From positions 1-64,000 of the IMG/VR virus record IMGVR_UViG_3300045988_181536: 64,000 nt of DNA. The stretch is one strand, 5' to 3'. This document shows, in pieces, positions 1-64,000 of this stretch; position 1 is the first letter of the stretch; each line of letters starts with the position of its first letter. A program made the translations under genes and the position numbers. The notes below the pieces were generated by a model that was given only the letters and a program-made list of their open reading frames with translations, made no database searches and was not told the DNA's origin. The DNA comes from a virus.

Positions 1-118
1 ACCTAAACCGCGAGGTTAGGAGAACCCAACTACTTTAGTGCTTGGAGAATGTCAGTTTAAAAAAGTTTAAGAGTTTTTGTACTTGATTTATTTTCAATAT
101 TTCAGAAAATATTGTGTT

Positions 119-481
119 ATGAAAATAAATAATTTTCACAAATTTGCTGATTTTATTTCTGCTACAGATCCGATTTATAATTCTTTAGTTAAGCCTAAGG
201 ATTCTGAAATTGAATACGGTAGAGTTCCTGGAGCTATTAAACCTAAGGCGCAATCTTTTACAAAAGACATGGGTTATCAGTTTGGATATAATCCTTTATT
301 TGATTACGGCGCATCAGGTCTACTAGGTGCAGGTATAGGAGGTCTTTTGGGTAATCGCACCGGAGCTGTAATTGGAGGGTTAGGTGGCGTAGCTTTACCT
401 GCGATTTATAAGTATTTGAAAAATAATCCTGACGCATTAGAGAAGTTTACCAGCTTATTTAGTAACAAAGCTCAAGCTTAA
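119..481 (+). CDS. hypothetical protein with N-terminal NNFHKFAD motif and C-terminal glycine-zipper hydrophobic segment
   Basis: Track ORF 77..481. I chose the internal ATG at 119 (MKINNFHKFAD) because the motif then sits at residues 4-11, as in four other proteins here. The C-terminus GLLGAGIGGLLGNRTGAVIGGLGGVAL is a GxxxG-repeat (glycine zipper). Confidence 0.5.
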   Translation: MKINNFHKFADFISATDPIYNSLVKPKDSEIEYGRVPGAIKPKAQSFTKDMGYQFGYNPLFDYGASGLLGAGIGGLLGNRTGAVIGGLGGVALPAIYKYLKNNPDALEKFTSLFSNKAQA

Positions 482-547
482 TGCCCTCTACGCAACCGTC
501 ACCGCCAATCGCTTTGGATAAAGCGAATAAAATAATGAAAGATTAAT

Positions 548-1555
548 ATGTCTAAAGCTTCACAATGGGCATTAGCCGCATCTGGTCTTTTAGGAGGCGG
601 TTATTTGTTAAAAGAATTAGCTTTTAATCGCAAAAAACCTAAAAGCTTAGGCAAGCTTTTGGGAAAATTAGCTTTATACGGAGGTTTAGGTGCGGGTGCA
701 GGTTATTTGTTAAACAAAGGCTTATCTAATTATATTTATAATAGCGTTAAGCTAAATCCATATTCTTATGAGCCGGAGTATATTTTGTCATCTTTACGTC
801 CTACAGGAGATACCTTACGTGAAAAAACTTCAGATATTTGGAAAAAATTAACTACAACTCCTAATTTAGATGATGTTAAAGCAGTACCTCATCCCTCCAA
901 ATATCATCAGTCTGAATCCACTCCTGAAGTAAACGACCAAGGAGTAATTACAGAAACTTATAAGCAGCCGAATCCGAATATAGGTCAAATTTTAGCAAAG
1001 TATAATTTTGATCCTGAAGAAATAGAAAAGGACAAATCTTTGGCTCCTGGAGAAAAAATTGTATTTAAGGAATACACAAATGGTTTGCCTTATAGAAGGG
1101 AATTGTTAGCAAGATATTTAGGTATTTTTGATCCAAGTAAAGGAAGTTTATTTAAAGAAATTCCCTATAAAGAAGCGGAAAAATCCTATGATAAAACGGG
1201 AATTTTAGCTAAGTTACCAATAGTCAATGATACTGTGTTAGTTCCTAAAGATCATGATAAGTTTTTTGGGAGTATGGTAGGATTGGACAACTTAGATAGA
1301 AATGCAGGTAAAACCGTATTTGGTCATGGTGCTTCACGTCCTGCGTTAGCCCATGTATTATTTGGATTTAATCCTTTATCAAATGCTTTAAATATAGGCG
1401 ATGTATGGGATTTTAGAGTAAATGATGCAACTGACATTAAGGATACCAAACGCATCTACGGAAATAAAAGTTATTGGATGCGTAAATTAATTACATCTTT
1501 ATTTGAAGATAAAGCGCCTATAGTTTTAGGCTTGAAACAATATAAAAATTATTAA
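548..1555 (+). CDS. hypothetical glycine-zipper membrane-associated protein
   Basis: 335-aa ORF with AT-rich phage-like codon usage. N-terminal region ALAASGLLGGGYLL...LYGGLGAGAGYLL contains two GxxxG zipper segments. Confidence 0.5.
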   Translation: MSKASQWALAASGLLGGGYLLKELAFNRKKPKSLGKLLGKLALYGGLGAGAGYLLNKGLSNYIYNSVKLNPYSYEPEYILSSLRPTGDTLREKTSDIWKKLTTTPNLDDVKAVPHPSKYHQSESTPEVNDQGVITETYKQPNPNIGQILAKYNFDPEEIEKDKSLAPGEKIVFKEYTNGLPYRRELLARYLGIFDPSKGSLFKEIPYKEAEKSYDKTGILAKLPIVNDTVLVPKDHDKFFGSMVGLDNLDRNAGKTVFGHGASRPALAHVLFGFNPLSNALNIGDVWDFRVNDATDIKDTKRIYGNKSYWMRKLITSLFEDKAPIVLGLKQYKNY

Positions 1556-1573
1556 AATATACTTTTATTATAT

Positions 1574-2257
1574 ATGGCTAAATTAAATAAATATGAATTA
1601 GAGACTTTATTGCCTACCGAAACTTTTTTTCACGGTCCGGTTGCAGACGTATTAACACAGGGTTGGCCAAGGCAAGGCATCAGATCTGCAATAGCGAATG
1701 CTCTTGCGACTTCAGGTGGCAGCAATTTGTCAGACAGCTTTAGCCTACGAAATCCATTAATTTCCTATTTGGGTTCCAGTGGTATTGGTGGACTTATTGG
1801 AGCAGGGCTTGGCTTAGGTGCAGGAAGTTTAATGGATCAAGGTTCAAACGGTGCGCTTCTTGGAGCTCTGTTAGGAACTATTATAGGCGGAGGCGCAAAC
1901 GCGATTCATCGAAGGAAATTGATTAAAAAGATTAAGAAAGAATTAGAGAATAAAGATTTAGACTTTAATAAGATTCCTGATCGTAAAGCAATGGCATTAT
2001 TAAATCCAGTTGGAGCCATGTATAACGCAGATGAGTTAGCAACTAAAGCTTTGTTGAAAAGTAAAGATGATGGTTCTGCGGATGCTCCGGTTAACGAAGG
2101 CACCTATAATATGATGTATGGTAATGTCCCTGCAGCTCAAGCAATAAATCTAGCTGTTAAATCTGCCCCATTTGTTGGATTATTGGCTGATCCTGGATAT
2201 TTAATTGCGCGAATAGCAGGCAGAAGAGGCAAATACCGTAAAGATTTAGAAGATTAA
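1574..2257 (+). CDS. hypothetical glycine-zipper protein
   Basis: 227-aa ORF. GSSGIGGLIGAGLGLGAGSL...GALLGALLGTIIGGGANAI glycine zippers followed by a basic stretch RRKLIKKIKK. Paralogous in character to 548..1555. Confidence 0.5.
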   Translation: MAKLNKYELETLLPTETFFHGPVADVLTQGWPRQGIRSAIANALATSGGSNLSDSFSLRNPLISYLGSSGIGGLIGAGLGLGAGSLMDQGSNGALLGALLGTIIGGGANAIHRRKLIKKIKKELENKDLDFNKIPDRKAMALLNPVGAMYNADELATKALLKSKDDGSADAPVNEGTYNMMYGNVPAAQAINLAVKSAPFVGLLADPGYLIARIAGRRGKYRKDLED

Positions 2258-2284
2258 ATAACATATTAAACTTGTTTAATTTAA

Positions 2285-2332
2285 AAAATCTGCAAGACTA
2301 GATTTACTATGGATCAAAATCTTGCAGATTTT
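2285..2332 (+). promoter_or_regulatory. 13-bp perfect inverted repeat (aaaatctgcaaga / tcttgcagatttt) whose 22-nt loop contains the ATG of the 2309 ORF, followed by a T-rich run
   Basis: Read directly: left arm 2285..2297, right arm 2320..2332, ATG at 2309..2311 in the loop, then tctttattt. Confidence 0.45.
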
Positions 2333-2860
2333 TCTTTATTTACAGATACTACTACCGCAGTTAGTATTGCTACTTTAATTGTATTCATCTTAGGCGTAAT
2401 TTATATAAGCTTGCCTTGCGTTTCAAAAGATACGCCTATTTATAAATTGATTAAATATATTTTAACTTTTATATGGAACAATGTGTTTTGTAAAATTGTT
2501 CCAGGGTTAAAACCTTACACGCCTGCTTTGGATAATAAACAATCCTTGGCTGAAGAATCTGGAGATTCTTCTATAAAATCCATTTTGGAAGATAAAGCAT
2601 TTATTCTGGAATTGCAGAAAGTTTATAAAGACGACGTTGCCATAAAAGATTTAATTAAATCTAAAATAAGCAATGTTGTTGCAGAATCTATACAAGTAGT
2701 TAGGGAAAATTACGGAGCTATAGCAAAAAAAGTATCAGTGTATTTTGATATTAAAAAAGAATCTGAAACTTCTGTTTATTTTGACTATGACGAAGGAGTT
2801 TTATTTGACAAAGATTCTTTAGGAACAATAAAAATTAAAAACAATGATTCGAATAAATAA
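2309..2860 (+). CDS. hypothetical membrane protein (one N-terminal TM helix)
   Basis: 183-aa ORF. Hydrophobic AVSIATLIVFILGVIYISL near the N-terminus. Its start codon lies in the loop of the hairpin above. Confidence 0.45.
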   Translation: MDQNLADFSLFTDTTTAVSIATLIVFILGVIYISLPCVSKDTPIYKLIKYILTFIWNNVFCKIVPGLKPYTPALDNKQSLAEESGDSSIKSILEDKAFILELQKVYKDDVAIKDLIKSKISNVVAESIQVVRENYGAIAKKVSVYFDIKKESETSVYFDYDEGVLFDKDSLGTIKIKNNDSNK

Positions 2861-3611
2861 CTTTAGAAAATTTGCATCTGCTGCTTCCAAACCTTATACC
2901 TATGCGGATATGGTCAAGGATTTACAGTCTTATGAAGGATGGGGTAAGCGCAATAACGATGAGATTTATATGGATACAAAGGATACCAAGGACAAACATA
3001 TTCCGACAATGCCTGGGGGCGTTAAACTTTATCCATTTGTAGAACAGTATCTTAGGAAGAATTTAAAATATACCGGAGATTTAAAAGTAGGTTCTAAAAT
3101 TCCAAGAAACATTTCAAGGCAGCTGCAAGAATGGTATTTACAGAATCATGTTGGCGTTCGTAATCTGGAAGGTTTTAATAAGTTGTCTGAAAACGCTAAA
3201 AATCATTTATTGCAGTTAGGCTTTAATGCTAATCTTCCCAATTGGCCCAATTTTAGAGAAGCTCTTGCAGCAGGCAATAAGGCGGAAATAATTAAGCATT
3301 TAAGAGACTCTAATGTTTGGAGAAATGAGCAGGAAAGGTTTCAAAAGGGAGAAAAATTTACGCCGAGATGGACGAATACAATTAACGCTTTAGAAAAGGA
3401 ATTTGGATTAGCTCCAGCAACTGTTGCAGTTACGGACAACGATGCAAATAATAAATTATCCAAGCGTCCGTTACCTAATAAAGGCATCGCCGCAAGTCCT
3501 CAACAACAATCCAAAGAAACAAATAGTTGGGTTCATCCGGAAACAGGGGAAATTTGGACGCCCGAAAAACTGACGAACGCAGTAAAATCTGCTCCAGTAA
3601 TAGAGATATGA
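2844..3611 (+). CDS. putative lysozyme-like protein (T4-lysozyme / GH24-like fold) carrying the N-terminal NNFRKFAS motif
   Basis: MIRINNFRKFAS at residues 4-12. YEGWGKRNNDEIYMDTKD has T4L-like E-x8-D-x5-T catalytic spacing. LSENAKNHLLQLGFNANL and ALAAGNKAEIIKHLRDSNVWRNEQERFQ resemble the T4L C-terminal lobe (NMVFQMG ... AAVNLAKSRWYNQTPNRA). Confidence 0.45.
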   Translation: MIRINNFRKFASAASKPYTYADMVKDLQSYEGWGKRNNDEIYMDTKDTKDKHIPTMPGGVKLYPFVEQYLRKNLKYTGDLKVGSKIPRNISRQLQEWYLQNHVGVRNLEGFNKLSENAKNHLLQLGFNANLPNWPNFREALAAGNKAEIIKHLRDSNVWRNEQERFQKGEKFTPRWTNTINALEKEFGLAPATVAVTDNDANNKLSKRPLPNKGIAASPQQQSKETNSWVHPETGEIWTPEKLTNAVKSAPVIEI

Positions 3612-4630
3612 TTAAAAAAATCATTCCATTAAACATAGAAAATTATGGTTTTAATTTAGATGAGGATGATTATTTTTCATCTATACATGAAAACCATAAT
3701 TTAATTGAGGCAGTAAGAAAATTTTTTAAAGAGGTAGAGGATGAAAACCCTGAATATTGGTGGAATGGGTTGCGCTTAGAAAACTTTAATGGCACTTATG
3801 ATCGAATTTACGCTTTATTTTACAAAGGCACATTAATCGGTTATGTAGGCATAACACCAAGATCAGAAATAACGGAATTGTTGCCGTATGAAAGCATACC
3901 TGGAGAATATATTAGCGTAGCTTTATTAAATAAATATAGAGGTAAAGGTATAGCTAAAAAAATGGTTGCCGAGGCAATTAGCGATTTTGAGTCTGAAAGT
4001 GGTTATGGTAAATTAAAAAATCCAGTGTGGACAGTTCATGAAGATAATAAAAAATCGCAAGCGTTATTTAAATCGTTAACATCAGGAAATGAATACTTGA
4101 AGAATTTAGGCATTAGATTAATAATCAAAGATAAATTTAATAATTTTAAGGATATGTCAAAAGATACGAATGCACCTACCACGGTTGAAGAATTTTTAGA
4201 ATTTGCTAAAACAGCTTTTGTGCCTGCTGAAAAAATGGCTGGCGCCGGAGCTCCACCGCCTCCTGAAGCCATGCCCCCGCAAGGAGGAATGCCGCCCATG
4301 GACCCATCCGCTATGCCTCCTCCAGGAGCTATGCCTCCGGATCCCTCAATGATGGGTGGGGCTATGCCGCCTATGGATCCTGGCATGGGTGGAGCTGCTC
4401 CCCAAGGTGGAGATCCGGTAGCTGAAATAATTCCTATGTTGGAGGAATTTGGATCCACAGTTCAAAAACAGGAACAAGACATTAATGCTATGCGTCAAGA
4501 ATTTGCTGATCTTAAGCAATCTTTTATTGATTTGCAGAATAAGTATTCGCAAATCGCAGGTCAGTATTCTACGATTATAAGCATCATGCAAGGCGGGAAA
4601 CTTCCCGAGGCTCCGAAACTCTCTGTATGA
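3608..4630 (+). CDS. GNAT-like acetyltransferase-fold domain, Met/Pro-rich low-complexity linker and C-terminal coiled coil
   Basis: I chose the start at 3608 (ATGA overlap with the stop of the upstream gene) rather than the track start 3527. ISVALLNKYRGKGIAKKMV fits the GNAT motif A (R-x-x-G-x-G/A after a beta strand). Six MPP(x)DP repeats follow, then a heptad-rich tail. Confidence 0.4.
   Translation: MIKKIIPLNIENYGFNLDEDDYFSSIHENHNLIEAVRKFFKEVEDENPEYWWNGLRLENFNGTYDRIYALFYKGTLIGYVGITPRSEITELLPYESIPGEYISVALLNKYRGKGIAKKMVAEAISDFESESGYGKLKNPVWTVHEDNKKSQALFKSLTSGNEYLKNLGIRLIIKDKFNNFKDMSKDTNAPTTVEEFLEFAKTAFVPAEKMAGAGAPPPPEAMPPQGGMPPMDPSAMPPPGAMPPDPSMMGGAMPPMDPGMGGAAPQGGDPVAEIIPMLEEFGSTVQKQEQDINAMRQEFADLKQSFIDLQNKYSQIAGQYSTIISIMQGGKLPEAPKLSV
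4250..4410 (+). repeat. imperfect tandem coding repeat (atgccNcc units) encoding MPPxDP/MPPQGG low-complexity repeats
   Basis: About six consecutive atgcc(t/g/c)cc units, locally GC-rich. This explains the spurious minus-strand ORFs 4036..4458 and 4346..4591. Confidence 0.5.
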
Positions 4631-4881
4631 TTATTAGATTAAGGTCAGCTTTAGACAGACAAGTTATAGAAGTGCCAAAAGACATTTCTTTTGTGGAGTT
4701 ATGCAATGATGAAGGAAAAGTAATGTCCGTGTTGGTTCAAAATAAACTAACAGGCACTTTAGACATGTTTGATTTTCGTGACGTTGATACAGCGAAGCGT
4801 TACGAGAATTTTTTTAAAGTTGAATTTTTAAAAGATGTACGAGTCTTAGATCCTGAAAAATATTCTGAAGAAAGGAAGTAA
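4627..4881 (+). CDS. hypothetical protein
   Basis: 84-aa ORF whose start overlaps the upstream stop (ATGA), in an operon-like context. Confidence 0.4.
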   Translation: MIIRLRSALDRQVIEVPKDISFVELCNDEGKVMSVLVQNKLTGTLDMFDFRDVDTAKRYENFFKVEFLKDVRVLDPEKYSEERK

Positions 4882-4883
4882 AT

Positions 4884-5156
4884 ATGAGCAGCACATCACC
4901 GGAGGGGGATTCAATATATAATTTAAGATTTAAGGTTACGTTAAATAACGAAGATAAATATTATGACATGACGGTTAACTCTGAAAATCTGTCTAGAAAT
5001 AATATATTAGCCAAGTTTAATTTTAACGAAACTACTGATGCTACCGGAGCACAGGAATCTTATACATTAAAGGATAATACCGGAATAGATAGACAAATGT
5101 ATCTCGTAGTAGATACTATAAATGGAGTGTTAACTCCAAAACTTGAGGTGAAATAA
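4884..5156 (+). CDS. hypothetical protein
   Basis: 90-aa ORF. SD-like aaaggaag lies 6 nt upstream. Confidence 0.4.
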   Translation: MSSTSPEGDSIYNLRFKVTLNNEDKYYDMTVNSENLSRNNILAKFNFNETTDATGAQESYTLKDNTGIDRQMYLVVDTINGVLTPKLEVK

Positions 5157-5158
5157 TA

Positions 5159-5449
5159 ATGTTTAAAAAAGTATTTTCCATATTTTTATTGTTTCTTCTT
5201 ACAGCCTGCTCTTACCAGGTAAAGTTATCATTTAAGGATGATATTGAGAAAATACAAGAACAACAAATAGCTTTATACAGGGATGATTGCATTCAAAATT
5301 TATATTTTGACGCGATAAACAATCCTGATCTGTTAAAAAAATCCGACAAAGAATTAGGAGAATTATATTTTAAGTTCTTTTCCGTTCAAGATCAGATAAT
5401 TTATGTTCAACAGGCAAGGAATTTGGTAAAAAATAAGGACGGAGATTAG
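5159..5449 (+). CDS. lipoprotein (signal peptide with lipobox L-T-A-C)
   Basis: MFKKVFSIFLLFLLTACSYQ is a basic n-region, hydrophobic core and LTAC lipobox. SD gaggtga lies 8 nt upstream. Confidence 0.5.
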   Translation: MFKKVFSIFLLFLLTACSYQVKLSFKDDIEKIQEQQIALYRDDCIQNLYFDAINNPDLLKKSDKELGELYFKFFSVQDQIIYVQQARNLVKNKDGD

Positions 5450-5451
5450 CT

Positions 5452-6414
5452 ATGTCAGGCATAAAAACGTTATTTTCGTGGGTTAAAAATAAGTTTAAAA
5501 AGAATCGTAGAAGTGAATCTACGCCTTCTGAGAAGTTAACTGCTTTATTTAAATCAAAATCAGGTTCTTCAAAATTATTGGGTTGTAAACCCGACCTACC
5601 TGATGAGCGTGACCATATCAAACTTGGATCATCTATTTATCAAAATACCGTAGATAGCGTTAAGGATTTTTCTTTAAAAAAGTATGCGCCGCCTGTGCAA
5701 AATCAAAAAAATACATCGGCATGCGGGGGTTTTGCAGCATCTGCGGCTGTTTTTATTTTGCGCAATAAAATGTTAAATATGGTGCAGCCTGGTAATTCGG
5801 ATAAAGATGTAACTGGGAATTTTTTACTCTCACCTTTATATATTTATTATAATGCAAGGTTTGTAGACTTTTTATTTGATGATAAATTTTACGGCAAGGT
5901 TAGTTCTCCGCTTCCGGATTGCGGAGTTACACTTAGAAGCTTAATGAAAGCTTTAAAAAAATACGGTGTAGTTCCGGAAATCGTAATGCCATTTTATAAG
6001 TTTACACCGGATAGCAATCCGCCTGGAGCTATTGATCCTGCAAAGAATTTTAAAATAAAAGAATATTTAAGGATTTCAATGGAAGCTGATCCGGAAGAAA
6101 TCTGTAAAAATGTGTTGGTTGCTGAGCATCTTCCTATTATTGCAGGTTTATATCTTTATAAGGAACAAATGGATAATTTGGATTACTATGGATATTTGGA
6201 ACCTTGTAAGGATATCAAAGATGCTGAATTAATTGGAGGGCATGCGGTTTGTATTACCGGATTTAAACAAAAGAACGGTCAAACCTATTTTGAATTTTTG
6301 AATAGTTGGGGTACATCAACAGGGGATTTTGGATATGGTTATTTTCCTGCTTCGTTTTTGTCGGATAAAAATTATGTAATGGACCTTTGGACCTTTGATA
6401 AAAGTTATTTCTAA
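5452..6414 (+). CDS. papain-family (C1A) cysteine peptidase
   Basis: VQNQKNTSACGGFAASAAVF matches the papain VKNQGSCGSCWAFSAV block, with the oxyanion Gln and the nucleophile Cys at nt 5722..5724. IGGHAVCITGF matches the DHAVAAVGY His block (His at nt 6241..6243). LNSWGTSTGDFGYGYF matches the NSWGTGWGENGY Asn block. SD ggacggag lies upstream. Confidence 0.75.
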   Translation: MSGIKTLFSWVKNKFKKNRRSESTPSEKLTALFKSKSGSSKLLGCKPDLPDERDHIKLGSSIYQNTVDSVKDFSLKKYAPPVQNQKNTSACGGFAASAAVFILRNKMLNMVQPGNSDKDVTGNFLLSPLYIYYNARFVDFLFDDKFYGKVSSPLPDCGVTLRSLMKALKKYGVVPEIVMPFYKFTPDSNPPGAIDPAKNFKIKEYLRISMEADPEEICKNVLVAEHLPIIAGLYLYKEQMDNLDYYGYLEPCKDIKDAELIGGHAVCITGFKQKNGQTYFEFLNSWGTSTGDFGYGYFPASFLSDKNYVMDLWTFDKSYF

Positions 6415-6620
6415 TGCAGATAATTATAGCATCCATTTTAAAAATTATTGAATATATTGCTTCTATTTTTGCTAATAGAGCAAAAGATAACGCTTTAACA
6501 GACAATGAGTTGGCTAAGAAGATCAACCGAGAGTCAGATAAGCATAATGAATTAATAAACAAATCTTTAAAAGGGGATAAAAAAGCTCTCGATGAAATAC
6601 GCAAGAATATTTCTATTTAG
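6414..6620 (+). CDS. small protein with hydrophobic N-terminus and coiled-coil tail (i-spanin-like or holin-like candidate)
   Basis: 68 aa. MQIIIASILKIIEYIASIFA is hydrophobic; heptad-like ELAKKINRESDKHNELINKSLKGDKKALDEIRK follows. Start overlaps the upstream stop (ATGCAGA). Confidence 0.35.
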   Translation: MQIIIASILKIIEYIASIFANRAKDNALTDNELAKKINRESDKHNELINKSLKGDKKALDEIRKNISI

Positions 6621-6960
6621 CATATGCATAGTTGTAGCAGGATGTATGTCTACGACTAATAAGACTCCTGACATTATAGAACGAGATGTAATATCTTATG
6701 ACGAATATGGTGATCAGACAGGGGGTTTAATAGATATTGAAGAAGGAAAATATTTTATAATTACTAAAAAAACAGTTGATTTATATAACGCTTTAGTAGA
6801 TAAATACGGTGATAAAATTGTGCCGCCTTTAAAGAAAAACGAAGGCATCACAAAATGTGAAAATGGAAATAATTATAAAATTTCGCCAAAATACATGAAA
6901 TATTTTATGGATATGGCGGATGCCTACCGTATGGAACTTAACAGAAAGGATAATTTATAA
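6592..6960 (+). CDS. lipoprotein (lipobox V-A-G-C), o-spanin-like candidate overlapping the upstream gene
   Basis: MKYARIFLFSICIVVAGCMSTT is a signal peptide plus lipobox. The 5' end overlaps 6414..6620 by 29 nt in another frame, as in Rz/Rz1-type arrangements. It is larger than a typical o-spanin and not Pro-rich. Confidence 0.4.
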   Translation: MKYARIFLFSICIVVAGCMSTTNKTPDIIERDVISYDEYGDQTGGLIDIEEGKYFIITKKTVDLYNALVDKYGDKIVPPLKKNEGITKCENGNNYKISPKYMKYFMDMADAYRMELNRKDNL

Positions 6961-7212
6961 ATGACGGAAGATCAAAAAGATAAACTTTATGCTTCTAAAG
7001 GAATCACAATTCCCGCTGGAATGTCTGCATTTGGACCAAGCACGGAAGAATGGATGCAAATGAGTGGAATAGGAACTTTATTTCACAATTTTGTAAATCC
7101 TTCAAATGCAAAATCCGAAGAAGCAAATAAAGTAGTGGAAGAGAGAACTGTGAATAATACGGATAATCCTAAACGTAAATTTTTGTTTAATGTAAGACTA
7201 TCTAAAAGTTAG
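6961..7212 (+). CDS. hypothetical protein
   Basis: 83-aa ORF starting 1 nt after the upstream stop. Confidence 0.4.
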   Translation: MTEDQKDKLYASKGITIPAGMSAFGPSTEEWMQMSGIGTLFHNFVNPSNAKSEEANKVVEERTVNNTDNPKRKFLFNVRLSKS

Positions 7213-7221
7213 TTATCGACA

Positions 7222-7246
7222 AGCACACATAAAGTGTGCTAATTTT
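7222..7246 (+). terminator. weak hairpin (agcacac ataaa gtgtgct) followed by aatttt
   Basis: 7-bp stem read directly, located after the 6961..7212 stop. Confidence 0.3.
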
Positions 7247-7254
7247 AAATAATA

Positions 7255-7755
7255 ATGAATCGCCCTGTAGAAATATCAACATCTCCTACGGAATCATTGC
7301 TTAATCACGGAGATGTATTTGAAACCGAGGATCAAATTGCTTTAAAACTTTCTTCAATTGAAGAATTAACTATACCTTCATTTGAAGTCAGTTCTGAGGC
7401 TGAGACAATGATGGAACAAATGGACGATTTAACTCCTAGAGATAGATATGTTTTAACCACCCTGGATCTAATGCGTCAAAAGATGGATTGGATGATTCCC
7501 AGATTAAAAAACATATCTCGAGAAGTTAGGAAAACAAATGGCACATGCATCCAGTTAAAAACTTGGAAGCACAGTGTGGAAAATGATATAGATGAAACTA
7601 TTAAATTTTCCAAAAAACATAAAGCTGATATGGCTAAAGAAGATGCCTTAAAATCCTTTTTTAAAAATACAGCTATATTTTTAATTGGTATTTTAGGCGG
7701 TATTGGAGGTACAATTACAATTGCTTCAGAATTTTTTAGTTTGATCAAGAATTGA
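7255..7755 (+). CDS. hypothetical protein with C-terminal glycine-zipper TM segment
   Basis: 166 aa. The C-terminus is AIFLIGILGGIGGTITIASEFFSL. Confidence 0.45.
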   Translation: MNRPVEISTSPTESLLNHGDVFETEDQIALKLSSIEELTIPSFEVSSEAETMMEQMDDLTPRDRYVLTTLDLMRQKMDWMIPRLKNISREVRKTNGTCIQLKTWKHSVENDIDETIKFSKKHKADMAKEDALKSFFKNTAIFLIGILGGIGGTITIASEFFSLIKN

Positions 7756-7756
7756 T

Positions 7757-8086
7757 ATGTCTTCAAGCGGATCTACAACAACTTTAGCATCCTGTCAAAA
7801 TGACAGGATAGTTTATCCTTCGGGATATATTAAGTCATCTGCGTCTGCGGATGGTCAAATGACATTATCCACAGATGGCAATGGCAACCCGTTAACCAAT
7901 ATTGAACTGTCAGCAACTAACTCAATTAGTTTAAATGGACCTGTAAAGGTGATAAAGATGAATGTGTTTAATTCAAATAAACAAATTGTTGCTAATACAT
8001 TTGTGTATTTAATTTTTGAACAAACAGATGGACTAATTACACCATCTTATTTAACTCAAGAAGAATGGGACGCGTATAATGCATAA
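7757..8086 (+). CDS. hypothetical protein
   Basis: 109-aa ORF adjacent to its neighbours, Ser/Thr-rich. Confidence 0.4.
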   Translation: MSSSGSTTTLASCQNDRIVYPSGYIKSSASADGQMTLSTDGNGNPLTNIELSATNSISLNGPVKVIKMNVFNSNKQIVANTFVYLIFEQTDGLITPSYLTQEEWDAYNA

Positions 8087-8660
8087 ATTTTTATTTGGAT
8101 TATTGATTTCAGGTCTTGCAGCTCTGGCATTATGTGCCACTACTAAGCCTGTAACTTATGACTCGAATACAGGCGTAGTTAATACACCTGCAAATTTTTC
8201 CACGGCTAATAATTTGCCTACATTCTCAAATGTGCAAATATATTCCGGTCCAATGGATGAGTTTACGGACATGGAAATAAAAGTTCTATCCCCGAGTGGC
8301 ACGGAATTGTATTTTTTTACTACAGTAAATTTTAATAGTTCTTGGGTAAAAAATAATAACCCTGCAATTTGTGATACGACTGCAGTGTGCTATTATTTTC
8401 GGTCTGGTCCAGGTGTGACTTGTGCGCATGTTAAAACGAAGTTTTCCAATTTAAATTCTTCCATTGCAAACCAAATATCTTCAAATTTGCGTATTGGAGG
8501 AATTGTCGTGCAGCCGTCTGCTGCCTTTTTATCTGTGTTTAACAACCCTAATAACACAGTTGTAATCTGGAGAATAGGCAGGAGCGGTGCAGATGTAGAT
8601 ACATACGGGGGCAAGATATGGCGTCCCGCTGTGGTACAATTTTTTAAACCTTTAAATTAA
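8079..8660 (+). CDS. secreted protein (signal peptide, ALA|L cleavage or lipoprotein-like)
   Basis: MHKFLFGLLISGLAALALCATT N-terminal signal peptide. Cys-containing, beta-rich body. Confidence 0.45.
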   Translation: MHKFLFGLLISGLAALALCATTKPVTYDSNTGVVNTPANFSTANNLPTFSNVQIYSGPMDEFTDMEIKVLSPSGTELYFFTTVNFNSSWVKNNNPAICDTTAVCYYFRSGPGVTCAHVKTKFSNLNSSIANQISSNLRIGGIVVQPSAAFLSVFNNPNNTVVIWRIGRSGADVDTYGGKIWRPAVVQFFKPLN

Positions 8661-8661
8661 A

Positions 8662-8955
8662 ATGCGAAAACTAAATTTATTTTTAACTATAATTGGAATG
8701 CTTTTTGCTTCCAGTGTAATGGCAGATGACGATAATGATTTAAATATTTGCCAAGATTACTTGGATACTTTAAATCTTTTGACAGAAATAAAAACATTTC
8801 AGTTGCAGCAAGAAATGTCTTTATTTTCTTTAAATACTGCAGTTTCAGCTTACCCGTTTACTCCGGTGTGGTATAAATGGAAAGAATATTATACTGCTGA
8901 AAATAAGATTGAAAAATTTAATATTTTAAAAGAAATTAACAACCTTACTAAATAA
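8662..8955 (+). CDS. secreted protein (signal peptide VMA|DDD)
   Basis: MRKLNLFLTIIGMLFASSVMADDD. Confidence 0.45.
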   Translation: MRKLNLFLTIIGMLFASSVMADDDNDLNICQDYLDTLNLLTEIKTFQLQQEMSLFSLNTAVSAYPFTPVWYKWKEYYTAENKIEKFNILKEINNLTK

Positions 8956-8957
8956 TT

Positions 8958-9698
8958 ATGATAAATAAAATTCTTATCTCTTGTATTGCGGCATGTGCTG
9001 CTTTAATCATTCCTGGCGTTGTAAATGCCAAGAATCTATCCGAGCTGTCTGCTGAGTTTGGAGCTATACATGCAAAAGGAGTGGAGGCAAATAATTATGC
9101 TTATATTAAAGCTAATTTAAAAGATTGTATTGCTGCTTTTGATGAGTGGAAAGTTTCAGAAGAGGCAAAGGGTGTATCATATCCTGAAGCAACTACGAAA
9201 CTTTTTAGCTATTTAATTACTATTGACGACGGTAAGAATTGTCCTGTCTCTGCTTCGCCAGAGATTTTCACGAAATTAAGCGTTTGGAACTTAAAGGAAG
9301 TAACCGAGGTAGAAAATCCCACATTTTATCAAGAGTTAAAATCCAATGATTATAAAATTAATGGCGTTAAATTAAATGATAATCAAATAGTTAATGCTAC
9401 AATACGCTTTAGGGATTGGGACACTTTCAAGTCTATGCTCAATACTGATGCAGGACAAGCTGCTTTAAAATATGATAGATTTACACGTGCCGCATATGTT
9501 AATGCATTAATAACAAAATGGATGACCCTCTCTACAGCTTCAGACATCAGCAAAGCAATATCTGACTGCGCAGAACTGCAAGGCACTTTTGTAATTCTGG
9601 GAGTACAAACGAATGATGAAGCATTTGGCAAGCTTACGCAAATATCCCAGATTCTTTCCCGCAAACTTTTAGCTGCTCAAGCCGGAAATCTAAAATAA
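8958..9698 (+). CDS. secreted protein (signal peptide VNA|KN)
   Basis: MINKILISCIAACAALIIPGVVNAKNL; 246 aa. Confidence 0.45.
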   Translation: MINKILISCIAACAALIIPGVVNAKNLSELSAEFGAIHAKGVEANNYAYIKANLKDCIAAFDEWKVSEEAKGVSYPEATTKLFSYLITIDDGKNCPVSASPEIFTKLSVWNLKEVTEVENPTFYQELKSNDYKINGVKLNDNQIVNATIRFRDWDTFKSMLNTDAGQAALKYDRFTRAAYVNALITKWMTLSTASDISKAISDCAELQGTFVILGVQTNDEAFGKLTQISQILSRKLLAAQAGNLK

Positions 9699-9737
9699 GG
9701 CATAGCAGATAAAGACAAAATCCTAAACTTAGATAAA

Positions 9738-9768
9738 AACCTGCGGTTATCCGCAGGTTTTTATCTTT
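9738..9768 (+). terminator. rho-independent terminator (aacctgcgg ttat ccgcaggtt + tttatcttt)
   Basis: 9-bp GC-containing perfect stem, 4-nt loop and T-run, read directly. It closes the 1-9.7 kb gene block. Confidence 0.6.
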
Positions 9769-9825
9769 ACATTTCTTTAGGTTTAACAGAAAATAAAGCA
9801 TTAACATTTAAAATTTTATTTCAAT

Positions 9826-10431
9826 ATGCCTGGCTCAAATACATACTGCAGGGTAACTGCCAAATTATTCACTGAGTTTGCTTATTATTCTCCCGTTTAT
9901 GCTTCTCCACAAGCAGGATTGGAAGATGAAAAGTATCTGGATTTATCGTTTAATGTTTCAGGGGATGATAATACTATTTATGGATTAGTTACACATCCGA
10001 TTACTACGGTTAATGAGGTTTATGACGGAACTTCGGATGCCACAGGGTTAAAAGCTTCGCTTTATCGTTATACTACAATACAGCAATTAGATGAAGATGG
10101 GAACGTGGCTTCAATTAATACTTGGATGCCCGTGGGCGAAGAAATAGATGTTACTGCAGGCACTCCATTTAAGTTTGAACATTTATTTGCCGCAATTTAT
10201 AAACTAGTCGTTACAGGTACAGCGGAAAATTATGCTGTAAATGTATCGTATCAGTATGAGCCAATGAAGGCTGTTATGCTAAATGAGGTTAAATACACGA
10301 ATCCTCAAAGGTATTACGCAGAGCCGAATTATACAATACAATCCAACTCAATAAACAATATTGGAAATTTTAATACAACAGCTGTTGACAGTGTATCTGG
10401 AAATTCAGTAGATTTTGCGCCGAACGTTTAA
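9826..10431 (+). CDS. hypothetical protein (beta-rich)
   Basis: 201-aa ORF, the first gene after the terminator. No recognisable motif. Confidence 0.45.
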   Translation: MPGSNTYCRVTAKLFTEFAYYSPVYASPQAGLEDEKYLDLSFNVSGDDNTIYGLVTHPITTVNEVYDGTSDATGLKASLYRYTTIQQLDEDGNVASINTWMPVGEEIDVTAGTPFKFEHLFAAIYKLVVTGTAENYAVNVSYQYEPMKAVMLNEVKYTNPQRYYAEPNYTIQSNSINNIGNFNTTAVDSVSGNSVDFAPNV

Positions 10432-10446
10432 CAGCAACGCTTTACT

Positions 10447-12723
10447 GTGAAGGCAATTCAATATCTTATTAACTCCGTATTACCTGAGGATATTAGGGAC
10501 TACACTCGTACATATGACGCCAAGTCTATGAACGAGTTGCAGTCTGCTATAGCTGAAAAATATCCGGAACGTTATAGGGAATTAATGGATAAAATTATGG
10601 ATATTGCGCGTAAGTCTGTTTATTACTCGGGACAGACTTTGCGGCTTTCCGATTTTAAACCTCCGTTTGATAAAGATGTGGCATTAGAAGAAATGCACAA
10701 CGAGGTGCAGTATCTTCGTGACAATATTAAAGACGAAGAAAAAAAGAACAAAGCTATAATGGACGTATATGAAAGGTATGCTACAAAATTGGAAAAGGAT
10801 ACCTTAAATGCGGCTAAAACAAATCGCAATAATTTATACAATTCCGTATCTTCAGGCGCCAGAGGTTCTCCGTTCCAGTTAAAAGCTTTGATAACAACTC
10901 CGGCTTTGTACACTGATTATAAAGGCAGAACAATTCCTTATTTTGTTAAGCATAGTTTTGGAGAAGGTTTATCTATTCCTGAATATTTGGCGAGTACATA
11001 TGGAACACGCGCAGCAACAATTGCCATAAAAAAGAGTACAGCAAAGTTTGGCGGCTGGGGTAAAAGTTTATTTCGCCCGGTATCCAATATGATGATAACC
11101 TCAAAAAAAGATACGTCAAACAACGGTATTGATTTAGATATTGATGACGCATCTTTATATGGCAGAGTATTGGCGCGTCCGGTTGCCGGATATGCTGAAG
11201 GCACAATTGTTGACAGGGATGTATTAAATTCTTTAAAAAGCAAGGGCGTAAAAACTGTTATTGTTCATTCCCCTATTGCTACAGTATCTGCAGAGGGTAT
11301 TTCAGCTGAAGCTTTTGGACTAGATTACAATAAACGTTTGCCAAAGGTTGGAGATTTTCACGCAGGTATTACTGCTGCTACAGCAACTAGTGAACCTGCC
11401 ATTCAAGGTGGTTTGTGTCTACATTACACAACTGAAATTATGTTATGGGATGGAACAAAAAAACAAATTCGAGATATTGTTCCGGGACGTGACATTGTTA
11501 AAAGCTTAGATACAAATGGCAATATAATTGCAGCTAAAGTGCTTAATAAATTTAAGCAAGGTTGCAGGAACGTTTATGAAGTTATATTTGAACACAACGA
11601 TATTGCGTATTCTGTTATTTGTACTCGTAACCATAAATTTAAAATTTATGGGGAAATGTTAGATCTACCTGTAAAAGAAATTTATAAAAAATCTTTATGT
11701 TTTGATGTTCTTGGAGATCCTGCACGTATTCTTGATATAAGATTCTTGGGTAATAGGGTGTGTTTTGACATAGAAGTTGATAGTCCGACACATTTGTTTG
11801 TTTTAGCAAACGGTCTTATATCTCATAATTCGTCTAAGCATGAAGCTGGTGGATTTAAAGGAAAGAAGCGCACATTCTCCGGATTTGATTATATCAATCA
11901 ATTTTTTGAATCTCCTGAGCAGTATAAATCGAAAGCTCCGCTTGCAGAATCAGACGGTAGGGTAGAAAAAATATATGAAGCCCCACAAGGGGGACATTAT
12001 ATTGTTGTAAATGGTGTAGAACACTATGTTGATCCGGATTCTAATATTGAAGTACAAGAAGGTCAAGAGGTTGAACAAGGAGATCAGTTGGCGGATGGAC
12101 TCGTAGATTTAGGAGATGTATTGCGTTTGAGAGGTCTTGGGGAAGGTAGAAAGGCATTTGTAAACATAGGCAAACAGTTATTAGATGACAGTAATGCCAC
12201 CGCACATAAGCGTAATTTAGAGGTGTTGGCCCGAGGCATTGTAGATAAAGTAGAGATTACGGATCCTGATGGCGTGGGAGATTATTTGCCTGGGGATATT
12301 GTATCTTATAATGCATTGGAAGCTTCTTATAAACCCGATAAGGATTCAAAAGAAATAAATATATCCTCTAAAAATAAAGATTTAAAAGGCAAATACTTAC
12401 AGAAACCAGTATTGCATTATACTATCGGTACCAAGTTAACCAATAAAATGATTGATCACATCAGAAATACCGGCATAACGGATTCTGTTCTTGTATCGGA
12501 TAATGAACCTGGATTTACGCCAATTTATGTGAGATTAAGAGAAGCTCCAAACAAGGGTAATAGAAATTTCTTAGAAAGGGCAACAGCCCCTTATCAGGCA
12601 AAGAATTATGTTGAGTCAGCAGTCAGAGGTTATAAAACTAATATCAAAAGTAATTTAGACCCGTTTGTTAGAATGTCCATGCCTGATTTTGCCGAAAACA
12701 CTGATATAACAGGAAGATTTTAA
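10447..12723 (+). CDS. multisubunit RNA polymerase beta-prime subunit, C-terminal fragment (split rpoC-like), interrupted by a mini-intein in the trigger loop
   Basis: GTG start 15 nt after the upstream stop. [81 protein letters not shown] matches the bacterial beta-prime block [82 protein letters not shown][intein]SKHEAGG matches the trigger loop [32 protein letters not shown] matches DILRLRGV. There is no NADFDGD motif, so the N-terminal half must be encoded elsewhere. Confidence 0.8.
   Translation: [758 protein letters not shown]
11416..11829 (+). mobile_element. mini-intein (138 aa, Hint domain only, no homing endonuclease) in the RNAP beta-prime trigger loop
   Basis: Begins with Cys ([13 protein letters not shown], block A). 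It has TRNH (block B T-x-x-H) and ends ...[12 protein letters not shown] followed by Ser as the +1 extein residue. Removing it restores a contiguous trigger-loop sequence. Confidence 0.7.
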
Positions 12724-12725
12724 TT

Positions 12726-13889
12726 ATGTTAATTACGAAAAACTTTCAAAAATTTGCTTCAAATATTGCAGTAAAAAACAGTTCTTTTAAGTTTGCTAAC
12801 TTTAAGAAGTTTGCTTCAAATCCCCAAGTTGCTTCAGAAGTTCGTCAAGGTGTTCGTGACGAATATGGAAAATCTTTTAATGATAATAATCAGTGGACAG
12901 ATTTCAGGCTGGATATGAATAGAGGCACAATGGCCCAGGTAAGGAGATTAGGGGCTTACGCCAAAGGAGCAATTATGGGGCCAACTAACATCCAAAGACA
13001 ACGGAATAACATCCAAGCACAACAGCAACAGTTGAAGCCTCAAAACAACACTACAAATAATAATACCAACAATAATAAACAGGAAAAAGGTTGGTTTGGC
13101 AAACTTTGGGATAAAAGTAAGAATTTTGTTAAAGGTATGCATGAAAGCGGCATGCAAGAAGCGGGTAACTATACCAAAGCCGTAGTTGATAGTGATTTGG
13201 GTTCATTGGATCAAGTTTCTCGAGGTTTGTCAGATCGAGCCGGAGCTGAAGCGGTTAAAGCTCAACAAATCGCAAGAAGTTATATAGCACAAGGAAAACC
13301 GATTCCCAAAGATGTTGCGGATCGCATGGCTAAGGCTCGTGCTTACGATTCTGCTGCAGGTCAAGTGATGAAATCTACATCTTACACTTCACAAGATTTA
13401 GAGAAGAATATGCGTAACGAATTAGAGAGGTATCAAAATGATGTAGAAGAAAATATGTATAACTCTCGAAACACACAGGCGCGTGTATCTCAAACTTTAG
13501 AAGATAAAGCGTATAATGATTTTAAAAATCTTAGTGGATGGGATAAAGTTAAAGTCATATTCCAAAAATTTTTATCAGGTATGGGAGTAAAAATCCCTAA
13601 AGATTGGGCATATAACAATTTTATAAATCGTCAAAGAAATGAGGCGCAAGATTACATAAGAAATAAAAGTAATCTTGGTAATCAAATGTTGGGAGAATAT
13701 GCTGCTGCTTCACAATATGACTTAAATGATCCTCGTCAACGTGCTGAATTTTATCAAATAAACTCTCAACGGATGGATCAACTAAATAATCGTTATAAAA
13801 ATGTTAAAGTAAATCCCGAGGTATCAGCTTACATAGCGCAACAACAAGCAAAACGCAACCCTGTAAATTCTAATGCTCAAGCGGTTTAA
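12726..13889 (+). CDS. hypothetical virion-type protein with three tandem N-terminal NFxKFAS/N motifs and a Q/N-rich low-complexity region
   Basis: MLITKNFQKFASNIAVKNSSFKFANFKKFASNPQ, then NIQRQRNNIQAQQQQLKPQNNTTNNNTNNNKQ. 387 aa. Start is 2 nt after the rpoC-like stop. Confidence 0.5.
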   Translation: MLITKNFQKFASNIAVKNSSFKFANFKKFASNPQVASEVRQGVRDEYGKSFNDNNQWTDFRLDMNRGTMAQVRRLGAYAKGAIMGPTNIQRQRNNIQAQQQQLKPQNNTTNNNTNNNKQEKGWFGKLWDKSKNFVKGMHESGMQEAGNYTKAVVDSDLGSLDQVSRGLSDRAGAEAVKAQQIARSYIAQGKPIPKDVADRMAKARAYDSAAGQVMKSTSYTSQDLEKNMRNELERYQNDVEENMYNSRNTQARVSQTLEDKAYNDFKNLSGWDKVKVIFQKFLSGMGVKIPKDWAYNNFINRQRNEAQDYIRNKSNLGNQMLGEYAAASQYDLNDPRQRAEFYQINSQRMDQLNNRYKNVKVNPEVSAYIAQQQAKRNPVNSNAQAV

Positions 13890-13890
13890 T

Positions 13891-14295
13891 ATGTTTAATA
13901 TATCTAATTTTAAAAAATTTGCTGCCAGCCCTGATTGGATTAAAAACCAATTAACGGAATCAATAACAAATCAAGCAGATCAAACAAATATTGATGAAAA
14001 GGATACCACGGTTAATTCAAGCAACTACGATGCTAACATAACTTCGGAAGATAGGGAATCTGGGGAGTATGATTCTCTAATGAATAACAATAAAGATTTC
14101 TTGAAAAACATATTAAGTGACTATGGAAAGAAAAATAATGTGTTGGAAGATCTAAATAAAAAGGTATCCATATTAGAATCTCAGGGTCAAAAGGGAAAAG
14201 CTAATGCTTTAAGAACAGCTATAGGCAGATCCAGTGACTCTAAATTTACAGAAGATATAGACAGATTTTCAAAAGATATTGCGAACCAACTATAA
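13891..14295 (+). CDS. hypothetical protein with N-terminal NFKKFAAS motif
   Basis: The track gives 13873. I chose the in-frame ATG at 13891, which starts 1 nt after the upstream TAA and yields MFNISNFKKFAAS with the motif placed as in the paralogous N-termini. Confidence 0.45.
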   Translation: MFNISNFKKFAASPDWIKNQLTESITNQADQTNIDEKDTTVNSSNYDANITSEDRESGEYDSLMNNNKDFLKNILSDYGKKNNVLEDLNKKVSILESQGQKGKANALRTAIGRSSDSKFTEDIDRFSKDIANQL

Positions 14296-14359
14296 TTTAA
14301 GATTGATTTAATCTTTGAAAATCCCGTAAAATTGTTTCAATCAAAATTTATTATACACC

Positions 14360-16783
14360 ATGCTTTCACTAAAGAACTATGATTTTAAAAAGGCTGCTTC
14401 CTCAGCTTTAAAAGAAACAGATGCTGAAATAGCTTTTTATAGGGCGTCTTCTACGGTAATGGAAGACAAAGCCTCGCCTTTTTTTACGAATGACTACTAT
14501 TTAGGTTTCGAGATTGTAAAAACGAATGACTCGTTTACAAAAATGGTAGGCATATATGTGTTTAGAGTTAACAAATATATATTTTATGCGCCTGTATTCT
14601 ACGTTAATGGCCAGATAAAAGGCACGGAGTTCTTATATAATGTAGAGGAGAAAAAGTTTGTTTATCTCAGTCCTGAATGGTGTGATTATTTCATAGGTCT
14701 TTATGAAGAGGAGGCTGATGGATTTCCAGTTGATATGGCAGAGGCCAATCAAGGCAGGCAAGATATTGAAATGATGCGTATTGCCACGCCATTATATAAG
14801 ACATCTTCTTTAAAGAAGTTTGCTTCGGATTTAAATCTATCCGCAGACGAAAGAGAGTTTGGTTCTTTTTCGGATATGTACGATAATGTTTTTGAAACAT
14901 TTGTTAATTCCCCTGATTCAGATTACAGCCCGTTGCATGTGTTTTTAAAATCTGCGGGTATAAATGCTTGGAATAAATTATCCGATGCTTTAAAAACAGA
15001 TAGGGAATTTGCTAATAATGTGGTAGGTCTTTGTGACGAGCAGGATTATATTCCTATGGATGTTTTATCCGAGGCAAAACAAAATGTTAAACATGCTGCG
15101 GAGAACCCAAAGAAAGATTTATTAATTTTGCATAAAGGCATATTTAATAAAAATACCGTTAAGACTGCTGCTGAACAAATCGCCAATGGTTATTCATTTG
15201 AGGATAACCGAGATGAAGATCAGCTTAATATGATATATGATGCAGATCCGGATCAGAATTGGGCAGGTATTTCCACCAATGCTCCGTCTGTTTATGATAT
15301 TTTAACTACTGACGGGTCTACGGTTAGGTGTGTTGCTATTGTGGGAAACTCAGATTATGGGAAAACTCCAGCCCTTTTAGTTTCGATAGATCCGGAACGC
15401 AAAGGAATAATTCAGTATTATGACATTAATAGTCCCGAAGAATTATATAATCAAGAGGATGAAAATGTTAAAGCCCCAGGCGTACACGATCCTGTAGTAG
15501 GTAACTTTAGAAATATTTTAGCGATAGAGGAAAAGGATTCGGATAAACGAGAGGAAGATTTAACCAAGGTGTTAAAAGAAAAACCTGAAGTTGGAAAAAT
15601 TTATGGCATTTGGGATCCTGAATATTGTTATATATCTGATGAAGCTTTTTATGTTGGAGAAGTAAAAGCTAATGCTGATGATCCTAAGGGATACACTGTA
15701 AAAGTTTATCCAATTCAAGGTTATGATAAGTTTAAGCCTTGGGAAGCTTTGGTTCAAGGAACGGATGAAATTATTCAAGTAAATCCTTCAGCTCAATATC
15801 CTATGTATGATTTAAAGGTGTTTCAGCCAAGCATACGTTGGATAGAGTTGCCTACTGAAACGATTGATTTGGCTAAAAAGATGAAGGCTGAATTTAAAAT
15901 TGATGATGCTTTTTCATTTAAGAAAAAGGATTATCGCATTGACATAATTCAAGCCGAATGGGTTCCAGGTAACTGGGCAAATCTATATGCTAATACTTTG
16001 GTCAAACATTCCAGCGTAGGACATGGATATGTCAATTACAATGGCGACGGCAGTTATAACTTAAACATAGCAGGATTTAAATTTGCAAACGTAAATGTAA
16101 TGGGTGCTATGGCGTTGCTTATGGGGAATGTAAATATTTCCGAAGAAACTGCCGATTATATAATTAAGCATGCAAATGATAATCAAAGGCGTGGCGAGGA
16201 TTATAAATTCCTATTTAAAAAATTTGCGGATAGAATAATTTTAAATCCTGATCCGGACTTTTTTGAAGGGTTTGATTCCGATTTAAATATACCATATGAA
16301 ATTCCGGAAACTCGCGCTTTGATGACGGATGAAACTTCTTATGCTCCGCCTGCTCCACGATATGGTGATATGATGACGCCAACCATGATGGGGGTAGCAA
16401 AAGCAACCGAAGGAGTATCCAGAGAAGACCCCAATGATTTCTTACAAACAGCCACTCCGAATATGTTGGCAGAGTTTGCGGAACGCAGTGGACAACGCAG
16501 CGTATTTGAGCATGGCATTGTTAGCGTGTTATCCCAGGTTTCAGATGCACAAATGTATATTAACGAATTTTTACCTTCGTTAAGGGATGGCATGGATAAA
16601 CTTGCTAGGCTGTTATTCTTAATAGTAATAAGCCCGCAAAACTTTGTGAAATACTACGGTAGTGATGATATTAAAGGATTGGAAAATTCTGTTTCAGCAT
16701 GCTTTAAACAGCTATCAGAATTAACATTAGATTTAATACAAAAGACTTCCGGTGTATCTACAAATACTACCAATAAAGTTTAA
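14360..16783 (+). CDS. large hypothetical virion-type protein (807 aa) with N-terminal NYDFKKAAS motif and two internal KKFA(S/D) copies
   Basis: MLSLKNYDFKKAAS at the N-terminus. SSLKKFASD is encoded at nt 14808..14834 and FLFKKFADR at nt 16209..16235. No catalytic motif recognised. GNSDYGKT resembles a Walker A but is mid-protein. Confidence 0.5.
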   Translation: MLSLKNYDFKKAASSALKETDAEIAFYRASSTVMEDKASPFFTNDYYLGFEIVKTNDSFTKMVGIYVFRVNKYIFYAPVFYVNGQIKGTEFLYNVEEKKFVYLSPEWCDYFIGLYEEEADGFPVDMAEANQGRQDIEMMRIATPLYKTSSLKKFASDLNLSADEREFGSFSDMYDNVFETFVNSPDSDYSPLHVFLKSAGINAWNKLSDALKTDREFANNVVGLCDEQDYIPMDVLSEAKQNVKHAAENPKKDLLILHKGIFNKNTVKTAAEQIANGYSFEDNRDEDQLNMIYDADPDQNWAGISTNAPSVYDILTTDGSTVRCVAIVGNSDYGKTPALLVSIDPERKGIIQYYDINSPEELYNQEDENVKAPGVHDPVVGNFRNILAIEEKDSDKREEDLTKVLKEKPEVGKIYGIWDPEYCYISDEAFYVGEVKANADDPKGYTVKVYPIQGYDKFKPWEALVQGTDEIIQVNPSAQYPMYDLKVFQPSIRWIELPTETIDLAKKMKAEFKIDDAFSFKKKDYRIDIIQAEWVPGNWANLYANTLVKHSSVGHGYVNYNGDGSYNLNIAGFKFANVNVMGAMALLMGNVNISEETADYIIKHANDNQRRGEDYKFLFKKFADRIILNPDPDFFEGFDSDLNIPYEIPETRALMTDETSYAPPAPRYGDMMTPTMMGVAKATEGVSREDPNDFLQTATPNMLAEFAERSGQRSVFEHGIVSVLSQVSDAQMYINEFLPSLRDGMDKLARLLFLIVISPQNFVKYYGSDDIKGLENSVSACFKQLSELTLDLIQKTSGVSTNTTNKV

Positions 16784-16804
16784 AAATATACACATTTAAG
16801 TTTT

Positions 16805-16840
16805 AAAAGCTTGCCATTTTGTTTGGCAAGCTTTTGTCTT
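16805..16840 (+). terminator. rho-independent terminator/attenuator (aaaagcttgcca ttttgttt ggcaagctttt + gtctt)
   Basis: 11-12 bp perfect stem read directly. The next start is only 10 nt downstream, so it is probably partial. Confidence 0.5.
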
Positions 16841-16850
16841 ATTAGAAACG

Positions 16851-17753
16851 ATGACATTTGAAAGGATTAGAGATTTAATAAGTTATTTGCCGGACACTTC
16901 TTCTTATTTTAGAGAAGTATTAAATTATACACAGCAAGTTACAGCGGTAAATAAATTTATGTGCGCATATAAGGATTTGTCCTTTGGATATAAATTTATT
17001 AAAGCTTTAATTAAAGATAATATTAGATTGCCTGCTACGGTAAATGAACCTTATTTACGGGATTTATATTTTTTTGAAAAGTTTGGGGATGTTAATAATG
17101 ATTCCGTAATATTTGCGCTTGGATTGCATCATCCTTCCAGCAGAAATATGGAAGAAACTATTAAAGCATTTTTGATAACAGATGAATCTTTTAGCAAGAT
17201 TGCAAGCATTACAGGAATCAGCGAAGATGCTTTAAGATGTTATGAGCAATTATTTTACAACATTAAAGACCGCAAGCATGAAGCTTTGTTTATAGCAAAC
17301 CATGTGTATCCTCAAACCCGTATGGTAGAATTACAAGATGACTATGTAAAGACGGAATCCTTTGGGCAATTAATTCTACGCTCAGCATATAATAATGGAA
17401 TTGAGGATGCTGCATATTTTGCAGGATTAAAAATGGCCAATAGCGTATTAAATGAAAAATCTTCAGCGGTTTCAGCCACACAGTTAGAATCTGCAATAAT
17501 GGCTAATGCGCATTTCTTAGTGAAGAATGGTTATATCAACCAGCGTCATAATGGTATTTCTTCGGCTAAAGGACTGCTTATTGCCGCTAAACAGGGCGGA
17601 GCGGAGACTATGGAATCTGATGCTGAGGGATTAAGTTCGCTTGGAGAATCAATATGGGATGCCATAAAGGATATCAAAGGCCCCGAAATTCAACAAAAAT
17701 TGGATGCTATAACGGAAATGGAGATAGCTAAATACGAAAATACTAAAGAATAG
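16851..17753 (+). CDS. hypothetical protein
   Basis: 300-aa ORF, alpha-helical in character. Confidence 0.45.
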   Translation: MTFERIRDLISYLPDTSSYFREVLNYTQQVTAVNKFMCAYKDLSFGYKFIKALIKDNIRLPATVNEPYLRDLYFFEKFGDVNNDSVIFALGLHHPSSRNMEETIKAFLITDESFSKIASITGISEDALRCYEQLFYNIKDRKHEALFIANHVYPQTRMVELQDDYVKTESFGQLILRSAYNNGIEDAAYFAGLKMANSVLNEKSSAVSATQLESAIMANAHFLVKNGYINQRHNGISSAKGLLIAAKQGGAETMESDAEGLSSLGESIWDAIKDIKGPEIQQKLDAITEMEIAKYENTKE

Positions 17754-17828
17754 TTGATTTTTCAGTTGCCTTTGATAAAGTTTCTGCATTGAATATAAGT
17801 TACGATTTTAAAAAATATTTTTTAGTAC

Positions 17829-19682
17829 ATGGACAAGATACTTGATAGGAATAGCGTCATTGAAAGCGTTAAACAATTAATTCCTGCTATGCAACAGTCA
17901 TCGGATCCCGAGGGAGAACTGTTACGATTTGCAAGTGAAAGAAAAATGGCGCCTGAAATGCTTGGTGCTATTGCCAAAGCTATAAATACATTAAAGACAC
18001 AAAGTGTTTATGCGACCGCCAAAGAAGCTTCGGAACGGGGTCGTTCTTTTAGTACGATAGACACGGAAGCTTTGCTTGATAAATACGCCAAGCAATCTAT
18101 GCCGAATATTGTCAACATGTCGGATATCGTCAAAGATAATGACGATTACTTTACCGTGGAAGTGCAGGATATTAAAAAGGTAGCTGCCGATCATTCCGAT
18201 GATATTCAGGAAGGAAATATTTCCGAGTTATTTGAATCGGAATTTAAGCATATCCCAAGCGATGCAGATAAGGCTTTTATAGGTCAAACTGAAATCTTTT
18301 TTGATTCGGAAGTGGCAAATAAGTTTGCCAATAACAAAGAGGAACAATCTTATACTGAGCAGGATTATTTAGATCTTGCTGAGGAATTAGATTTTAATTT
18401 ATCCGGCATTGAACATAAGTTTGCTAAATTCTTTAACCCTTCAAATACCAAAAGGGATAAAGAATTTTATGAAATTGTTCAAGATACTAAAGATTTATAC
18501 AATATATATTCCGAAGATTTTGACAATGCAGCTGTCAAGTTAGCAAACGTTTTACATACAGTTTACGGTTTAGGTGAGTATGTATTACAAAACGACGATA
18601 ATACAAAACAAGTCTGGGGTGCACGCTTTAAAAGAGCCAGCCATTTAGCGCCGGATCATAATTATGATATTTCAGACGATTTATATGATTATTATACCAA
18701 TTGCTTAAATCTCAAAGTGGTAAATGAAGCCATATCGAGAGATTTTTATAAGTCTGCTGCCACAACTGATCCTGGTTCTGGTCCAAAATCTAAACCTACA
18801 CCTAAACCCAAAACTCTTTATGAGAAATGGCTGAATGATAATGGATATATAGACATCGATCAAGATACAGGGCAGATATACCTTGCAACTCCGGAGACTG
18901 GTGATCCTGATTGGGAAGAATTTGTACGTACAGTTCCATATGATGTATTAGAAGAATTATCAAAAAGTGCCGTGGTACCAGATGGTTATGTGAGTGAAAT
19001 TTTAGCTGCGAAAGAAAAAATTTTAAATCAAGAAACAAATGACGGTGCCAACGCTTCTGCAGGTAAAGATGACGAGTATACGCCTAATTTTATTTTAAAT
19101 GGCAAACCTATTAAATCTTATGACGATTCTAAGGAAAAAAAAGATGCTTTTAAAATAAAATATCCTGCAGTATTTAAGCCAAATGACCTGGTTAAGGCAA
19201 AAACTTCCATACCCCAAGACACTACAAGAGGTTCAGCTAAAGTTAATTGGTCAAATTTATCCCCCACAGGTTCTTCAGGAGGTATTAATGTTCCTCCAAT
19301 AGATCTGGCTGAAGCTGCTACAGTAGCTAAGGATATAAGTATGGCTCCTTATAAATTTCTTTATCAGTCTTTGAAAAATAGTAAACCTGTTGTGAATAAG
19401 ACTGAAGGAGCTTTGGTAGATGAAATTAATAAAGTTAAATCAGAAGAATTTTTTAATGATTTAATGACTACTGATCCTGTGTTGTCTAAATTAAATCATC
19501 ATCAACGCAGGGAACTGGCTGACATTTATCAAGCAGCTAAAGACTATTACCCTGATTTGGTAAGAAATAAGACTGTTTTAAAAACTTTCTTACGGCAGGG
19601 AGTCGAAACCGGAGGTATGGATTTAAATACTGTAAGCATCTTAAATAAGATGAAAGTAGACGGTAATAACAATAATAAGTAA
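17829..19682 (+). CDS. hypothetical large head-module protein (617 aa; portal-size candidate)
   Basis: Preceded by a 75-nt spacer. Acidic and helical in the N-terminal half. No diagnostic motif, so assigned by position and size only. Confidence 0.45.
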   Translation: MDKILDRNSVIESVKQLIPAMQQSSDPEGELLRFASERKMAPEMLGAIAKAINTLKTQSVYATAKEASERGRSFSTIDTEALLDKYAKQSMPNIVNMSDIVKDNDDYFTVEVQDIKKVAADHSDDIQEGNISELFESEFKHIPSDADKAFIGQTEIFFDSEVANKFANNKEEQSYTEQDYLDLAEELDFNLSGIEHKFAKFFNPSNTKRDKEFYEIVQDTKDLYNIYSEDFDNAAVKLANVLHTVYGLGEYVLQNDDNTKQVWGARFKRASHLAPDHNYDISDDLYDYYTNCLNLKVVNEAISRDFYKSAATTDPGSGPKSKPTPKPKTLYEKWLNDNGYIDIDQDTGQIYLATPETGDPDWEEFVRTVPYDVLEELSKSAVVPDGYVSEILAAKEKILNQETNDGANASAGKDDEYTPNFILNGKPIKSYDDSKEKKDAFKIKYPAVFKPNDLVKAKTSIPQDTTRGSAKVNWSNLSPTGSSGGINVPPIDLAEAATVAKDISMAPYKFLYQSLKNSKPVVNKTEGALVDEINKVKSEEFFNDLMTTDPVLSKLNHHQRRELADIYQAAKDYYPDLVRNKTVLKTFLRQGVETGGMDLNTVSILNKMKVDGNNNNK

Positions 19683-19685
19683 ATT

Positions 19686-20396
19686 ATGGCTAATTTTATT
19701 GACACTATTACGCAAAATCCTGAGTTAACAACCAATGTTAAGCAGGCTTTGGGAAGATATTTAATTCCTGCCTTAGTAGCAACTTTAGGCACAGGCGGAG
19801 TAGCAGCATATATAGCAGGTAGCAAAAAACGAGTAGGAGAAAGTCCTGCCGCAAGAAGGCGTAGAATTATTCGTGCAACTTTGCTTCCAACGCTTACAGC
19901 TGCACTAGGATCTGCTGGGTTAATTGGAGCCTCAATAATTGGCAAAACATCTCCTGAGTCCTATGTCGCAACAGGCAAGTTATTAGATAAAGGAAAAGAT
20001 ATAACTGGAGAAAAAGTCGAATCTTTAGTAAAAAATTTAAGCAGTCCGTCTTTATCTGAACAAATTTTCAATTGGGGAAATTTTTTTAAAGGTACAAGTA
20101 CTACATTAGGAGGTATGCTTGGATTGAAAGCTAAAGATAAGCTAGAAGATGCGCTCGTGAAAAACTTTAAGTATGAGTACCCTTTTGCAGAAGGTAGCAA
20201 ATTTTTAGAGAATGTACCTAAGATTTCTATATCAAAATCTCCAGCTACAGAAAAAATTGTAAATAGTATTCTTGGAAGAGCAGGCAAGACACTTAATTCT
20301 GCAGTAAAAAGGGCTCCATCTTTGGCCGCATTGGGTATCGGAGGAGCTGCAGGTTACAAAGCAGTGGATTGGGTTTCTGATCTATTTGGAGATTAA
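19686..20396 (+). CDS. hypothetical glycine-zipper membrane-associated protein
   Basis: TLGTGGVAAYIAGSKKR ... LGSAGLIGASIIGK ... AALGIGGAAGYKAV. Same family character as 548 and 1574. Confidence 0.45.
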   Translation: MANFIDTITQNPELTTNVKQALGRYLIPALVATLGTGGVAAYIAGSKKRVGESPAARRRRIIRATLLPTLTAALGSAGLIGASIIGKTSPESYVATGKLLDKGKDITGEKVESLVKNLSSPSLSEQIFNWGNFFKGTSTTLGGMLGLKAKDKLEDALVKNFKYEYPFAEGSKFLENVPKISISKSPATEKIVNSILGRAGKTLNSAVKRAPSLAALGIGGAAGYKAVDWVSDLFGD

Positions 20397-20399
20397 AAA

Positions 20400-22037
20400 A
20401 TGAAAAAACTAATTTATCCAGATTCTAATTCCGAGTTATTTTCCTCATTGGATGGAGTGATGGTATCCGTAATTAGAGATACTAATTTTTACTCTAATAT
20501 TAAAAAGGCTTCTTCAAGTGTCATATCAAGGCAGCTTTTAGAAGATTGTAAGCCGGATAAAGATCATTTTTTAATTCATATAACGGCTATTGGGGACGAT
20601 GAGACTTATGGTTTTAATAAAAACGCAGATGGTTTTCCAAAAAAAGCTAATGAAAAATATTATAAAACTTTTGAAACCAATGCGAATTTATTTAGAGAAC
20701 ATAATTCTTCTTCGCCTAAAAATCGCATAGGTATCATCAAGGCGGCTGCATATAATAAAGATATGCATCGCATTGAGGTCGTAGCATGGGCGAATATTAA
20801 GAAAGCTGCAGCTGAATATGAAGCAGCATTAGCAGGGAAGCCTTTAAGTTCAAGCATGGGCGCAAGCGTCCCTTGTGACAGGGACAATATTTCTGGCAAG
20901 CTTTCCAAGAACCCGTCCGAATATGAACCATGGATGAAAAGATTTCCTGGTAAGTATATAGAAGAATGGAATGGCAAACCGATAAATAAATGGGCTTATG
21001 TTCATAATGATACGCCAACTTTCTTTGATTTATCCATAGTGGCAAAACCTGCGGACCGCATTGCCGACTATTTGGAATACAGATTTAATGATGCAGTTAA
21101 AGACGGCATTTTAAAATCGGCATGTGAAAATGATGCTTGCGTACCTTCCGCATTATTGCCGGAAATGATGGGCTATGACTTATTAAAATTTGGTTCGGAT
21201 ATTATACGCACGAAGGGCGATTTAACTTCATATTTTGCAAGCGAAGATAAAGCTAAAATATTAGAGAAATTAGCCTCAATCGAAAAAGAATTTATAGATA
21301 TTAATTCTTCAAGTGATAAAGCAAACGATCCCAGGGTTGCATACATTAAAAACGCTAAATATGTAAACTTTGACAAAAGTTATACTTTATCTAAAGATGA
21401 TATATCGGAATTGAGGAATTTACGTCCTGAAACTTTATTTTTTGAACTGCAAAAGCGTGCCAGCGTGCTTTCATTTAAACCTTTTGTAGATTTAATTTTT
21501 GAAGGCAATCCTAAGTTTGCTTCGGAAGATCATAAGAATAAAATTGTTAAATATGCGGAAATAGCAATTGTTCCTACAGTATTTTCAGAAGTGAAAAATC
21601 TTATTGAAAGCGGAGATGTCTTACCTTGCGGAGATGGCGTGGATGAATTATTTGAAGCAGGTGATCCCATAGAAGCGATGTATGATCTAAATAATACTGA
21701 TCCTGTGCAAAAAATCATGGACGGAATTGAAGACCAGCTTTCTTATAAAGAGGAGAAAAAGCAACCGAGAATAATTCAAATTACAATAACTCAACATGTT
21801 CCTGATGAAAATATTCAAAAAGAAGATTGCGGAAAGTTTTTTAAAATTAAAACGGCATCGTTTAATCCAAATATAGAGCTTTCAAAAGATGATTTAACAG
21901 TTGCCAAGCAATTAGCATTTACGTATGCATTTTATAAAGTTGCGGCTTTGCATGATATGGCTACATATCATTTTAAAAATAATTTACCGGAGAGTGTTTA
22001 TGTAGACGCAATATCGCAGAATTGTCTTGCGATTTAG
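20400..22037 (+). CDS. hypothetical head-module protein (545 aa)
   Basis: SD ggag lies 9 nt upstream. The position between the portal-size gene and the acidic scaffold-like gene is compatible with a prohead protease or core protein, but no catalytic motif was recognised. Confidence 0.45.
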   Translation: MKKLIYPDSNSELFSSLDGVMVSVIRDTNFYSNIKKASSSVISRQLLEDCKPDKDHFLIHITAIGDDETYGFNKNADGFPKKANEKYYKTFETNANLFREHNSSSPKNRIGIIKAAAYNKDMHRIEVVAWANIKKAAAEYEAALAGKPLSSSMGASVPCDRDNISGKLSKNPSEYEPWMKRFPGKYIEEWNGKPINKWAYVHNDTPTFFDLSIVAKPADRIADYLEYRFNDAVKDGILKSACENDACVPSALLPEMMGYDLLKFGSDIIRTKGDLTSYFASEDKAKILEKLASIEKEFIDINSSSDKANDPRVAYIKNAKYVNFDKSYTLSKDDISELRNLRPETLFFELQKRASVLSFKPFVDLIFEGNPKFASEDHKNKIVKYAEIAIVPTVFSEVKNLIESGDVLPCGDGVDELFEAGDPIEAMYDLNNTDPVQKIMDGIEDQLSYKEEKKQPRIIQITITQHVPDENIQKEDCGKFFKIKTASFNPNIELSKDDLTVAKQLAFTYAFYKVAALHDMATYHFKNNLPESVYVDAISQNCLAI

Positions 22038-22119
22038 CGATTAAATATAAACAATTAAACAAGTTTTATTTTTCTTTTTAATTAAACTTAAAGATTAACA
22101 ATCAAATTAGAATAAACTC

Positions 22120-23649
22120 ATGAGACAAAATTCTATTAAGAGAGAAAATCTCAAAGCACTAATGGACAAGCTTAACCAGGCTTCTAAATTTGCTTCCGAA
22201 TCTAATGAACCAAAAGATCCGGATGAAACTCAGCCTCAAGAACCTTGCCCGAAATCTACAGTTGAGCCTACCGGCGGAGTTAATCCAAAGGAACAACTGG
22301 AGCCAAAGGAAACTAACGCCGCTCAGCCTGCGGAAGTAAAACCGGAAAATGGCGGCACAGGTTTAGAGGAGGAAGAAAAGAACGTAGTTGCAAAGGCGGC
22401 TAATGTGACTAAGAAACTTTTAGATTTTGCAAAGGTTCAACCTAAACAGTCGCAGCCTGCTGAAAAAACTGCGGCTTCTTCCGAAGACGATTTAGTTAAG
22501 AATATAGTTATGAGCTATGACATTATGTCCAAGGTTGCTCATGTACTTACGGAAACTGAGGAAGGACGCATTGCCTTGCAGCATGCCATTGATTCTGAGA
22601 AGGGCAAGCAAATGCAGTTGGCTACGCTTAATGAAATAAAATACGCTTCCGAACAAGTACAGGCTTTAGAAGAACTGAAATTCGCTGCACAGCGTGAAGC
22701 TGAAATGGTTAAGCATGCAAGTTTAGGCATCCTTTCCGCAATACGCAAGCTTCCCGAAAAGGAACAGAAGAAACAATTTAAGATTGCATCAAAGTACCTG
22801 CGTGCGCAAGAAATCCATCGTCAAAATATGGAACAGTTTGGGGATAATGAAGCTCTGAAATACGCTTATGCTCAAGGTGCTGCGGATGCTCAAGCCATTA
22901 ATGATACAGCTGCAGTCGAAGGTGCTGATCCTACCGTGGAAGGTCTTGATGCTTTTGGTACGGCACTTGATGAAATGATTGCCAGTAATGAAATAACGCC
23001 CGAACAAGCACAGATGTTAGCACAAATGGCTGTTCAAGCTGCTCAAACTGACAATAACGAGGAGCTTTCACCTGAAGAAGCGCAAATGTTCCTTGAACAG
23101 GCTATTCAGCAAGGACTGGTTGATCCCAAAGTTGCCGAAGCTATTATGCTTAGCATAATGGGTGGCGAAGGCGGAGCACCTGCCCCTGAAGTTCCGGCTG
23201 CTGCTCCAGTTGCTCCAGCTGCCGTAGCTACACCTACAGACACAGCAGTTGCAGATCAAACAGTTGCTGAACCCGTTGAAAAACAGGCTTCTGAGAAGGT
23301 GCGTTCTGTAGCGGAAAAATACATCAAACTTGCTTATGCTACTAAAGTAGCTGAGGAAGGTTCTGCTGAGGTCATGCTATCACCTGCCGATGTAGCTGCT
23401 GAAATTGATTTAGCTGTTACTGCGGGCGAACTGGATCCGGATCTTGCTGAAAAGATCAAGGCTGTAATTGAAACGGCTGCTGCAGAAAACAGCGCTGATG
23501 TTCCTTGTCAAGAAAAAGAAGTTCAAGTAATTGAAAATAAGGACGACGACAAGGAAGATGATGACGATGACGAAGACGATGATGATGATTTTGATGAAAA
23601 AGAAATCATTGAAGAGTCTATCAAAGAAGCTTCGGAAATTGTAAAGTAA
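22120..23649 (+). CDS. acidic low-complexity protein (scaffold-like or internal head protein candidate)
   Basis: 509 aa. ASKFASE near the N-terminus. PA-rich APAPEVPAAAPVAPAAVATP. C-terminal poly-acidic DDDKEDDDDDEDDDDDFDEKE, with GAY codon repeats around 23530..23600. Confidence 0.45.
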   Translation: MRQNSIKRENLKALMDKLNQASKFASESNEPKDPDETQPQEPCPKSTVEPTGGVNPKEQLEPKETNAAQPAEVKPENGGTGLEEEEKNVVAKAANVTKKLLDFAKVQPKQSQPAEKTAASSEDDLVKNIVMSYDIMSKVAHVLTETEEGRIALQHAIDSEKGKQMQLATLNEIKYASEQVQALEELKFAAQREAEMVKHASLGILSAIRKLPEKEQKKQFKIASKYLRAQEIHRQNMEQFGDNEALKYAYAQGAADAQAINDTAAVEGADPTVEGLDAFGTALDEMIASNEITPEQAQMLAQMAVQAAQTDNNEELSPEEAQMFLEQAIQQGLVDPKVAEAIMLSIMGGEGGAPAPEVPAAAPVAPAAVATPTDTAVADQTVAEPVEKQASEKVRSVAEKYIKLAYATKVAEEGSAEVMLSPADVAAEIDLAVTAGELDPDLAEKIKAVIETAAAENSADVPCQEKEVQVIENKDDDKEDDDDDEDDDDDFDEKEIIEESIKEASEIVK

Positions 23650-23837
23650 GTTTAAATAGAGGACTAACTATTTTAAAACAGTCATCGTCCGGAACAGACG
23701 ATTACAGACATGGAGCTAAAATAAGACTTAATAAATCTAATAATGATTTAAAAAGCATAAGCAATGAAGTGTCTAAAAAGATAGATCATAACGATCTTGA
23801 AGCCATCAGATTTTCAGTCTAATGGTAGTTCACAAAA

Positions 23838-23877
23838 AAATGTGCAAGATATTTAATATTTATCTTGCACATTTTTA
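23838..23877 (+). terminator. rho-independent terminator (aaatgtgcaagat ... atcttgcacattt + ttaaaaaatt)
   Basis: 13-bp perfect stem with 11-nt loop, lying inside a 266-nt non-coding spacer. Confidence 0.45.
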
Positions 23878-23915
23878 AAAAATTAGGTTAATATAAATAC
23901 ATAATTAAAAATTCA

Positions 23916-24416
23916 ATGGACGACATTATCCAAAATAGCAACATTTCTGAATTAACCAAGCTTGCCAGTGAAGCTCAGTCTGCTGTTGTTGATGCTATGA
24001 AACTTGTAGCGACACAAAAGGCTAAAATTCTGGAACTAGAAGAAACAATTAAAAAAGCTAGTGCGGAAAACTTAGATTTAAAATCTCAAATTAATGAGCT
24101 TAATAATTTAAGGAAGCAAGCAAGTCTTGATGTCGATGAAACTTTATTAACGGAAATTGTTAATAAGTTAGCAAAAGCTAACGTAGTTGACGTGGACGAT
24201 GTTGATTCTAACATTGCTGCTTTACGCGCAAATCCTAAGCTTGCGTTTACTGTTTTAAATCAAGTAGCGGATATGCTTCCAACGGAGGATGTTTTAACGA
24301 ACGGTTCTTTCGTTGCTTCTACCAAAACTGCGTCCATTGATACGACAAAGCATTCCAATATTCCCGCTGCAGTGCTAGAGGAAATAGCGGAATTTGAAAG
24401 ACAAAATTTTAGTTAA
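23916..24416 (+). CDS. coiled-coil protein (scaffolding-protein candidate)
   Basis: 166 aa. Heptad-rich KAKILELEETIKKASAENLDLKSQINELNNLRKQ. Immediately upstream of the capsid genes. Confidence 0.4.
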   Translation: MDDIIQNSNISELTKLASEAQSAVVDAMKLVATQKAKILELEETIKKASAENLDLKSQINELNNLRKQASLDVDETLLTEIVNKLAKANVVDVDDVDSNIAALRANPKLAFTVLNQVADMLPTEDVLTNGSFVASTKTASIDTTKHSNIPAAVLEEIAEFERQNFS

Positions 24417-24439
24417 TACTAACACAAGGAATATAAAAT

Positions 24440-25186
24440 ATGGCTGGTAATATCGGCTTCTATAAGCGCACTACGCGCAAGTTAAATGTAAACACCGGCA
24501 GCCGTCTTACAGACGTAAGTAAGCTGACCCGTGCTTTACCAAATGCAGAGGGTGTTTCATATTATAGTGGACAGCCTCTTTGGGTGACTTCGGCTGCTCA
24601 TATGGTTATTGACAATGCTACGGGCACGCCTACTGACACTCAGGTAAATTATACAACTGCACCTGTAGCTCCTGCTAGCTCTGCTAAAGGCACTCTGGTT
24701 GTTGCTGATGGCGGAACTCTGGTTGATGCTGAATGGCGCTGGACTACCACTCCTGTAGCGGGTACTCCTGTGTACTTTGCATTCCAGGATTCCGATGAAT
24801 GGGATGGCTCTGGCAAGAATATGGCGGTTTCCACACTGGATAAATTTGAGCTGCAAACTCCGTTCTATGATGTTACAAAGGTTTATACTTCTGGTATGCC
24901 TTTAACAGTTAAAACAGCTGCAGGTACACAGCCTGTTGGTAATGCTCCAAGAAATGGAGGCACTTATGTTGTTGCTCCTGCTGGGGATGACGAGGACATT
25001 ATCGGTTATGTAACTGCTGGTGTTGTTAATGTTTCTGGCGATAGCTGGCAAAACCCTGTAAAGGTTTCGAATGATCGTGGCTTTGAAGCGATTATTGGTG
25101 GACCTGTGGTTTGGACGGAATCATCTGACACTCGAACCGTTCTTCAGTTTGAGACTGCGTGGAATCATAAGCCATCGGGAGCATAG
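24440..25186 (+). CDS. putative capsid-associated (decoration/head fibre) protein, highly expressed
   Basis: SD aagga. Beta-rich, Thr/Val/Gly-rich. Shares the GC-rich, C-ending codon usage of the adjacent capsid gene. Confidence 0.4.
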   Translation: MAGNIGFYKRTTRKLNVNTGSRLTDVSKLTRALPNAEGVSYYSGQPLWVTSAAHMVIDNATGTPTDTQVNYTTAPVAPASSAKGTLVVADGGTLVDAEWRWTTTPVAGTPVYFAFQDSDEWDGSGKNMAVSTLDKFELQTPFYDVTKVYTSGMPLTVKTAAGTQPVGNAPRNGGTYVVAPAGDDEDIIGYVTAGVVNVSGDSWQNPVKVSNDRGFEAIIGGPVVWTESSDTRTVLQFETAWNHKPSGA

Positions 25187-25217
25187 TTAAACAATCAGAT
25201 AAAAGGATTTAGATTAT

Positions 25218-26249
25218 ATGGACGACTATAAGAATATAGAGTTAAGTTTAAATGGAGTATCCGGAGACGCTTTAAATGACAGGCTTGCTCAAGAGCTTGG
25301 CAGCTGCTCGGAAGGCACTATAAAGATGGCTTCTTCAGCCGGTACTTCGTTCATCCGTAAACAGGTTTTTGAAAAGGGTTGGACCCGTCAGATTTGCCAT
25401 TTTGAAGTTCTTAATGGTTCTGGTGACAAACGTCTTGTCCCAATGTTCAATACCGACTATCCGGTTGCGATGTTCTACATAGAGCCTACAAACTATCCTG
25501 CTGCTGTGCTTCCCTTTGACCAAGGCACGCACACTCAGTACTATAGGGCAGACAAGGCTCCGATGACCTTCTTCAAGATTGCTACACCTGAGTTCCAAAA
25601 GAATCGTGTAACGCTTGATACTTATCCGTTTGATCTTCGTAAGGTTATAATGGATACCGGTCTGAAGAACATGGTTAAGACCGAAGACCTCGTTTGGTAC
25701 AACCTCTCCGACAGTGTTGCCGCTCAGAACAATGGCACATATACGTTTGCTGGCGGTATGGAGCCGTTAGTGATGAATGAAATCACTAATATCTTCACCA
25801 AGCACAGCCTGAATCATGGTGTTAACCTTATCAACAAGGTTACCTTCAGCGCTCTTGTCAACGGTCAGAAGAACAACTTCCAACAGTTCGGCGTTGATCT
25901 TACCAGCAAGGTTTTCGAAGAAGGCGCTAAAGCGTTCGACGGTAAGAATGTTTACGGTATGAAGTGGATCTCCACCTTCAAGACCGACATTGTTCCTGAC
26001 AACGTTATAATGGCCTACACTGAAGAAGACTACCTCGGTAAGTGTGCAGAGCTGTACAAGCCGGTGATGTACGTAAAGCGTGAAAAGGATCGGATATCCT
26101 GCTGCGCTGAGGAAGTTATAGGTATGCTTATTGCCAATACTTCCGGCGTTGCAAAGATTGTGCTGTACAGCGCCCAAGCCACAATGAATGCCTACCCGCA
26201 GATCAGGCCTTATCTCTCGGTTGCTGGAGGTACTAAGACTGGGGGCTAA
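25218..26249 (+). CDS. putative major capsid protein (HK97-fold size class)
   Basis: 343 aa. SD aaagga. Locally about 45-48% GC with C-ending codons in a mid-30s% GC genome, as expected of the most highly expressed gene. A strong terminator follows. Lies upstream of the sheath and tube genes. Confidence 0.45.
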   Translation: MDDYKNIELSLNGVSGDALNDRLAQELGSCSEGTIKMASSAGTSFIRKQVFEKGWTRQICHFEVLNGSGDKRLVPMFNTDYPVAMFYIEPTNYPAAVLPFDQGTHTQYYRADKAPMTFFKIATPEFQKNRVTLDTYPFDLRKVIMDTGLKNMVKTEDLVWYNLSDSVAAQNNGTYTFAGGMEPLVMNEITNIFTKHSLNHGVNLINKVTFSALVNGQKNNFQQFGVDLTSKVFEEGAKAFDGKNVYGMKWISTFKTDIVPDNVIMAYTEEDYLGKCAELYKPVMYVKREKDRISCCAEEVIGMLIANTSGVAKIVLYSAQATMNAYPQIRPYLSVAGGTKTGG

Positions 26250-26278
26250 TCGCTACCGTTACAACGTTCTTTAAACTT

Positions 26279-26317
26279 AAATCCCTGCAAGATAATTCTT
26301 GCGGGGATTTATTTTTT
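26279..26317 (+). terminator. rho-independent terminator after the capsid gene (aaatccctgcaag ataattc ttgcggggattt + attttttat)
   Basis: 12-13 bp stem with one G-U pair, then a T7 run. The track's TTG-start ORF at 26299 begins inside the right arm. Confidence 0.6.
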
Positions 26318-26334
26318 ATGCATTATTAGAAATA

Positions 26335-26844
26335 ATGTCTAACTCTACTGAAAATAATTCACCCAATTGCCCTTGTTCTCCCTGCAGTAAAACTGACGGG
26401 ATAACAACTCCTCCTATTCCATTTACAAATGAAGTTCAGCTGGAAGATATACGACTGATGCTGGCTGACGCAGAACCTACGGATACTGCAATTACAACAG
26501 ATGATTTTTGGTTTTCGGATTTTGATTTAATGGATGCAATGCGTCGTGCTGTAGAAGCTTTTAATGCTTATCCTCCACAGACTATAAAGGTTGATTATAG
26601 AACTATGGGCACATCTTATATGTTTAAGGTAGGCGCTTGTTGGCAAGCATTATTAAGCAAACGCCTTTGGCTTGAACGCAAATATATTAAGTCAAGTGCA
26701 GGCGGAGTGCAGACTGATATATATCAACCTTTAATTGAATTTTCTAAGAATGCTGCAAATGAATTTAAAATTGAATTTATTGAAATGGTAAAAAATTATA
26801 AACGTGCAGCTAATGTTTCAAGAGCTTGGGGAGCTATAGGCTGA
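26335..26844 (+). CDS. hypothetical protein (head completion/connector candidate)
   Basis: I chose the ATG at 26335 (MSNSTENN) instead of the TTG at 26299, which sits in the terminator stem. Contains CPCSPCS. Confidence 0.4.
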   Translation: MSNSTENNSPNCPCSPCSKTDGITTPPIPFTNEVQLEDIRLMLADAEPTDTAITTDDFWFSDFDLMDAMRRAVEAFNAYPPQTIKVDYRTMGTSYMFKVGACWQALLSKRLWLERKYIKSSAGGVQTDIYQPLIEFSKNAANEFKIEFIEMVKNYKRAANVSRAWGAIG

Positions 26845-26847
26845 TCT

Positions 26848-27783
26848 ATGTCATGCAAGTGTGCATTTAAATCTGTGCAAGTTTTGCCAGCTTACGGTAA
26901 AAATATTTGTCGTATTGTTTGGGCTTTATGCGCAGAATACTATGACTTTACAAAATTTGGAATTAATGTTTATAAGTCAAGGGACGGTTATACCGATTGG
27001 TTTAAATTAACGGAGGTTGCAGTCGATCCGGAAACAGGTATGATTACCGATATATCTTCGGGTCAGCCTGTATATTTAAATAGAGATAAGGGAAGCGCTG
27101 TAGTAAACATAAATAATTCCCGTACATCTGTTGATATAAATTTTAAAAATCGAAATCAGACTTTTAATTGGCATTATAAATGCGCTTTATATGATAAATC
27201 TAAGGGCCAAGAAATTGATACATCTCCGCCTGTAGGGATTTACAATACTTTGACATCTGAACAATTTGCATCTTTAAGACAGATGATAAAATCAGATTTA
27301 TTATCTACGGATTATAATGACTTTTATATATGCAGGCCTAAAGGTAATAGAGGAAGAGTGATAAATCCAAACGAGGAAGACATATCCTTAAATATTGATA
27401 TTTTAGGTGGGGATCAATTAGGATTAATAACGGATGATGTGTCTTTGGGAAAATTATATGAAGGCGGATATAGCAATCCCATTAAAACCAAATTGGTTAT
27501 TAACAGTGTAAAGCATGAGCACATTGATGACCAGAATGGCCAAGGGACATTGGATCCTGTAACTGTGAGTATAACGGGAATTTATTATCCGAAATTAATC
27601 GTTGGAGATTTAATTGTGAATAAAACAACCGACGATAGATATTTATTTGAAGGATATACTGAAGAATTTTATTTTATGGGAAAAGTGCCTTATAAATTTA
27701 ATGGGGTAATGCGCCTTGTTCCCAGAAATCAACCGGAATATAAATTTGATATTTCCAATATTAAACCTTGTTTAGACCAGTAA
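26848..27783 (+). CDS. hypothetical structural protein
   Basis: 311-aa ORF between the capsid and sheath genes. Confidence 0.4.
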   Translation: MSCKCAFKSVQVLPAYGKNICRIVWALCAEYYDFTKFGINVYKSRDGYTDWFKLTEVAVDPETGMITDISSGQPVYLNRDKGSAVVNINNSRTSVDINFKNRNQTFNWHYKCALYDKSKGQEIDTSPPVGIYNTLTSEQFASLRQMIKSDLLSTDYNDFYICRPKGNRGRVINPNEEDISLNIDILGGDQLGLITDDVSLGKLYEGGYSNPIKTKLVINSVKHEHIDDQNGQGTLDPVTVSITGIYYPKLIVGDLIVNKTTDDRYLFEGYTEEFYFMGKVPYKFNGVMRLVPRNQPEYKFDISNIKPCLDQ

Positions 27784-27785
27784 TT

Positions 27786-28496
27786 ATGGGAACTCCAAAA
27801 GATAAAACAACATCAACATTTGAATTAGAAGTCTTAAATAAAGAATTAGGATGTTTTCCTAATTTGGATATTTTAAATTTAAGACGAATATTTTTAATGT
27901 TAACAAAAATATTTTTTTCCGATAAAGAGAATTTTAAAACATACCTGGAAGATACTGCCAATAAGTTTGACTATACTTATAGTGACTATGTGCTTGATCC
28001 GGATGGCAAAAATAAAACCATTATTGATATTACTTCGGATTATAATTATTTAGATGATGCGGCTAAACTTGAATATTTAGGCAGTACGCAGAATCCTAAA
28101 ATTATTGTTTCTGTAGGTGACATTAGTTTGTCTGATATTGGAACTCTTGCAAACAGAACTAGAATGTTTGAGGATAACTCCGGTTATATGATGGGGTTAA
28201 ACGCCACAACAACTGTATCATTTTCTTCTTATGCAACGACTTTAGGAGATTGTGCAGTTATGTCCCAATTATGCGCTGCGCATTTTACCGGATTAACGGA
28301 AATTTTATACAATTTATTAAGGCTTAAAAAATATTTGCCTTTAAAAATATCCACTCCCAGGGCTATTAATTCTGAACAAAATAAAAAGATGTTTCGCTCG
28401 GATTTTACTTTGCAATTAAATTGGGAGGCCGCTTGGAGAACAAGAATTGAATCTGCAAGACTTAGAAAGCTTGCTATTGAGCTTAATGCTCACTAA
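27786..28496 (+). CDS. hypothetical structural protein
   Basis: I chose the ATG at 27786, directly after the upstream TAA, over the overlapping track start 27768. Confidence 0.4.
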   Translation: MGTPKDKTTSTFELEVLNKELGCFPNLDILNLRRIFLMLTKIFFSDKENFKTYLEDTANKFDYTYSDYVLDPDGKNKTIIDITSDYNYLDDAAKLEYLGSTQNPKIIVSVGDISLSDIGTLANRTRMFEDNSGYMMGLNATTTVSFSSYATTLGDCAVMSQLCAAHFTGLTEILYNLLRLKKYLPLKISTPRAINSEQNKKMFRSDFTLQLNWEAAWRTRIESARLRKLAIELNAH

Positions 28497-28541
28497 TTAT
28501 TTAACTATTGCTTTTTTAAGAAAATTGCTGTTGAATTTAAA

Positions 28542-28559
28542 TATTAAAAAATAAATAAA
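28542..28559 (+). promoter_or_regulatory. 18-nt perfect palindrome taaataaacgtttattta, 15 nt upstream of the sheath-gene start
   Basis: Read directly. Confidence 0.35.
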
Positions 28560-28573
28560 CGTTTATTTACGCT

Positions 28574-30103
28574 ATGATTCAGAATTATTCAGAACATAAA
28601 CCTCAGATGTTGATTTATAACAACAGAGAGGTAGTCTCGGATGGGACAGCGGATCGTAATTCCGCCTGCTTAGTTGGCGTGTGCAGACCGTCATTTACGA
28701 CTAAAAATTTCCTATCGCAGATGGTTCCCGTTACCGAGTTAACTGTTGCAGAATTAGGTGAAGAGGATGAATCTATTACGCTTCCGTTATCTAATTTTAC
28801 GCCAGTCTCGGATTTCTTACAGCAGTTTGTAGATACAAATCAAATTCAATATGTAGATGCCAATGAGAGTCCCGTTGCACACACTTGGATTACAGCAAGC
28901 AAAGGTACAAATGGCGTTATTAGTTTAACTATAACAAAACTTGGAGAGGAAGAAACTCGTCCTGATGTTTATATTAGTCTGCCTAAACTTGCTTTTAATG
29001 TTAATTTTAATAATCCAAGCAACCCCATTTCCATTCAAGCAATCAATTCACCCTCGGATATTACGACTTATCTCGGGTTAGTAGATAGTGATCCTTCGGA
29101 TGAGGACTTTAATAGTTTAGCGTTTGCAGCAACCTTAGGATATACTGCAGGGGAAGGAAACGGATTTTATGTAGACGCTATTGATAGGACTTTCCAAACT
29201 TTAGACTCCGATGAAGCAGCAGCTGAATTAGCGGCTTACAACGCCTCATTTAATAAATTATCACGAACAGATTTATTTATGAATTTGTGGTGTGATACTG
29301 ATACTTTAAGTGTGCTAAATTCAGCTAAATCTTATGTGATTCAAGCTTCACAGCCTGATGTACAAAGATGGCGCGGCCTTTACGCTTCAACAGCTACTAC
29401 AGATGACCAAGGAGCAGCAGCTATTAGTCGAAGCACCAAATGGGCTTATAATGGTGTAGTAAACGTTTGGTCTCCCGGTGCTTATTATCTAATGACCGCA
29501 GATGACGGTACTACCCAAGAAGTACCTTTGGCAAACAAGTATATTGCCGCCGGTATAGCATGTATGCGAGCTAACCTGCTCCCACAGCAAGGCATGTCAA
29601 GGATGGAAATCTCATGGATTTCTTCGGTGCCTGCAGCGTATGCTTCTTGGACAGATACGCAATTAAACAATGTTGCTGCAAACGGCGTTTGGATTATCGC
29701 TCAAGATGACGATAGAACGGTGCCCTATGTCCGCCATCAGTTAACTACGGATTCGTCTCACGGTGTGTTATACTATGAAGATAACATTCGAGATATTGTC
29801 TATAATGTTAATTATGGTGTAAAAGATTTATTCAGAGATTACCCAGGAAGACGAAACATAACCCGCAGTTTACTGCAGGAACTGGAAAACCGTTTAGGCG
29901 ATTATTTGCTTTCGTTAACCCAGGAAGGTTCTTCGGTGGAGGAACGACGCATTGGTCCAATGCTTGTTGATGTAGATTTGGATTCCATAACTGCGGTACG
30001 AGATAGCCAGTTTGCCGATAGAGTAAATCTTTCCGGAGATTATTATGTTGCAACTTCCTTAAATGTGTTAAAGATTTCTCTTAATACATATTTGGGACTT
30101 TAA
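28574..30103 (+). CDS. putative contractile tail sheath protein
   Basis: 509 aa, immediately followed by a 154-aa tube-size gene. Assigned by size and order only. Confidence 0.45.
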   Translation: MIQNYSEHKPQMLIYNNREVVSDGTADRNSACLVGVCRPSFTTKNFLSQMVPVTELTVAELGEEDESITLPLSNFTPVSDFLQQFVDTNQIQYVDANESPVAHTWITASKGTNGVISLTITKLGEEETRPDVYISLPKLAFNVNFNNPSNPISIQAINSPSDITTYLGLVDSDPSDEDFNSLAFAATLGYTAGEGNGFYVDAIDRTFQTLDSDEAAAELAAYNASFNKLSRTDLFMNLWCDTDTLSVLNSAKSYVIQASQPDVQRWRGLYASTATTDDQGAAAISRSTKWAYNGVVNVWSPGAYYLMTADDGTTQEVPLANKYIAAGIACMRANLLPQQGMSRMEISWISSVPAAYASWTDTQLNNVAANGVWIIAQDDDRTVPYVRHQLTTDSSHGVLYYEDNIRDIVYNVNYGVKDLFRDYPGRRNITRSLLQELENRLGDYLLSLTQEGSSVEERRIGPMLVDVDLDSITAVRDSQFADRVNLSGDYYVATSLNVLKISLNTYLGL

Positions 30104-30118
30104 TTTAGGAGATTTATA

Positions 30119-30583
30119 ATGGCAGTTACAAACGTTTTAGGTTATAATACCAATGTTAAGACCGGCGAAATCATTGCTTCAAGAAATGCTTCGATAGATT
30201 TAGGCAACGGTCACATTGCGCTGGTGCAAAGTTTCCAAGGTTCAACCCAACACCAAGTGCAACCAGTATATGAAGTAGGATCTTCAGCTGTATATTTGGT
30301 TATGGGTAATCCGTCGGCGCAATTTACTTGCACAGCTCTGGTGAGCAAAGAAGGATTTTTCTCGCCCTTTGCTGACATTGCAGCTGGCGCCGCTTGTGGT
30401 ACACTTCGCAATATCAATGTTAATCTTGGCAGCGAACTTGAATGTGATCCGAAGATTACGAGCAGAGCTACGGCTAAGTTTACAGGAGCTATACTACAAA
30501 GTCTTTCCTTCTCTTTACAAGCTGGCCAACTTCAGATAACACAAACAGCAGATTTTATAGCAGGCAGCTTGGATGTTATTTAA
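30119..30583 (+). CDS. putative tail tube protein
   Basis: 154 aa. SD aggag lies 8 nt upstream. The position after the sheath gene and the following terminator indicate high expression. Confidence 0.45.
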   Translation: MAVTNVLGYNTNVKTGEIIASRNASIDLGNGHIALVQSFQGSTQHQVQPVYEVGSSAVYLVMGNPSAQFTCTALVSKEGFFSPFADIAAGAACGTLRNINVNLGSELECDPKITSRATAKFTGAILQSLSFSLQAGQLQITQTADFIAGSLDVI

Positions 30584-30665
30584 AAACATAGGGGTTTTTT
30601 GGGTGTTTCCTCCTTTCTTCCCGTTGTTTTACCCTATGTTTAAATAAAACCTATAAAAAGGTTTG

Positions 30666-30700
30666 CAACCTTTGAGATTTTTCTCAAAGGTTGTTTTGTA
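30666..30700 (+). terminator. rho-independent terminator (caacctttgaga tttt tctcaaaggttg + ttttgtat)
   Basis: 12-bp perfect stem read directly, after the tube gene. Confidence 0.55.
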
Positions 30701-30722
30701 TATATAAATATCCGCTAATTTC

Positions 30723-33128
30723 ATGAGTACACCAGAAAATAGAAGCATTTTTTCCAAACTTTATCCAAATGTACATTTGTTTAATGCTAAAGTACAGGGA
30801 GTGACACCCGAACAAAATACAGTTTATGTTATAGATGACCAAGGAAACACTACGAAAGCTACCATTATTGTGAATATGTTTACTCAAATGATGGGGCTTT
30901 CCGGTATGGCATTTCCTGAAAAAAATACGGAAGTTGTTGTTCTGTCATGTCCGGGTAAAAATAACGTGCAAAATAATTTTGTTATTGGATTTTTACCTTC
31001 TGCAATGCAGAAAATTGATCCAACTTTGTCTGGTACAAATTACATCGGTTCAGATAAATCTTCTTATTCAGGTATAGCATTTGAGCAGCGTGATGAAAAT
31101 AATAAAGAAGGAGTCTTGCGTACTACAGGAACATACCCAACGAATTTAGTTGATGGAGAATCCGCATATGTCACCAAAACAGGCGCAGGGGTGGAATTTT
31201 TATACAATCTTTGCAGACTTAAAGGTTCGGAATTAGCTATGATTGAAGCTTATATTCTGGATGATTTGGTTAGGATTTTAAGTCGAAATTTTGAACACTT
31301 AACTTCTTTTGGTGATTTTAAAATTATTAATTCAGGAGGAGGTTTAAATGTTTTATGGCAGGGAACTTCTAATGAATATGAAGCATTAGGATCAGATGCG
31401 GAAGGCGAACCCCCTGATGGATTTGAAATAGGGGAAAAAGATAATTTAAATGTAGATCCTGATGATGAAAGCAATTTTCTTTGGGACGCTAAATGGAGAT
31501 TTACCAAGTATATAGGCAAAATAGGTAATTTTATACATACCTACATAACTGATCCCGGTAAAAATTTAGTTTCGGAAAATGAAGCTAATCAATTTAAAGC
31601 CGGTCGCTATAATTTTCACGTTAATCAAGACGGATCAGTAGTTATGCAGTCTATCAGCGATATTGTCTTTGAAAAGACTGTGCGTATACCTGTTCCGGTT
31701 GCAAATGATAGACTGGAAGCAATACAGGCGGCTACAAATGAGCAACTAAATGCTTATGAAGTTTGGACGCCTTTGGAAGGAGAAGAATTATATGAAACTT
31801 CTTATAAGCTTGCTGATTATACTAAATGGTTAAGCAATTATTATGCATTAGCAGGTTTTTATGCAGCTAATGTTTTTAATATTCCAAGCGAGGCGGAATC
31901 TCCCGAACCTGATCCTTATTGTAAGGATAGAAATTTCCAAGAGCAAAATGGGGGTGGCAATTATCATACTCAATTTACGAAGATGTTGCAGGCCTATGCA
32001 ACAATACGTATCTTTAAAGACGGTTCGATTGTGTTATATGATGCTTATGGCAGCGCAGTACACATGACTGCAGGCCATGTTAATATTAGCGCTGCACGTT
32101 CAATTAATTTAACTGCTGCGGAAAATGTCAATATAACTGCCGGACGTGATGTTATTGTAAATGCCGGAAATAATATTGAATTGTCCGCTATGTTTAAGGG
32201 TATTTTATTAAAGGCGAGAACTTGGCTTGAAATGTTATGTTCAAAAGGGGCGGTAGTTATCGAATCCGCCATGACCAAAGACCAAGAGCAGCAAGCGCAA
32301 GATAGCGATGACGAAGAATATTTAAAGAGATTAAAAAATGCTAACGGTAATGGGATTATTTTGACAACATCACATGGCGGAAGTAGTAAAAAAGATGGTG
32401 CTGGTATTAGTTTAAGGACTAATGGTACGTTATTTGAAGATGCATATTATTATGCTAATAGGTGTAAGTATGTTTTATTTGATTTGATGGCAGGCATAGG
32501 ACAGTTTGTTATAGGTAATGCTTTAAGTGTAATAAATAGCACATTAAAGTTAAATGCGTTTAAAACTATGGCTAATGTATTTTATGCTAAGTCTATTTAT
32601 ACACAACAACGTAAACCTGCAATTGTAATGGGTTCTGAACAAGAAACGCTGGTTAATTACGATCAAAACGATGCCAATTATCCAAGCGGCACGGGGTTTG
32701 AAACCACAGGGGAGTCAGATACTGCAGATATAAACCAAATGAAAGAATACGTGTATTTCAATCCAACAAACGGTTGGTTTAGCACTTATAACGCTCAGTT
32801 TGAGTACAGAGACACAATGTATTATAATACCCAAATTGATGATAAAAATGATAAGTTATTTGAGCCTTTGACCTATCAAAAAATTAATAATGACAGTTCA
32901 AAAAATTATCAATCTTTCGATATGTCAGATCTTACTGATGATATTTCTGTTGCGACACGCAAGACCCCGTATCCTGGAAAGAATGTCAATGTAAATACTT
33001 ATTCCCCAAGCAATACAGATTTAAATAAACCTTGCGCAAATAAAGGAGAATCTCTATTGACAAATAACAATGAAATTGAGAAAACAAGCTATTCTTTAAA
33101 ACAATATAACCCTGAAAATTTTTTATAA
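30723..33128 (+). CDS. baseplate central spike/hub protein (gpV/gp5/VgrG-like OB-fold N-terminus with beta-helical repeats)
   Basis: MAFPEKNTEVVVLSCPGKNNVQNNFVIGFLPS resembles the gpV/gp5 OB-fold block. HMTAGHVNISAARSINLTAAENVNITAGRDVIVNAGNNIELSA is a beta-helix-like repeat. Confidence 0.5.
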   Translation: MSTPENRSIFSKLYPNVHLFNAKVQGVTPEQNTVYVIDDQGNTTKATIIVNMFTQMMGLSGMAFPEKNTEVVVLSCPGKNNVQNNFVIGFLPSAMQKIDPTLSGTNYIGSDKSSYSGIAFEQRDENNKEGVLRTTGTYPTNLVDGESAYVTKTGAGVEFLYNLCRLKGSELAMIEAYILDDLVRILSRNFEHLTSFGDFKIINSGGGLNVLWQGTSNEYEALGSDAEGEPPDGFEIGEKDNLNVDPDDESNFLWDAKWRFTKYIGKIGNFIHTYITDPGKNLVSENEANQFKAGRYNFHVNQDGSVVMQSISDIVFEKTVRIPVPVANDRLEAIQAATNEQLNAYEVWTPLEGEELYETSYKLADYTKWLSNYYALAGFYAANVFNIPSEAESPEPDPYCKDRNFQEQNGGGNYHTQFTKMLQAYATIRIFKDGSIVLYDAYGSAVHMTAGHVNISAARSINLTAAENVNITAGRDVIVNAGNNIELSAMFKGILLKARTWLEMLCSKGAVVIESAMTKDQEQQAQDSDDEEYLKRLKNANGNGIILTTSHGGSSKKDGAGISLRTNGTLFEDAYYYANRCKYVLFDLMAGIGQFVIGNALSVINSTLKLNAFKTMANVFYAKSIYTQQRKPAIVMGSEQETLVNYDQNDANYPSGTGFETTGESDTADINQMKEYVYFNPTNGWFSTYNAQFEYRDTMYYNTQIDDKNDKLFEPLTYQKINNDSSKNYQSFDMSDLTDDISVATRKTPYPGKNVNVNTYSPSNTDLNKPCANKGESLLTNNNEIEKTSYSLKQYNPENFL

Positions 33129-33130
33129 AA

Positions 33131-33922
33131 ATGGAAAACAATAACGAAACAAATAAGACGGAAACTCCAACAATAACTGATGAGGATGTTATAAATTATA
33201 TCACTCAGCAAAAAGAAGCTTCTAACGAGAAATATAAAGTTACTGAAATTGATGAAAATACAAAGAGTATTCAGTTGGATAAAGAAGTTGCGAAAGACTT
33301 TATTGATACTGTAAAGTTTAATAAAGGTGATATAGCCGCAATCTTAAAAGATGAACAAGACGCGGAATCTCAGACTATTAACAGAGTGAAAGTTGAGCAG
33401 GATGCTGCATTTAATTTTAGTGCTTTGTATTCTGAAAAACTTAAGAAGCAATTAGATAAGGTTACTATAACTGATGCGGAAAAAGATAAGTATATAGCTT
33501 ACATTTTAAGTGAACAACCTATCTTTTTAGACGTAACTTATGCCAAGCTTAAAAATATTTCTTTTACATTTAGGTCGAAGTTTGTTTATGAGCAAGAATA
33601 TATCGCTAAATTTATAAAAGAAACGCTTTTATCAGAAAAAGGCAAATCTATGACTCCTGATGAGATGTGCATTTTTATTTTTAAAACTAATGTAGCAATA
33701 ATTTTACAGCAGGTAAATAATGTTGATTTTTTTAAGAAAAAACTTCCCATAAATTTAACAGATATAATATCTTATGGAGAATTTATTGATATAATTTCTG
33801 CCAGAATTGATCAATTAAGTAGGTTAGGTCAACAATTTTGGTCATTAATAGTAAATGCCGCTTGTGTTTTTGAGAAAAAGGAACAACTTCTAGCGGAATT
33901 TTTTGTTAATGAGGATTTTTAA
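33131..33922 (+). CDS. hypothetical protein (tail assembly chaperone candidate)
   Basis: 263 aa, acidic and helical. Its position upstream of the tape-measure-like gene is the only basis. Confidence 0.35.
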   Translation: MENNNETNKTETPTITDEDVINYITQQKEASNEKYKVTEIDENTKSIQLDKEVAKDFIDTVKFNKGDIAAILKDEQDAESQTINRVKVEQDAAFNFSALYSEKLKKQLDKVTITDAEKDKYIAYILSEQPIFLDVTYAKLKNISFTFRSKFVYEQEYIAKFIKETLLSEKGKSMTPDEMCIFIFKTNVAIILQQVNNVDFFKKKLPINLTDIISYGEFIDIISARIDQLSRLGQQFWSLIVNAACVFEKKEQLLAEFFVNEDF

Positions 33923-33925
33923 AAA

Positions 33926-33972
33926 CCCCTAAATATCGAATTTGGCTTACGCTTTATTTAGGGGGTTATTTT
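33926..33972 (+). terminator. hairpin (cccctaaata ... tatttagggg, 19-nt loop) followed by ttattttaaa
   Basis: 10-bp perfect stem read directly. The large loop lowers confidence. Confidence 0.35.
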
Positions 33973-34062
33973 AAACCGGAGACAATTTGTAGGCATTCAA
34001 ACGTCAGAGATGCAATAATTTTTAAAGCGCTTACAAGGCAATTTAACACTCAGTCTACTCAA

Positions 34063-34329
34063 GTGGGTATTGATATTGATGTACACCACTTGGTTAATAG
34101 TACAGGAGAGTTGCAAGCGAAGCAGAATTTGCTTAATATTAATAAAAAACTTGATACATTATTTAATTTGAAAACACATAATACTGAAGCATTAAAACAA
34201 AATAAGCGTATAGATGCAGTGGCTAAACGTTTAGGATTGACGGGCATTGCAGAAATCGATGAAATGCTTAAACTATACGATGCTTTAGATAAAGCAGGCC
34301 TTGTAAAAATGAGAAAACCAACAGATTAA
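34063..34329 (+). CDS. small hypothetical protein (GTG start)
   Basis: 88-aa ORF ending 1 nt before the next gene. No ATG start is available, so this is tentative. Confidence 0.3.
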   Translation: MGIDIDVHHLVNSTGELQAKQNLLNINKKLDTLFNLKTHNTEALKQNKRIDAVAKRLGLTGIAEIDEMLKLYDALDKAGLVKMRKPTD

Positions 34330-34330
34330 A

Positions 34331-36298
34331 ATGCCTACCTCTTCTTCAGATAATTCTAGCACATCTGCTACATCGGCTTTGGAAAGCTTTGATTTTGATG
34401 GGTTAGTGCGTAATATATTTGGTCTTGTTTCCAACTATTTTAGCGATCCCTCTATTACCACGGGCATTAGTCAAGTAGCTTCCGATGCCATACGTAATGC
34501 GATTAATGGTGCAGTTTCCGACAATTCATCAAGAGGTATGCCTGGGATGTTGGGAAGAATATCAGGGTTATCAAATTCACCAACGTTATCTTCAATTGGC
34601 AATTTAATGTCTATGAATCCGTTTCTTGCAAGATTAACTGGATCTTCAGATGTACGTATTGCACAGGAAGTAGCGGGGGCAATAGGCAGGCGTAATTTCG
34701 GGATGCTTAACTCTCCCATGAGGGAAGTAAATGCCTTAATAGCCGGTGCTAATATACAGGACTTTTGGCAAGGATTTGCAGATAGCAATTCTCCTTTTAA
34801 AAAAGGTATGAATCAATCACATGCGTTTTTGGCGGCCAATTGGCTAAACCAATCCGGCGCCATTGGACAAGCGCAAATTACGGATGCTAAAGGCATGGGC
34901 GGCGAGTCGGAAAAGCTTATGTCGTCTGCCATGGAAATGTTGTCCATAGGAAAAAATATTTTAGGCATGGGAGACGATGTTTATGCTATTTTAAATCAAG
35001 TGTCAGTATTAGGTGGTGGTAAAGGAAAACAATTTGAAGAGGCTGCATCTCGTTTTAAAGATTATATTTCTCAATTAGTTGCAGAAGGATTAGACATGGC
35101 TGAAATTCAATCAGCTATAACTCATGCTAATGGTCAAATCCAAACAATGATGGCTGCAGGTTATGATGCAACAACAGCTGCCGCATATGCACGTCAATCT
35201 ACAGCAGCTGCTTTCTCTGTGGCTAAAGAAATGCAAGGAAAGGGCAAAGAATATAATGCTGGGGCTGAAGCAAATAAAACCAATGCACAAATGGCCGCAG
35301 TAGACGCTCAGTCCGAAGGTATTTCGTTAAATGCTCAAGCTGTGACTTTAAATATGATGAAGTCAAGGGGCTTGATAACTGAAGAGCAATCACAGCGTTT
35401 GAGCGAGCTAATGGCAAGCGGAAACCTTACAGATGATAATTTAAAATCAATTTTAGGTGCCAATTACGCCAAATTTAATCAATTTTATCAAGGTGTTGTT
35501 AAGCACGGTTCACAAGATCCTGCAAAGTTGGCAAGTATGGCGGATAAAGGCTTTTTTGGGGCCGCTGCAAGAGAAGCTAAAGGGGCTATGGTACTATCCC
35601 AAATGGATGAATCTGTGCGTTATTTTGCAGGAGACTTTGGGGAGAAAAATAGACAAGAGATATTGGATGCTTATGAAAGAATTAAATCAGGCAATTATAG
35701 TGAAGCAGACTTAGATTTAATGGAAGCGTCTATGCCTGGAGTTGGCAATAACATTGCAGCATGGGCGCGTCTTAGAACTCAGCAGAAACAAGGGCGTGAA
35801 CGTACGGAAGCTTTAATGAATGCAGTTGGGGCTAAAAAGATTTCTAAAATTGATATTTTATCTTCGGATGATTTTAAAAAGATGCAAGATGCCGTAAAAA
35901 AGCTTAACGGTGGTGAAGGTCAAATTATGACCATGGAGAATTATGATGAAGCTTTGGCAAATACCGGCATGACGCAAGAAAAATTGGATAAGTTATTTGA
36001 ATCAAAAGCTTTAAAAGATAAAGACTATGTAAAGATTACAGGCGAAGATAACAAAGACTATTATATGGATAGGTATGGCAATGCTTGGTCTGTAGATGAA
36101 GAAACAAAAAAGAAATTAGATGAAGAAAAGAATAAGAAAGAGGAAAACCCCATAGTTGCAGTTTTGCAAGAAATAGTGAATCTTATGAAGACTATTTATG
36201 ACGAATTTAAAGGACCAGACTCTCAGCAATCGGAAAATAATTTAGAAGCTAGAAAGAAAGAAGAAGCTGCAGGTAAAAAACCACCTGAACAAAATTAA
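34331..36298 (+). CDS. putative tape measure protein
   Basis: 655 aa. Ala/Gly/Met/Ser-rich, helical and low-complexity. Lies in the tail module upstream of baseplate-type genes. Confidence 0.45.
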   Translation: MPTSSSDNSSTSATSALESFDFDGLVRNIFGLVSNYFSDPSITTGISQVASDAIRNAINGAVSDNSSRGMPGMLGRISGLSNSPTLSSIGNLMSMNPFLARLTGSSDVRIAQEVAGAIGRRNFGMLNSPMREVNALIAGANIQDFWQGFADSNSPFKKGMNQSHAFLAANWLNQSGAIGQAQITDAKGMGGESEKLMSSAMEMLSIGKNILGMGDDVYAILNQVSVLGGGKGKQFEEAASRFKDYISQLVAEGLDMAEIQSAITHANGQIQTMMAAGYDATTAAAYARQSTAAAFSVAKEMQGKGKEYNAGAEANKTNAQMAAVDAQSEGISLNAQAVTLNMMKSRGLITEEQSQRLSELMASGNLTDDNLKSILGANYAKFNQFYQGVVKHGSQDPAKLASMADKGFFGAAAREAKGAMVLSQMDESVRYFAGDFGEKNRQEILDAYERIKSGNYSEADLDLMEASMPGVGNNIAAWARLRTQQKQGRERTEALMNAVGAKKISKIDILSSDDFKKMQDAVKKLNGGEGQIMTMENYDEALANTGMTQEKLDKLFESKALKDKDYVKITGEDNKDYYMDRYGNAWSVDEETKKKLDEEKNKKEENPIVAVLQEIVNLMKTIYDEFKGPDSQQSENNLEARKKEEAAGKKPPEQN

Positions 36299-36306
36299 GT
36301 ATACTT

Positions 36307-36747
36307 ATGGCAACGAGTTTTTTTGGCACTAAAGGATGCTACTATTTAATATATAAAGCTGGAGGAAGCCCCTATTATCAGCTTAATCCTTCTATTTCAG
36401 GGCGAGGATTTTTTATTACCAGAGCTACAACAAACGGCTCTGATAATATTGCATTAAATTTATGTTTTAATGATATTCGCGTGGCATCTGCTACAGGTAA
36501 ATCATTTGGAAGAACTATAGTAGAGGGGATAGCTTTGTTGGGGCCTGTGACTTCACCCGCTTCTTCTGAATCTAGGATTCAAAATTATTATAACACAAAT
36601 CGATTTTCTCAAAGTGGTAAACCGATAACGTTATCGACTATAGGAGGCGGAACACATAAATTTTTATTGCAGAATTATGCTATTCAAGGTGTAGACGATA
36701 AATTTAATATTTTAAGTTTTAGCTTAGATGGTATTAGCCTGGATTAG
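36307..36747 (+). CDS. hypothetical tail/baseplate protein
   Basis: 146 aa. Confidence 0.4.
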   Translation: MATSFFGTKGCYYLIYKAGGSPYYQLNPSISGRGFFITRATTNGSDNIALNLCFNDIRVASATGKSFGRTIVEGIALLGPVTSPASSESRIQNYYNTNRFSQSGKPITLSTIGGGTHKFLLQNYAIQGVDDKFNILSFSLDGISLD

Positions 36748-36752
36748 TTATT

Positions 36753-37196
36753 ATGATTAACGTATTTTTTCACAATATTTCTACAAATGAATTTATGGAT
36801 GATGGAGTTGTTTTAAATAACTCCAAATTGCCTGCAGAAGGTACTGATCTAAGGATTATTTTTGATGGATTGGATTTAAATAATGATTTTTATAATCGGT
36901 TATACATTGCATACATAAATGCATTTCCTTGGATAGAAGAAAAATTGGATCCCTTAAATTGGCAAAATAAAACTTATATTCCATCTTTATTGTCCTTTCC
37001 TTCAAACGGCACTATTAATAATAGCTATAAAACACCCAAACAGATTTTGGATAGTTTAAATTCTAAATCTTTGCATAAGGTTTTATCTGATGTAGGTTAT
37101 TATTCCGATTATATTGCAGCTGATACTTATGAAGAAAAATTATGCTGGCTGCTTTTATCGGTTGCGATGCAAACTAAATTTTATACATCTGATTAG
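36753..37196 (+). CDS. hypothetical tail/baseplate protein
   Basis: 147 aa. Confidence 0.4.
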   Translation: MINVFFHNISTNEFMDDGVVLNNSKLPAEGTDLRIIFDGLDLNNDFYNRLYIAYINAFPWIEEKLDPLNWQNKTYIPSLLSFPSNGTINNSYKTPKQILDSLNSKSLHKVLSDVGYYSDYIAADTYEEKLCWLLLSVAMQTKFYTSD

Positions 37197-37198
37197 TT

Positions 37199-38647
37199 AT
37201 GGCAGACATTCTTCGTAAGCCTACTGTTACCGTAAATGGATATAAATGCGTATCCGCTCAGGTATCTTGTATGTTAAATCGCCCTATTATAGTAAATGCT
37301 ACAGTATGCTCAGGCGACACAGATGGTGGTATTCTTACTACAGATGACATAATGAATTTAGCCAAAGAGATGCAGGCTAAAATCTTTGAAGATCCATCTG
37401 AAGGAGATTTGCAACTAAGTATGTCTGATGGCGAAAGCGGTACTTTAAATTATAACAGGTTAATTATTACGTCTTGTGATGTTGTGGCGGCGACCTCTGG
37501 TGGTTTAATGGCAACTATTACAGCTACAAGTCCAGATATTTTGGCAGATTTGGTAGATCCTTCTGTTTATATGAAGTATGTGGATACAGCGAATGTTATG
37601 TTTAAAACTGCTAGCGATTATAAAGGCTCAAAAGCCCAAGATCATTTTTGGGTATATCAGTTGCAAGATAAAGGCGGAAATAATTTGTCTGTTGCCAATA
37701 AATTATTAAAACTTTTAGAAAACGCCAAAGATAAATATAGATTTAGGGAAGATGGACTGACTGAGGGAACGAAAGCTGCAGTTAATTCACAAAAGGCTAT
37801 TAACAATTCCTTTTTTAAATACGTTCGGCAATTTTTACGGGAAAGCGACGACACCACTCGTGTATTAAACGGTAAGGCAGAAATTAACGACACGGTTAAT
37901 CGGGCAATTTATAATACATTGGCGCATAACATGTTTGAAATTGGGGGTGGTGTATTCTCCAAACTATTAAATTATATTACTTCAGAATTTTTACTTTGGT
38001 ATATTCCCAACCATAAAACTGGAGAAATAGGAATTTTAAAAAATTGGGATTATGAAGGTAACGACATGCAAACCATTTCGGTTCCAATTTCCACCGCAAA
38101 ATTAGCCATAGGACGAGCTTTAGGCAATGATTTGCCTCCAACTTTAGTTGTTGCAGAATCTCCATTGGTATTTACACAACATGAAATTGCGGAAAACTAT
38201 TCCGCATGGATTTCAGGTAGTTATCCGGAAAAAGCGGAAACTAAACTAGGTAAAGTATATAATATTCAAGCGCCACGTTGGTTTTCGGTTGGCCAAGATG
38301 TAAGTCCGAATAAACCTGCAAATAAATTAAATGTCGGAAGAAATCCCAGTCAAACAATTGAAACGGCGGATAAGGCACAAAAACAAATAAGTAAAAATGC
38401 TAAATCAAGCAATCAAGCTTTAACTTATTTAGCCAAACAATCATTTTTTAAATATAAATTTGGTACTTCTGTTGCCGGTATAACTTGCCCATTTCAATCA
38501 AATATTGACGCAAATATCGGCGATTTTGTTCAGGTTAATGCTGAAGGTGGGGGTAAAATCTTACAAGGCATTTTGTCTACTGTAACCCATAACCTTTCTA
38601 CAGGATCTCTTAGCACAGAGTTAGGTTTTACTCGCGTAGAGATTTAG
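37199..38647 (+). CDS. putative baseplate hub/wedge protein
   Basis: 482 aa. Assigned by its position after the TMP-like gene, as for gpD/gp27-class proteins. Confidence 0.4.
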   Translation: MADILRKPTVTVNGYKCVSAQVSCMLNRPIIVNATVCSGDTDGGILTTDDIMNLAKEMQAKIFEDPSEGDLQLSMSDGESGTLNYNRLIITSCDVVAATSGGLMATITATSPDILADLVDPSVYMKYVDTANVMFKTASDYKGSKAQDHFWVYQLQDKGGNNLSVANKLLKLLENAKDKYRFREDGLTEGTKAAVNSQKAINNSFFKYVRQFLRESDDTTRVLNGKAEINDTVNRAIYNTLAHNMFEIGGGVFSKLLNYITSEFLLWYIPNHKTGEIGILKNWDYEGNDMQTISVPISTAKLAIGRALGNDLPPTLVVAESPLVFTQHEIAENYSAWISGSYPEKAETKLGKVYNIQAPRWFSVGQDVSPNKPANKLNVGRNPSQTIETADKAQKQISKNAKSSNQALTYLAKQSFFKYKFGTSVAGITCPFQSNIDANIGDFVQVNAEGGGKILQGILSTVTHNLSTGSLSTELGFTRVEI

Positions 38648-38703
38648 TATTGACATTATCTGTAGGCTGGGTTTGGCTGAATGCTGTTTAATCATTAAAG
38701 TAA

Positions 38704-41112
38704 ATGGCAAGAAGTTTTAACGTAAATCCAGACGGCAATTTAAATAATTCGGATTTAAATTTAAAATCCGAAAATAATAAGCTATTAAAAGGTTTAACGC
38801 CTTTAGCCGGAAGAACGGAAGCGTTAGAAGCTTGCGAAGCGGAAACGCCTACTCCTGCTACATGCATTTATCCAAGGTCTAAAGTTAAAAAAATTATCGA
38901 GGATTTCCGTAAATTACACAAAAACAATTTGTGTAATCCGACCCCGTATGATCCGTGCATATTAGATGATACAGGTCTTGTTGTGCCTGATGCTACGCCT
39001 GAAATAAATATTATCAAAGACGAGATTTATCCGGCTCAAAATTATGAAGTAAGATTAAATTGCGCAGATGTTTATGAGGAATACAGCAACTTATCTGAAA
39101 ATAACGCATACTATACCTTCATAAATAATCCTGATGCGGAAGTTGTTATACCTGAGGGCACATATATACGTACTCTTAGAAATGCTACTGAAGCTCAAAA
39201 AAAGCAGGTTAGACTTGAATTAACTAATTTAGCCAAGACGCAAGCGATATCGCAATTAACCTGTGGTCTATCTAATAAGGAATATACATTAAAGTGTCCC
39301 ACGGAACAACAAGCAGATGGCACAGAAACAGACGTAACGGCGCTAATTGTCAATACAAGAGCTTCCACCGTCATTCAGGATGATATTGTTGTTGATTTTA
39401 ATACTGAAGATGTTGGGGTAAATGCTACAGACGGAAGTATTGTTTTAGTCTCAAATAATTTTGCAAATTATGATACATCATTAAGATCCCAATTATTCTC
39501 CAGGGCGATAAGCGGCCTTTCATGCACTTACGGTAACGAACAGTATACCGTGGTATGCGGAGAAATGCCTGCAAATGTAAACGTGGATAATTTGGTGCAA
39601 AATGTCGATGACGAAATGCAGACCGTGGAGATTGGCAGTTTTATAAAAAATCTTTCCGCGTTTTATAGCCAATTTTATGTTTCTGATACTCGCGCTTGGG
39701 ATTTAGACAATTACGGTAGCACAGATAGTATTAATGAAAAATTAAAAGAATTGGTTGCTGAATTAATTGAGGAGGTTAATTCTCAAGCAGTTGCCATATT
39801 AACAAGTTCTTCCACATGTAATTATGGAAATATAGGGTTAGATATCACATGCCCTACAGGATATAATGCAATGGTAGCTGATGATATTAATTCTACCATT
39901 GATGAAAATATATTTGTTGTATCCGAACCTACCTCGGATATGAATTTAACATCGACAGTCGGTTCCGGTTCACATGCTTATAACTTAAACTTTGATTTAA
40001 CCGATAGCAATGCAACTTTAATTTATAATTCGATTTCCGGACAGGTTGAAAATAGAAAAGATTCTTATACATCCTATAACTGCGGTATTTATAACAACAC
40101 GGTAACGGTTTATTGCGATCGCGCTACAGCAGAAGCTGCTTCGGATAATGCAGGGGATGCAATTATATTTCGCACCACAGATGCAGTTACGGATGAGACG
40201 ACATTTTTTAGGTTTTATATAACAAATCATGCTAATAGTTTATTAGTTGCAAAGGCCGTAAATACAAATGTGCCTACGAAAGATTTAAAATTAGCAATGA
40301 GTGTATCAGATTATTTATCTGATACGGGCCTTACAAATCGGCAAACATACTATCCCGATGGCATTTATCTATGGGAGCATGACTATCCAAGCGATCAAAA
40401 AGTTGGGAATGATCCCACAGTCACAGTTAATAATGATCCATGGCAATGCTATCCTATGGGAGTGGCAAATTATCCCACAGGAGGTACGGGTACAAATGCT
40501 TATGCCTTGTCCGCATGTTCCCATAATGCCGATAGTCCAATATCGTCCAAATATACATTTACTACGACAACCGAAGGCAATTGTGAAATTAATTCCCTTG
40601 TATCCGAAGGCTATCCGTTTACAAACGTGACGGATCCTGAAGCATTGTATCAGCCAATTGAGATAAGACTCGCAGACGAAGGTATGGGAATAACATCTTT
40701 TTCCATTCTTGCTAAATCGTTTATCGAATTATATCAAAACAATGTGGATGACGGCACGCCTTATTCACCGCAAGAACTTCAAGCTATGGTAAATGAACGC
40801 GCGGTAGAACAGGCACGTTCAGGTGTTAGTTGTTTATATGGCAATATATTAATTCATGAGGAAGATTGTTCAATTAAGATAGGATCCTGCACGCCGTTTG
40901 AGAATAATATCCCACCGCCTCAAATTCCGGCAAATACTTATTTTGCAGATACACCTACAAATGCGGATAGACAAGCTGTGACCGCTCATAACGCTATGGC
41001 GTTTTGCTTATGTGCAGACTGGATAGGCGGGGGAGGTTCGTCGCTTTCAATTAATTTAGATGGTTCGTGTAGTGATAATTGCACGGAACAATATTGTGTA
41101 TTTTCTGTATAA
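38704..41112 (+). CDS. cysteine-repeat structural protein (802 aa)
   Basis: At least five copies of a C-x(4-5)-N-x(2)-Y-T-x-x-C module: LTCGLSNKEYTLKC, LSCTYGNEQYTVVC, STCNYGNIGLDITC, YNCGIYNNTVTVYC, VSCLYGNILIHEEDC. Confidence 0.45.
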   Translation: MARSFNVNPDGNLNNSDLNLKSENNKLLKGLTPLAGRTEALEACEAETPTPATCIYPRSKVKKIIEDFRKLHKNNLCNPTPYDPCILDDTGLVVPDATPEINIIKDEIYPAQNYEVRLNCADVYEEYSNLSENNAYYTFINNPDAEVVIPEGTYIRTLRNATEAQKKQVRLELTNLAKTQAISQLTCGLSNKEYTLKCPTEQQADGTETDVTALIVNTRASTVIQDDIVVDFNTEDVGVNATDGSIVLVSNNFANYDTSLRSQLFSRAISGLSCTYGNEQYTVVCGEMPANVNVDNLVQNVDDEMQTVEIGSFIKNLSAFYSQFYVSDTRAWDLDNYGSTDSINEKLKELVAELIEEVNSQAVAILTSSSTCNYGNIGLDITCPTGYNAMVADDINSTIDENIFVVSEPTSDMNLTSTVGSGSHAYNLNFDLTDSNATLIYNSISGQVENRKDSYTSYNCGIYNNTVTVYCDRATAEAASDNAGDAIIFRTTDAVTDETTFFRFYITNHANSLLVAKAVNTNVPTKDLKLAMSVSDYLSDTGLTNRQTYYPDGIYLWEHDYPSDQKVGNDPTVTVNNDPWQCYPMGVANYPTGGTGTNAYALSACSHNADSPISSKYTFTTTTEGNCEINSLVSEGYPFTNVTDPEALYQPIEIRLADEGMGITSFSILAKSFIELYQNNVDDGTPYSPQELQAMVNERAVEQARSGVSCLYGNILIHEEDCSIKIGSCTPFENNIPPPQIPANTYFADTPTNADRQAVTAHNAMAFCLCADWIGGGGSSLSINLDGSCSDNCTEQYCVFSV

Positions 41113-41118
41113 TAAATT

Positions 41119-44064
41119 ATGGCTTGCCTTACTTGGTCAGAATATTGCAACAAATTTGCGGATTCGGGAATTTTTGATCCGGAAAATTATGCGCCGGCAA
41201 GTAGTGGTGAACCCTCGAATGTGTATTTAAAAGACTCTCCTGCATATCTTGGATATAAAAATGAGTTAGCTCCTATTCAATTAGATCAAAATGATGTGAT
41301 ATACATGGCACGGGATATTGTTAGCGGAGATTTTTTTCTTGGCTTGCCGGATGATTTAATTAACGGAAATAAAGGAGGAAATTACGCTCAATATTTAGAA
41401 AATATGTTAAGGCTGTGCAAGCCTATAACAATAACTTCTGATGTATCCGGTTGCAAATGTTTCACCATGACAGCTGTGCCTGCGCCATCAATAACTCCAA
41501 TAACTTTTACGGATTATTTTTATACAAAAGAACAAGTGTTTAGCAATATACCTAATATCGGCATATTATTATATTATAACGGCAGAGAATATGATACCTA
41601 TGTAGATATATTGGCTAAGTCTCCAACCGGAGACGACTACACATGGCATGATCGCATAACTATGGTTTCACAAAGCGATTTGTCTAATATTCCAAATAAT
41701 TATTATGACATTTTGCCTAATTATTGGCTTAGGATGTTTTCATTTGATTCGGAAATTGATAGGCTTATACCTGAAGATAACACACGAAGATTAAATAGCA
41801 ATATAGTACGAGCACCTATAAATGCCAATATGGTAAAAGCTCGCATGATGGGAGACGGTTTAAACTTCAATTTACAATTTGAAACAACTGGAATAAATGC
41901 GCAATATGGCGCAGCATCTCCCATGATGAATGCGGCTTTGGCCAATTTCTCTGAATCCTTTGATGCAGGGCAACAAAGAATGGCAGCGGCATTTAAGAAT
42001 TTAGAGTCGGTAACAAACAATTTTAAATCTGCACAAGGAGATCCTTGTTCAAATGATTTATTTATGGTTGCAAGACACGTTGAACCAGATGAGGATCAGG
42101 CTGTTAGATTTATCTGCGGAGTTTCTGCATTCCGGGGGCCGTTAACTATTTCCTTTGGTCCGTCACGTGCAGATTTAACTATGGTCAAGAACACCTTTGA
42201 CTGGATATATAGCACATTAAAAGCTGATTGTAATGGATCAAGTGATTTAAATATTTTAACTTTAACGGATCCCACCGATATGTGTTACTTTTATCAAGAC
42301 AGTGATACAGTACCATGTTGTCAGGAAGTCGATATGTATATGTCTCCTTCAGGAAGCACCACAGGCTGGAATGATAGTGAACTTTGGTCTGCATACAGCA
42401 AGTTTGATATTGAAGGATGGACGCCTCCTGCCGATTGGGATTATGATGGTTTAGTAGTATTTCGAAAGTCTTATGTGCATCGAGTTTTAAGTTCAGATAT
42501 ACTACTCCGTAGATTAGTTGTCAGTGACAATTTATTTTCTGCAATTGAGGAATGTTTTCAAAATTTAGTTAATGATTATTGCGAAGGAGAAAAACCTTCT
42601 CCTGGAGGGGGAGGGGAAGAAGAGCAATGTCCTACAAGAGATTATTCTTATGTTTGGTCAGGATGTAATGTAAATATTAATGATCCAATAACATTTGTAA
42701 ATTCAGAATATGGTGCTCTGGCGAAGATACCCGCTGCAGCGCAAGCTTTAATTAATTGTCAAAGTTTACCGGAATCTGTAAGCACCTGTAGTGGATTATC
42801 GGAAATAGAAGAATATCAAGGTTTAATTATTGCTCGTGATTTAACCTCATACAATATTGAAGCAACTTGCAATTGTCCTGAAGGACAATCTTGTGATTGC
42901 GGCATGCAGGGATCAGCTTATACTTTGGATGAATGTTGTTATGAGGGTGGTGTAACGGGTGGGCAGACTTGGGATCCAGATACAGGTACCTGTGTGTCTG
43001 GGGGAGGAGTTCCATGGAATGAGTATACTCCTTGCGACGTTATGCAATACTCGCAATCTCCATACTGCCAAATAAATGTTACAACAGAACATATTTATGA
43101 TGTAGTTAAACAATTTTATCAAGAAAATTATCCGCCTCATCCAAGTAAATGTCTTTATTCCACTATTGCTTCAGGAGGATCATTTGGAGCAAGTTATGAA
43201 ATACCATTTTTAAATTATAGATGGGATGAGGAGTTAAATAATTATTTATACTCAACAAGTTCTACGGATTACGGTGATATAGAATTTGATCCAAATAAAG
43301 ATCCGACCCAAAATCCCAACGATGATGGATCTGGAAATGGTGGTGAATCTCATCCTCAAAAAGGCGGTGGTGGCGGAGGATCTGGTGGATCGGATTATCC
43401 ACGAACACCAGGAGTATATCATCGATCAGCCTTGATGGGAACATCCTACGAGCAAGAACCCCCTGGTCCAGATGGTACTCCTGGCAGATTGATTAAAGTT
43501 ACTAAGCAAGTAGGTTGGAAATCTTGGAATAAATGCGCACAACTTGGTTGGGCACGATGGTCATTTGGGAGTAATATTACAAATCCCCCAGAGATGAGCG
43601 TGGCATATTGCGACCACATAAATGGGCAAGATTCTTATCAACCTGGTCGTGATTACGCATGGGATCCAGGCTTAAGTTTTAGAAGTAAACCTATTTTATG
43701 TTGTTTACCTCCAGGGGGTTCAGCAGTTTGTGGCCCTGGAGAAACTTATCAATTACACTTAACCCAAGATCCAAATAATCCTTACAACGAAGTTGATACA
43801 AGCACTTGGCAATTGTCGGGTTCTTTTCAACTTTCATCTGATTTAACTTATGCCTACATTCATGGCAGTGCTGTTTTGGGCATACCTTCTCTCCATGGTA
43901 CGGTTACTTATCAAGACACATCGGGCGGGTATTTTATGGCACCGGATGGTAGCGGTATGGTTTCTGTAGACGTAAGGGATTGTCAAAATGGAACATGTGG
44001 CTCGGTATCTTGTGTAATTAATGTTCAGCCAAGTTATAATCTACGAAATGTGTATCCTACTTAA
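41119..44064 (+). CDS. cysteine-rich, Gly-rich structural protein (981 aa)
   Basis: CNCPEGQSCDCGMQGSAYTLDECCYEGG..TCVSGGG, a Gly run KGGGGGGSGGSD, and CNKFAD at the N-terminus. Confidence 0.45.
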   Translation: MACLTWSEYCNKFADSGIFDPENYAPASSGEPSNVYLKDSPAYLGYKNELAPIQLDQNDVIYMARDIVSGDFFLGLPDDLINGNKGGNYAQYLENMLRLCKPITITSDVSGCKCFTMTAVPAPSITPITFTDYFYTKEQVFSNIPNIGILLYYNGREYDTYVDILAKSPTGDDYTWHDRITMVSQSDLSNIPNNYYDILPNYWLRMFSFDSEIDRLIPEDNTRRLNSNIVRAPINANMVKARMMGDGLNFNLQFETTGINAQYGAASPMMNAALANFSESFDAGQQRMAAAFKNLESVTNNFKSAQGDPCSNDLFMVARHVEPDEDQAVRFICGVSAFRGPLTISFGPSRADLTMVKNTFDWIYSTLKADCNGSSDLNILTLTDPTDMCYFYQDSDTVPCCQEVDMYMSPSGSTTGWNDSELWSAYSKFDIEGWTPPADWDYDGLVVFRKSYVHRVLSSDILLRRLVVSDNLFSAIEECFQNLVNDYCEGEKPSPGGGGEEEQCPTRDYSYVWSGCNVNINDPITFVNSEYGALAKIPAAAQALINCQSLPESVSTCSGLSEIEEYQGLIIARDLTSYNIEATCNCPEGQSCDCGMQGSAYTLDECCYEGGVTGGQTWDPDTGTCVSGGGVPWNEYTPCDVMQYSQSPYCQINVTTEHIYDVVKQFYQENYPPHPSKCLYSTIASGGSFGASYEIPFLNYRWDEELNNYLYSTSSTDYGDIEFDPNKDPTQNPNDDGSGNGGESHPQKGGGGGGSGGSDYPRTPGVYHRSALMGTSYEQEPPGPDGTPGRLIKVTKQVGWKSWNKCAQLGWARWSFGSNITNPPEMSVAYCDHINGQDSYQPGRDYAWDPGLSFRSKPILCCLPPGGSAVCGPGETYQLHLTQDPNNPYNEVDTSTWQLSGSFQLSSDLTYAYIHGSAVLGIPSLHGTVTYQDTSGGYFMAPDGSGMVSVDVRDCQNGTCGSVSCVINVQPSYNLRNVYPT

Positions 44065-44078
44065 CTATTTAGATAGAT

Positions 44079-44882
44079 ATGAATAATGCGACAACATTTT
44101 TAGAGACTCATTCACCGTTAAATTTTTTAGCGTATACTAAACCTATTGGAATTGAGGATAGCGTGTTTTACTTAAACCCTCAATTATCTTTTTATGATGC
44201 AAGTTTGATTTTAAGTAATTTAGTATTTCGTGATCCTAATTTTTTAAAATTAGAAGAGATAATAGAAAGAATTTTACCTGATATAAAAATTAAGTCTTTA
44301 GTATTTAATTTTCAAAAAGATAAAACAAACGAACTTTCTTATTTATTCTTTTTAAATCATATATTTTTTGGAGATAATTTAGGCTTTCCGTTATGTCCTC
44401 AACCTGTTGTACAACAGATTCAATCAGTTTATGAATCTTTAATTGATTCTTTAAAAATAGCTACGGTAACCAAGCGCATGTGTTTGTTGTCTTTGAATTT
44501 TAACTTAGGTAAAAAAGATCAAATCTTAGATTATTATTATACTCAAGCTAAAGATATTTGCAAAAGTTATTGGAGTTTAAATGAGGAGAAAACAATTGAA
44601 TCTATTTCATTAGAGCAATTAGCTAAACATTATGTTGCTATTTTAGCTGATAAGATATTTTATAACCCAATATATCGAAATATTTTATCCGGCATAGCAA
44701 TAGTAAATGGAGAAGCAGCAGAGGTATCTCAGACTTTTCAATATCCAGCCTTAATGACGTTATTTAATTGGATGTCTAAATTATCTCGCAGAGGTATGCA
44801 AAAATTATTGCAAGACATGGACAATAAATATCATTTAGAAGTAAAGGATGAAAATGCAGATAAAATTATATTTAAACAATAA
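44079..44882 (+). CDS. hypothetical protein (AT-rich island)
   Basis: 267 aa, in markedly AT-richer sequence. Confidence 0.4.
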   Translation: MNNATTFLETHSPLNFLAYTKPIGIEDSVFYLNPQLSFYDASLILSNLVFRDPNFLKLEEIIERILPDIKIKSLVFNFQKDKTNELSYLFFLNHIFFGDNLGFPLCPQPVVQQIQSVYESLIDSLKIATVTKRMCLLSLNFNLGKKDQILDYYYTQAKDICKSYWSLNEEKTIESISLEQLAKHYVAILADKIFYNPIYRNILSGIAIVNGEAAEVSQTFQYPALMTLFNWMSKLSRRGMQKLLQDMDNKYHLEVKDENADKIIFKQ

Positions 44883-45519
44883 AGAAATTTCTGATAATTT
44901 AGTTGTAACATTCTTCGATGTTAAGTCAGATACTTTAAAAATTAATTTAAAAAAGGAAATTTCCAGTTTATTAGAAAATAAAACAGAAAGTTTGTTTAAA
45001 TTTATAACACCTGAGCAAGTTGAGTTTTCTAAAGTTTGGAATTTGGATATTCGTAAGTTTTTACCGATATCTTTAGCGGAAAGCTTAGAAAAAGTTTTAA
45101 ATGTCATTATTAATAACGATGAAAGTTCAATAGATAAATCTTTAGAAACTTTACTAACACAATTTAAAAAATTTATTTCCGCAGAAGATATATTGCGCCT
45201 TAAATCCATTTTTGTTAATAAACCTGAATTGTTAAAGACAGAATTAAGACAAAAGTTTTTAAGAAATTTAGTAGATAATGATTTGCGTTTAAAAAATTAT
45301 ATTTCTGCATTGTTGACAGATTTTTTAAATTTTAGATCAATTAAAACTGCAGAAGATTTGGTAAGACTCCATTCAAAGCCTATCAAAGATCTTGCTATAT
45401 TAATGTTGGAAGAGAAAGACGAAATGAAAAATCGCAAAGGATGTACAAGTTGCATGCTTAATACGATTACGAAAAAATATATGACGCTTTTAATTGAACT
45501 AAAAACCTACGCAAATTAA
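44848..45519 (+). CDS. hypothetical protein with C-terminal GCTSC motif (paralogue of 45988..46764)
   Basis: KNRKGCTSCMLNTITKKYMTLLIELK at the C-terminus. Internal QFKKFISAED resembles the NFxKFAS motif. Confidence 0.4.
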   Translation: MKMQIKLYLNNKEISDNLVVTFFDVKSDTLKINLKKEISSLLENKTESLFKFITPEQVEFSKVWNLDIRKFLPISLAESLEKVLNVIINNDESSIDKSLETLLTQFKKFISAEDILRLKSIFVNKPELLKTELRQKFLRNLVDNDLRLKNYISALLTDFLNFRSIKTAEDLVRLHSKPIKDLAILMLEEKDEMKNRKGCTSCMLNTITKKYMTLLIELKTYAN

Positions 45520-45533
45520 GAAAGGAAAATATA

Positions 45534-45995
45534 ATGGAATTATTTGTTTTATTTATTTTAACATGGTTAATTGCCACATCATTACTTTTTACTTGGTTTA
45601 AAAGCAGTATGCCTTCGTTGGTTTTTGCTTTTTTAAAAAAATTGGGATGGAAAAGAAAAGATCCAAATTTCTGGAAAACACCCTCAGATGAATACATGTC
45701 CCCAAACAGTGAAGCAAGATCTCCACTTACATGGTCTCGCATGGACTGGGAAGGTTCAGATAAAGGCTACGAAGGATGGGCACAGACACGTTTAGGAAAT
45801 TTTTTTGGGGAACTATTAACATGTAGATATTGTTTATGTTATCATGTAGTTTTTTGGACTAATCTTTTGGTATTTATTTTTACTGGAATGATAATAACAT
45901 CTTGGAATTGGATGCTGATATTTATTTTTGCGCAACCCATCCTAGTTCATGTAATATTTAATATAGTGGAGTTTTTGGAGGGTAAACATGACTAA
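45534..45995 (+). CDS. integral membrane protein (2-3 TM helices)
   Basis: ELFVLFILTWLIATSLLFTWF and HVVFWTNLLVFIFTGMIITSWNWMLIFIFAQPILVHVIF. SD aaggaaa. Confidence 0.45.
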   Translation: MELFVLFILTWLIATSLLFTWFKSSMPSLVFAFLKKLGWKRKDPNFWKTPSDEYMSPNSEARSPLTWSRMDWEGSDKGYEGWAQTRLGNFFGELLTCRYCLCYHVVFWTNLLVFIFTGMIITSWNWMLIFIFAQPILVHVIFNIVEFLEGKHD

Positions 45996-46764
45996 AAGTT
46001 TGGAATTATGTGTACAATTATTGTCTACAAAAGAGCAAATACCTTTTAAAGCTGTATTTGCTAACAATAAAATTATTATTCTCGTAGATGACACGGCTTT
46101 AAATATAGCTAAAGTTGCTGAAGTCGAAATGCCCAAAGGTACACAGATGCCTTCTGTTGTTTTGCCGGATGTAAAAAATAACATGGACACATCTGATGCA
46201 GTTGCCAGTACATATTCGGTTATAGCAGAGTTTCCTCCAATGCTTATAGCTCATTTGGATAAAACAATATTTAGTCTTCTATCTGATGCAGAAACTTTAT
46301 CCTGGGAACAACTAAGTGCAAAATATCCTAAACCTATTGCGGATATATTAAGCAAACGTTCGGAAAAATTACAAAAAGCCATTGAGCAATGGAAACAACA
46401 ACATCCAAATCAAAATGAATGTCCTTCTTGTATCTCAGGATCAATTAATAGGCGTTTGATTCTACAACTGTTGCCTTTTTATTACAAAAACGACTTTACG
46501 ATTATAATAGAACTAATTGATATTTTACTTAACTATGTAAATAAAGGCATAACCAAAAAAGATGTATATCAAAGCATAAAATTATCTGTAAAACATTCTT
46601 CGGATATTGCTATAAATATATTAGATAATTATCTAACAGAAATAAACAATCTAAAGTCCGGATGTACTTCTTGCGCTAAAAATGCTGTAAAGCGAAAATA
46701 TAATAATATTATTGTTGCGCAATTAAAAGAAATTTTAAAAAATCCTTCTTATGTCGAAACTTAG
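45988..46764 (+). CDS. hypothetical protein with two C(P/T)SC motifs (paralogue of 44848..45519)
   Basis: NQNECPSCISGSINRRLILQLL and NNLKSGCTSCAKNAVKRKYNNIIVAQLKEILK. Confidence 0.45.
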   Translation: MTKSLELCVQLLSTKEQIPFKAVFANNKIIILVDDTALNIAKVAEVEMPKGTQMPSVVLPDVKNNMDTSDAVASTYSVIAEFPPMLIAHLDKTIFSLLSDAETLSWEQLSAKYPKPIADILSKRSEKLQKAIEQWKQQHPNQNECPSCISGSINRRLILQLLPFYYKNDFTIIIELIDILLNYVNKGITKKDVYQSIKLSVKHSSDIAINILDNYLTEINNLKSGCTSCAKNAVKRKYNNIIVAQLKEILKNPSYVET

Positions 46765-46987
46765 TCAAAAATATCAACCTAAATTTGCGTTTGATGCATC
46801 TAAAGGCGCCTTTGTGCCAACAGAAGTTAAAGCTGCAATATCTACTATTGCCGAACATTCTTTATTTGCAAAACCTAAAACATTAATGGATAAGCCTAAA
46901 ACTGCGGCTGCATTTAAATCAAAATGGGCAAAATCTACAAAACATAGCACTTGGGGAGGAAGCAGCCGCAGATGTTGTGGCAAATAG
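46751..46987 (+). CDS. small hypothetical protein
   Basis: 78-aa ORF overlapping the upstream stop. Weak support. Confidence 0.3.
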   Translation: MSKLSQKYQPKFAFDASKGAFVPTEVKAAISTIAEHSLFAKPKTLMDKPKTAAAFKSKWAKSTKHSTWGGSSRRCCGK

Positions 46988-47045
46988 TTCTTTAAAAGGC
47001 TTGCTTTTTGCTTAAATTTTTGCTTGGGTTTTAGTTAAAAGTTCA

Positions 47046-47987
47046 ATGCCTAAAGACACTTCATATTTTGAAACAGCAGGAACCCGTCCGGTATGGGATC
47101 CTGATTTTTCGTCTTCGGAAACAGCCAGATACAATGATTATGATCAAGACAATGTAAAGGTTATTAACGAAGATCTAAATGACGATATGGAACTTTTATC
47201 CGAGATGGATAAAAATCCGGATTCGTTCATAAACGATAATCAAAAATTAACGTATGAAGAGGCTTATAGGAACTATCGTCAAAATCCAAATGTATCTAAT
47301 TTAAATAAAGTTATACATAGTTTGGGAGATACGATAAATTATTCTTTGGCTTCAAACAACGCCAGCGGGGATCCTTTGTTGGAGGCTAAGGCTAAACTAA
47401 TTACTGCAAAAGCAGTTAAGGAATTTGACCCTGGGTATAAAGTCAGTTTGCCCACCTATGTCTCTTCACAACTTCGCAAGATGACCCGCCTTGCCAGAGA
47501 TTTAAGAAATCCAATTAAGATTCCGGAAAGATATATCTATGAATCGCAAAATCTGCAACAAGCGGAAAAGGACTTTATTGAAGAGCATGGAAGAGAACCG
47601 GATTTAACGGAACTTTCTGATGAGACCGGAATGTCTATTAAAAAAATTTTAGATATTCGCAAGAAATCTTTAAAACAAGTAAGTGAGCAGCAGGGTTTTA
47701 CCAATGTTAATAATGAGGATGACTCAGCGTCATCCATTGACGAAACAGCTGTTGCAGGACCGGATTTCTTGGAAGAGGCGCAAACTTACGTATATTATGG
47801 ATTGGATCATCGCCAAAAAAAGGTTTTTGAACACTTAACGGGTTTTGGCGGTGCAAAGGTTTTATCTCCTGCACAAATTTCCCAGAAATATAAGGTATCA
47901 TTGCCTACGATATCCCGCATGGCAAAAAGATTTGCAAAAGAAATAAGTGAAAACTACGACGCATTAGAAAGTGTATACGCCTCATGA
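47046..47987 (+). CDS. sigma-70 family RNA polymerase sigma factor (regions 2 and 4) with acidic N-terminal extension
   Basis: AVKEFDPGYKVSLPTYVSSQLRKMTR matches region 2.2-2.3 (AVEKFD..GYKFSTYATWWIRQAITR). DLRNPIKIPER matches region 2.4 (ARTIRIPVHM). LDHRQKKVFEHLTGFGGAKVLSPAQISQKYKVSLPTISRMAKRFAKEI matches the region 4 HTH pattern. Confidence 0.75.
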   Translation: MPKDTSYFETAGTRPVWDPDFSSSETARYNDYDQDNVKVINEDLNDDMELLSEMDKNPDSFINDNQKLTYEEAYRNYRQNPNVSNLNKVIHSLGDTINYSLASNNASGDPLLEAKAKLITAKAVKEFDPGYKVSLPTYVSSQLRKMTRLARDLRNPIKIPERYIYESQNLQQAEKDFIEEHGREPDLTELSDETGMSIKKILDIRKKSLKQVSEQQGFTNVNNEDDSASSIDETAVAGPDFLEEAQTYVYYGLDHRQKKVFEHLTGFGGAKVLSPAQISQKYKVSLPTISRMAKRFAKEISENYDALESVYAS

Positions 47988-48310
47988 AAATAGACGATTT
48001 TGCAAAAGCAACAATTGAAAACGTTTTAGATTTTATACAGGGAAAACCTTATAAATCTTTAAGCGAAATTGTTTCCGGAGATAATGACATTACATCTGCA
48101 GTAATGTTATTGCGAGCGGAGGCTGAAGGACTGGAAACATCTAAAGATCCTATTGAATATCAATTTGCTTTTGCATTAAAGCGAGATACCGTAAGCAGAT
48201 ATGCTTCTCGCAAACTTTTGTATAAAGCCGGATTGGACAAGAAGTTATATAATGCCAATTTAATGCAGGCTACATCGTTAATCAATAAAAAAATGAATGG
48301 AACTAATTAA
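47984..48310 (+). CDS. hypothetical protein coupled (ATGA overlap) to the sigma factor gene
   Basis: 108 aa, helical. Possible co-factor or regulator of the sigma factor, inferred from position only. Confidence 0.4.
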   Translation: MKIDDFAKATIENVLDFIQGKPYKSLSEIVSGDNDITSAVMLLRAEAEGLETSKDPIEYQFAFALKRDTVSRYASRKLLYKAGLDKKLYNANLMQATSLINKKMNGTN

Positions 48311-48315
48311 TAATA

Positions 48316-48879
48316 ATGAGTGCTATACAACAATTTAAATATCTTTGCGATGTTCCAAACCCTGCAGAATCAAGCTCCCCTGTATTTAATGGGGGAGTTA
48401 AATTAAATTTTGCCAGTGCGGTTAAGCCTAATATAACCGAAGATATCACTTTTGATTTTGATAATTTGGTTTATGGTAAAGACGCTACCATCCAAGATGC
48501 GATGGTTAATATAGGAACACGGCAAGGGAGCAATCCGTTGAACGAAGATGAAGGTACAACCTTGCAAGAAGATACTTTGAATTATGCGTTAGTTAGCTCA
48601 AATTATTTAACGCATACTTGCAATTTTGCAGGATCGGATACGAAGTTTTTTGAAAATCAATCCATAGGTTCCCTGAATAATATATTAGCCGATTACTTTA
48701 ATTCCCAACAAACAACAGTGCAATCTACGGTTGAAGCAAATACGACTTATGTAAATTCTATCACGGACTTAGTAGTAACACCGTATAAATTTACCTATGA
48801 TAAAGCTATATTAACGTTGCAGTTTACGTTTGACGACCAAACCATAATCGGTGAAATTGAATTAAACGCAGAATTTTAA
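48316..48879 (+). CDS. hypothetical baseplate-module protein
   Basis: 187 aa. Confidence 0.4.
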   Translation: MSAIQQFKYLCDVPNPAESSSPVFNGGVKLNFASAVKPNITEDITFDFDNLVYGKDATIQDAMVNIGTRQGSNPLNEDEGTTLQEDTLNYALVSSNYLTHTCNFAGSDTKFFENQSIGSLNNILADYFNSQQTTVQSTVEANTTYVNSITDLVVTPYKFTYDKAILTLQFTFDDQTIIGEIELNAEF

Positions 48880-48882
48880 AAA

Positions 48883-50859
48883 ATGAATTTAACAGATTAC
48901 ATATCTTCCAATACCCCAGTAGATGCTACTAAACTTCGTGAATGCGAAGATAGAATGCGTATCTTGTTAATACGCGAATTTCCGGATACCGGATTTTCGC
49001 CAAACTCCGTAGTGGGGAAATTTTTAATTGAGCGCTTTGGCAAAATTGTAGCGCAAATTGAAACGGCCTTGGAATGTGTATTGTCGGATATGGATTTATT
49101 AAATGTTATCAATGGATCTGTATGTGACTGTGATTTTGTTACGGAATTTTTACGAGGTTTGGGTGTTGACAGTTTGGTTAACGCCAACACCACCGGCACC
49201 GCACGACTATCTTTTATAAACAATGGTCCTGAGAATACCGGCACAAATCCTTATGTTATGGATAAGGGTGAGTTGCTGCAATTTAATGATAATTATATCT
49301 TTAATTATGTAACTCCTAAAAATGCCAGTATTAAAATTTATCCTTATGGTTATACCGGAGCAGTTGATACCGACAGCAATTATTTCTTTTTATCGGTATC
49401 AAATGTAGCAAACGTAGGAGAATCGGATAACAATTTTCAACCGAATTTATACTTTGTAGACATTCCGATTGTCGGTCCATCAAATGCGGAAGTTAATGCA
49501 GGTGATGAAGCGGGGATTAATGAACATTTATCTTTCTTTGATGAAGTTGAATCGGTTGTTGCTGCATATGATATTGCGCCTTATGAATCTCCTACGAATC
49601 TTGCCGAGTTAATAGCTATATTTCAAAAAATTCAACCTTCGGCTAATTTTGCTACGCGCAATAATGTAGTGTCTTTTGTTGAGCAAAAATATCCAGGAAT
49701 TGCAGGAGTGTCTCCTACAAAAGTAGGGGATATCGAAATGGTTCGTACGGATAATAATCCGTTTTATGCATATTCCCCCGCTATTGACATTTGGGTTAAG
49801 GGAGATACTACGCTTCCAACTTGCTCGGAATATTTTAAATGCTACGTGTCAACGGATGAAAACGGCGTTAATACTTTTTACGGCACAACGAAACCTAGCG
49901 ATTTAAATCCCGCAGGGGATGCCAGCAACTTGCCCACAACAGCGCAAAAAACATTTATAAGATTAAATCACTATCCCATTGCTAGCGTTAATTTAAATAT
50001 TGCGGGCGAAGATGACGATGCGTTTTCAACTTCTACGACCATTGATACTTCCACGCTAAGCGTCAAGTTAAATCAGTGTACCGCACGTAAAAGTTATACA
50101 ACCTATCCTGCTACGGTTGAATGGGTTGTTGGAAGTGGTACTACTGACAGAGAAACAGTGCATGACTATGTACCGTATCAATTTTATAATTTTTCGGATA
50201 AATATTTTACCATGGCATTTAATTTTGCAGGGTGGAAAACAGGCACTTCAGGTGTTCAAACCTATTTTAATTTTCCTGCATCATTTATAAATGCAGATTT
50301 AAGCGATTATATAACAACTGAAACCGATCCTGAAACATCCACATCTAATAGCTATATTTGGATGCGCTACGACTATCAGTATGATCCGGTAATGGAATCA
50401 TTGGATTCTTTTGTCAAAAGCCCTGCTTGCGATCCTGCAATTTCAACTGAAGTTAAGGCTTGTTACTATTATTATATTACGGATTTTACGGTCAATTACT
50501 CTAAAGAAACAAATAAATTCTTTGATAGGCAAGCAGCTATTGAACGTATTTATGACTTAATGAATAGCTTAATATATCCATTAAGTTATTCAGATGCATA
50601 TATTTCTGACATAATGGTGTCTATGGGAGCATCAGGAGTGCAAAGCATAACGCCCACTGCAACACTCATGTTGGGATGCAGTAAGGATTATTTTGATTCT
50701 TCGGGGAATAAAATTGACGGAGATACAACCACTCAAGCTGTGACAACCTTTGATCCTGCAAATATAGATTTTCGTTTAAAACTTTATGGAGCAGGGCCCA
50801 GAACAATTTCAATGATTCTGCCAAGAGAGAATATTAACCTTGTTGAAAAACTTGTTTAA
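48883..50859 (+). CDS. putative baseplate wedge protein
   Basis: 658 aa. Assigned by size and position. Confidence 0.4.
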   Translation: MNLTDYISSNTPVDATKLRECEDRMRILLIREFPDTGFSPNSVVGKFLIERFGKIVAQIETALECVLSDMDLLNVINGSVCDCDFVTEFLRGLGVDSLVNANTTGTARLSFINNGPENTGTNPYVMDKGELLQFNDNYIFNYVTPKNASIKIYPYGYTGAVDTDSNYFFLSVSNVANVGESDNNFQPNLYFVDIPIVGPSNAEVNAGDEAGINEHLSFFDEVESVVAAYDIAPYESPTNLAELIAIFQKIQPSANFATRNNVVSFVEQKYPGIAGVSPTKVGDIEMVRTDNNPFYAYSPAIDIWVKGDTTLPTCSEYFKCYVSTDENGVNTFYGTTKPSDLNPAGDASNLPTTAQKTFIRLNHYPIASVNLNIAGEDDDAFSTSTTIDTSTLSVKLNQCTARKSYTTYPATVEWVVGSGTTDRETVHDYVPYQFYNFSDKYFTMAFNFAGWKTGTSGVQTYFNFPASFINADLSDYITTETDPETSTSNSYIWMRYDYQYDPVMESLDSFVKSPACDPAISTEVKACYYYYITDFTVNYSKETNKFFDRQAAIERIYDLMNSLIYPLSYSDAYISDIMVSMGASGVQSITPTATLMLGCSKDYFDSSGNKIDGDTTTQAVTTFDPANIDFRLKLYGAGPRTISMILPRENINLVEKLV

Positions 50860-52685
50860 TGGACGGAGACAATACAACACAAGCATACTTTGCAAGAAAT
50901 TCCGCAGTTAATACTGATATAAACTTTGCGGAATGCGGTAGTTTTTGGCATCAGCTGTTAAAAGGCAAAACAAGGCAAGCGGCCAAAACAATGTCGAAAA
51001 TGCCTATGTTGTCATCCGCATTTACAGATGTAAACAACAGTTGGGCTAATATTTATAATGATGATAAAAATTTATATCTGACGAATAGGGAATATTTCTT
51101 TAAGTTGTCAGATGTAAAATTTTTAATCTGTGACAATGCTGACTCGGTTGATTTAAATACTGCTTTAAATGCAGAAACTTCTAAAGTATATAACTTTAAT
51201 GTAGATTCATTAACTCTTTATTTAAGCGAATCTACGCAATTTTCTGATAATCAATCTATTGTATTATTAATTCCTTTTGATTCCAGCGACGATGAGTCCG
51301 AATTAAAAGATTTGGAATTATTCAGCATTCAATCCTGGGATCAGACTGAAAATACAAGCAATACAACGTTTCTAAATGTTTTTTATGCTGGAGTGCATTT
51401 TCGCCAATCTGAAAAATATGTCGGATTTTTATTGCCATTATCTGCGGGTTTAACGCTATCGGACTTTACCGACACCTCTAAAACTAAATCTGAAAGAGCA
51501 AATCTGCTTTGGGATTTCTTTTTAACGCATTTTAAATATGACGGGATTAATGGCAGTTTTATTTATAATGCTAAAGTTAGAGGGCAAAACAAATATCGCA
51601 AATCTATTTATAATGCGATAATTGGTTTAAGCAATATACCTATAGGCATTGAAGCTCTGCAGGCTAGCAATTATGTAAAAGGTTCCGACCAAAGCGTAGT
51701 AAACTTTGGAAAAACATTAAATGCCATGTTTGGAGGAACTGCGGTAGATTTTCAATGCGACTTAACTGCAGAAAATATTGCAAATGCTTATTATTTAGGG
51801 AATGGATTTTATGCTTATAAGCTTGTTAACAAAGTAGTGGGTGTGCCACCCTTTGCCGCAGAAGATTTGGTGATGCGCACATCTCAAAATCCTAATTCTT
51901 TAAACACTGTTTATTTTAAAATTTCCGTAAATGAAGATGCGCAAAATCCGCAAATTGAGTTTTTACAAGCTGAAGTTTTAAAGCGTACGCAACAATATAC
52001 GATAATTACAAAAGGCAAAACCAATATTTCACAAGATACTACCTTATATCCTGGAGATTATCTTGTTAATCCTATTAATGTATACTACAATAACGGTAAA
52101 GATTATTGGTGGGATCCTTCGCGTACAAATAATACTCCGGGAGCTTGTTGGACAACGGAAAACATTGAAGGAAATCCTTACTCAATAGGATTGCCTTTTG
52201 ATACACTTAGTTCTTCTTGGAAAATATTATGGGATAGAAATCGATATACTATTGATTACAAGGCTACGGGTTATGTAACTTATAATGATAGGAAAATATT
52301 AACCGATACACTAGAAAATTATAATTACTTTTATATAGACGGCGCATCTACATTTAATTCCAGCAGGTTTATAACATATGCTTTAGCCTTACGCTACGGA
52401 GTTAACTGGAAAGATGGAAAATTGAAGTATCTATTAAATGACTATACTTCGACGACTCAACTTGATTGGTTTTTTAAATATATTATTTCTAATGCGGTAA
52501 TTATAGAAATAAATATTGAGGTTTTAAAATCATTATATGATAATATATCTAAAATTTTAAATGCCATTCAACAAGCTGGAGTTTCATTATGCCCTATTGG
52601 TATGATTCCGATATTTAAAATAAATAAAGGAAATAAAGGAAATTATCAATGGGTTGATCCCAGATGGTATACACCTGATAGCTAA
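50859..52685 (+). CDS. putative baseplate wedge protein
   Basis: 608 aa. ATGG overlap with the upstream stop. Confidence 0.4.
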   Translation: MDGDNTTQAYFARNSAVNTDINFAECGSFWHQLLKGKTRQAAKTMSKMPMLSSAFTDVNNSWANIYNDDKNLYLTNREYFFKLSDVKFLICDNADSVDLNTALNAETSKVYNFNVDSLTLYLSESTQFSDNQSIVLLIPFDSSDDESELKDLELFSIQSWDQTENTSNTTFLNVFYAGVHFRQSEKYVGFLLPLSAGLTLSDFTDTSKTKSERANLLWDFFLTHFKYDGINGSFIYNAKVRGQNKYRKSIYNAIIGLSNIPIGIEALQASNYVKGSDQSVVNFGKTLNAMFGGTAVDFQCDLTAENIANAYYLGNGFYAYKLVNKVVGVPPFAAEDLVMRTSQNPNSLNTVYFKISVNEDAQNPQIEFLQAEVLKRTQQYTIITKGKTNISQDTTLYPGDYLVNPINVYYNNGKDYWWDPSRTNNTPGACWTTENIEGNPYSIGLPFDTLSSSWKILWDRNRYTIDYKATGYVTYNDRKILTDTLENYNYFYIDGASTFNSSRFITYALALRYGVNWKDGKLKYLLNDYTSTTQLDWFFKYIISNAVIIEINIEVLKSLYDNISKILNAIQQAGVSLCPIGMIPIFKINKGNKGNYQWVDPRWYTPDS

Positions 52686-52688
52686 AAA

Positions 52689-53135
52689 ATGAGCGCCCCA
52701 TCAAATAATACCAGTGTTACGTTAACCAAGTCTGATACGACCAAGACCGACTTGTCTTGGATTGCCAATATAAGCGGTTTTCCTGTAAAAGTAACTGCTA
52801 CTGGAACAGGAATGCTTGAAGGAGGTTATGTATTTGTCAAACAATTGACGGGAACAGGTTTAGATCCTAACCAAGGCGATATGTTTAATAGAATTGCATC
52901 CGTGCCTGATATAACGGATTTGCCTACTATTGAAACTATAGAAAGTATGAATGAATCCGATATTCAAGGATTAATTACGCCGTTTTATAGGGATAACACA
53001 ATAGAACTATTTTTTGAAACTCCGGAACTTGCAGAAAGAGGTTGGCAAATAATTAAATCCGATACACAATTATTGGTAGATAATTTAAAATTAATAGATG
53101 TTATTCAACCCTCTGAAACTATAACCATTTCTTGA
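52689..53135 (+). CDS. hypothetical tail protein
   Basis: 148 aa. Confidence 0.4.
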   Translation: MSAPSNNTSVTLTKSDTTKTDLSWIANISGFPVKVTATGTGMLEGGYVFVKQLTGTGLDPNQGDMFNRIASVPDITDLPTIETIESMNESDIQGLITPFYRDNTIELFFETPELAERGWQIIKSDTQLLVDNLKLIDVIQPSETITIS

Positions 53136-53138
53136 CGT

Positions 53139-53858
53139 ATGAGTAGCGGCAGTGACGAAATTTGTTATGTAACAGCATTACCTGGCATTATGGATCCTTC
53201 TACATCCGAGGTTGGATCATCGTCTAAAAATTCTGCCAATAAGGAGTACACAGATCCTAACGGGGATTTAAATATTTTCATAGACGGTCCTTATAATGCA
53301 GCTGAAACGGATTTTGACAGTTTGCGATTTAAGGTTTTTATATCCAAAGAAGATGCCAGAAACAAATGTGTTGTTTTAGATAAAACTTCAGCGGCGGCAT
53401 CGAGTGACGACGAGTCAATTGATCCTACGGAAGTAATTATTTATTACGAAACGGATGACAGTAATGCTGATTACGAAAATTTATATTTAAGAATCAAACA
53501 TCAACAATTAATGTTGGCACGCGGCACATATGTAGTTCGTGTATTTAAAAAAGTTCTGGAAGATGCTAATGAGGAAGATGATACCACGGATGGTTATGAA
53601 CAAATCCGTGTGTTTACCTTAACTGTAAGGTCAAATCCCATTCAAGGAAACTGTGTTAACAACAAATATTTATCTACTGCGTTTCAAGGAGGCAATTTAA
53701 TCAATCGGGGCGACGGGTGGAATGACTATAATAAATCTTGCGGTTGCGGCAGCATTTCTGTTGCAAAACAATTAATGGCTTTAGGTTATTGTAAAATAAG
53801 CCAAGAATTGGATGAAATAAATGGCGAGCAACCTAACGATCAGGAGACCAATCCTTAA
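53139..53858 (+). CDS. hypothetical acidic tail protein
   Basis: 239 aa with acidic runs. Confidence 0.4.
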   Translation: MSSGSDEICYVTALPGIMDPSTSEVGSSSKNSANKEYTDPNGDLNIFIDGPYNAAETDFDSLRFKVFISKEDARNKCVVLDKTSAAASSDDESIDPTEVIIYYETDDSNADYENLYLRIKHQQLMLARGTYVVRVFKKVLEDANEEDDTTDGYEQIRVFTLTVRSNPIQGNCVNNKYLSTAFQGGNLINRGDGWNDYNKSCGCGSISVAKQLMALGYCKISQELDEINGEQPNDQETNP

Positions 53859-55498
53859 TGTCCGAATGTTTAACTCCAACAAATTGTAAAGCAAAGTCTT
53901 TAGTAACAAAATGCGGTAGCGTATCTGAAAAGTTTGCATATCTGATGCAGACTAAAGATTTAATGCGTAAAATGTTAATTTCCAAAGGTCAAGATGTGCC
54001 TAAGGACTTGCCTTTTCGCGATTATATAGAAAAGATTGCTGCTTTAGTTCCTACCACGGATGTCGTTACTTCTATAATTGATTATAAAGGCGACACCCAT
54101 AAAGGCGATGTAACTGTAGATAAAAACTTTATTAATTTATCTAATGTAGACAATACTGCCGATATTGATAAACCGATTTCGACGGCAACGCAGGAAGCTT
54201 TAGATTTAAAGCAAAATATTACTGACGATAGTCTGGAGACTGAGGCTAAAACAATTGTCGGCGCTATTAACGAATTAGACGGTGAAGTTGCAACTAACAC
54301 TGCAAACATAGGAACACTGCAAACCACTGTCGGTAATGCAGAATCCGGTCTCGTAAAAGACGTTGCTGATAACACTAAGGCAATTGGAACCTTACAAACC
54401 TCACTTGCAGGCAAGCAAGATGCCATGATATCGGTTAACATTCAAGGCGAAGCTAAAACGACAATCCCTGATGCTTTAACTTCCTTAGATACAGCTCTTA
54501 CCGCAGTTAAAACAACTGCTGATGGCGCCGCTAAGGTTGATGCGTCCAATATCGTACCGGCTACGTGGAAAGGCGTTTTAGGTTATCAGTCAGCCAGTGA
54601 TGTAAGCGCAGCTGTCATTGCGGGTGTTACAACCAATACCTATGATGACAATCTGGATACCACGGCCAAGACAATTGTCGGTGCCATTAATGAAATCAAT
54701 ACCAGTAATTCTGGAAAACAAGACAGCAGCATTTCTATAGAGGGTATAACTGCTGACACTGTTGAAGGTGCTTTGACTGAACTTGATACGGATATATCTG
54801 CGTTGCAAAATAAGACGCAGAATATAAGTCAAGCTTCATCCGGATCTACTCAGTTTACTGGAACAGTCCAAGCTGATACGTTTTCGGGCACCACGATTAG
54901 TGGACAAACGATCACAGCAGGTACCCAGTTAACTGTTAATGGCTCAGTAACGGGTTCTGCCATTCAGACCACACTAAGCGCTTCTTCGACGGATCAACAG
55001 CTGCCTTCTGCGAAAGCTGTATACGACGGCTTGGCTGCAAAGCAAGATGCACTGACATACTATGAAGAAAGTACAGCTAGCGGTGGTTCCGTAACCGTAG
55101 GCGCTACCACACAAGCTGAAACTCCTCCGAGTGCTGTAACAGTAGCTAATGCTAATATAAGCGTACAGCTAACCACCTCAACGTTAGATACAATTAACAC
55201 AAATGGTGGCATAGTAAATCGTGAAACTGCTTTTAAATCGACGAGTCAAACAGGGTCGATTACCATACCATCAAATGTTAGTAGCTTGGCCGGATACAAA
55301 GTCGTATTTGACACCATAGCGTCAGAGGGTGGCGCCAAGTCCCGTACGGTCTTTGAATATGATGCAACTAATAACGTTTGGTATCGTGAAGTAATATTTG
55401 GAACAGGCACTTCAATTACTTCGATGAGTGGTGGCACTGTAAACTATGATTTAGGTGTTGCTGTTAGCAGCGCTAATATTGTGGTTTCCATGCTTTAA
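53858..55498 (+). CDS. tail fibre protein with KTIVGAINEL-type repeats
   Basis: ETEAKTIVGAINELDGEVATNTANIGTLQ and TTAKTIVGAINEINTSNSGKQD. Ser/Thr/Ala-rich fibrous composition. A terminator follows. Confidence 0.55.
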   Translation: MSECLTPTNCKAKSLVTKCGSVSEKFAYLMQTKDLMRKMLISKGQDVPKDLPFRDYIEKIAALVPTTDVVTSIIDYKGDTHKGDVTVDKNFINLSNVDNTADIDKPISTATQEALDLKQNITDDSLETEAKTIVGAINELDGEVATNTANIGTLQTTVGNAESGLVKDVADNTKAIGTLQTSLAGKQDAMISVNIQGEAKTTIPDALTSLDTALTAVKTTADGAAKVDASNIVPATWKGVLGYQSASDVSAAVIAGVTTNTYDDNLDTTAKTIVGAINEINTSNSGKQDSSISIEGITADTVEGALTELDTDISALQNKTQNISQASSGSTQFTGTVQADTFSGTTISGQTITAGTQLTVNGSVTGSAIQTTLSASSTDQQLPSAKAVYDGLAAKQDALTYYEESTASGGSVTVGATTQAETPPSAVTVANANISVQLTTSTLDTINTNGGIVNRETAFKSTSQTGSITIPSNVSSLAGYKVVFDTIASEGGAKSRTVFEYDATNNVWYREVIFGTGTSITSMSGGTVNYDLGVAVSSANIVVSML

Positions 55499-55521
55499 AC
55501 GTAAATCATATTATTTCTTAC

Positions 55522-55554
55522 AACTCCGAGAGGTTTCTCTCGGAGTTTTTTGTT
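55522..55554 (+). terminator. rho-independent terminator (aactccgagag gttt ctctcggagtt + ttttgttg)
   Basis: 11-bp perfect stem read directly. Confidence 0.65.
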
Positions 55555-55605
55555 GCATTCTGATTACGCCTATGGCAAGCTAAACATAAATTCCATTAAA
55601 ACTAA

Positions 55606-58600
55606 ATGAGTACTCCTGTTACCACTTACGATAAACGACCTGTAATTGTTTCTCCCACTGCTCCAACATCTTTGGAACAATTAAGATATTTATGGTTAGA
55701 TATTTCTGAAACGACTCCTGTATTAAGATACTATAATAGTACCGGAATATGGGAAGCTATAAATGGTATCGATACCAGTAGTTTCTTAACAACCAATGGC
55801 GTTCAAACAATTACCGGAGCTAAGACCTTTAATACAGGAACCATTACAGTAGCGGATATTACTGTAAACGATGTTACTATAGAAGGTATCGATACCATTA
55901 AACTTACAGATGACGATACACATGTTCCGACATCTAAATTAGTAGAAGATACCTTGGTTAGTGCTATTTCCGGTTTAGAAACTTCTATTGATGGAAAATT
56001 AGCAACAAAAGCAAATACTGCTGACGTAGTATTAAAGACTGATATATCCACATCTATCCCAAGCGCAGGTGCAGTTGACACTAAGGTTGCTTCAGAAAAA
56101 GCTGTTGCAGATAGCTTAACAGCAAAGCAGAATACTCTTAAGTATTATTCTGAAGGAACTAATACTGTAACAATTGAGACACCAATTTACCCAAATACTA
56201 ATGTGTCCATCAAAGCCGGTGCTACTGGTTTAGAAATGGGGCATGGTTCCTCGGGTACCTCAACAACAGTGAAGCTTGGTGTTTTCAGCGCGGACACAGT
56301 ATCCCAGGGACTCACTGTCGCAGGGGGAGACGTAGATATTGTAGGTGACTTCCATATAAATGGATCTAGCCCCGACGTTACTACAATTGTTGATAGCATA
56401 AACATGGAAGGTGGTGGGGAAAATGCATTACCTACTGCAAACGCCGTGCGTGTTGCTGTTAACCAAATAAAGACCGACTTAGGATCAGCATTAACCTATA
56501 AGGGCAGTGTTGATACCTATGATCAACTCCCAGAAGAAGCTGCAGTAGGTGACACATGGAATGTTGCACAAGCATATCAAACATACCCCGCAGGTACAAA
56601 CTATGCGTGGACTGGCACCGCTTGGGACGCACTTGGTGGCTCGGTAGACCTCAGTGGATATCAAACAAAGTCAGATGATACACTTGCCACTTCTGCTAAA
56701 ACTGTGGTGGGTGCTATCAATGAAGTTAATACTACATTATCAAACAAACAAAATAAATTACTTTATTATTCTGAAACACCAGGAGATGCTCCTTCTGCTA
56801 CTATTTCTGTAACGAATATTAATCTTAGAGGTAGTGTTGCTGAAGGTTATAGTACAACCGCTTCAGGTCTATATTCTCATGCTGAAGGAAGTGGGACTGA
56901 AGCATCTGGAAATTATTCGCACTCTGAAGGATATAATACAAAAGCGAGTGCTAATTTTCAACATGTTTTAGGATTTTATAATATTGAAGATACTAATATT
57001 ACGCCATATATACCTGAAACAGCAAATCCTGTAGATACTAAAGGAATATATGCAACTATCATAGGTAATGGTCATTCAATTGATGAAAGAAGTAATGCTC
57101 AAACTGTATCTTGGACAGGTATTACTTGGTCTCAAACAGACGTAAGAGCTGGGGGAACCGATCAGGATTCAGCTACACATTCTTTAGCAGCTAAACAAAA
57201 TGCTACAGATAATTCACTTGAAACTACAGACAAAACTATTGTAGGAGCTATCAATGAATTAAAAACAGACAAACAGAACACATTAAAATATTATAGTGAG
57301 TCAGACTCTTCCACAGATCCATCCAGTAATAATGCGCAGGTTTCCATATCGGTAGGTTCTGATTATGAAGGAACTTTGAACTTAGGATCAGACTCTAGTA
57401 ATGGGATTCAAACTATTAATATTGGAGGTAGCGCAAACACTCGAAATATAAATATCGGTACAAAAGTTTGTGGAGAGAATAATACCGTTACAATTGGAAA
57501 TACCTCGGATGGTGTGTCCCTTACTATTAATGCACAGAGATCTCTTACATTAAATACTTCAGAAAACAGTGACCTACAGGGAACTGGAATTGCTAGAGAA
57601 GTAGCAGAAGCACCTACTAACAGAAAGCTTACCACAGAAAAAGCGGTTGCCTATAACACAAGCTTTAAAAAGGAAATAAATAAAATATATTTTAATAGTG
57701 GTAAGATTAATAATGACGTATTTCAACTTCCAAAGTTTCCTTTTACTATATGTGTAACGTGCAAGGTAGATAGTTGGTATTTTGATGTGTCAGAGAATGG
57801 ACAGCCTCTATTTCAGTTTGGAAATGGTTATAGAGTGACTACTTCCCCATGGGGGGGATTATATTTCCGTGATAATACTGATAGCCCTAAGGTTGCACTT
57901 GCTATCAGTGGAAGTACCACGGGAAACGAAACATACTTGTCAGAATATTTTGCGAGTTTAGGTAATATCGACGATTTTCTTGGAAAAAAACATACTATAG
58001 TTGCCATTGCAAGAGATCCAGGTGATAATCCCACGCGTCCGAATTGGAATATCTATTTAGACGGAGTAGAGGTTACAACTATCGCAGGTGCATCCAATAA
58101 GTTTAACGAAAACGCCACACCTCTTAATGTTCCTACACATTTTGTGGTAAATACAAGCAATCTAAACTTCTGGAATCAGCCAGCTTCAGACAATCCCCTT
58201 GAAATTTATGATATTAGTCTTTTTGATTTTGATTTGTCTGAAGAAGGAAGTGCATATAGTGTTTTAGATTACGCAAATGGCAAACTTATACCGCCAGAGT
58301 TATATGTAGAAGACATAACGTCTACATCTAATAAGCTTTGGTTTAAAGTTGATCCACAAATTTATGAATTTGGTGGAAAAAGAATATTAAAAGATCTTTC
58401 ACTGCATGGATTCGACTGCTATGTGTCCACAGCAGATAACACTGTGGCTACAGATGCAGATGCATCATATGACACTTTAATGAGTAAGGTGGATGACCAT
58501 CTTCTACCAAGCTGGATAGATAAAAAGGCTTCGCCTCAGCTTTATCTAGAACGCGGGGTTCTAAGTGTGCCAGAACTTGCCAATTATCCATTTAAATGGC

Positions 58601-60372
58601 CATTAACCTTAGCAATAGAATATGAGTTAGAATCTCTCACCGTAGGAAATGCTACAAATCAAAATTGTGTTTTCTTTAACTACTGGGATATTGAATGGAG
58701 TGACCCTGCACAACTCAAAGGATTTCGTTTAGAACTGATAGATAATGGAAGGCTATATTTATATTTAGGACATCCAAATGAGATAATATCTACAGAGCAA
58801 TTTGTAGCGTATACAACCAACGGAGGTAAAGGCATACCTACTGGAAAGCATACGATTGTGGTATGCATAGGTGGAGAAGTTGTAAATGGAGGCCCAGAGT
58901 ATCTTAAGATGTATCTAGATGGAAATGAACTAGATACTACTGTGGTAACGAAAACATTAAGTGGAAATAATCTTGCAGGAACAAGACCCCTGAGCATATG
59001 CAGTACTTGGAACTACTCTAATCCATCAACAACAGGAGGCGTATTAGTACCAATTAACATAGCAAGACCTTATATTTTTAACTTTAGAATAGATGACAAC
59101 TATACTCCATACACTCTTGAGGATTATGTTAAAGGTGTATGCTTGCCCGCAGAGATAACTCTCGGAAATCCAAATTTTACGTTTGGATCTATTTATGGTA
59201 ATGGTTGGTCAACAACAGACAACGGAACAAAAATAACTGTAACAAGTGCAAATACAACTTGGCCTGCTTTGTTTGCTAATGTGATTCCAAGGGGTTACTG
59301 CTGGAAATCCATATTAGACGTGAATCTAACATTTTCTGGAAACGCGGTGTTTGAAATATACACCCAATGCAAAAAAACTTACATTGAAGTTTATAATTAT
59401 TCCACCGGGGTAACAACCTTGTTTAGCTCCACAGGAAGAGAAGGAGGATGGGGCGGAGGAAATCCCTTTGGATTAAGCAGCTCTGGTCATTATAAAATAA
59501 CAATTTATGGTCACTATTCTACTGGTAAAAATACTGCAAATTTTGCAATAGGTCCTTTATCAAGTGGCACAATAACACGCACTGAAGTTAATCTGCAGTA
59601 CACAATTTTAGCCCCAGAGTCTTATACCATAACGGAGTATGACCAAGTAGATATAGCTTCACCATCTACATATAGTAATATGCAGATACGCTCAGTTGCA
59701 AGCAAGGTTTCAACTTCGATAAGCGGCGATGAAATAAAAATTACTGTAAATGAAGATTTGTCAGGTAATGCTTTGGCAATTTACTTCCCTGGATATGCGG
59801 AAATCGGAACCGAAAGATCATTATCCAGTGTCATAACCAGTCTAAGTGATTCTATTAAATCTATATATATTAGAGCTGCTCAAAATCAAAACTCAGATTT
59901 TGGTAGCCCATCTATGGTATTAACCTCTGACGTTCCGCAAAGAAGTATGACATTTTCTGAAGCAACTTCCATTAGCGGTATAGGGGTTACAATTTTATAT
60001 AACGGGTCAAATATATCTTCTGGTACTGTATTTACAATTAAAGGGCTACAAGTATCTGCAGACACACGTAAGATTATACCGGATTCTTCTGGAAATAATT
60101 ATACGGTGCTTGCTGTTGAATCTGGAAATATTAGTGGCACCAATGAGTATTGGACTGGTATAGTACGGGGTACTTCTGACAATGCACTATCTGTAACTGA
60201 GACTGCATTAAAAAAGAAACCACTAACATCTTTACAATTTAATGTGTATGGTACGGACAAAAAAATAATACCAGGAAAATATATGCGCTTAATATTTTCA
60301 CAAGATAGCAATGGCAATGTAACTCCAACATATATTTCTGAAGAAGAATGGAATGACGTTTATGACGTATAG
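55606..60372 (+). CDS. large tail fibre / receptor-binding protein (1588 aa)
   Basis: Same repeat family as the upstream fibre: TSAKTVVGAINEVNTTLSNKQNKLLYYSE, TTDKTIVGAINELKTDKQNTLKYYSE, LTAKQNTLKYYSEGT. The long C-terminal beta-rich region is consistent with receptor-binding domains. Confidence 0.55.
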   Translation: MSTPVTTYDKRPVIVSPTAPTSLEQLRYLWLDISETTPVLRYYNSTGIWEAINGIDTSSFLTTNGVQTITGAKTFNTGTITVADITVNDVTIEGIDTIKLTDDDTHVPTSKLVEDTLVSAISGLETSIDGKLATKANTADVVLKTDISTSIPSAGAVDTKVASEKAVADSLTAKQNTLKYYSEGTNTVTIETPIYPNTNVSIKAGATGLEMGHGSSGTSTTVKLGVFSADTVSQGLTVAGGDVDIVGDFHINGSSPDVTTIVDSINMEGGGENALPTANAVRVAVNQIKTDLGSALTYKGSVDTYDQLPEEAAVGDTWNVAQAYQTYPAGTNYAWTGTAWDALGGSVDLSGYQTKSDDTLATSAKTVVGAINEVNTTLSNKQNKLLYYSETPGDAPSATISVTNINLRGSVAEGYSTTASGLYSHAEGSGTEASGNYSHSEGYNTKASANFQHVLGFYNIEDTNITPYIPETANPVDTKGIYATIIGNGHSIDERSNAQTVSWTGITWSQTDVRAGGTDQDSATHSLAAKQNATDNSLETTDKTIVGAINELKTDKQNTLKYYSESDSSTDPSSNNAQVSISVGSDYEGTLNLGSDSSNGIQTINIGGSANTRNINIGTKVCGENNTVTIGNTSDGVSLTINAQRSLTLNTSENSDLQGTGIAREVAEAPTNRKLTTEKAVAYNTSFKKEINKIYFNSGKINNDVFQLPKFPFTICVTCKVDSWYFDVSENGQPLFQFGNGYRVTTSPWGGLYFRDNTDSPKVALAISGSTTGNETYLSEYFASLGNIDDFLGKKHTIVAIARDPGDNPTRPNWNIYLDGVEVTTIAGASNKFNENATPLNVPTHFVVNTSNLNFWNQPASDNPLEIYDISLFDFDLSEEGSAYSVLDYANGKLIPPELYVEDITSTSNKLWFKVDPQIYEFGGKRILKDLSLHGFDCYVSTADNTVATDADASYDTLMSKVDDHLLPSWIDKKASPQLYLERGVLSVPELANYPFKWPLTLAIEYELESLTVGNATNQNCVFFNYWDIEWSDPAQLKGFRLELIDNGRLYLYLGHPNEIISTEQFVAYTTNGGKGIPTGKHTIVVCIGGEVVNGGPEYLKMYLDGNELDTTVVTKTLSGNNLAGTRPLSICSTWNYSNPSTTGGVLVPINIARPYIFNFRIDDNYTPYTLEDYVKGVCLPAEITLGNPNFTFGSIYGNGWSTTDNGTKITVTSANTTWPALFANVIPRGYCWKSILDVNLTFSGNAVFEIYTQCKKTYIEVYNYSTGVTTLFSSTGREGGWGGGNPFGLSSSGHYKITIYGHYSTGKNTANFAIGPLSSGTITRTEVNLQYTILAPESYTITEYDQVDIASPSTYSNMQIRSVASKVSTSISGDEIKITVNEDLSGNALAIYFPGYAEIGTERSLSSVITSLSDSIKSIYIRAAQNQNSDFGSPSMVLTSDVPQRSMTFSEATSISGIGVTILYNGSNISSGTVFTIKGLQVSADTRKIIPDSSGNNYTVLAVESGNISGTNEYWTGIVRGTSDNALSVTETALKKKPLTSLQFNVYGTDKKIIPGKYMRLIFSQDSNGNVTPTYISEEEWNDVYDV

Positions 60373-60381
60373 ATAAAACAA

Positions 60382-60403
60382 GCCCACGCTTTAAAGCGTG
60401 GGC
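60382..60403 (+). terminator. GC-rich palindromic hairpin (gcccacgc tttaaa gcgtgggc) without a clean U-tract
   Basis: Read directly, after the large fibre gene. Confidence 0.35.
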
Positions 60404-60426
60404 AAATTTGAAATAAATAAAAAGAA

Positions 60427-63400
60427 ATGAGAATAAAAACTATTGAGAATATAATTGATAGCGTTGATCCTTATTTTATCTTAAAGGATCTGGGATTTTC
60501 CATTGGTCAGAAGCCCGCAAAACAAATTATTGATTATACACTGCGTAATTGCTCGGCTAATAATTATGGCGATACCGGAGCTGAAGAAGCGGATTTAATT
60601 TTAAAAGAATCTACATTAGAAGATTTGCCGGTTGATTCAGCTGATGCTATGGAGGCATATTACGCAAAGATCAACGGCAATTTATTACGCGTGTTGCCAT
60701 TTGGGTATTTGAATATAGACACATTATTTCAATTATCTAATACGCAAGAATTTTTGCCATTGGAAAAACTGGAAGATAAGATGTTTGTCGCAGGCACTTC
60801 CATAGACATGCTGGCGTATTATATGCGGGGGGACTATACAAAAGCCTTTAAAATCTTTTTTAAATATTATGGCGTGCAACTTAAAAGCAAACTTTTGCAT
60901 GAGCCAGCATACGTAGAAAAAGCATTAAAGCATATCCTTATTAAACGCAGAAACGTTTTAAATATAATTGTAGCATCTTTATTCGCCCAACCATCCGAAT
61001 TGTCTCATCAATTTGTTGAAACAAAAAAATGGATGCATCGCGGCAATATCCGAAGCATCAAAGGCATAGGTTTTCCGATAGATTCAGTGCATTTGTTTTA
61101 TATGCTGAAATTTATTGCCGACAATAACGTGCTGTCTTATGCGCCGGAAATTATTTCTTTGGATCAGCAAGATTTAAAAGTTAAAGAAGACAATAGCAGT
61201 TTTGCGTCTTTTATAAATGGCAAGCTGTTTAAAGAAAGCAACGAATGGATCGTTGTGCCTTATTTTGCGGACTATCACATCATTAATAGTTTAAAATTTA
61301 TTAATCCCAGAAATAACAGCTGTTATCAGGTTTATTTAAACAACTATAAAAATTCTTTTGCAGGCATTTATGCTTTAGATCCGCATATTGATTTTAACAA
61401 TACCAAAGTACGCGTATTAGAAAATGTATATGAAGCTATCGTGTTGCATAATTATGCCAAGGAATGCTTGGAATTAGAAGCAAACAACCAGTGTTATATC
61501 GCTGTAGATTTAAATACAAATGAACCGAATAATCTTCGTTCAAATCTAAGCGCATTTAGAAAACTGATATTTTTAAATGATTATAACAGCAGTTTGCAAA
61601 CAATCAAATCTTTGCATGACTCTTTATTGTTAAAAGACAGCACTGATGCAGATTTGTATATCTGCGATTATCACGGGTATAAAGAAGACAATTATTTATA
61701 TACCTATAACGCTTTTGTTGAAAACAAATATAAAACCTTAATTATTAATGCAGCAAGAACCACGGCTACGGGTGTTTCGTCGGAACTGCAATATTTGATG
61801 AATATTTTTGACGTTAATCAGCTGCCATTTAAACGCCGACTATTTGAATGGATAAAAGAAAATAATTATACAACTGTGTTGCAAAAACTTAACGCCATGT
61901 CCAGGGAGATGGTAGAGTTTAACAATTTTGTTATTTGGGAAACATCGGACGGATATATTGTCGAACCTAAAGACGACCCTTCCAATACCCAAATTCTTTC
62001 TAACTTTATTATAAAAGTTGATCAAAATATTATCTTTAAGGATTCAGAGGAGATAATACATAAAGGTCGTTTAATTATGGGCGGCGATCAAGAATACGCT
62101 ATTGCCTTTAGCAAAAAAGATTTATTAAAAAAATCAGCCATCGAAGATCTGGCTTTAAAGGCTTATACAAGATTTACCGTAACAAACTTAATTGAAGACG
62201 ATGAAAATATTAAGTTAAATTTGCCAACTTTATTTGAAGGAAGCGACAGTCCTTTTTATAAAAATTTAATCAGCGTTATCAGGCATAATATCAATAAAGC
62301 GCCCTGTAAATATGGAACGCTTTCTCTTGGATGGGATCGAGCAAATGGCGTGTATACTGCATTAGCATGGCAGGCGACTGCATTAAAGTTTAACTTAAAA
62401 AGCCAAAATGTGTTTTCGTTTTTATCCAGCCAAAGTAATGACACTGTAGAATGCATGAGCAAGGATTTAAAACTATGTTTTTCGTCCGACGTGCCCGTGC
62501 GCATGAGCTATAAAAAATACGCAAAGTTCTTAAATTCGGGGGTTAGGGATATCATAAGTTATATCATATCCGTATTTTATAGGCAATTTTTAGGATATAA
62601 TACAAAACCTTTATACGTTTATGACTCTGTAAACGCACGCAATTTAATTAAGTTTATATTTTTAGCATTAGGCCAGATTGCGCCATTTAATGTGCCGACA
62701 AACGACAGATTTATTAAATCTAAAAAATTGTTTAATGGATTAAACGAATATCCCGTTTATTTGCGTTGTAAAAATATGGCGCTTTTATCTGAAACATATC
62801 CCGAGTATCCTTATGTAATATTTGTTACACAAGATAATGTAACTGAGGATAATGAAAAGGAAATTTATAACGTTAATTACGGCTTAACCGCGCAAGCGTA
62901 TAAACAAGTAACTAAATTTGCATTGGATTCGTTAAGCAGATTTTTTAAATGGATGTTTAGCGTTAATGTTGAAGAATTTGCTTTAGATGATCAGATTGCC
63001 AGCAATGGATTACAGCTGATTGAAGAGGGCAATTTAATTTTTAATTATCTGTGGTGGGATAACGTTTTGGTTGCTTGTCAGTCGGAGATTAATCCTACGG
63101 CGGCATTAAGGGATTTATTAATGTCCATGACGCTTAGGCAGGTAATGGGACATTTATCTTATTATCCAAAAGGCGCCAATGGCAATGGGCAATATGTATT
63201 TAGAAAGGCTATGTTGCCGGAGGGATTAACAGCGAAAGCCCATACCCTTGTATATAATTGTCGTAAACATAAACTGGGGGCATATATTAAGCAACAAAGT
63301 AATGAATCATGGTGTAGCGTTTATTACGCTATGAATAAAGAATTTGTCGAAGATGTTCTGCAAGATGTAATGACCAAAGACGGTTATCCTATCAGACCCG

Positions 63401-63513
63401 AAGAATTAAAAATATTTGTGGAATCGGGAGTGGTATTGCAACTTACCGAATGGAAAAAGCCCGCACGTGTTGTTGATCGTGAAGTATTTGAGTCTGCGCA
63501 ACGAACAAGTTGA
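60427..63513 (+). CDS. large hypothetical protein (1028 aa)
   Basis: Flanked by hairpins. No Walker, PD-(D/E)xK or polymerase motifs recognised. Confidence 0.45.
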   Translation: MRIKTIENIIDSVDPYFILKDLGFSIGQKPAKQIIDYTLRNCSANNYGDTGAEEADLILKESTLEDLPVDSADAMEAYYAKINGNLLRVLPFGYLNIDTLFQLSNTQEFLPLEKLEDKMFVAGTSIDMLAYYMRGDYTKAFKIFFKYYGVQLKSKLLHEPAYVEKALKHILIKRRNVLNIIVASLFAQPSELSHQFVETKKWMHRGNIRSIKGIGFPIDSVHLFYMLKFIADNNVLSYAPEIISLDQQDLKVKEDNSSFASFINGKLFKESNEWIVVPYFADYHIINSLKFINPRNNSCYQVYLNNYKNSFAGIYALDPHIDFNNTKVRVLENVYEAIVLHNYAKECLELEANNQCYIAVDLNTNEPNNLRSNLSAFRKLIFLNDYNSSLQTIKSLHDSLLLKDSTDADLYICDYHGYKEDNYLYTYNAFVENKYKTLIINAARTTATGVSSELQYLMNIFDVNQLPFKRRLFEWIKENNYTTVLQKLNAMSREMVEFNNFVIWETSDGYIVEPKDDPSNTQILSNFIIKVDQNIIFKDSEEIIHKGRLIMGGDQEYAIAFSKKDLLKKSAIEDLALKAYTRFTVTNLIEDDENIKLNLPTLFEGSDSPFYKNLISVIRHNINKAPCKYGTLSLGWDRANGVYTALAWQATALKFNLKSQNVFSFLSSQSNDTVECMSKDLKLCFSSDVPVRMSYKKYAKFLNSGVRDIISYIISVFYRQFLGYNTKPLYVYDSVNARNLIKFIFLALGQIAPFNVPTNDRFIKSKKLFNGLNEYPVYLRCKNMALLSETYPEYPYVIFVTQDNVTEDNEKEIYNVNYGLTAQAYKQVTKFALDSLSRFFKWMFSVNVEEFALDDQIASNGLQLIEEGNLIFNYLWWDNVLVACQSEINPTAALRDLLMSMTLRQVMGHLSYYPKGANGNGQYVFRKAMLPEGLTAKAHTLVYNCRKHKLGAYIKQQSNESWCSVYYAMNKEFVEDVLQDVMTKDGYPIRPEELKIFVESGVVLQLTEWKKPARVVDREVFESAQRTS

Positions 63514-63623
63514 AAAACTTTAAATAATTATGGTATATATACCTAGAAAGGACATGTTAACTTTGACATACACTTTAAATAAACTGTTTAAAGTGGGAAA
63601 TACGTAAAGTTAGCATAAAAAAT

Positions 63624-64000
63624 TATGAACAATTGGAAAAAATATATTATAGAGTTTATTGCAGTAGTTATGGTTATTATAACTACTGGTTTTATCTCCT
63701 TGCATGTTAGAGAGTGGATAGCAAAATCTAAAACAAATACATCTCGGCTATTCAATTCTAAAAAATTCCTTGAGGAGCTGCCTCTTCATTATGACAATAA
63801 GCTACCCGCTGAGACAATTATATGCGACGATGAAATCTCGTTAACTCGCAGGGACAAACGAGCTATTTTGTTTGATGCTTTGTCGGATTATGTTGCAGCC
63901 AAAACATCTTATATGTTGTCCAACTGGCACAGCGATAATAAGACCATTGTCGTTAACTCTAGCCTTAAAGAAATTGCTGTGGAGCTGATGCGCAAAGATG
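63624..64000 (+). CDS. partial CDS (N-terminal TM helix), running off the window end
   Basis: ATG at 63624. MNNWKKYIIEFIAVVMVIITTGFISL. Open to the end of the window, so it is absent from the ORF track. Confidence 0.35.

What the first reader, a model, noticed from the sequence alone, without database searches (positions are those of the whole stretch)
11416..11829. Mini-intein inserted precisely in the RNAP trigger loop
A 138-aa Hint-only element begins with Cys (CLHYTTE), has a TRNH block B and ends in ISHN followed by Ser. Excising it joins ...SEPAIQGGL to SKHEAGG, which regenerates a trigger-loop-like sequence (compare [15 protein letters not shown]). The trigger loop is the mobile catalytic element of the enzyme, so protein splicing is mandatory for activity. 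The insert lacks a homing endonuclease, which suggests an old, fixed intein or conditional splicing.
Basis: partly seen in the sequence, partly recalled or inferred. Interest (0 to 1): 0.65.

Follow-up and report, generated by a model that had tools for sequence, protein, structure and literature searches.

The report
Mini-intein splitting phage RNA-polymerase trigger loop
A 138-residue self-splicing protein element (a mini-intein) sits inside the catalytic trigger loop of a large phage's RNA polymerase; it is an ordinary intein by mechanism, but this phage polymerase family carries inteins at at least seven different points within that one short loop.

Summary
Window 11416-11829 encodes C1...HN138 followed by Ser+1, in frame in a 758-aa homologue of the C-terminal half of RNAP beta'. 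The insert passes both NCBIfam intein splice-region models, aligns end to end with the Npu DnaE mini-intein, and models as a Hint fold (pLDDT 96.9). It is absent, to the residue, from orthologues: the closest intein-free allele reads ...[18 protein letters not shown]..., the predicted spliced junction. Alignment to solved bacterial beta' puts the insertion between the equivalents of E. coli M932 and R933, three residues before the catalytic His. The 'old, fixed intein' reading is not supported. The site is polymorphic among close relatives, the intein diverges far faster than its extein, and same-site inteins with LAGLIDADG endonucleases exist. In an intein-unbiased sample, 98 of 147 representative proteins carry inteins, at seven points within 14 trigger-loop residues and six around the bridge helix. 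Some tandem inteins are only 3-5 residues apart. One intein-bearing gene has an extein 100% identical to an intein-free one. Verdict: a canonical class-1 mini-intein at a previously unreported site, inside a dense intein hot spot. Splicing itself was not tested.

The parts
10447..11415 (+). N-extein: residues 1-323 of the phage RNAP beta' C-terminal-half homologue (GTG start). It includes the bridge-helix-like segment [24 protein letters not shown] (11011-11082) and ends with the first half of the trigger loop, SEPAIQGGL (11389-11415).
   Evidence: TIGR02386 rpoC E = 6.5e-46, profile positions 555-1069. phmmer to solved beta' 8dy7_D E = 2.3e-31 with residue-level alignment. Orthologues in Vibrio phage D181 and Salmonella phage Arash gp216. 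Coordinates verified.
11416..11829 (+). Mini-intein, 138 aa, class 1, no homing endonuclease. Cys1 at 11416-11418; block B T70-R-N-H73 at 11623-11634; block F [17 protein letters not shown] at 11761-11811 (Asp118 at 11767-11769, His126 at 11791-11793); block G His137-Asn138 at 11824-11829.
   Evidence: NCBIfam intein_Nterm and intein_Cterm pass their cut-offs. Full-length alignment to the Npu DnaE intein. AF2 model pLDDT 96.9 and Foldseek top hit 4kl5, TM 0.87. C1, H73, D118, H126 and N138 are invariant and T70 is at least 90% conserved among 18 same-site mini-inteins that are otherwise about 40% identical. Omega is about 0.03-0.26.
11830..12723 (+). C-extein including the stop codon. It starts with the +1 nucleophile Ser (11830-11832) and the second half of the trigger loop, SSKHEAGG (11830-11853). 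His327 in spliced numbering aligns with the trigger-loop catalytic His of bacterial beta'.
   Evidence: Alignment. The intein-free allele P0004 reads ..[15 protein letters not shown]... Coordinates verified.

Best explanation
The 414 bases encode a canonical class-1 mini-intein translated in frame inside the trigger loop of the C-terminal half of a phage multisubunit-type RNA polymerase beta' subunit. Shown: it has the Hint fold, all splicing residues, and a residue-exact insertion relative to intein-free orthologues. Inferred mechanism: Cys1 performs an N-S acyl shift. The thioester is transferred to the side chain of Ser+1. Asn138, assisted by His137 and the block-B/F residues, cyclises to release the intein. 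An O-N shift then restores the peptide bond Leu323-Ser, producing a 620-aa subunit with the continuous loop ...[17 protein letters not shown].... The insertion falls between the residues that align with E. coli beta' M932 and R933, inside the first trigger helix and three residues before the catalytic His. The unspliced precursor is therefore very probably inactive, so splicing is needed for a working enzyme. By homology with Arash Gp216, this enzyme is probably packaged in the virion. The element has no endonuclease and cannot home on its own. It is best read as the endonuclease-less stage of a homing cycle that is active in this phage family. It persists because imprecise loss would destroy an essential enzyme, and, by the general logic of homing endonucleases, an occupied site is not cut by endonucleases that target the empty site.
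For: Intein HMMs pass their cut-offs. Full-length similarity to Npu DnaE, gp41-1 and Ssp DnaE inteins. Confident Hint-fold model whose 50 best structural matches are almost all inteins, with a few related Hint domains (BIL, hedgehog). D181 and Arash orthologues lack exactly residues 324-461. P0004, with 79% extein identity and a syntenic locus, has the empty site with the same flanks at DNA level. Catalytic residues are invariant in same-site inteins that have otherwise drifted to about 40% identity. Purifying selection acts on the intein: omega about 0.025 against P0001 and about 0.26 against P0002. Trigger-loop placement comes from HMMER alignment to solved beta'. Of 289 inteins mapped in relatives, all but a few begin with Cys, end in Asn and are followed by Ser or Thr. 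Same-site inteins carry LAGLIDADG domains (PF14528). Identical exteins occur with and without inteins. Arash Gp216 and Gp206 are among the most abundant virion proteins (PMC10585845), and there is partial synteny with that virion module.
Against: Splicing was not observed; no proteomic or expression data exist for this sequence. Pfam PF14890 is below its gathering score. The partner large subunit (the Arash gp206 homologue) was not found in the window, so the completeness of the enzyme in this genome is unverified. Insertions in the trigger loop are not lethal in principle: E. coli keeps the 188-aa SI3 domain there (established knowledge). The claim that the precursor is inactive therefore rests on the exact position, not on a test. 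The virion location is inferred from a 27%-identical orthologue.
Confidence: 0.88

Rival explanations
1. Conditional (regulatory) intein: splicing is held back until a cue such as redox state, temperature or assembly, so the polymerase is activated post-translationally at a particular time in infection or packaging.
For: Nothing direct. The intein has five cysteines (positions 1, 50, 69, 95, 116). Cys116, two residues before the block-F Asp, is invariant among same-site mini-inteins and present in 190 of 264 family inteins, so a Cys1-Cys116 disulfide is conceivable. Conditional splicing of native inteins is documented in general (Novikova 2016).
Against: Many relatives, including one with an extein 100% identical to an intein-bearing gene, work without any intein, so no regulatory role is required by the enzyme. 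Insertion points vary residue by residue, as expected for selfish homing and not for a conserved switch. The F:2 Cys is replaced by Thr or Val in a quarter of the inteins.
Confidence: 0.07
2. Old, fixed, vertically inherited intein: an immobile relic retained since an ancient invasion.
For: There is no endonuclease domain. The carriers WIN, P0001, P0002 and P0003 form a clade and share the His-Asn ending that is rare in the family.
Against: Intein-free P0004 nests within that clade. Intein identity does not track extein identity: 52% against 87% for WIN-P0002, while P0003-P0005 inteins (44%) are more alike than WIN-P0003 inteins (41%) despite more distant exteins. The same site holds endonuclease-bearing inteins in other lineages. 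Only about two thirds of representative family members have any intein.
Confidence: 0.04
3. Not a splicing element. Either it is a lineage-specific domain retained in the mature enzyme (like E. coli SI3 in the trigger loop) or a decayed intein in a dead gene.
For: Retained trigger-loop insertions exist in bacteria (established knowledge). Foldseek also matches non-splicing Hint relatives (BIL2, hedgehog) at lower rank.
Against: All splice-junction residues are present and invariant across divergent same-site copies. Omega is below 1 for both intein and extein, and the ORF is intact. The fold is Hint and not the sandwich-barrel hybrid motif of SI3. Presence or absence is residue-exact in orthologues. 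The insertion interrupts the helix residues that contact the substrate, not the loop tip.
Confidence: 0.02

Closest known systems
Npu/Ssp DnaE and gp41-1 inteins (class-1 mini or split inteins of cyanobacteria and cyanophage-like metagenomic DNA)
   Same: Closest solved relatives by sequence (4kl6 E = 8.8e-11, full length) and by fold (4kl5 TM 0.87). About the same size (137-140 aa), with no endonuclease and the same block A/B/F/G residues. gp41-1 also uses Ser+1.
   Different: Those are naturally split (trans-splicing) and sit in DnaE or a helicase. This one is contiguous (cis-splicing), sits in RNAP beta', uses Ser+1 where DnaE inteins use Cys+1, and ends in His-Asn where Npu DnaE ends in Ser-Asn. 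Identity is only about 30%.
Archaeal largest-subunit RNAP inteins (Mja rPol A', Mja rPol A'', Nph rPol A''; halobacterial rpolA)
   Same: Inteins in homologues of the same RNAP subunit. A'' is the archaeal counterpart of the beta' C-terminal half that carries the trigger loop (Goodwin 2006 PMC1635734; Soucy 2014 PMC4071816; 14 COG0086 inteins in Novikova 2016).
   Different: Different domain of life, and large endonuclease-bearing inteins in M. jannaschii (from memory). I could not establish their insertion points, so whether any is allelic with the trigger-loop sites here is untested. No paper in the searched library links a natural intein to the trigger loop.
RPB2/RPA2/RPC2 and viral second-largest-subunit RNAP inteins (Goodwin, Butler & Poulter 2006)
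   Same: Multiple non-allelic inteins in one RNAP subunit, all at conserved positions lining the active-site cleft, with the same argument that splicing must precede assembly or activity.
   Different: Those are in the other large subunit (the beta homologue): six sites spread over the fork, hybrid-binding and anchor domains, in eukaryotes, chloroplasts and their viruses. Here there are at least 14 sites in the beta' half, seven of them within 14 residues, in bacteriophages.
E. coli beta' SI3 (lineage-specific insertion in the trigger loop)
   Same: A domain of 100-200 aa encoded in frame inside the trigger loop of beta'.
   Different: SI3 is retained in the mature enzyme, sits at the loop tip between the two trigger helices and has a sandwich-barrel hybrid fold (established knowledge). 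The element here is a Hint domain with splice junctions, placed inside the first trigger helix.
Homing-endonuclease traffic in jumbo-phage virion RNAP genes and intein/intron-dense gut phages
   Same: Phage RNAP genes as recurrent targets of homing elements. AR9- and MarsHill-like phages have intron-disrupted RNAP genes. Zeta crAss-like phages have an 'unprecedented' intein and intron density (Yutin 2021). From memory, an intron-encoded endonuclease in a PhiPA3 virion-RNAP gene mediates competition with PhiKZ (Birkholz et al. 2024).
   Different: Those cases involve introns, or a different (crAss-type) polymerase. The window has weak major-head, tail-sheath and sigma-region-3 hits and Arash/D181-like synteny, so it looks like a large myovirus.

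Membership tests
Intein (Hint superfamily, class 1) | In-frame insertion at a conserved site of a host protein, absent residue-exactly from orthologues | tested here: met
   D181 and Arash orthologues and P0004 lack exactly residues 324-461. The flanks align without a gap.
Intein (Hint superfamily, class 1) | N-terminal nucleophile (Cys/Ser1) and block B TxxH | tested here: met
   Cys1 and T70-R-N-H73. C1 and H73 are invariant and T70 is at least 90% conserved in 18 same-site inteins.
Intein (Hint superfamily, class 1) | Block F Asp/His, C-terminal (His-)Asn and a +1 Ser/Thr/Cys | tested here: met
   D118, H126, H137-N138 and Ser+1. D118, H126 and N138 are invariant. TIGR01443 scores 17.9 bits against a cut-off of 15.6.
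Intein (Hint superfamily, class 1) | Curated profile models reach their thresholds | tested here: inconclusive
   NCBIfam TIGR01445 (27.8 against 24.5) and TIGR01443 pass on the isolated insert. Pfam PF14890 (24.4 against 35.8), PF01079 and PF05203 do not.
Intein (Hint superfamily, class 1) | Hint fold | tested here: met
   AF2 model pLDDT 96.9, pTM 0.88, all-beta horseshoe. The 50 best Foldseek PDB matches are almost all inteins, with a few related Hint domains (BIL, hedgehog); top TM 0.87.
Intein (Hint superfamily, class 1) | Actual protein splicing (excision plus ligation) | not testable with these tools
   Needs expression or proteomics. Supported only indirectly, by purifying selection and residue conservation.
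Mini-intein (no homing endonuclease) | No endonuclease domain between blocks B and F; length about 130-160 aa | tested here: met
   138 aa; gap-poor end-to-end alignment to the 137-aa Npu DnaE intein; no LAGLIDADG or HNH hit; the model contains only the Hint domain.
Class 3 intein | No Cys/Ser1 nucleophile; WCT motif with Cys at block F position 4 | tested here: not met
   It starts with Cys1, and block F position 4 is Asp118. The nearby Cys116 is at F:2.
Bacterial intein-like (BIL) domain | Hint domain in variable regions of non-essential or secreted proteins, usually without a +1 nucleophile and without clean ligation | tested here: not met
   It is inserted in the most conserved motif of an RNAP subunit, with Ser+1 and HN. 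BIL2 ranks below inteins in the fold search.
RNAP beta' trigger loop (as the insertion target) | Segment aligning to bacterial ...[16 protein letters not shown]... with the catalytic His conserved | tested here: met
   HMMER alignment to 8dy7_D and 8k60_D pairs [17 protein letters not shown] with [19 protein letters not shown], H and GG are identical, Met becomes Leu and Arg becomes Ser. E. coli residue numbers are quoted from memory.
SI3-type retained trigger-loop insertion | Sandwich-barrel hybrid motif domain at the loop tip, present in all members of the lineage | tested here: not met
   Hint fold; located inside the first trigger helix; sporadic presence among close relatives.

The most novel reading that the evidence does not exclude
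The trigger loop and bridge helix of this phage virion-RNAP family are an arena for competition between co-infecting phages. Endonuclease-bearing inteins cut the empty active-site codons of rival genomes, and the many adjacent insertion points reflect repeated escape and re-targeting. Endonuclease-less mini-inteins such as the one in the window would then be maintained as cheap 'immunity alleles' that block cutting at that site. On this reading the hot spot is shaped by selection on the phage and is not merely parasitic clutter.
Probability: 0.25. Interest if true: 0.7.

Novelty: new member of a known kind. Interest (0 to 1): 0.45.

Why it matters
The window's element adds a new host protein and insertion site to the intein catalogue. 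I found no earlier report of a natural intein in the trigger loop of a multisubunit RNAP, though the archaeal A'' sites could not be checked. The wider result is more useful. A family with 965 representative clusters at E <= 1e-30, from large uncultured phages, carries inteins at about 14 sites that cluster on the two mobile catalytic elements of RNAP. Two thirds of representative genes are occupied, tandem inteins lie 3-5 residues apart, and some alleles differ only by intein presence. That is a natural system for studying homing, site switching, endonuclease loss and precise deletion at single-residue resolution. It also supplies very small (116-140 aa) Ser+1 or Thr+1 mini-inteins of possible use in protein engineering. 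For annotation, these polymerase genes will be mis-sized or missed unless inteins are masked.

Tried and rejected
1. A megablast of 9000-14000 against the phage collection found nothing. The genome has no close sequenced relative there.

2. I looked in the window for the partner large subunit with Arash gp206 (tblastn) and with Pfam and PHROGs on all large ORFs. It was not found.

3. hmmalign against the intein-free profile misplaced the large inserts. I replaced it with intein N- and C-block HMMs.

4. I considered that the window is a Zeta crAss-like phage, because those are intein-dense and 145-192 kb. I rejected this because the beta' half is bacterial-like and the window has weak major-head, tail-sheath and sigma hits plus Arash/D181 synteny.

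5. I tried to find the insertion points of the archaeal rPol A'/A'' inteins in the literature.

6. I considered a class-3 intein because of the invariant block-F Cys. I rejected this because Cys1 is present and F:4 is Asp.

7. I considered a free-standing endonuclease next to the gene. No neighbouring ORF has such a hit. The only weak HNH-like PHROG hit is 35 kb away, on a sigma-like ORF.
Full report
**What is there**

The interval 11416-11829 translates on the + strand into 138 codons, [10 protein letters not shown]...LANGLISHN. These lie inside one uninterrupted ORF, 10447-12723 (GTG start, 758 aa), with no competing ORF of 60 aa or more on either strand across the interval. The host ORF matches the C-terminal half of bacterial RNA polymerase beta' (TIGR02386 rpoC, E = 6.5e-46, profile positions 555-1069). 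Weaker Pfam hits are to RNA_pol_Rpb1 domains 4 and 5.

**Is it an intein?**

- Taken alone, the insert passes the curated cut-offs of both NCBIfam splice-region models: intein_Nterm 27.8 bits against 24.5, and intein_Cterm 17.9 against 15.6. Pfam's Intein_splicing model is significant (E = 2.7e-5) but below its gathering score.
- Against all PDB sequences it aligns end to end (residues 2-138) with the 137-aa Npu DnaE mini-intein (4kl6, E = 8.8e-11). It also matches 2keq, the gp41-1 intein and Ssp DnaE.
- An AlphaFold2 model built from 18 same-site relatives is very confident (pLDDT 96.9, pTM 0.88) and all-beta. Its best Foldseek match is the NpuDnaE intein (TM 0.87). The 50 best matches are almost all inteins, with a few related Hint domains (BIL, hedgehog).
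- There is no room and no signal for an endonuclease domain.
- In the 18-sequence alignment the only invariant positions are C1, G24, V28, H73, C116, D118, I119, E120, H126, L127, F128, L130 and N138, with T70 at 90% or more. These include all the catalytic residues, while the rest has drifted to about 40% identity.

**Is it an insertion relative to orthologues?**

Yes, to the residue. tblastn against phage genomes found orthologues in Vibrio phages D181, D148 and D69 and in Salmonella phage Arash. In a three-way alignment they lack exactly residues 324-461, with clean flanks (...SEVLTQMVL | STKHDAKAGKG...).

A search of the large protein collection found a much closer intein-free allele, P0004 (619 aa, 79% extein identity), at a syntenic locus. 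At DNA level its empty site reads ...ATT CAA GGT GGT CTA | TCT TCC AAG CAC GAA..., which is ...[10 protein letters not shown].... That is the junction splicing would create in the window protein.

**Where in the polymerase?**

phmmer of the conceptually spliced 620-aa extein against PDB gives bacterial beta' chains (8dy7_D, E = 2.3e-31). The alignment pairs [28 protein letters not shown] with [27 protein letters not shown].

- Leu323 (position -1) therefore corresponds to the trigger-loop Met.
- Ser+1 corresponds to the Arg.
- His327 (spliced numbering) corresponds to the catalytic His. In E. coli numbering, quoted from memory, these are M932, R933 and H936.
- The intein thus interrupts the first trigger helix between two substrate-contacting positions. 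It is not at the loop tip, where E. coli tolerates SI3.

That the precursor is inactive is a strong inference, not a result.

**Selection and age**

| Comparison | Extein | Intein |
|---|---|---|
| WIN vs P0001 | 98% aa identity | 1 amino-acid change, roughly ten synonymous changes, omega about 0.025 |
| WIN vs P0002 | 87% aa identity, dN 0.09 | 52% aa identity, dN 0.48, omega about 0.26 |

So the intein is constrained but evolves about five times faster than its host at nonsynonymous sites.

- It is also more AT-rich than its host: GC 31% against 38%, and GC3 19% against 29%.
- In an extein tree the intein-free P0004 nests inside the carrier clade (P0003,(P0004,(P0002,(P0001,window)))). Intein identity does not track extein identity.
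- This contradicts an 'old, fixed' element. It fits the usual cycle of invasion, endonuclease decay and loss, or replacement by homing from diverged donors.

**The family context is the larger finding**

I mapped junctions with intein N- and C-block HMMs in two samples.

*Sample 1.* The 120 best hits to the full protein, plus the window, contain 160 inteins.
- 12 proteins have no intein, 62 have one, 43 have two and 4 have three.
- All 160 start with Cys, 159 end in Asn, and all are followed by Ser or Thr.
- This hit list is biased, because the query contained an intein.

*Sample 2.* To remove the bias I repeated the search with intein-free P0004 against 1.84 billion cluster representatives. 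It returned 965 hits at E <= 1e-30.
- Of the 147 full-length proteins among the top 150, 98 (67%) carry inteins, 129 in all.
- 71 proteins have one intein, 23 have two and 4 have three.

Insertion points in the unbiased sample, in window-extein numbering:

| Site | Flanks | n |
|---|---|---|
| 315 | AANAL \| SEP | 6 |
| 318 | EPI \| TQ | 6 |
| 320 | EPIAQ \| SGLN | 3 |
| 323 (the window's site) | Q..L \| SxKH | 19 |
| 324 | Q..LN \| [ST]KH | 32 |
| 327 | KH \| [ST]GG | about 14 |
| 328 | KHT \| SG | about 3 |
| 193-196 | four positions around the bridge-helix-like STK \| STAKGG | 33 |
| 205 | GGDL \| SKQ | 11 |
| about 183 and about 266 | singletons | 1 each |

That makes seven sites within 14 trigger-loop residues.

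Further family features:
- Both mini forms (116-183 aa) and long forms (about 290-420 aa) occur at most sites. The long forms carry precomputed LAGLIDADG_3 or Hom_end_hint Pfam hits.
- Several proteins carry two trigger-loop inteins separated by five residues (TQMAL, for example P0015). Others have four between them (SGLN in P0123, SAKH in P0174) or three (TKH in P0182).
- P0006 (386-aa intein at 324) has an extein 100% identical (621/621) to intein-free P0010.
- P0007 (395-aa intein at 328) is 99.4% identical in its extein. Its differences include two substitutions flanking its site (S to A and A to S), as expected for co-conversion during homing.
- Intein gain and loss is therefore current in these phage populations.
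- Only one intein of this family is present in the window (six-frame scan).

**What kind of phage and enzyme?**

The window is AT-rich (about 36% GC), and all ORFs of 150 aa or more are on one strand. It has weak PHROG hits to a major head protein (25218-26249) and a tail sheath (28574-30103). It also has a sigma-70 region-3 hit (47046-47987) and a papain-like peptidase (5452-6414). Two downstream ORFs match genes that follow the orthologous beta' gene in D181 and Arash, including the Arash gp218 structural protein.

In Arash, mass spectrometry found Gp216 (the orthologue) and Gp206 among the most abundant virion proteins (PMC10585845). I therefore infer a virion-packaged RNAP of a large myovirus. 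The partner subunit was not found in the window. The Zeta crAss-like phages are similarly intein-dense (PMC7886860), but they use a different, crAss-type polymerase.

**Comparison with what is known**

- Inteins in RNAP are known in the archaeal A' and A'' subunits (Mja, Nph, halobacteria) and, at six non-allelic sites near the active centre, in RPB2-type subunits of eukaryotes, chloroplasts and viruses (PMC1635734, PMC4071816, PMC4760082).
- Full-text searches combining intein with trigger loop, bridge helix, rpoC, jumbo phage or multisubunit RNAP returned no description of a natural trigger-loop intein or of this phage hot spot.
- I could not determine where the archaeal A'' inteins insert. 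That is the main open prior-art question.

**Verdict**

By mechanism the element is a textbook class-1 mini-intein, so I rate it a new member of a known kind. The clustering of insertion points on the trigger loop and bridge helix, and the tandem inteins a few residues apart, are unusual in degree and worth a dedicated study.

Noticed in passing
Relatives P0001-P0257; sites in window-extein numbering 315-328 and 193-205: This phage beta' family is an intein hot spot with at least 14 insertion points. Seven lie within 14 trigger-loop residues and six in or just after the bridge-helix-like segment. 67% of 147 representative proteins are occupied, with up to three inteins per protein.
   Followed up: yes
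P0182, P0123, P0174, P0240, P0015 and others: Tandem inteins are separated by only 3-5 extein residues, for example ...SLN|intein|TKH|intein|SGG... in P0182 and ...EPV|intein|TQMAL|intein|SAKH... in P0015. I do not know of closer natural intein pairs. Whether each can splice with such short flanks is untested.
   Followed up: partly
P0006, P0010, P0007: Three alleles with 99.4-100% identical exteins differ only in intein state: none, a 386-aa intein at site 324, or a 395-aa intein at site 328. The site-328 allele also has two substitutions flanking the site. This is direct evidence of very recent homing or precise loss.
   Followed up: partly
P0022, P0029, P0036, P0042 (TL-323) and P0029 (BH-195): Some mini-inteins are only 116 aa and still have all splicing blocks. 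They are smaller than the solved mini-inteins they resemble (125-140 aa) and are possible protein-engineering parts.
   Followed up: no
264 distinct family inteins: Most inteins of this family end in Ser-Asn (218) or Lys-Asn (23), not the canonical His-Asn (19, including the window's). 72% have a Cys two residues before the block-F Asp.
   Followed up: partly
window 12726-12830, 13873-13940, 14360-14410 (+): Three consecutive ORFs just downstream of the RNAP gene begin with a shared N-terminal motif, [FY]-x-K-[FA]-A-S (NFQKFAS, NFKKFAS, NFKKFAA, DFKKAAS). There are 4 regex hits on the + frames and none on the reverse frames. It may be a propeptide-cleavage or capsid-targeting signal of virion proteins. 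A papain-like peptidase ORF lies at 5452-6414.
   Followed up: partly
window 11416-11829 vs 10447-12723: The intein is markedly more AT-rich than its host gene: GC 31.2% against 38.2%, and GC3 18.8% against 29.3%. This is compatible with a foreign origin or weaker codon selection.
   Followed up: no
L003 2355-4036 (contig of the intein-free relative P0004): An IS605-type pair, a TnpB-like gene (OrfB_IS605 / Cas12f1-like_TNB) and a Y1 transposase, lies about 2 kb upstream of the beta' gene in this related phage contig. No counterpart was noticed in the window.
   Followed up: no
window 47046-47987 (+): A 313-aa ORF has a Sigma-70 region 3 hit (E = 4.9e-5, just below the Pfam cut-off) and a weak PHROG 'HNH endonuclease' hit. 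It is a candidate phage sigma factor for the phage RNAP. Arash also has a virion-associated sigma-like protein.
   Followed up: no
window 1-64000: No homologue of the other large RNAP subunit (Arash gp206, 1525 aa) was detectable in the window by tblastn, Pfam or PHROGs. In Arash it lies about 5 kb upstream of the beta' half. The gene order differs here, or the partner is too diverged to detect.
   Followed up: partly
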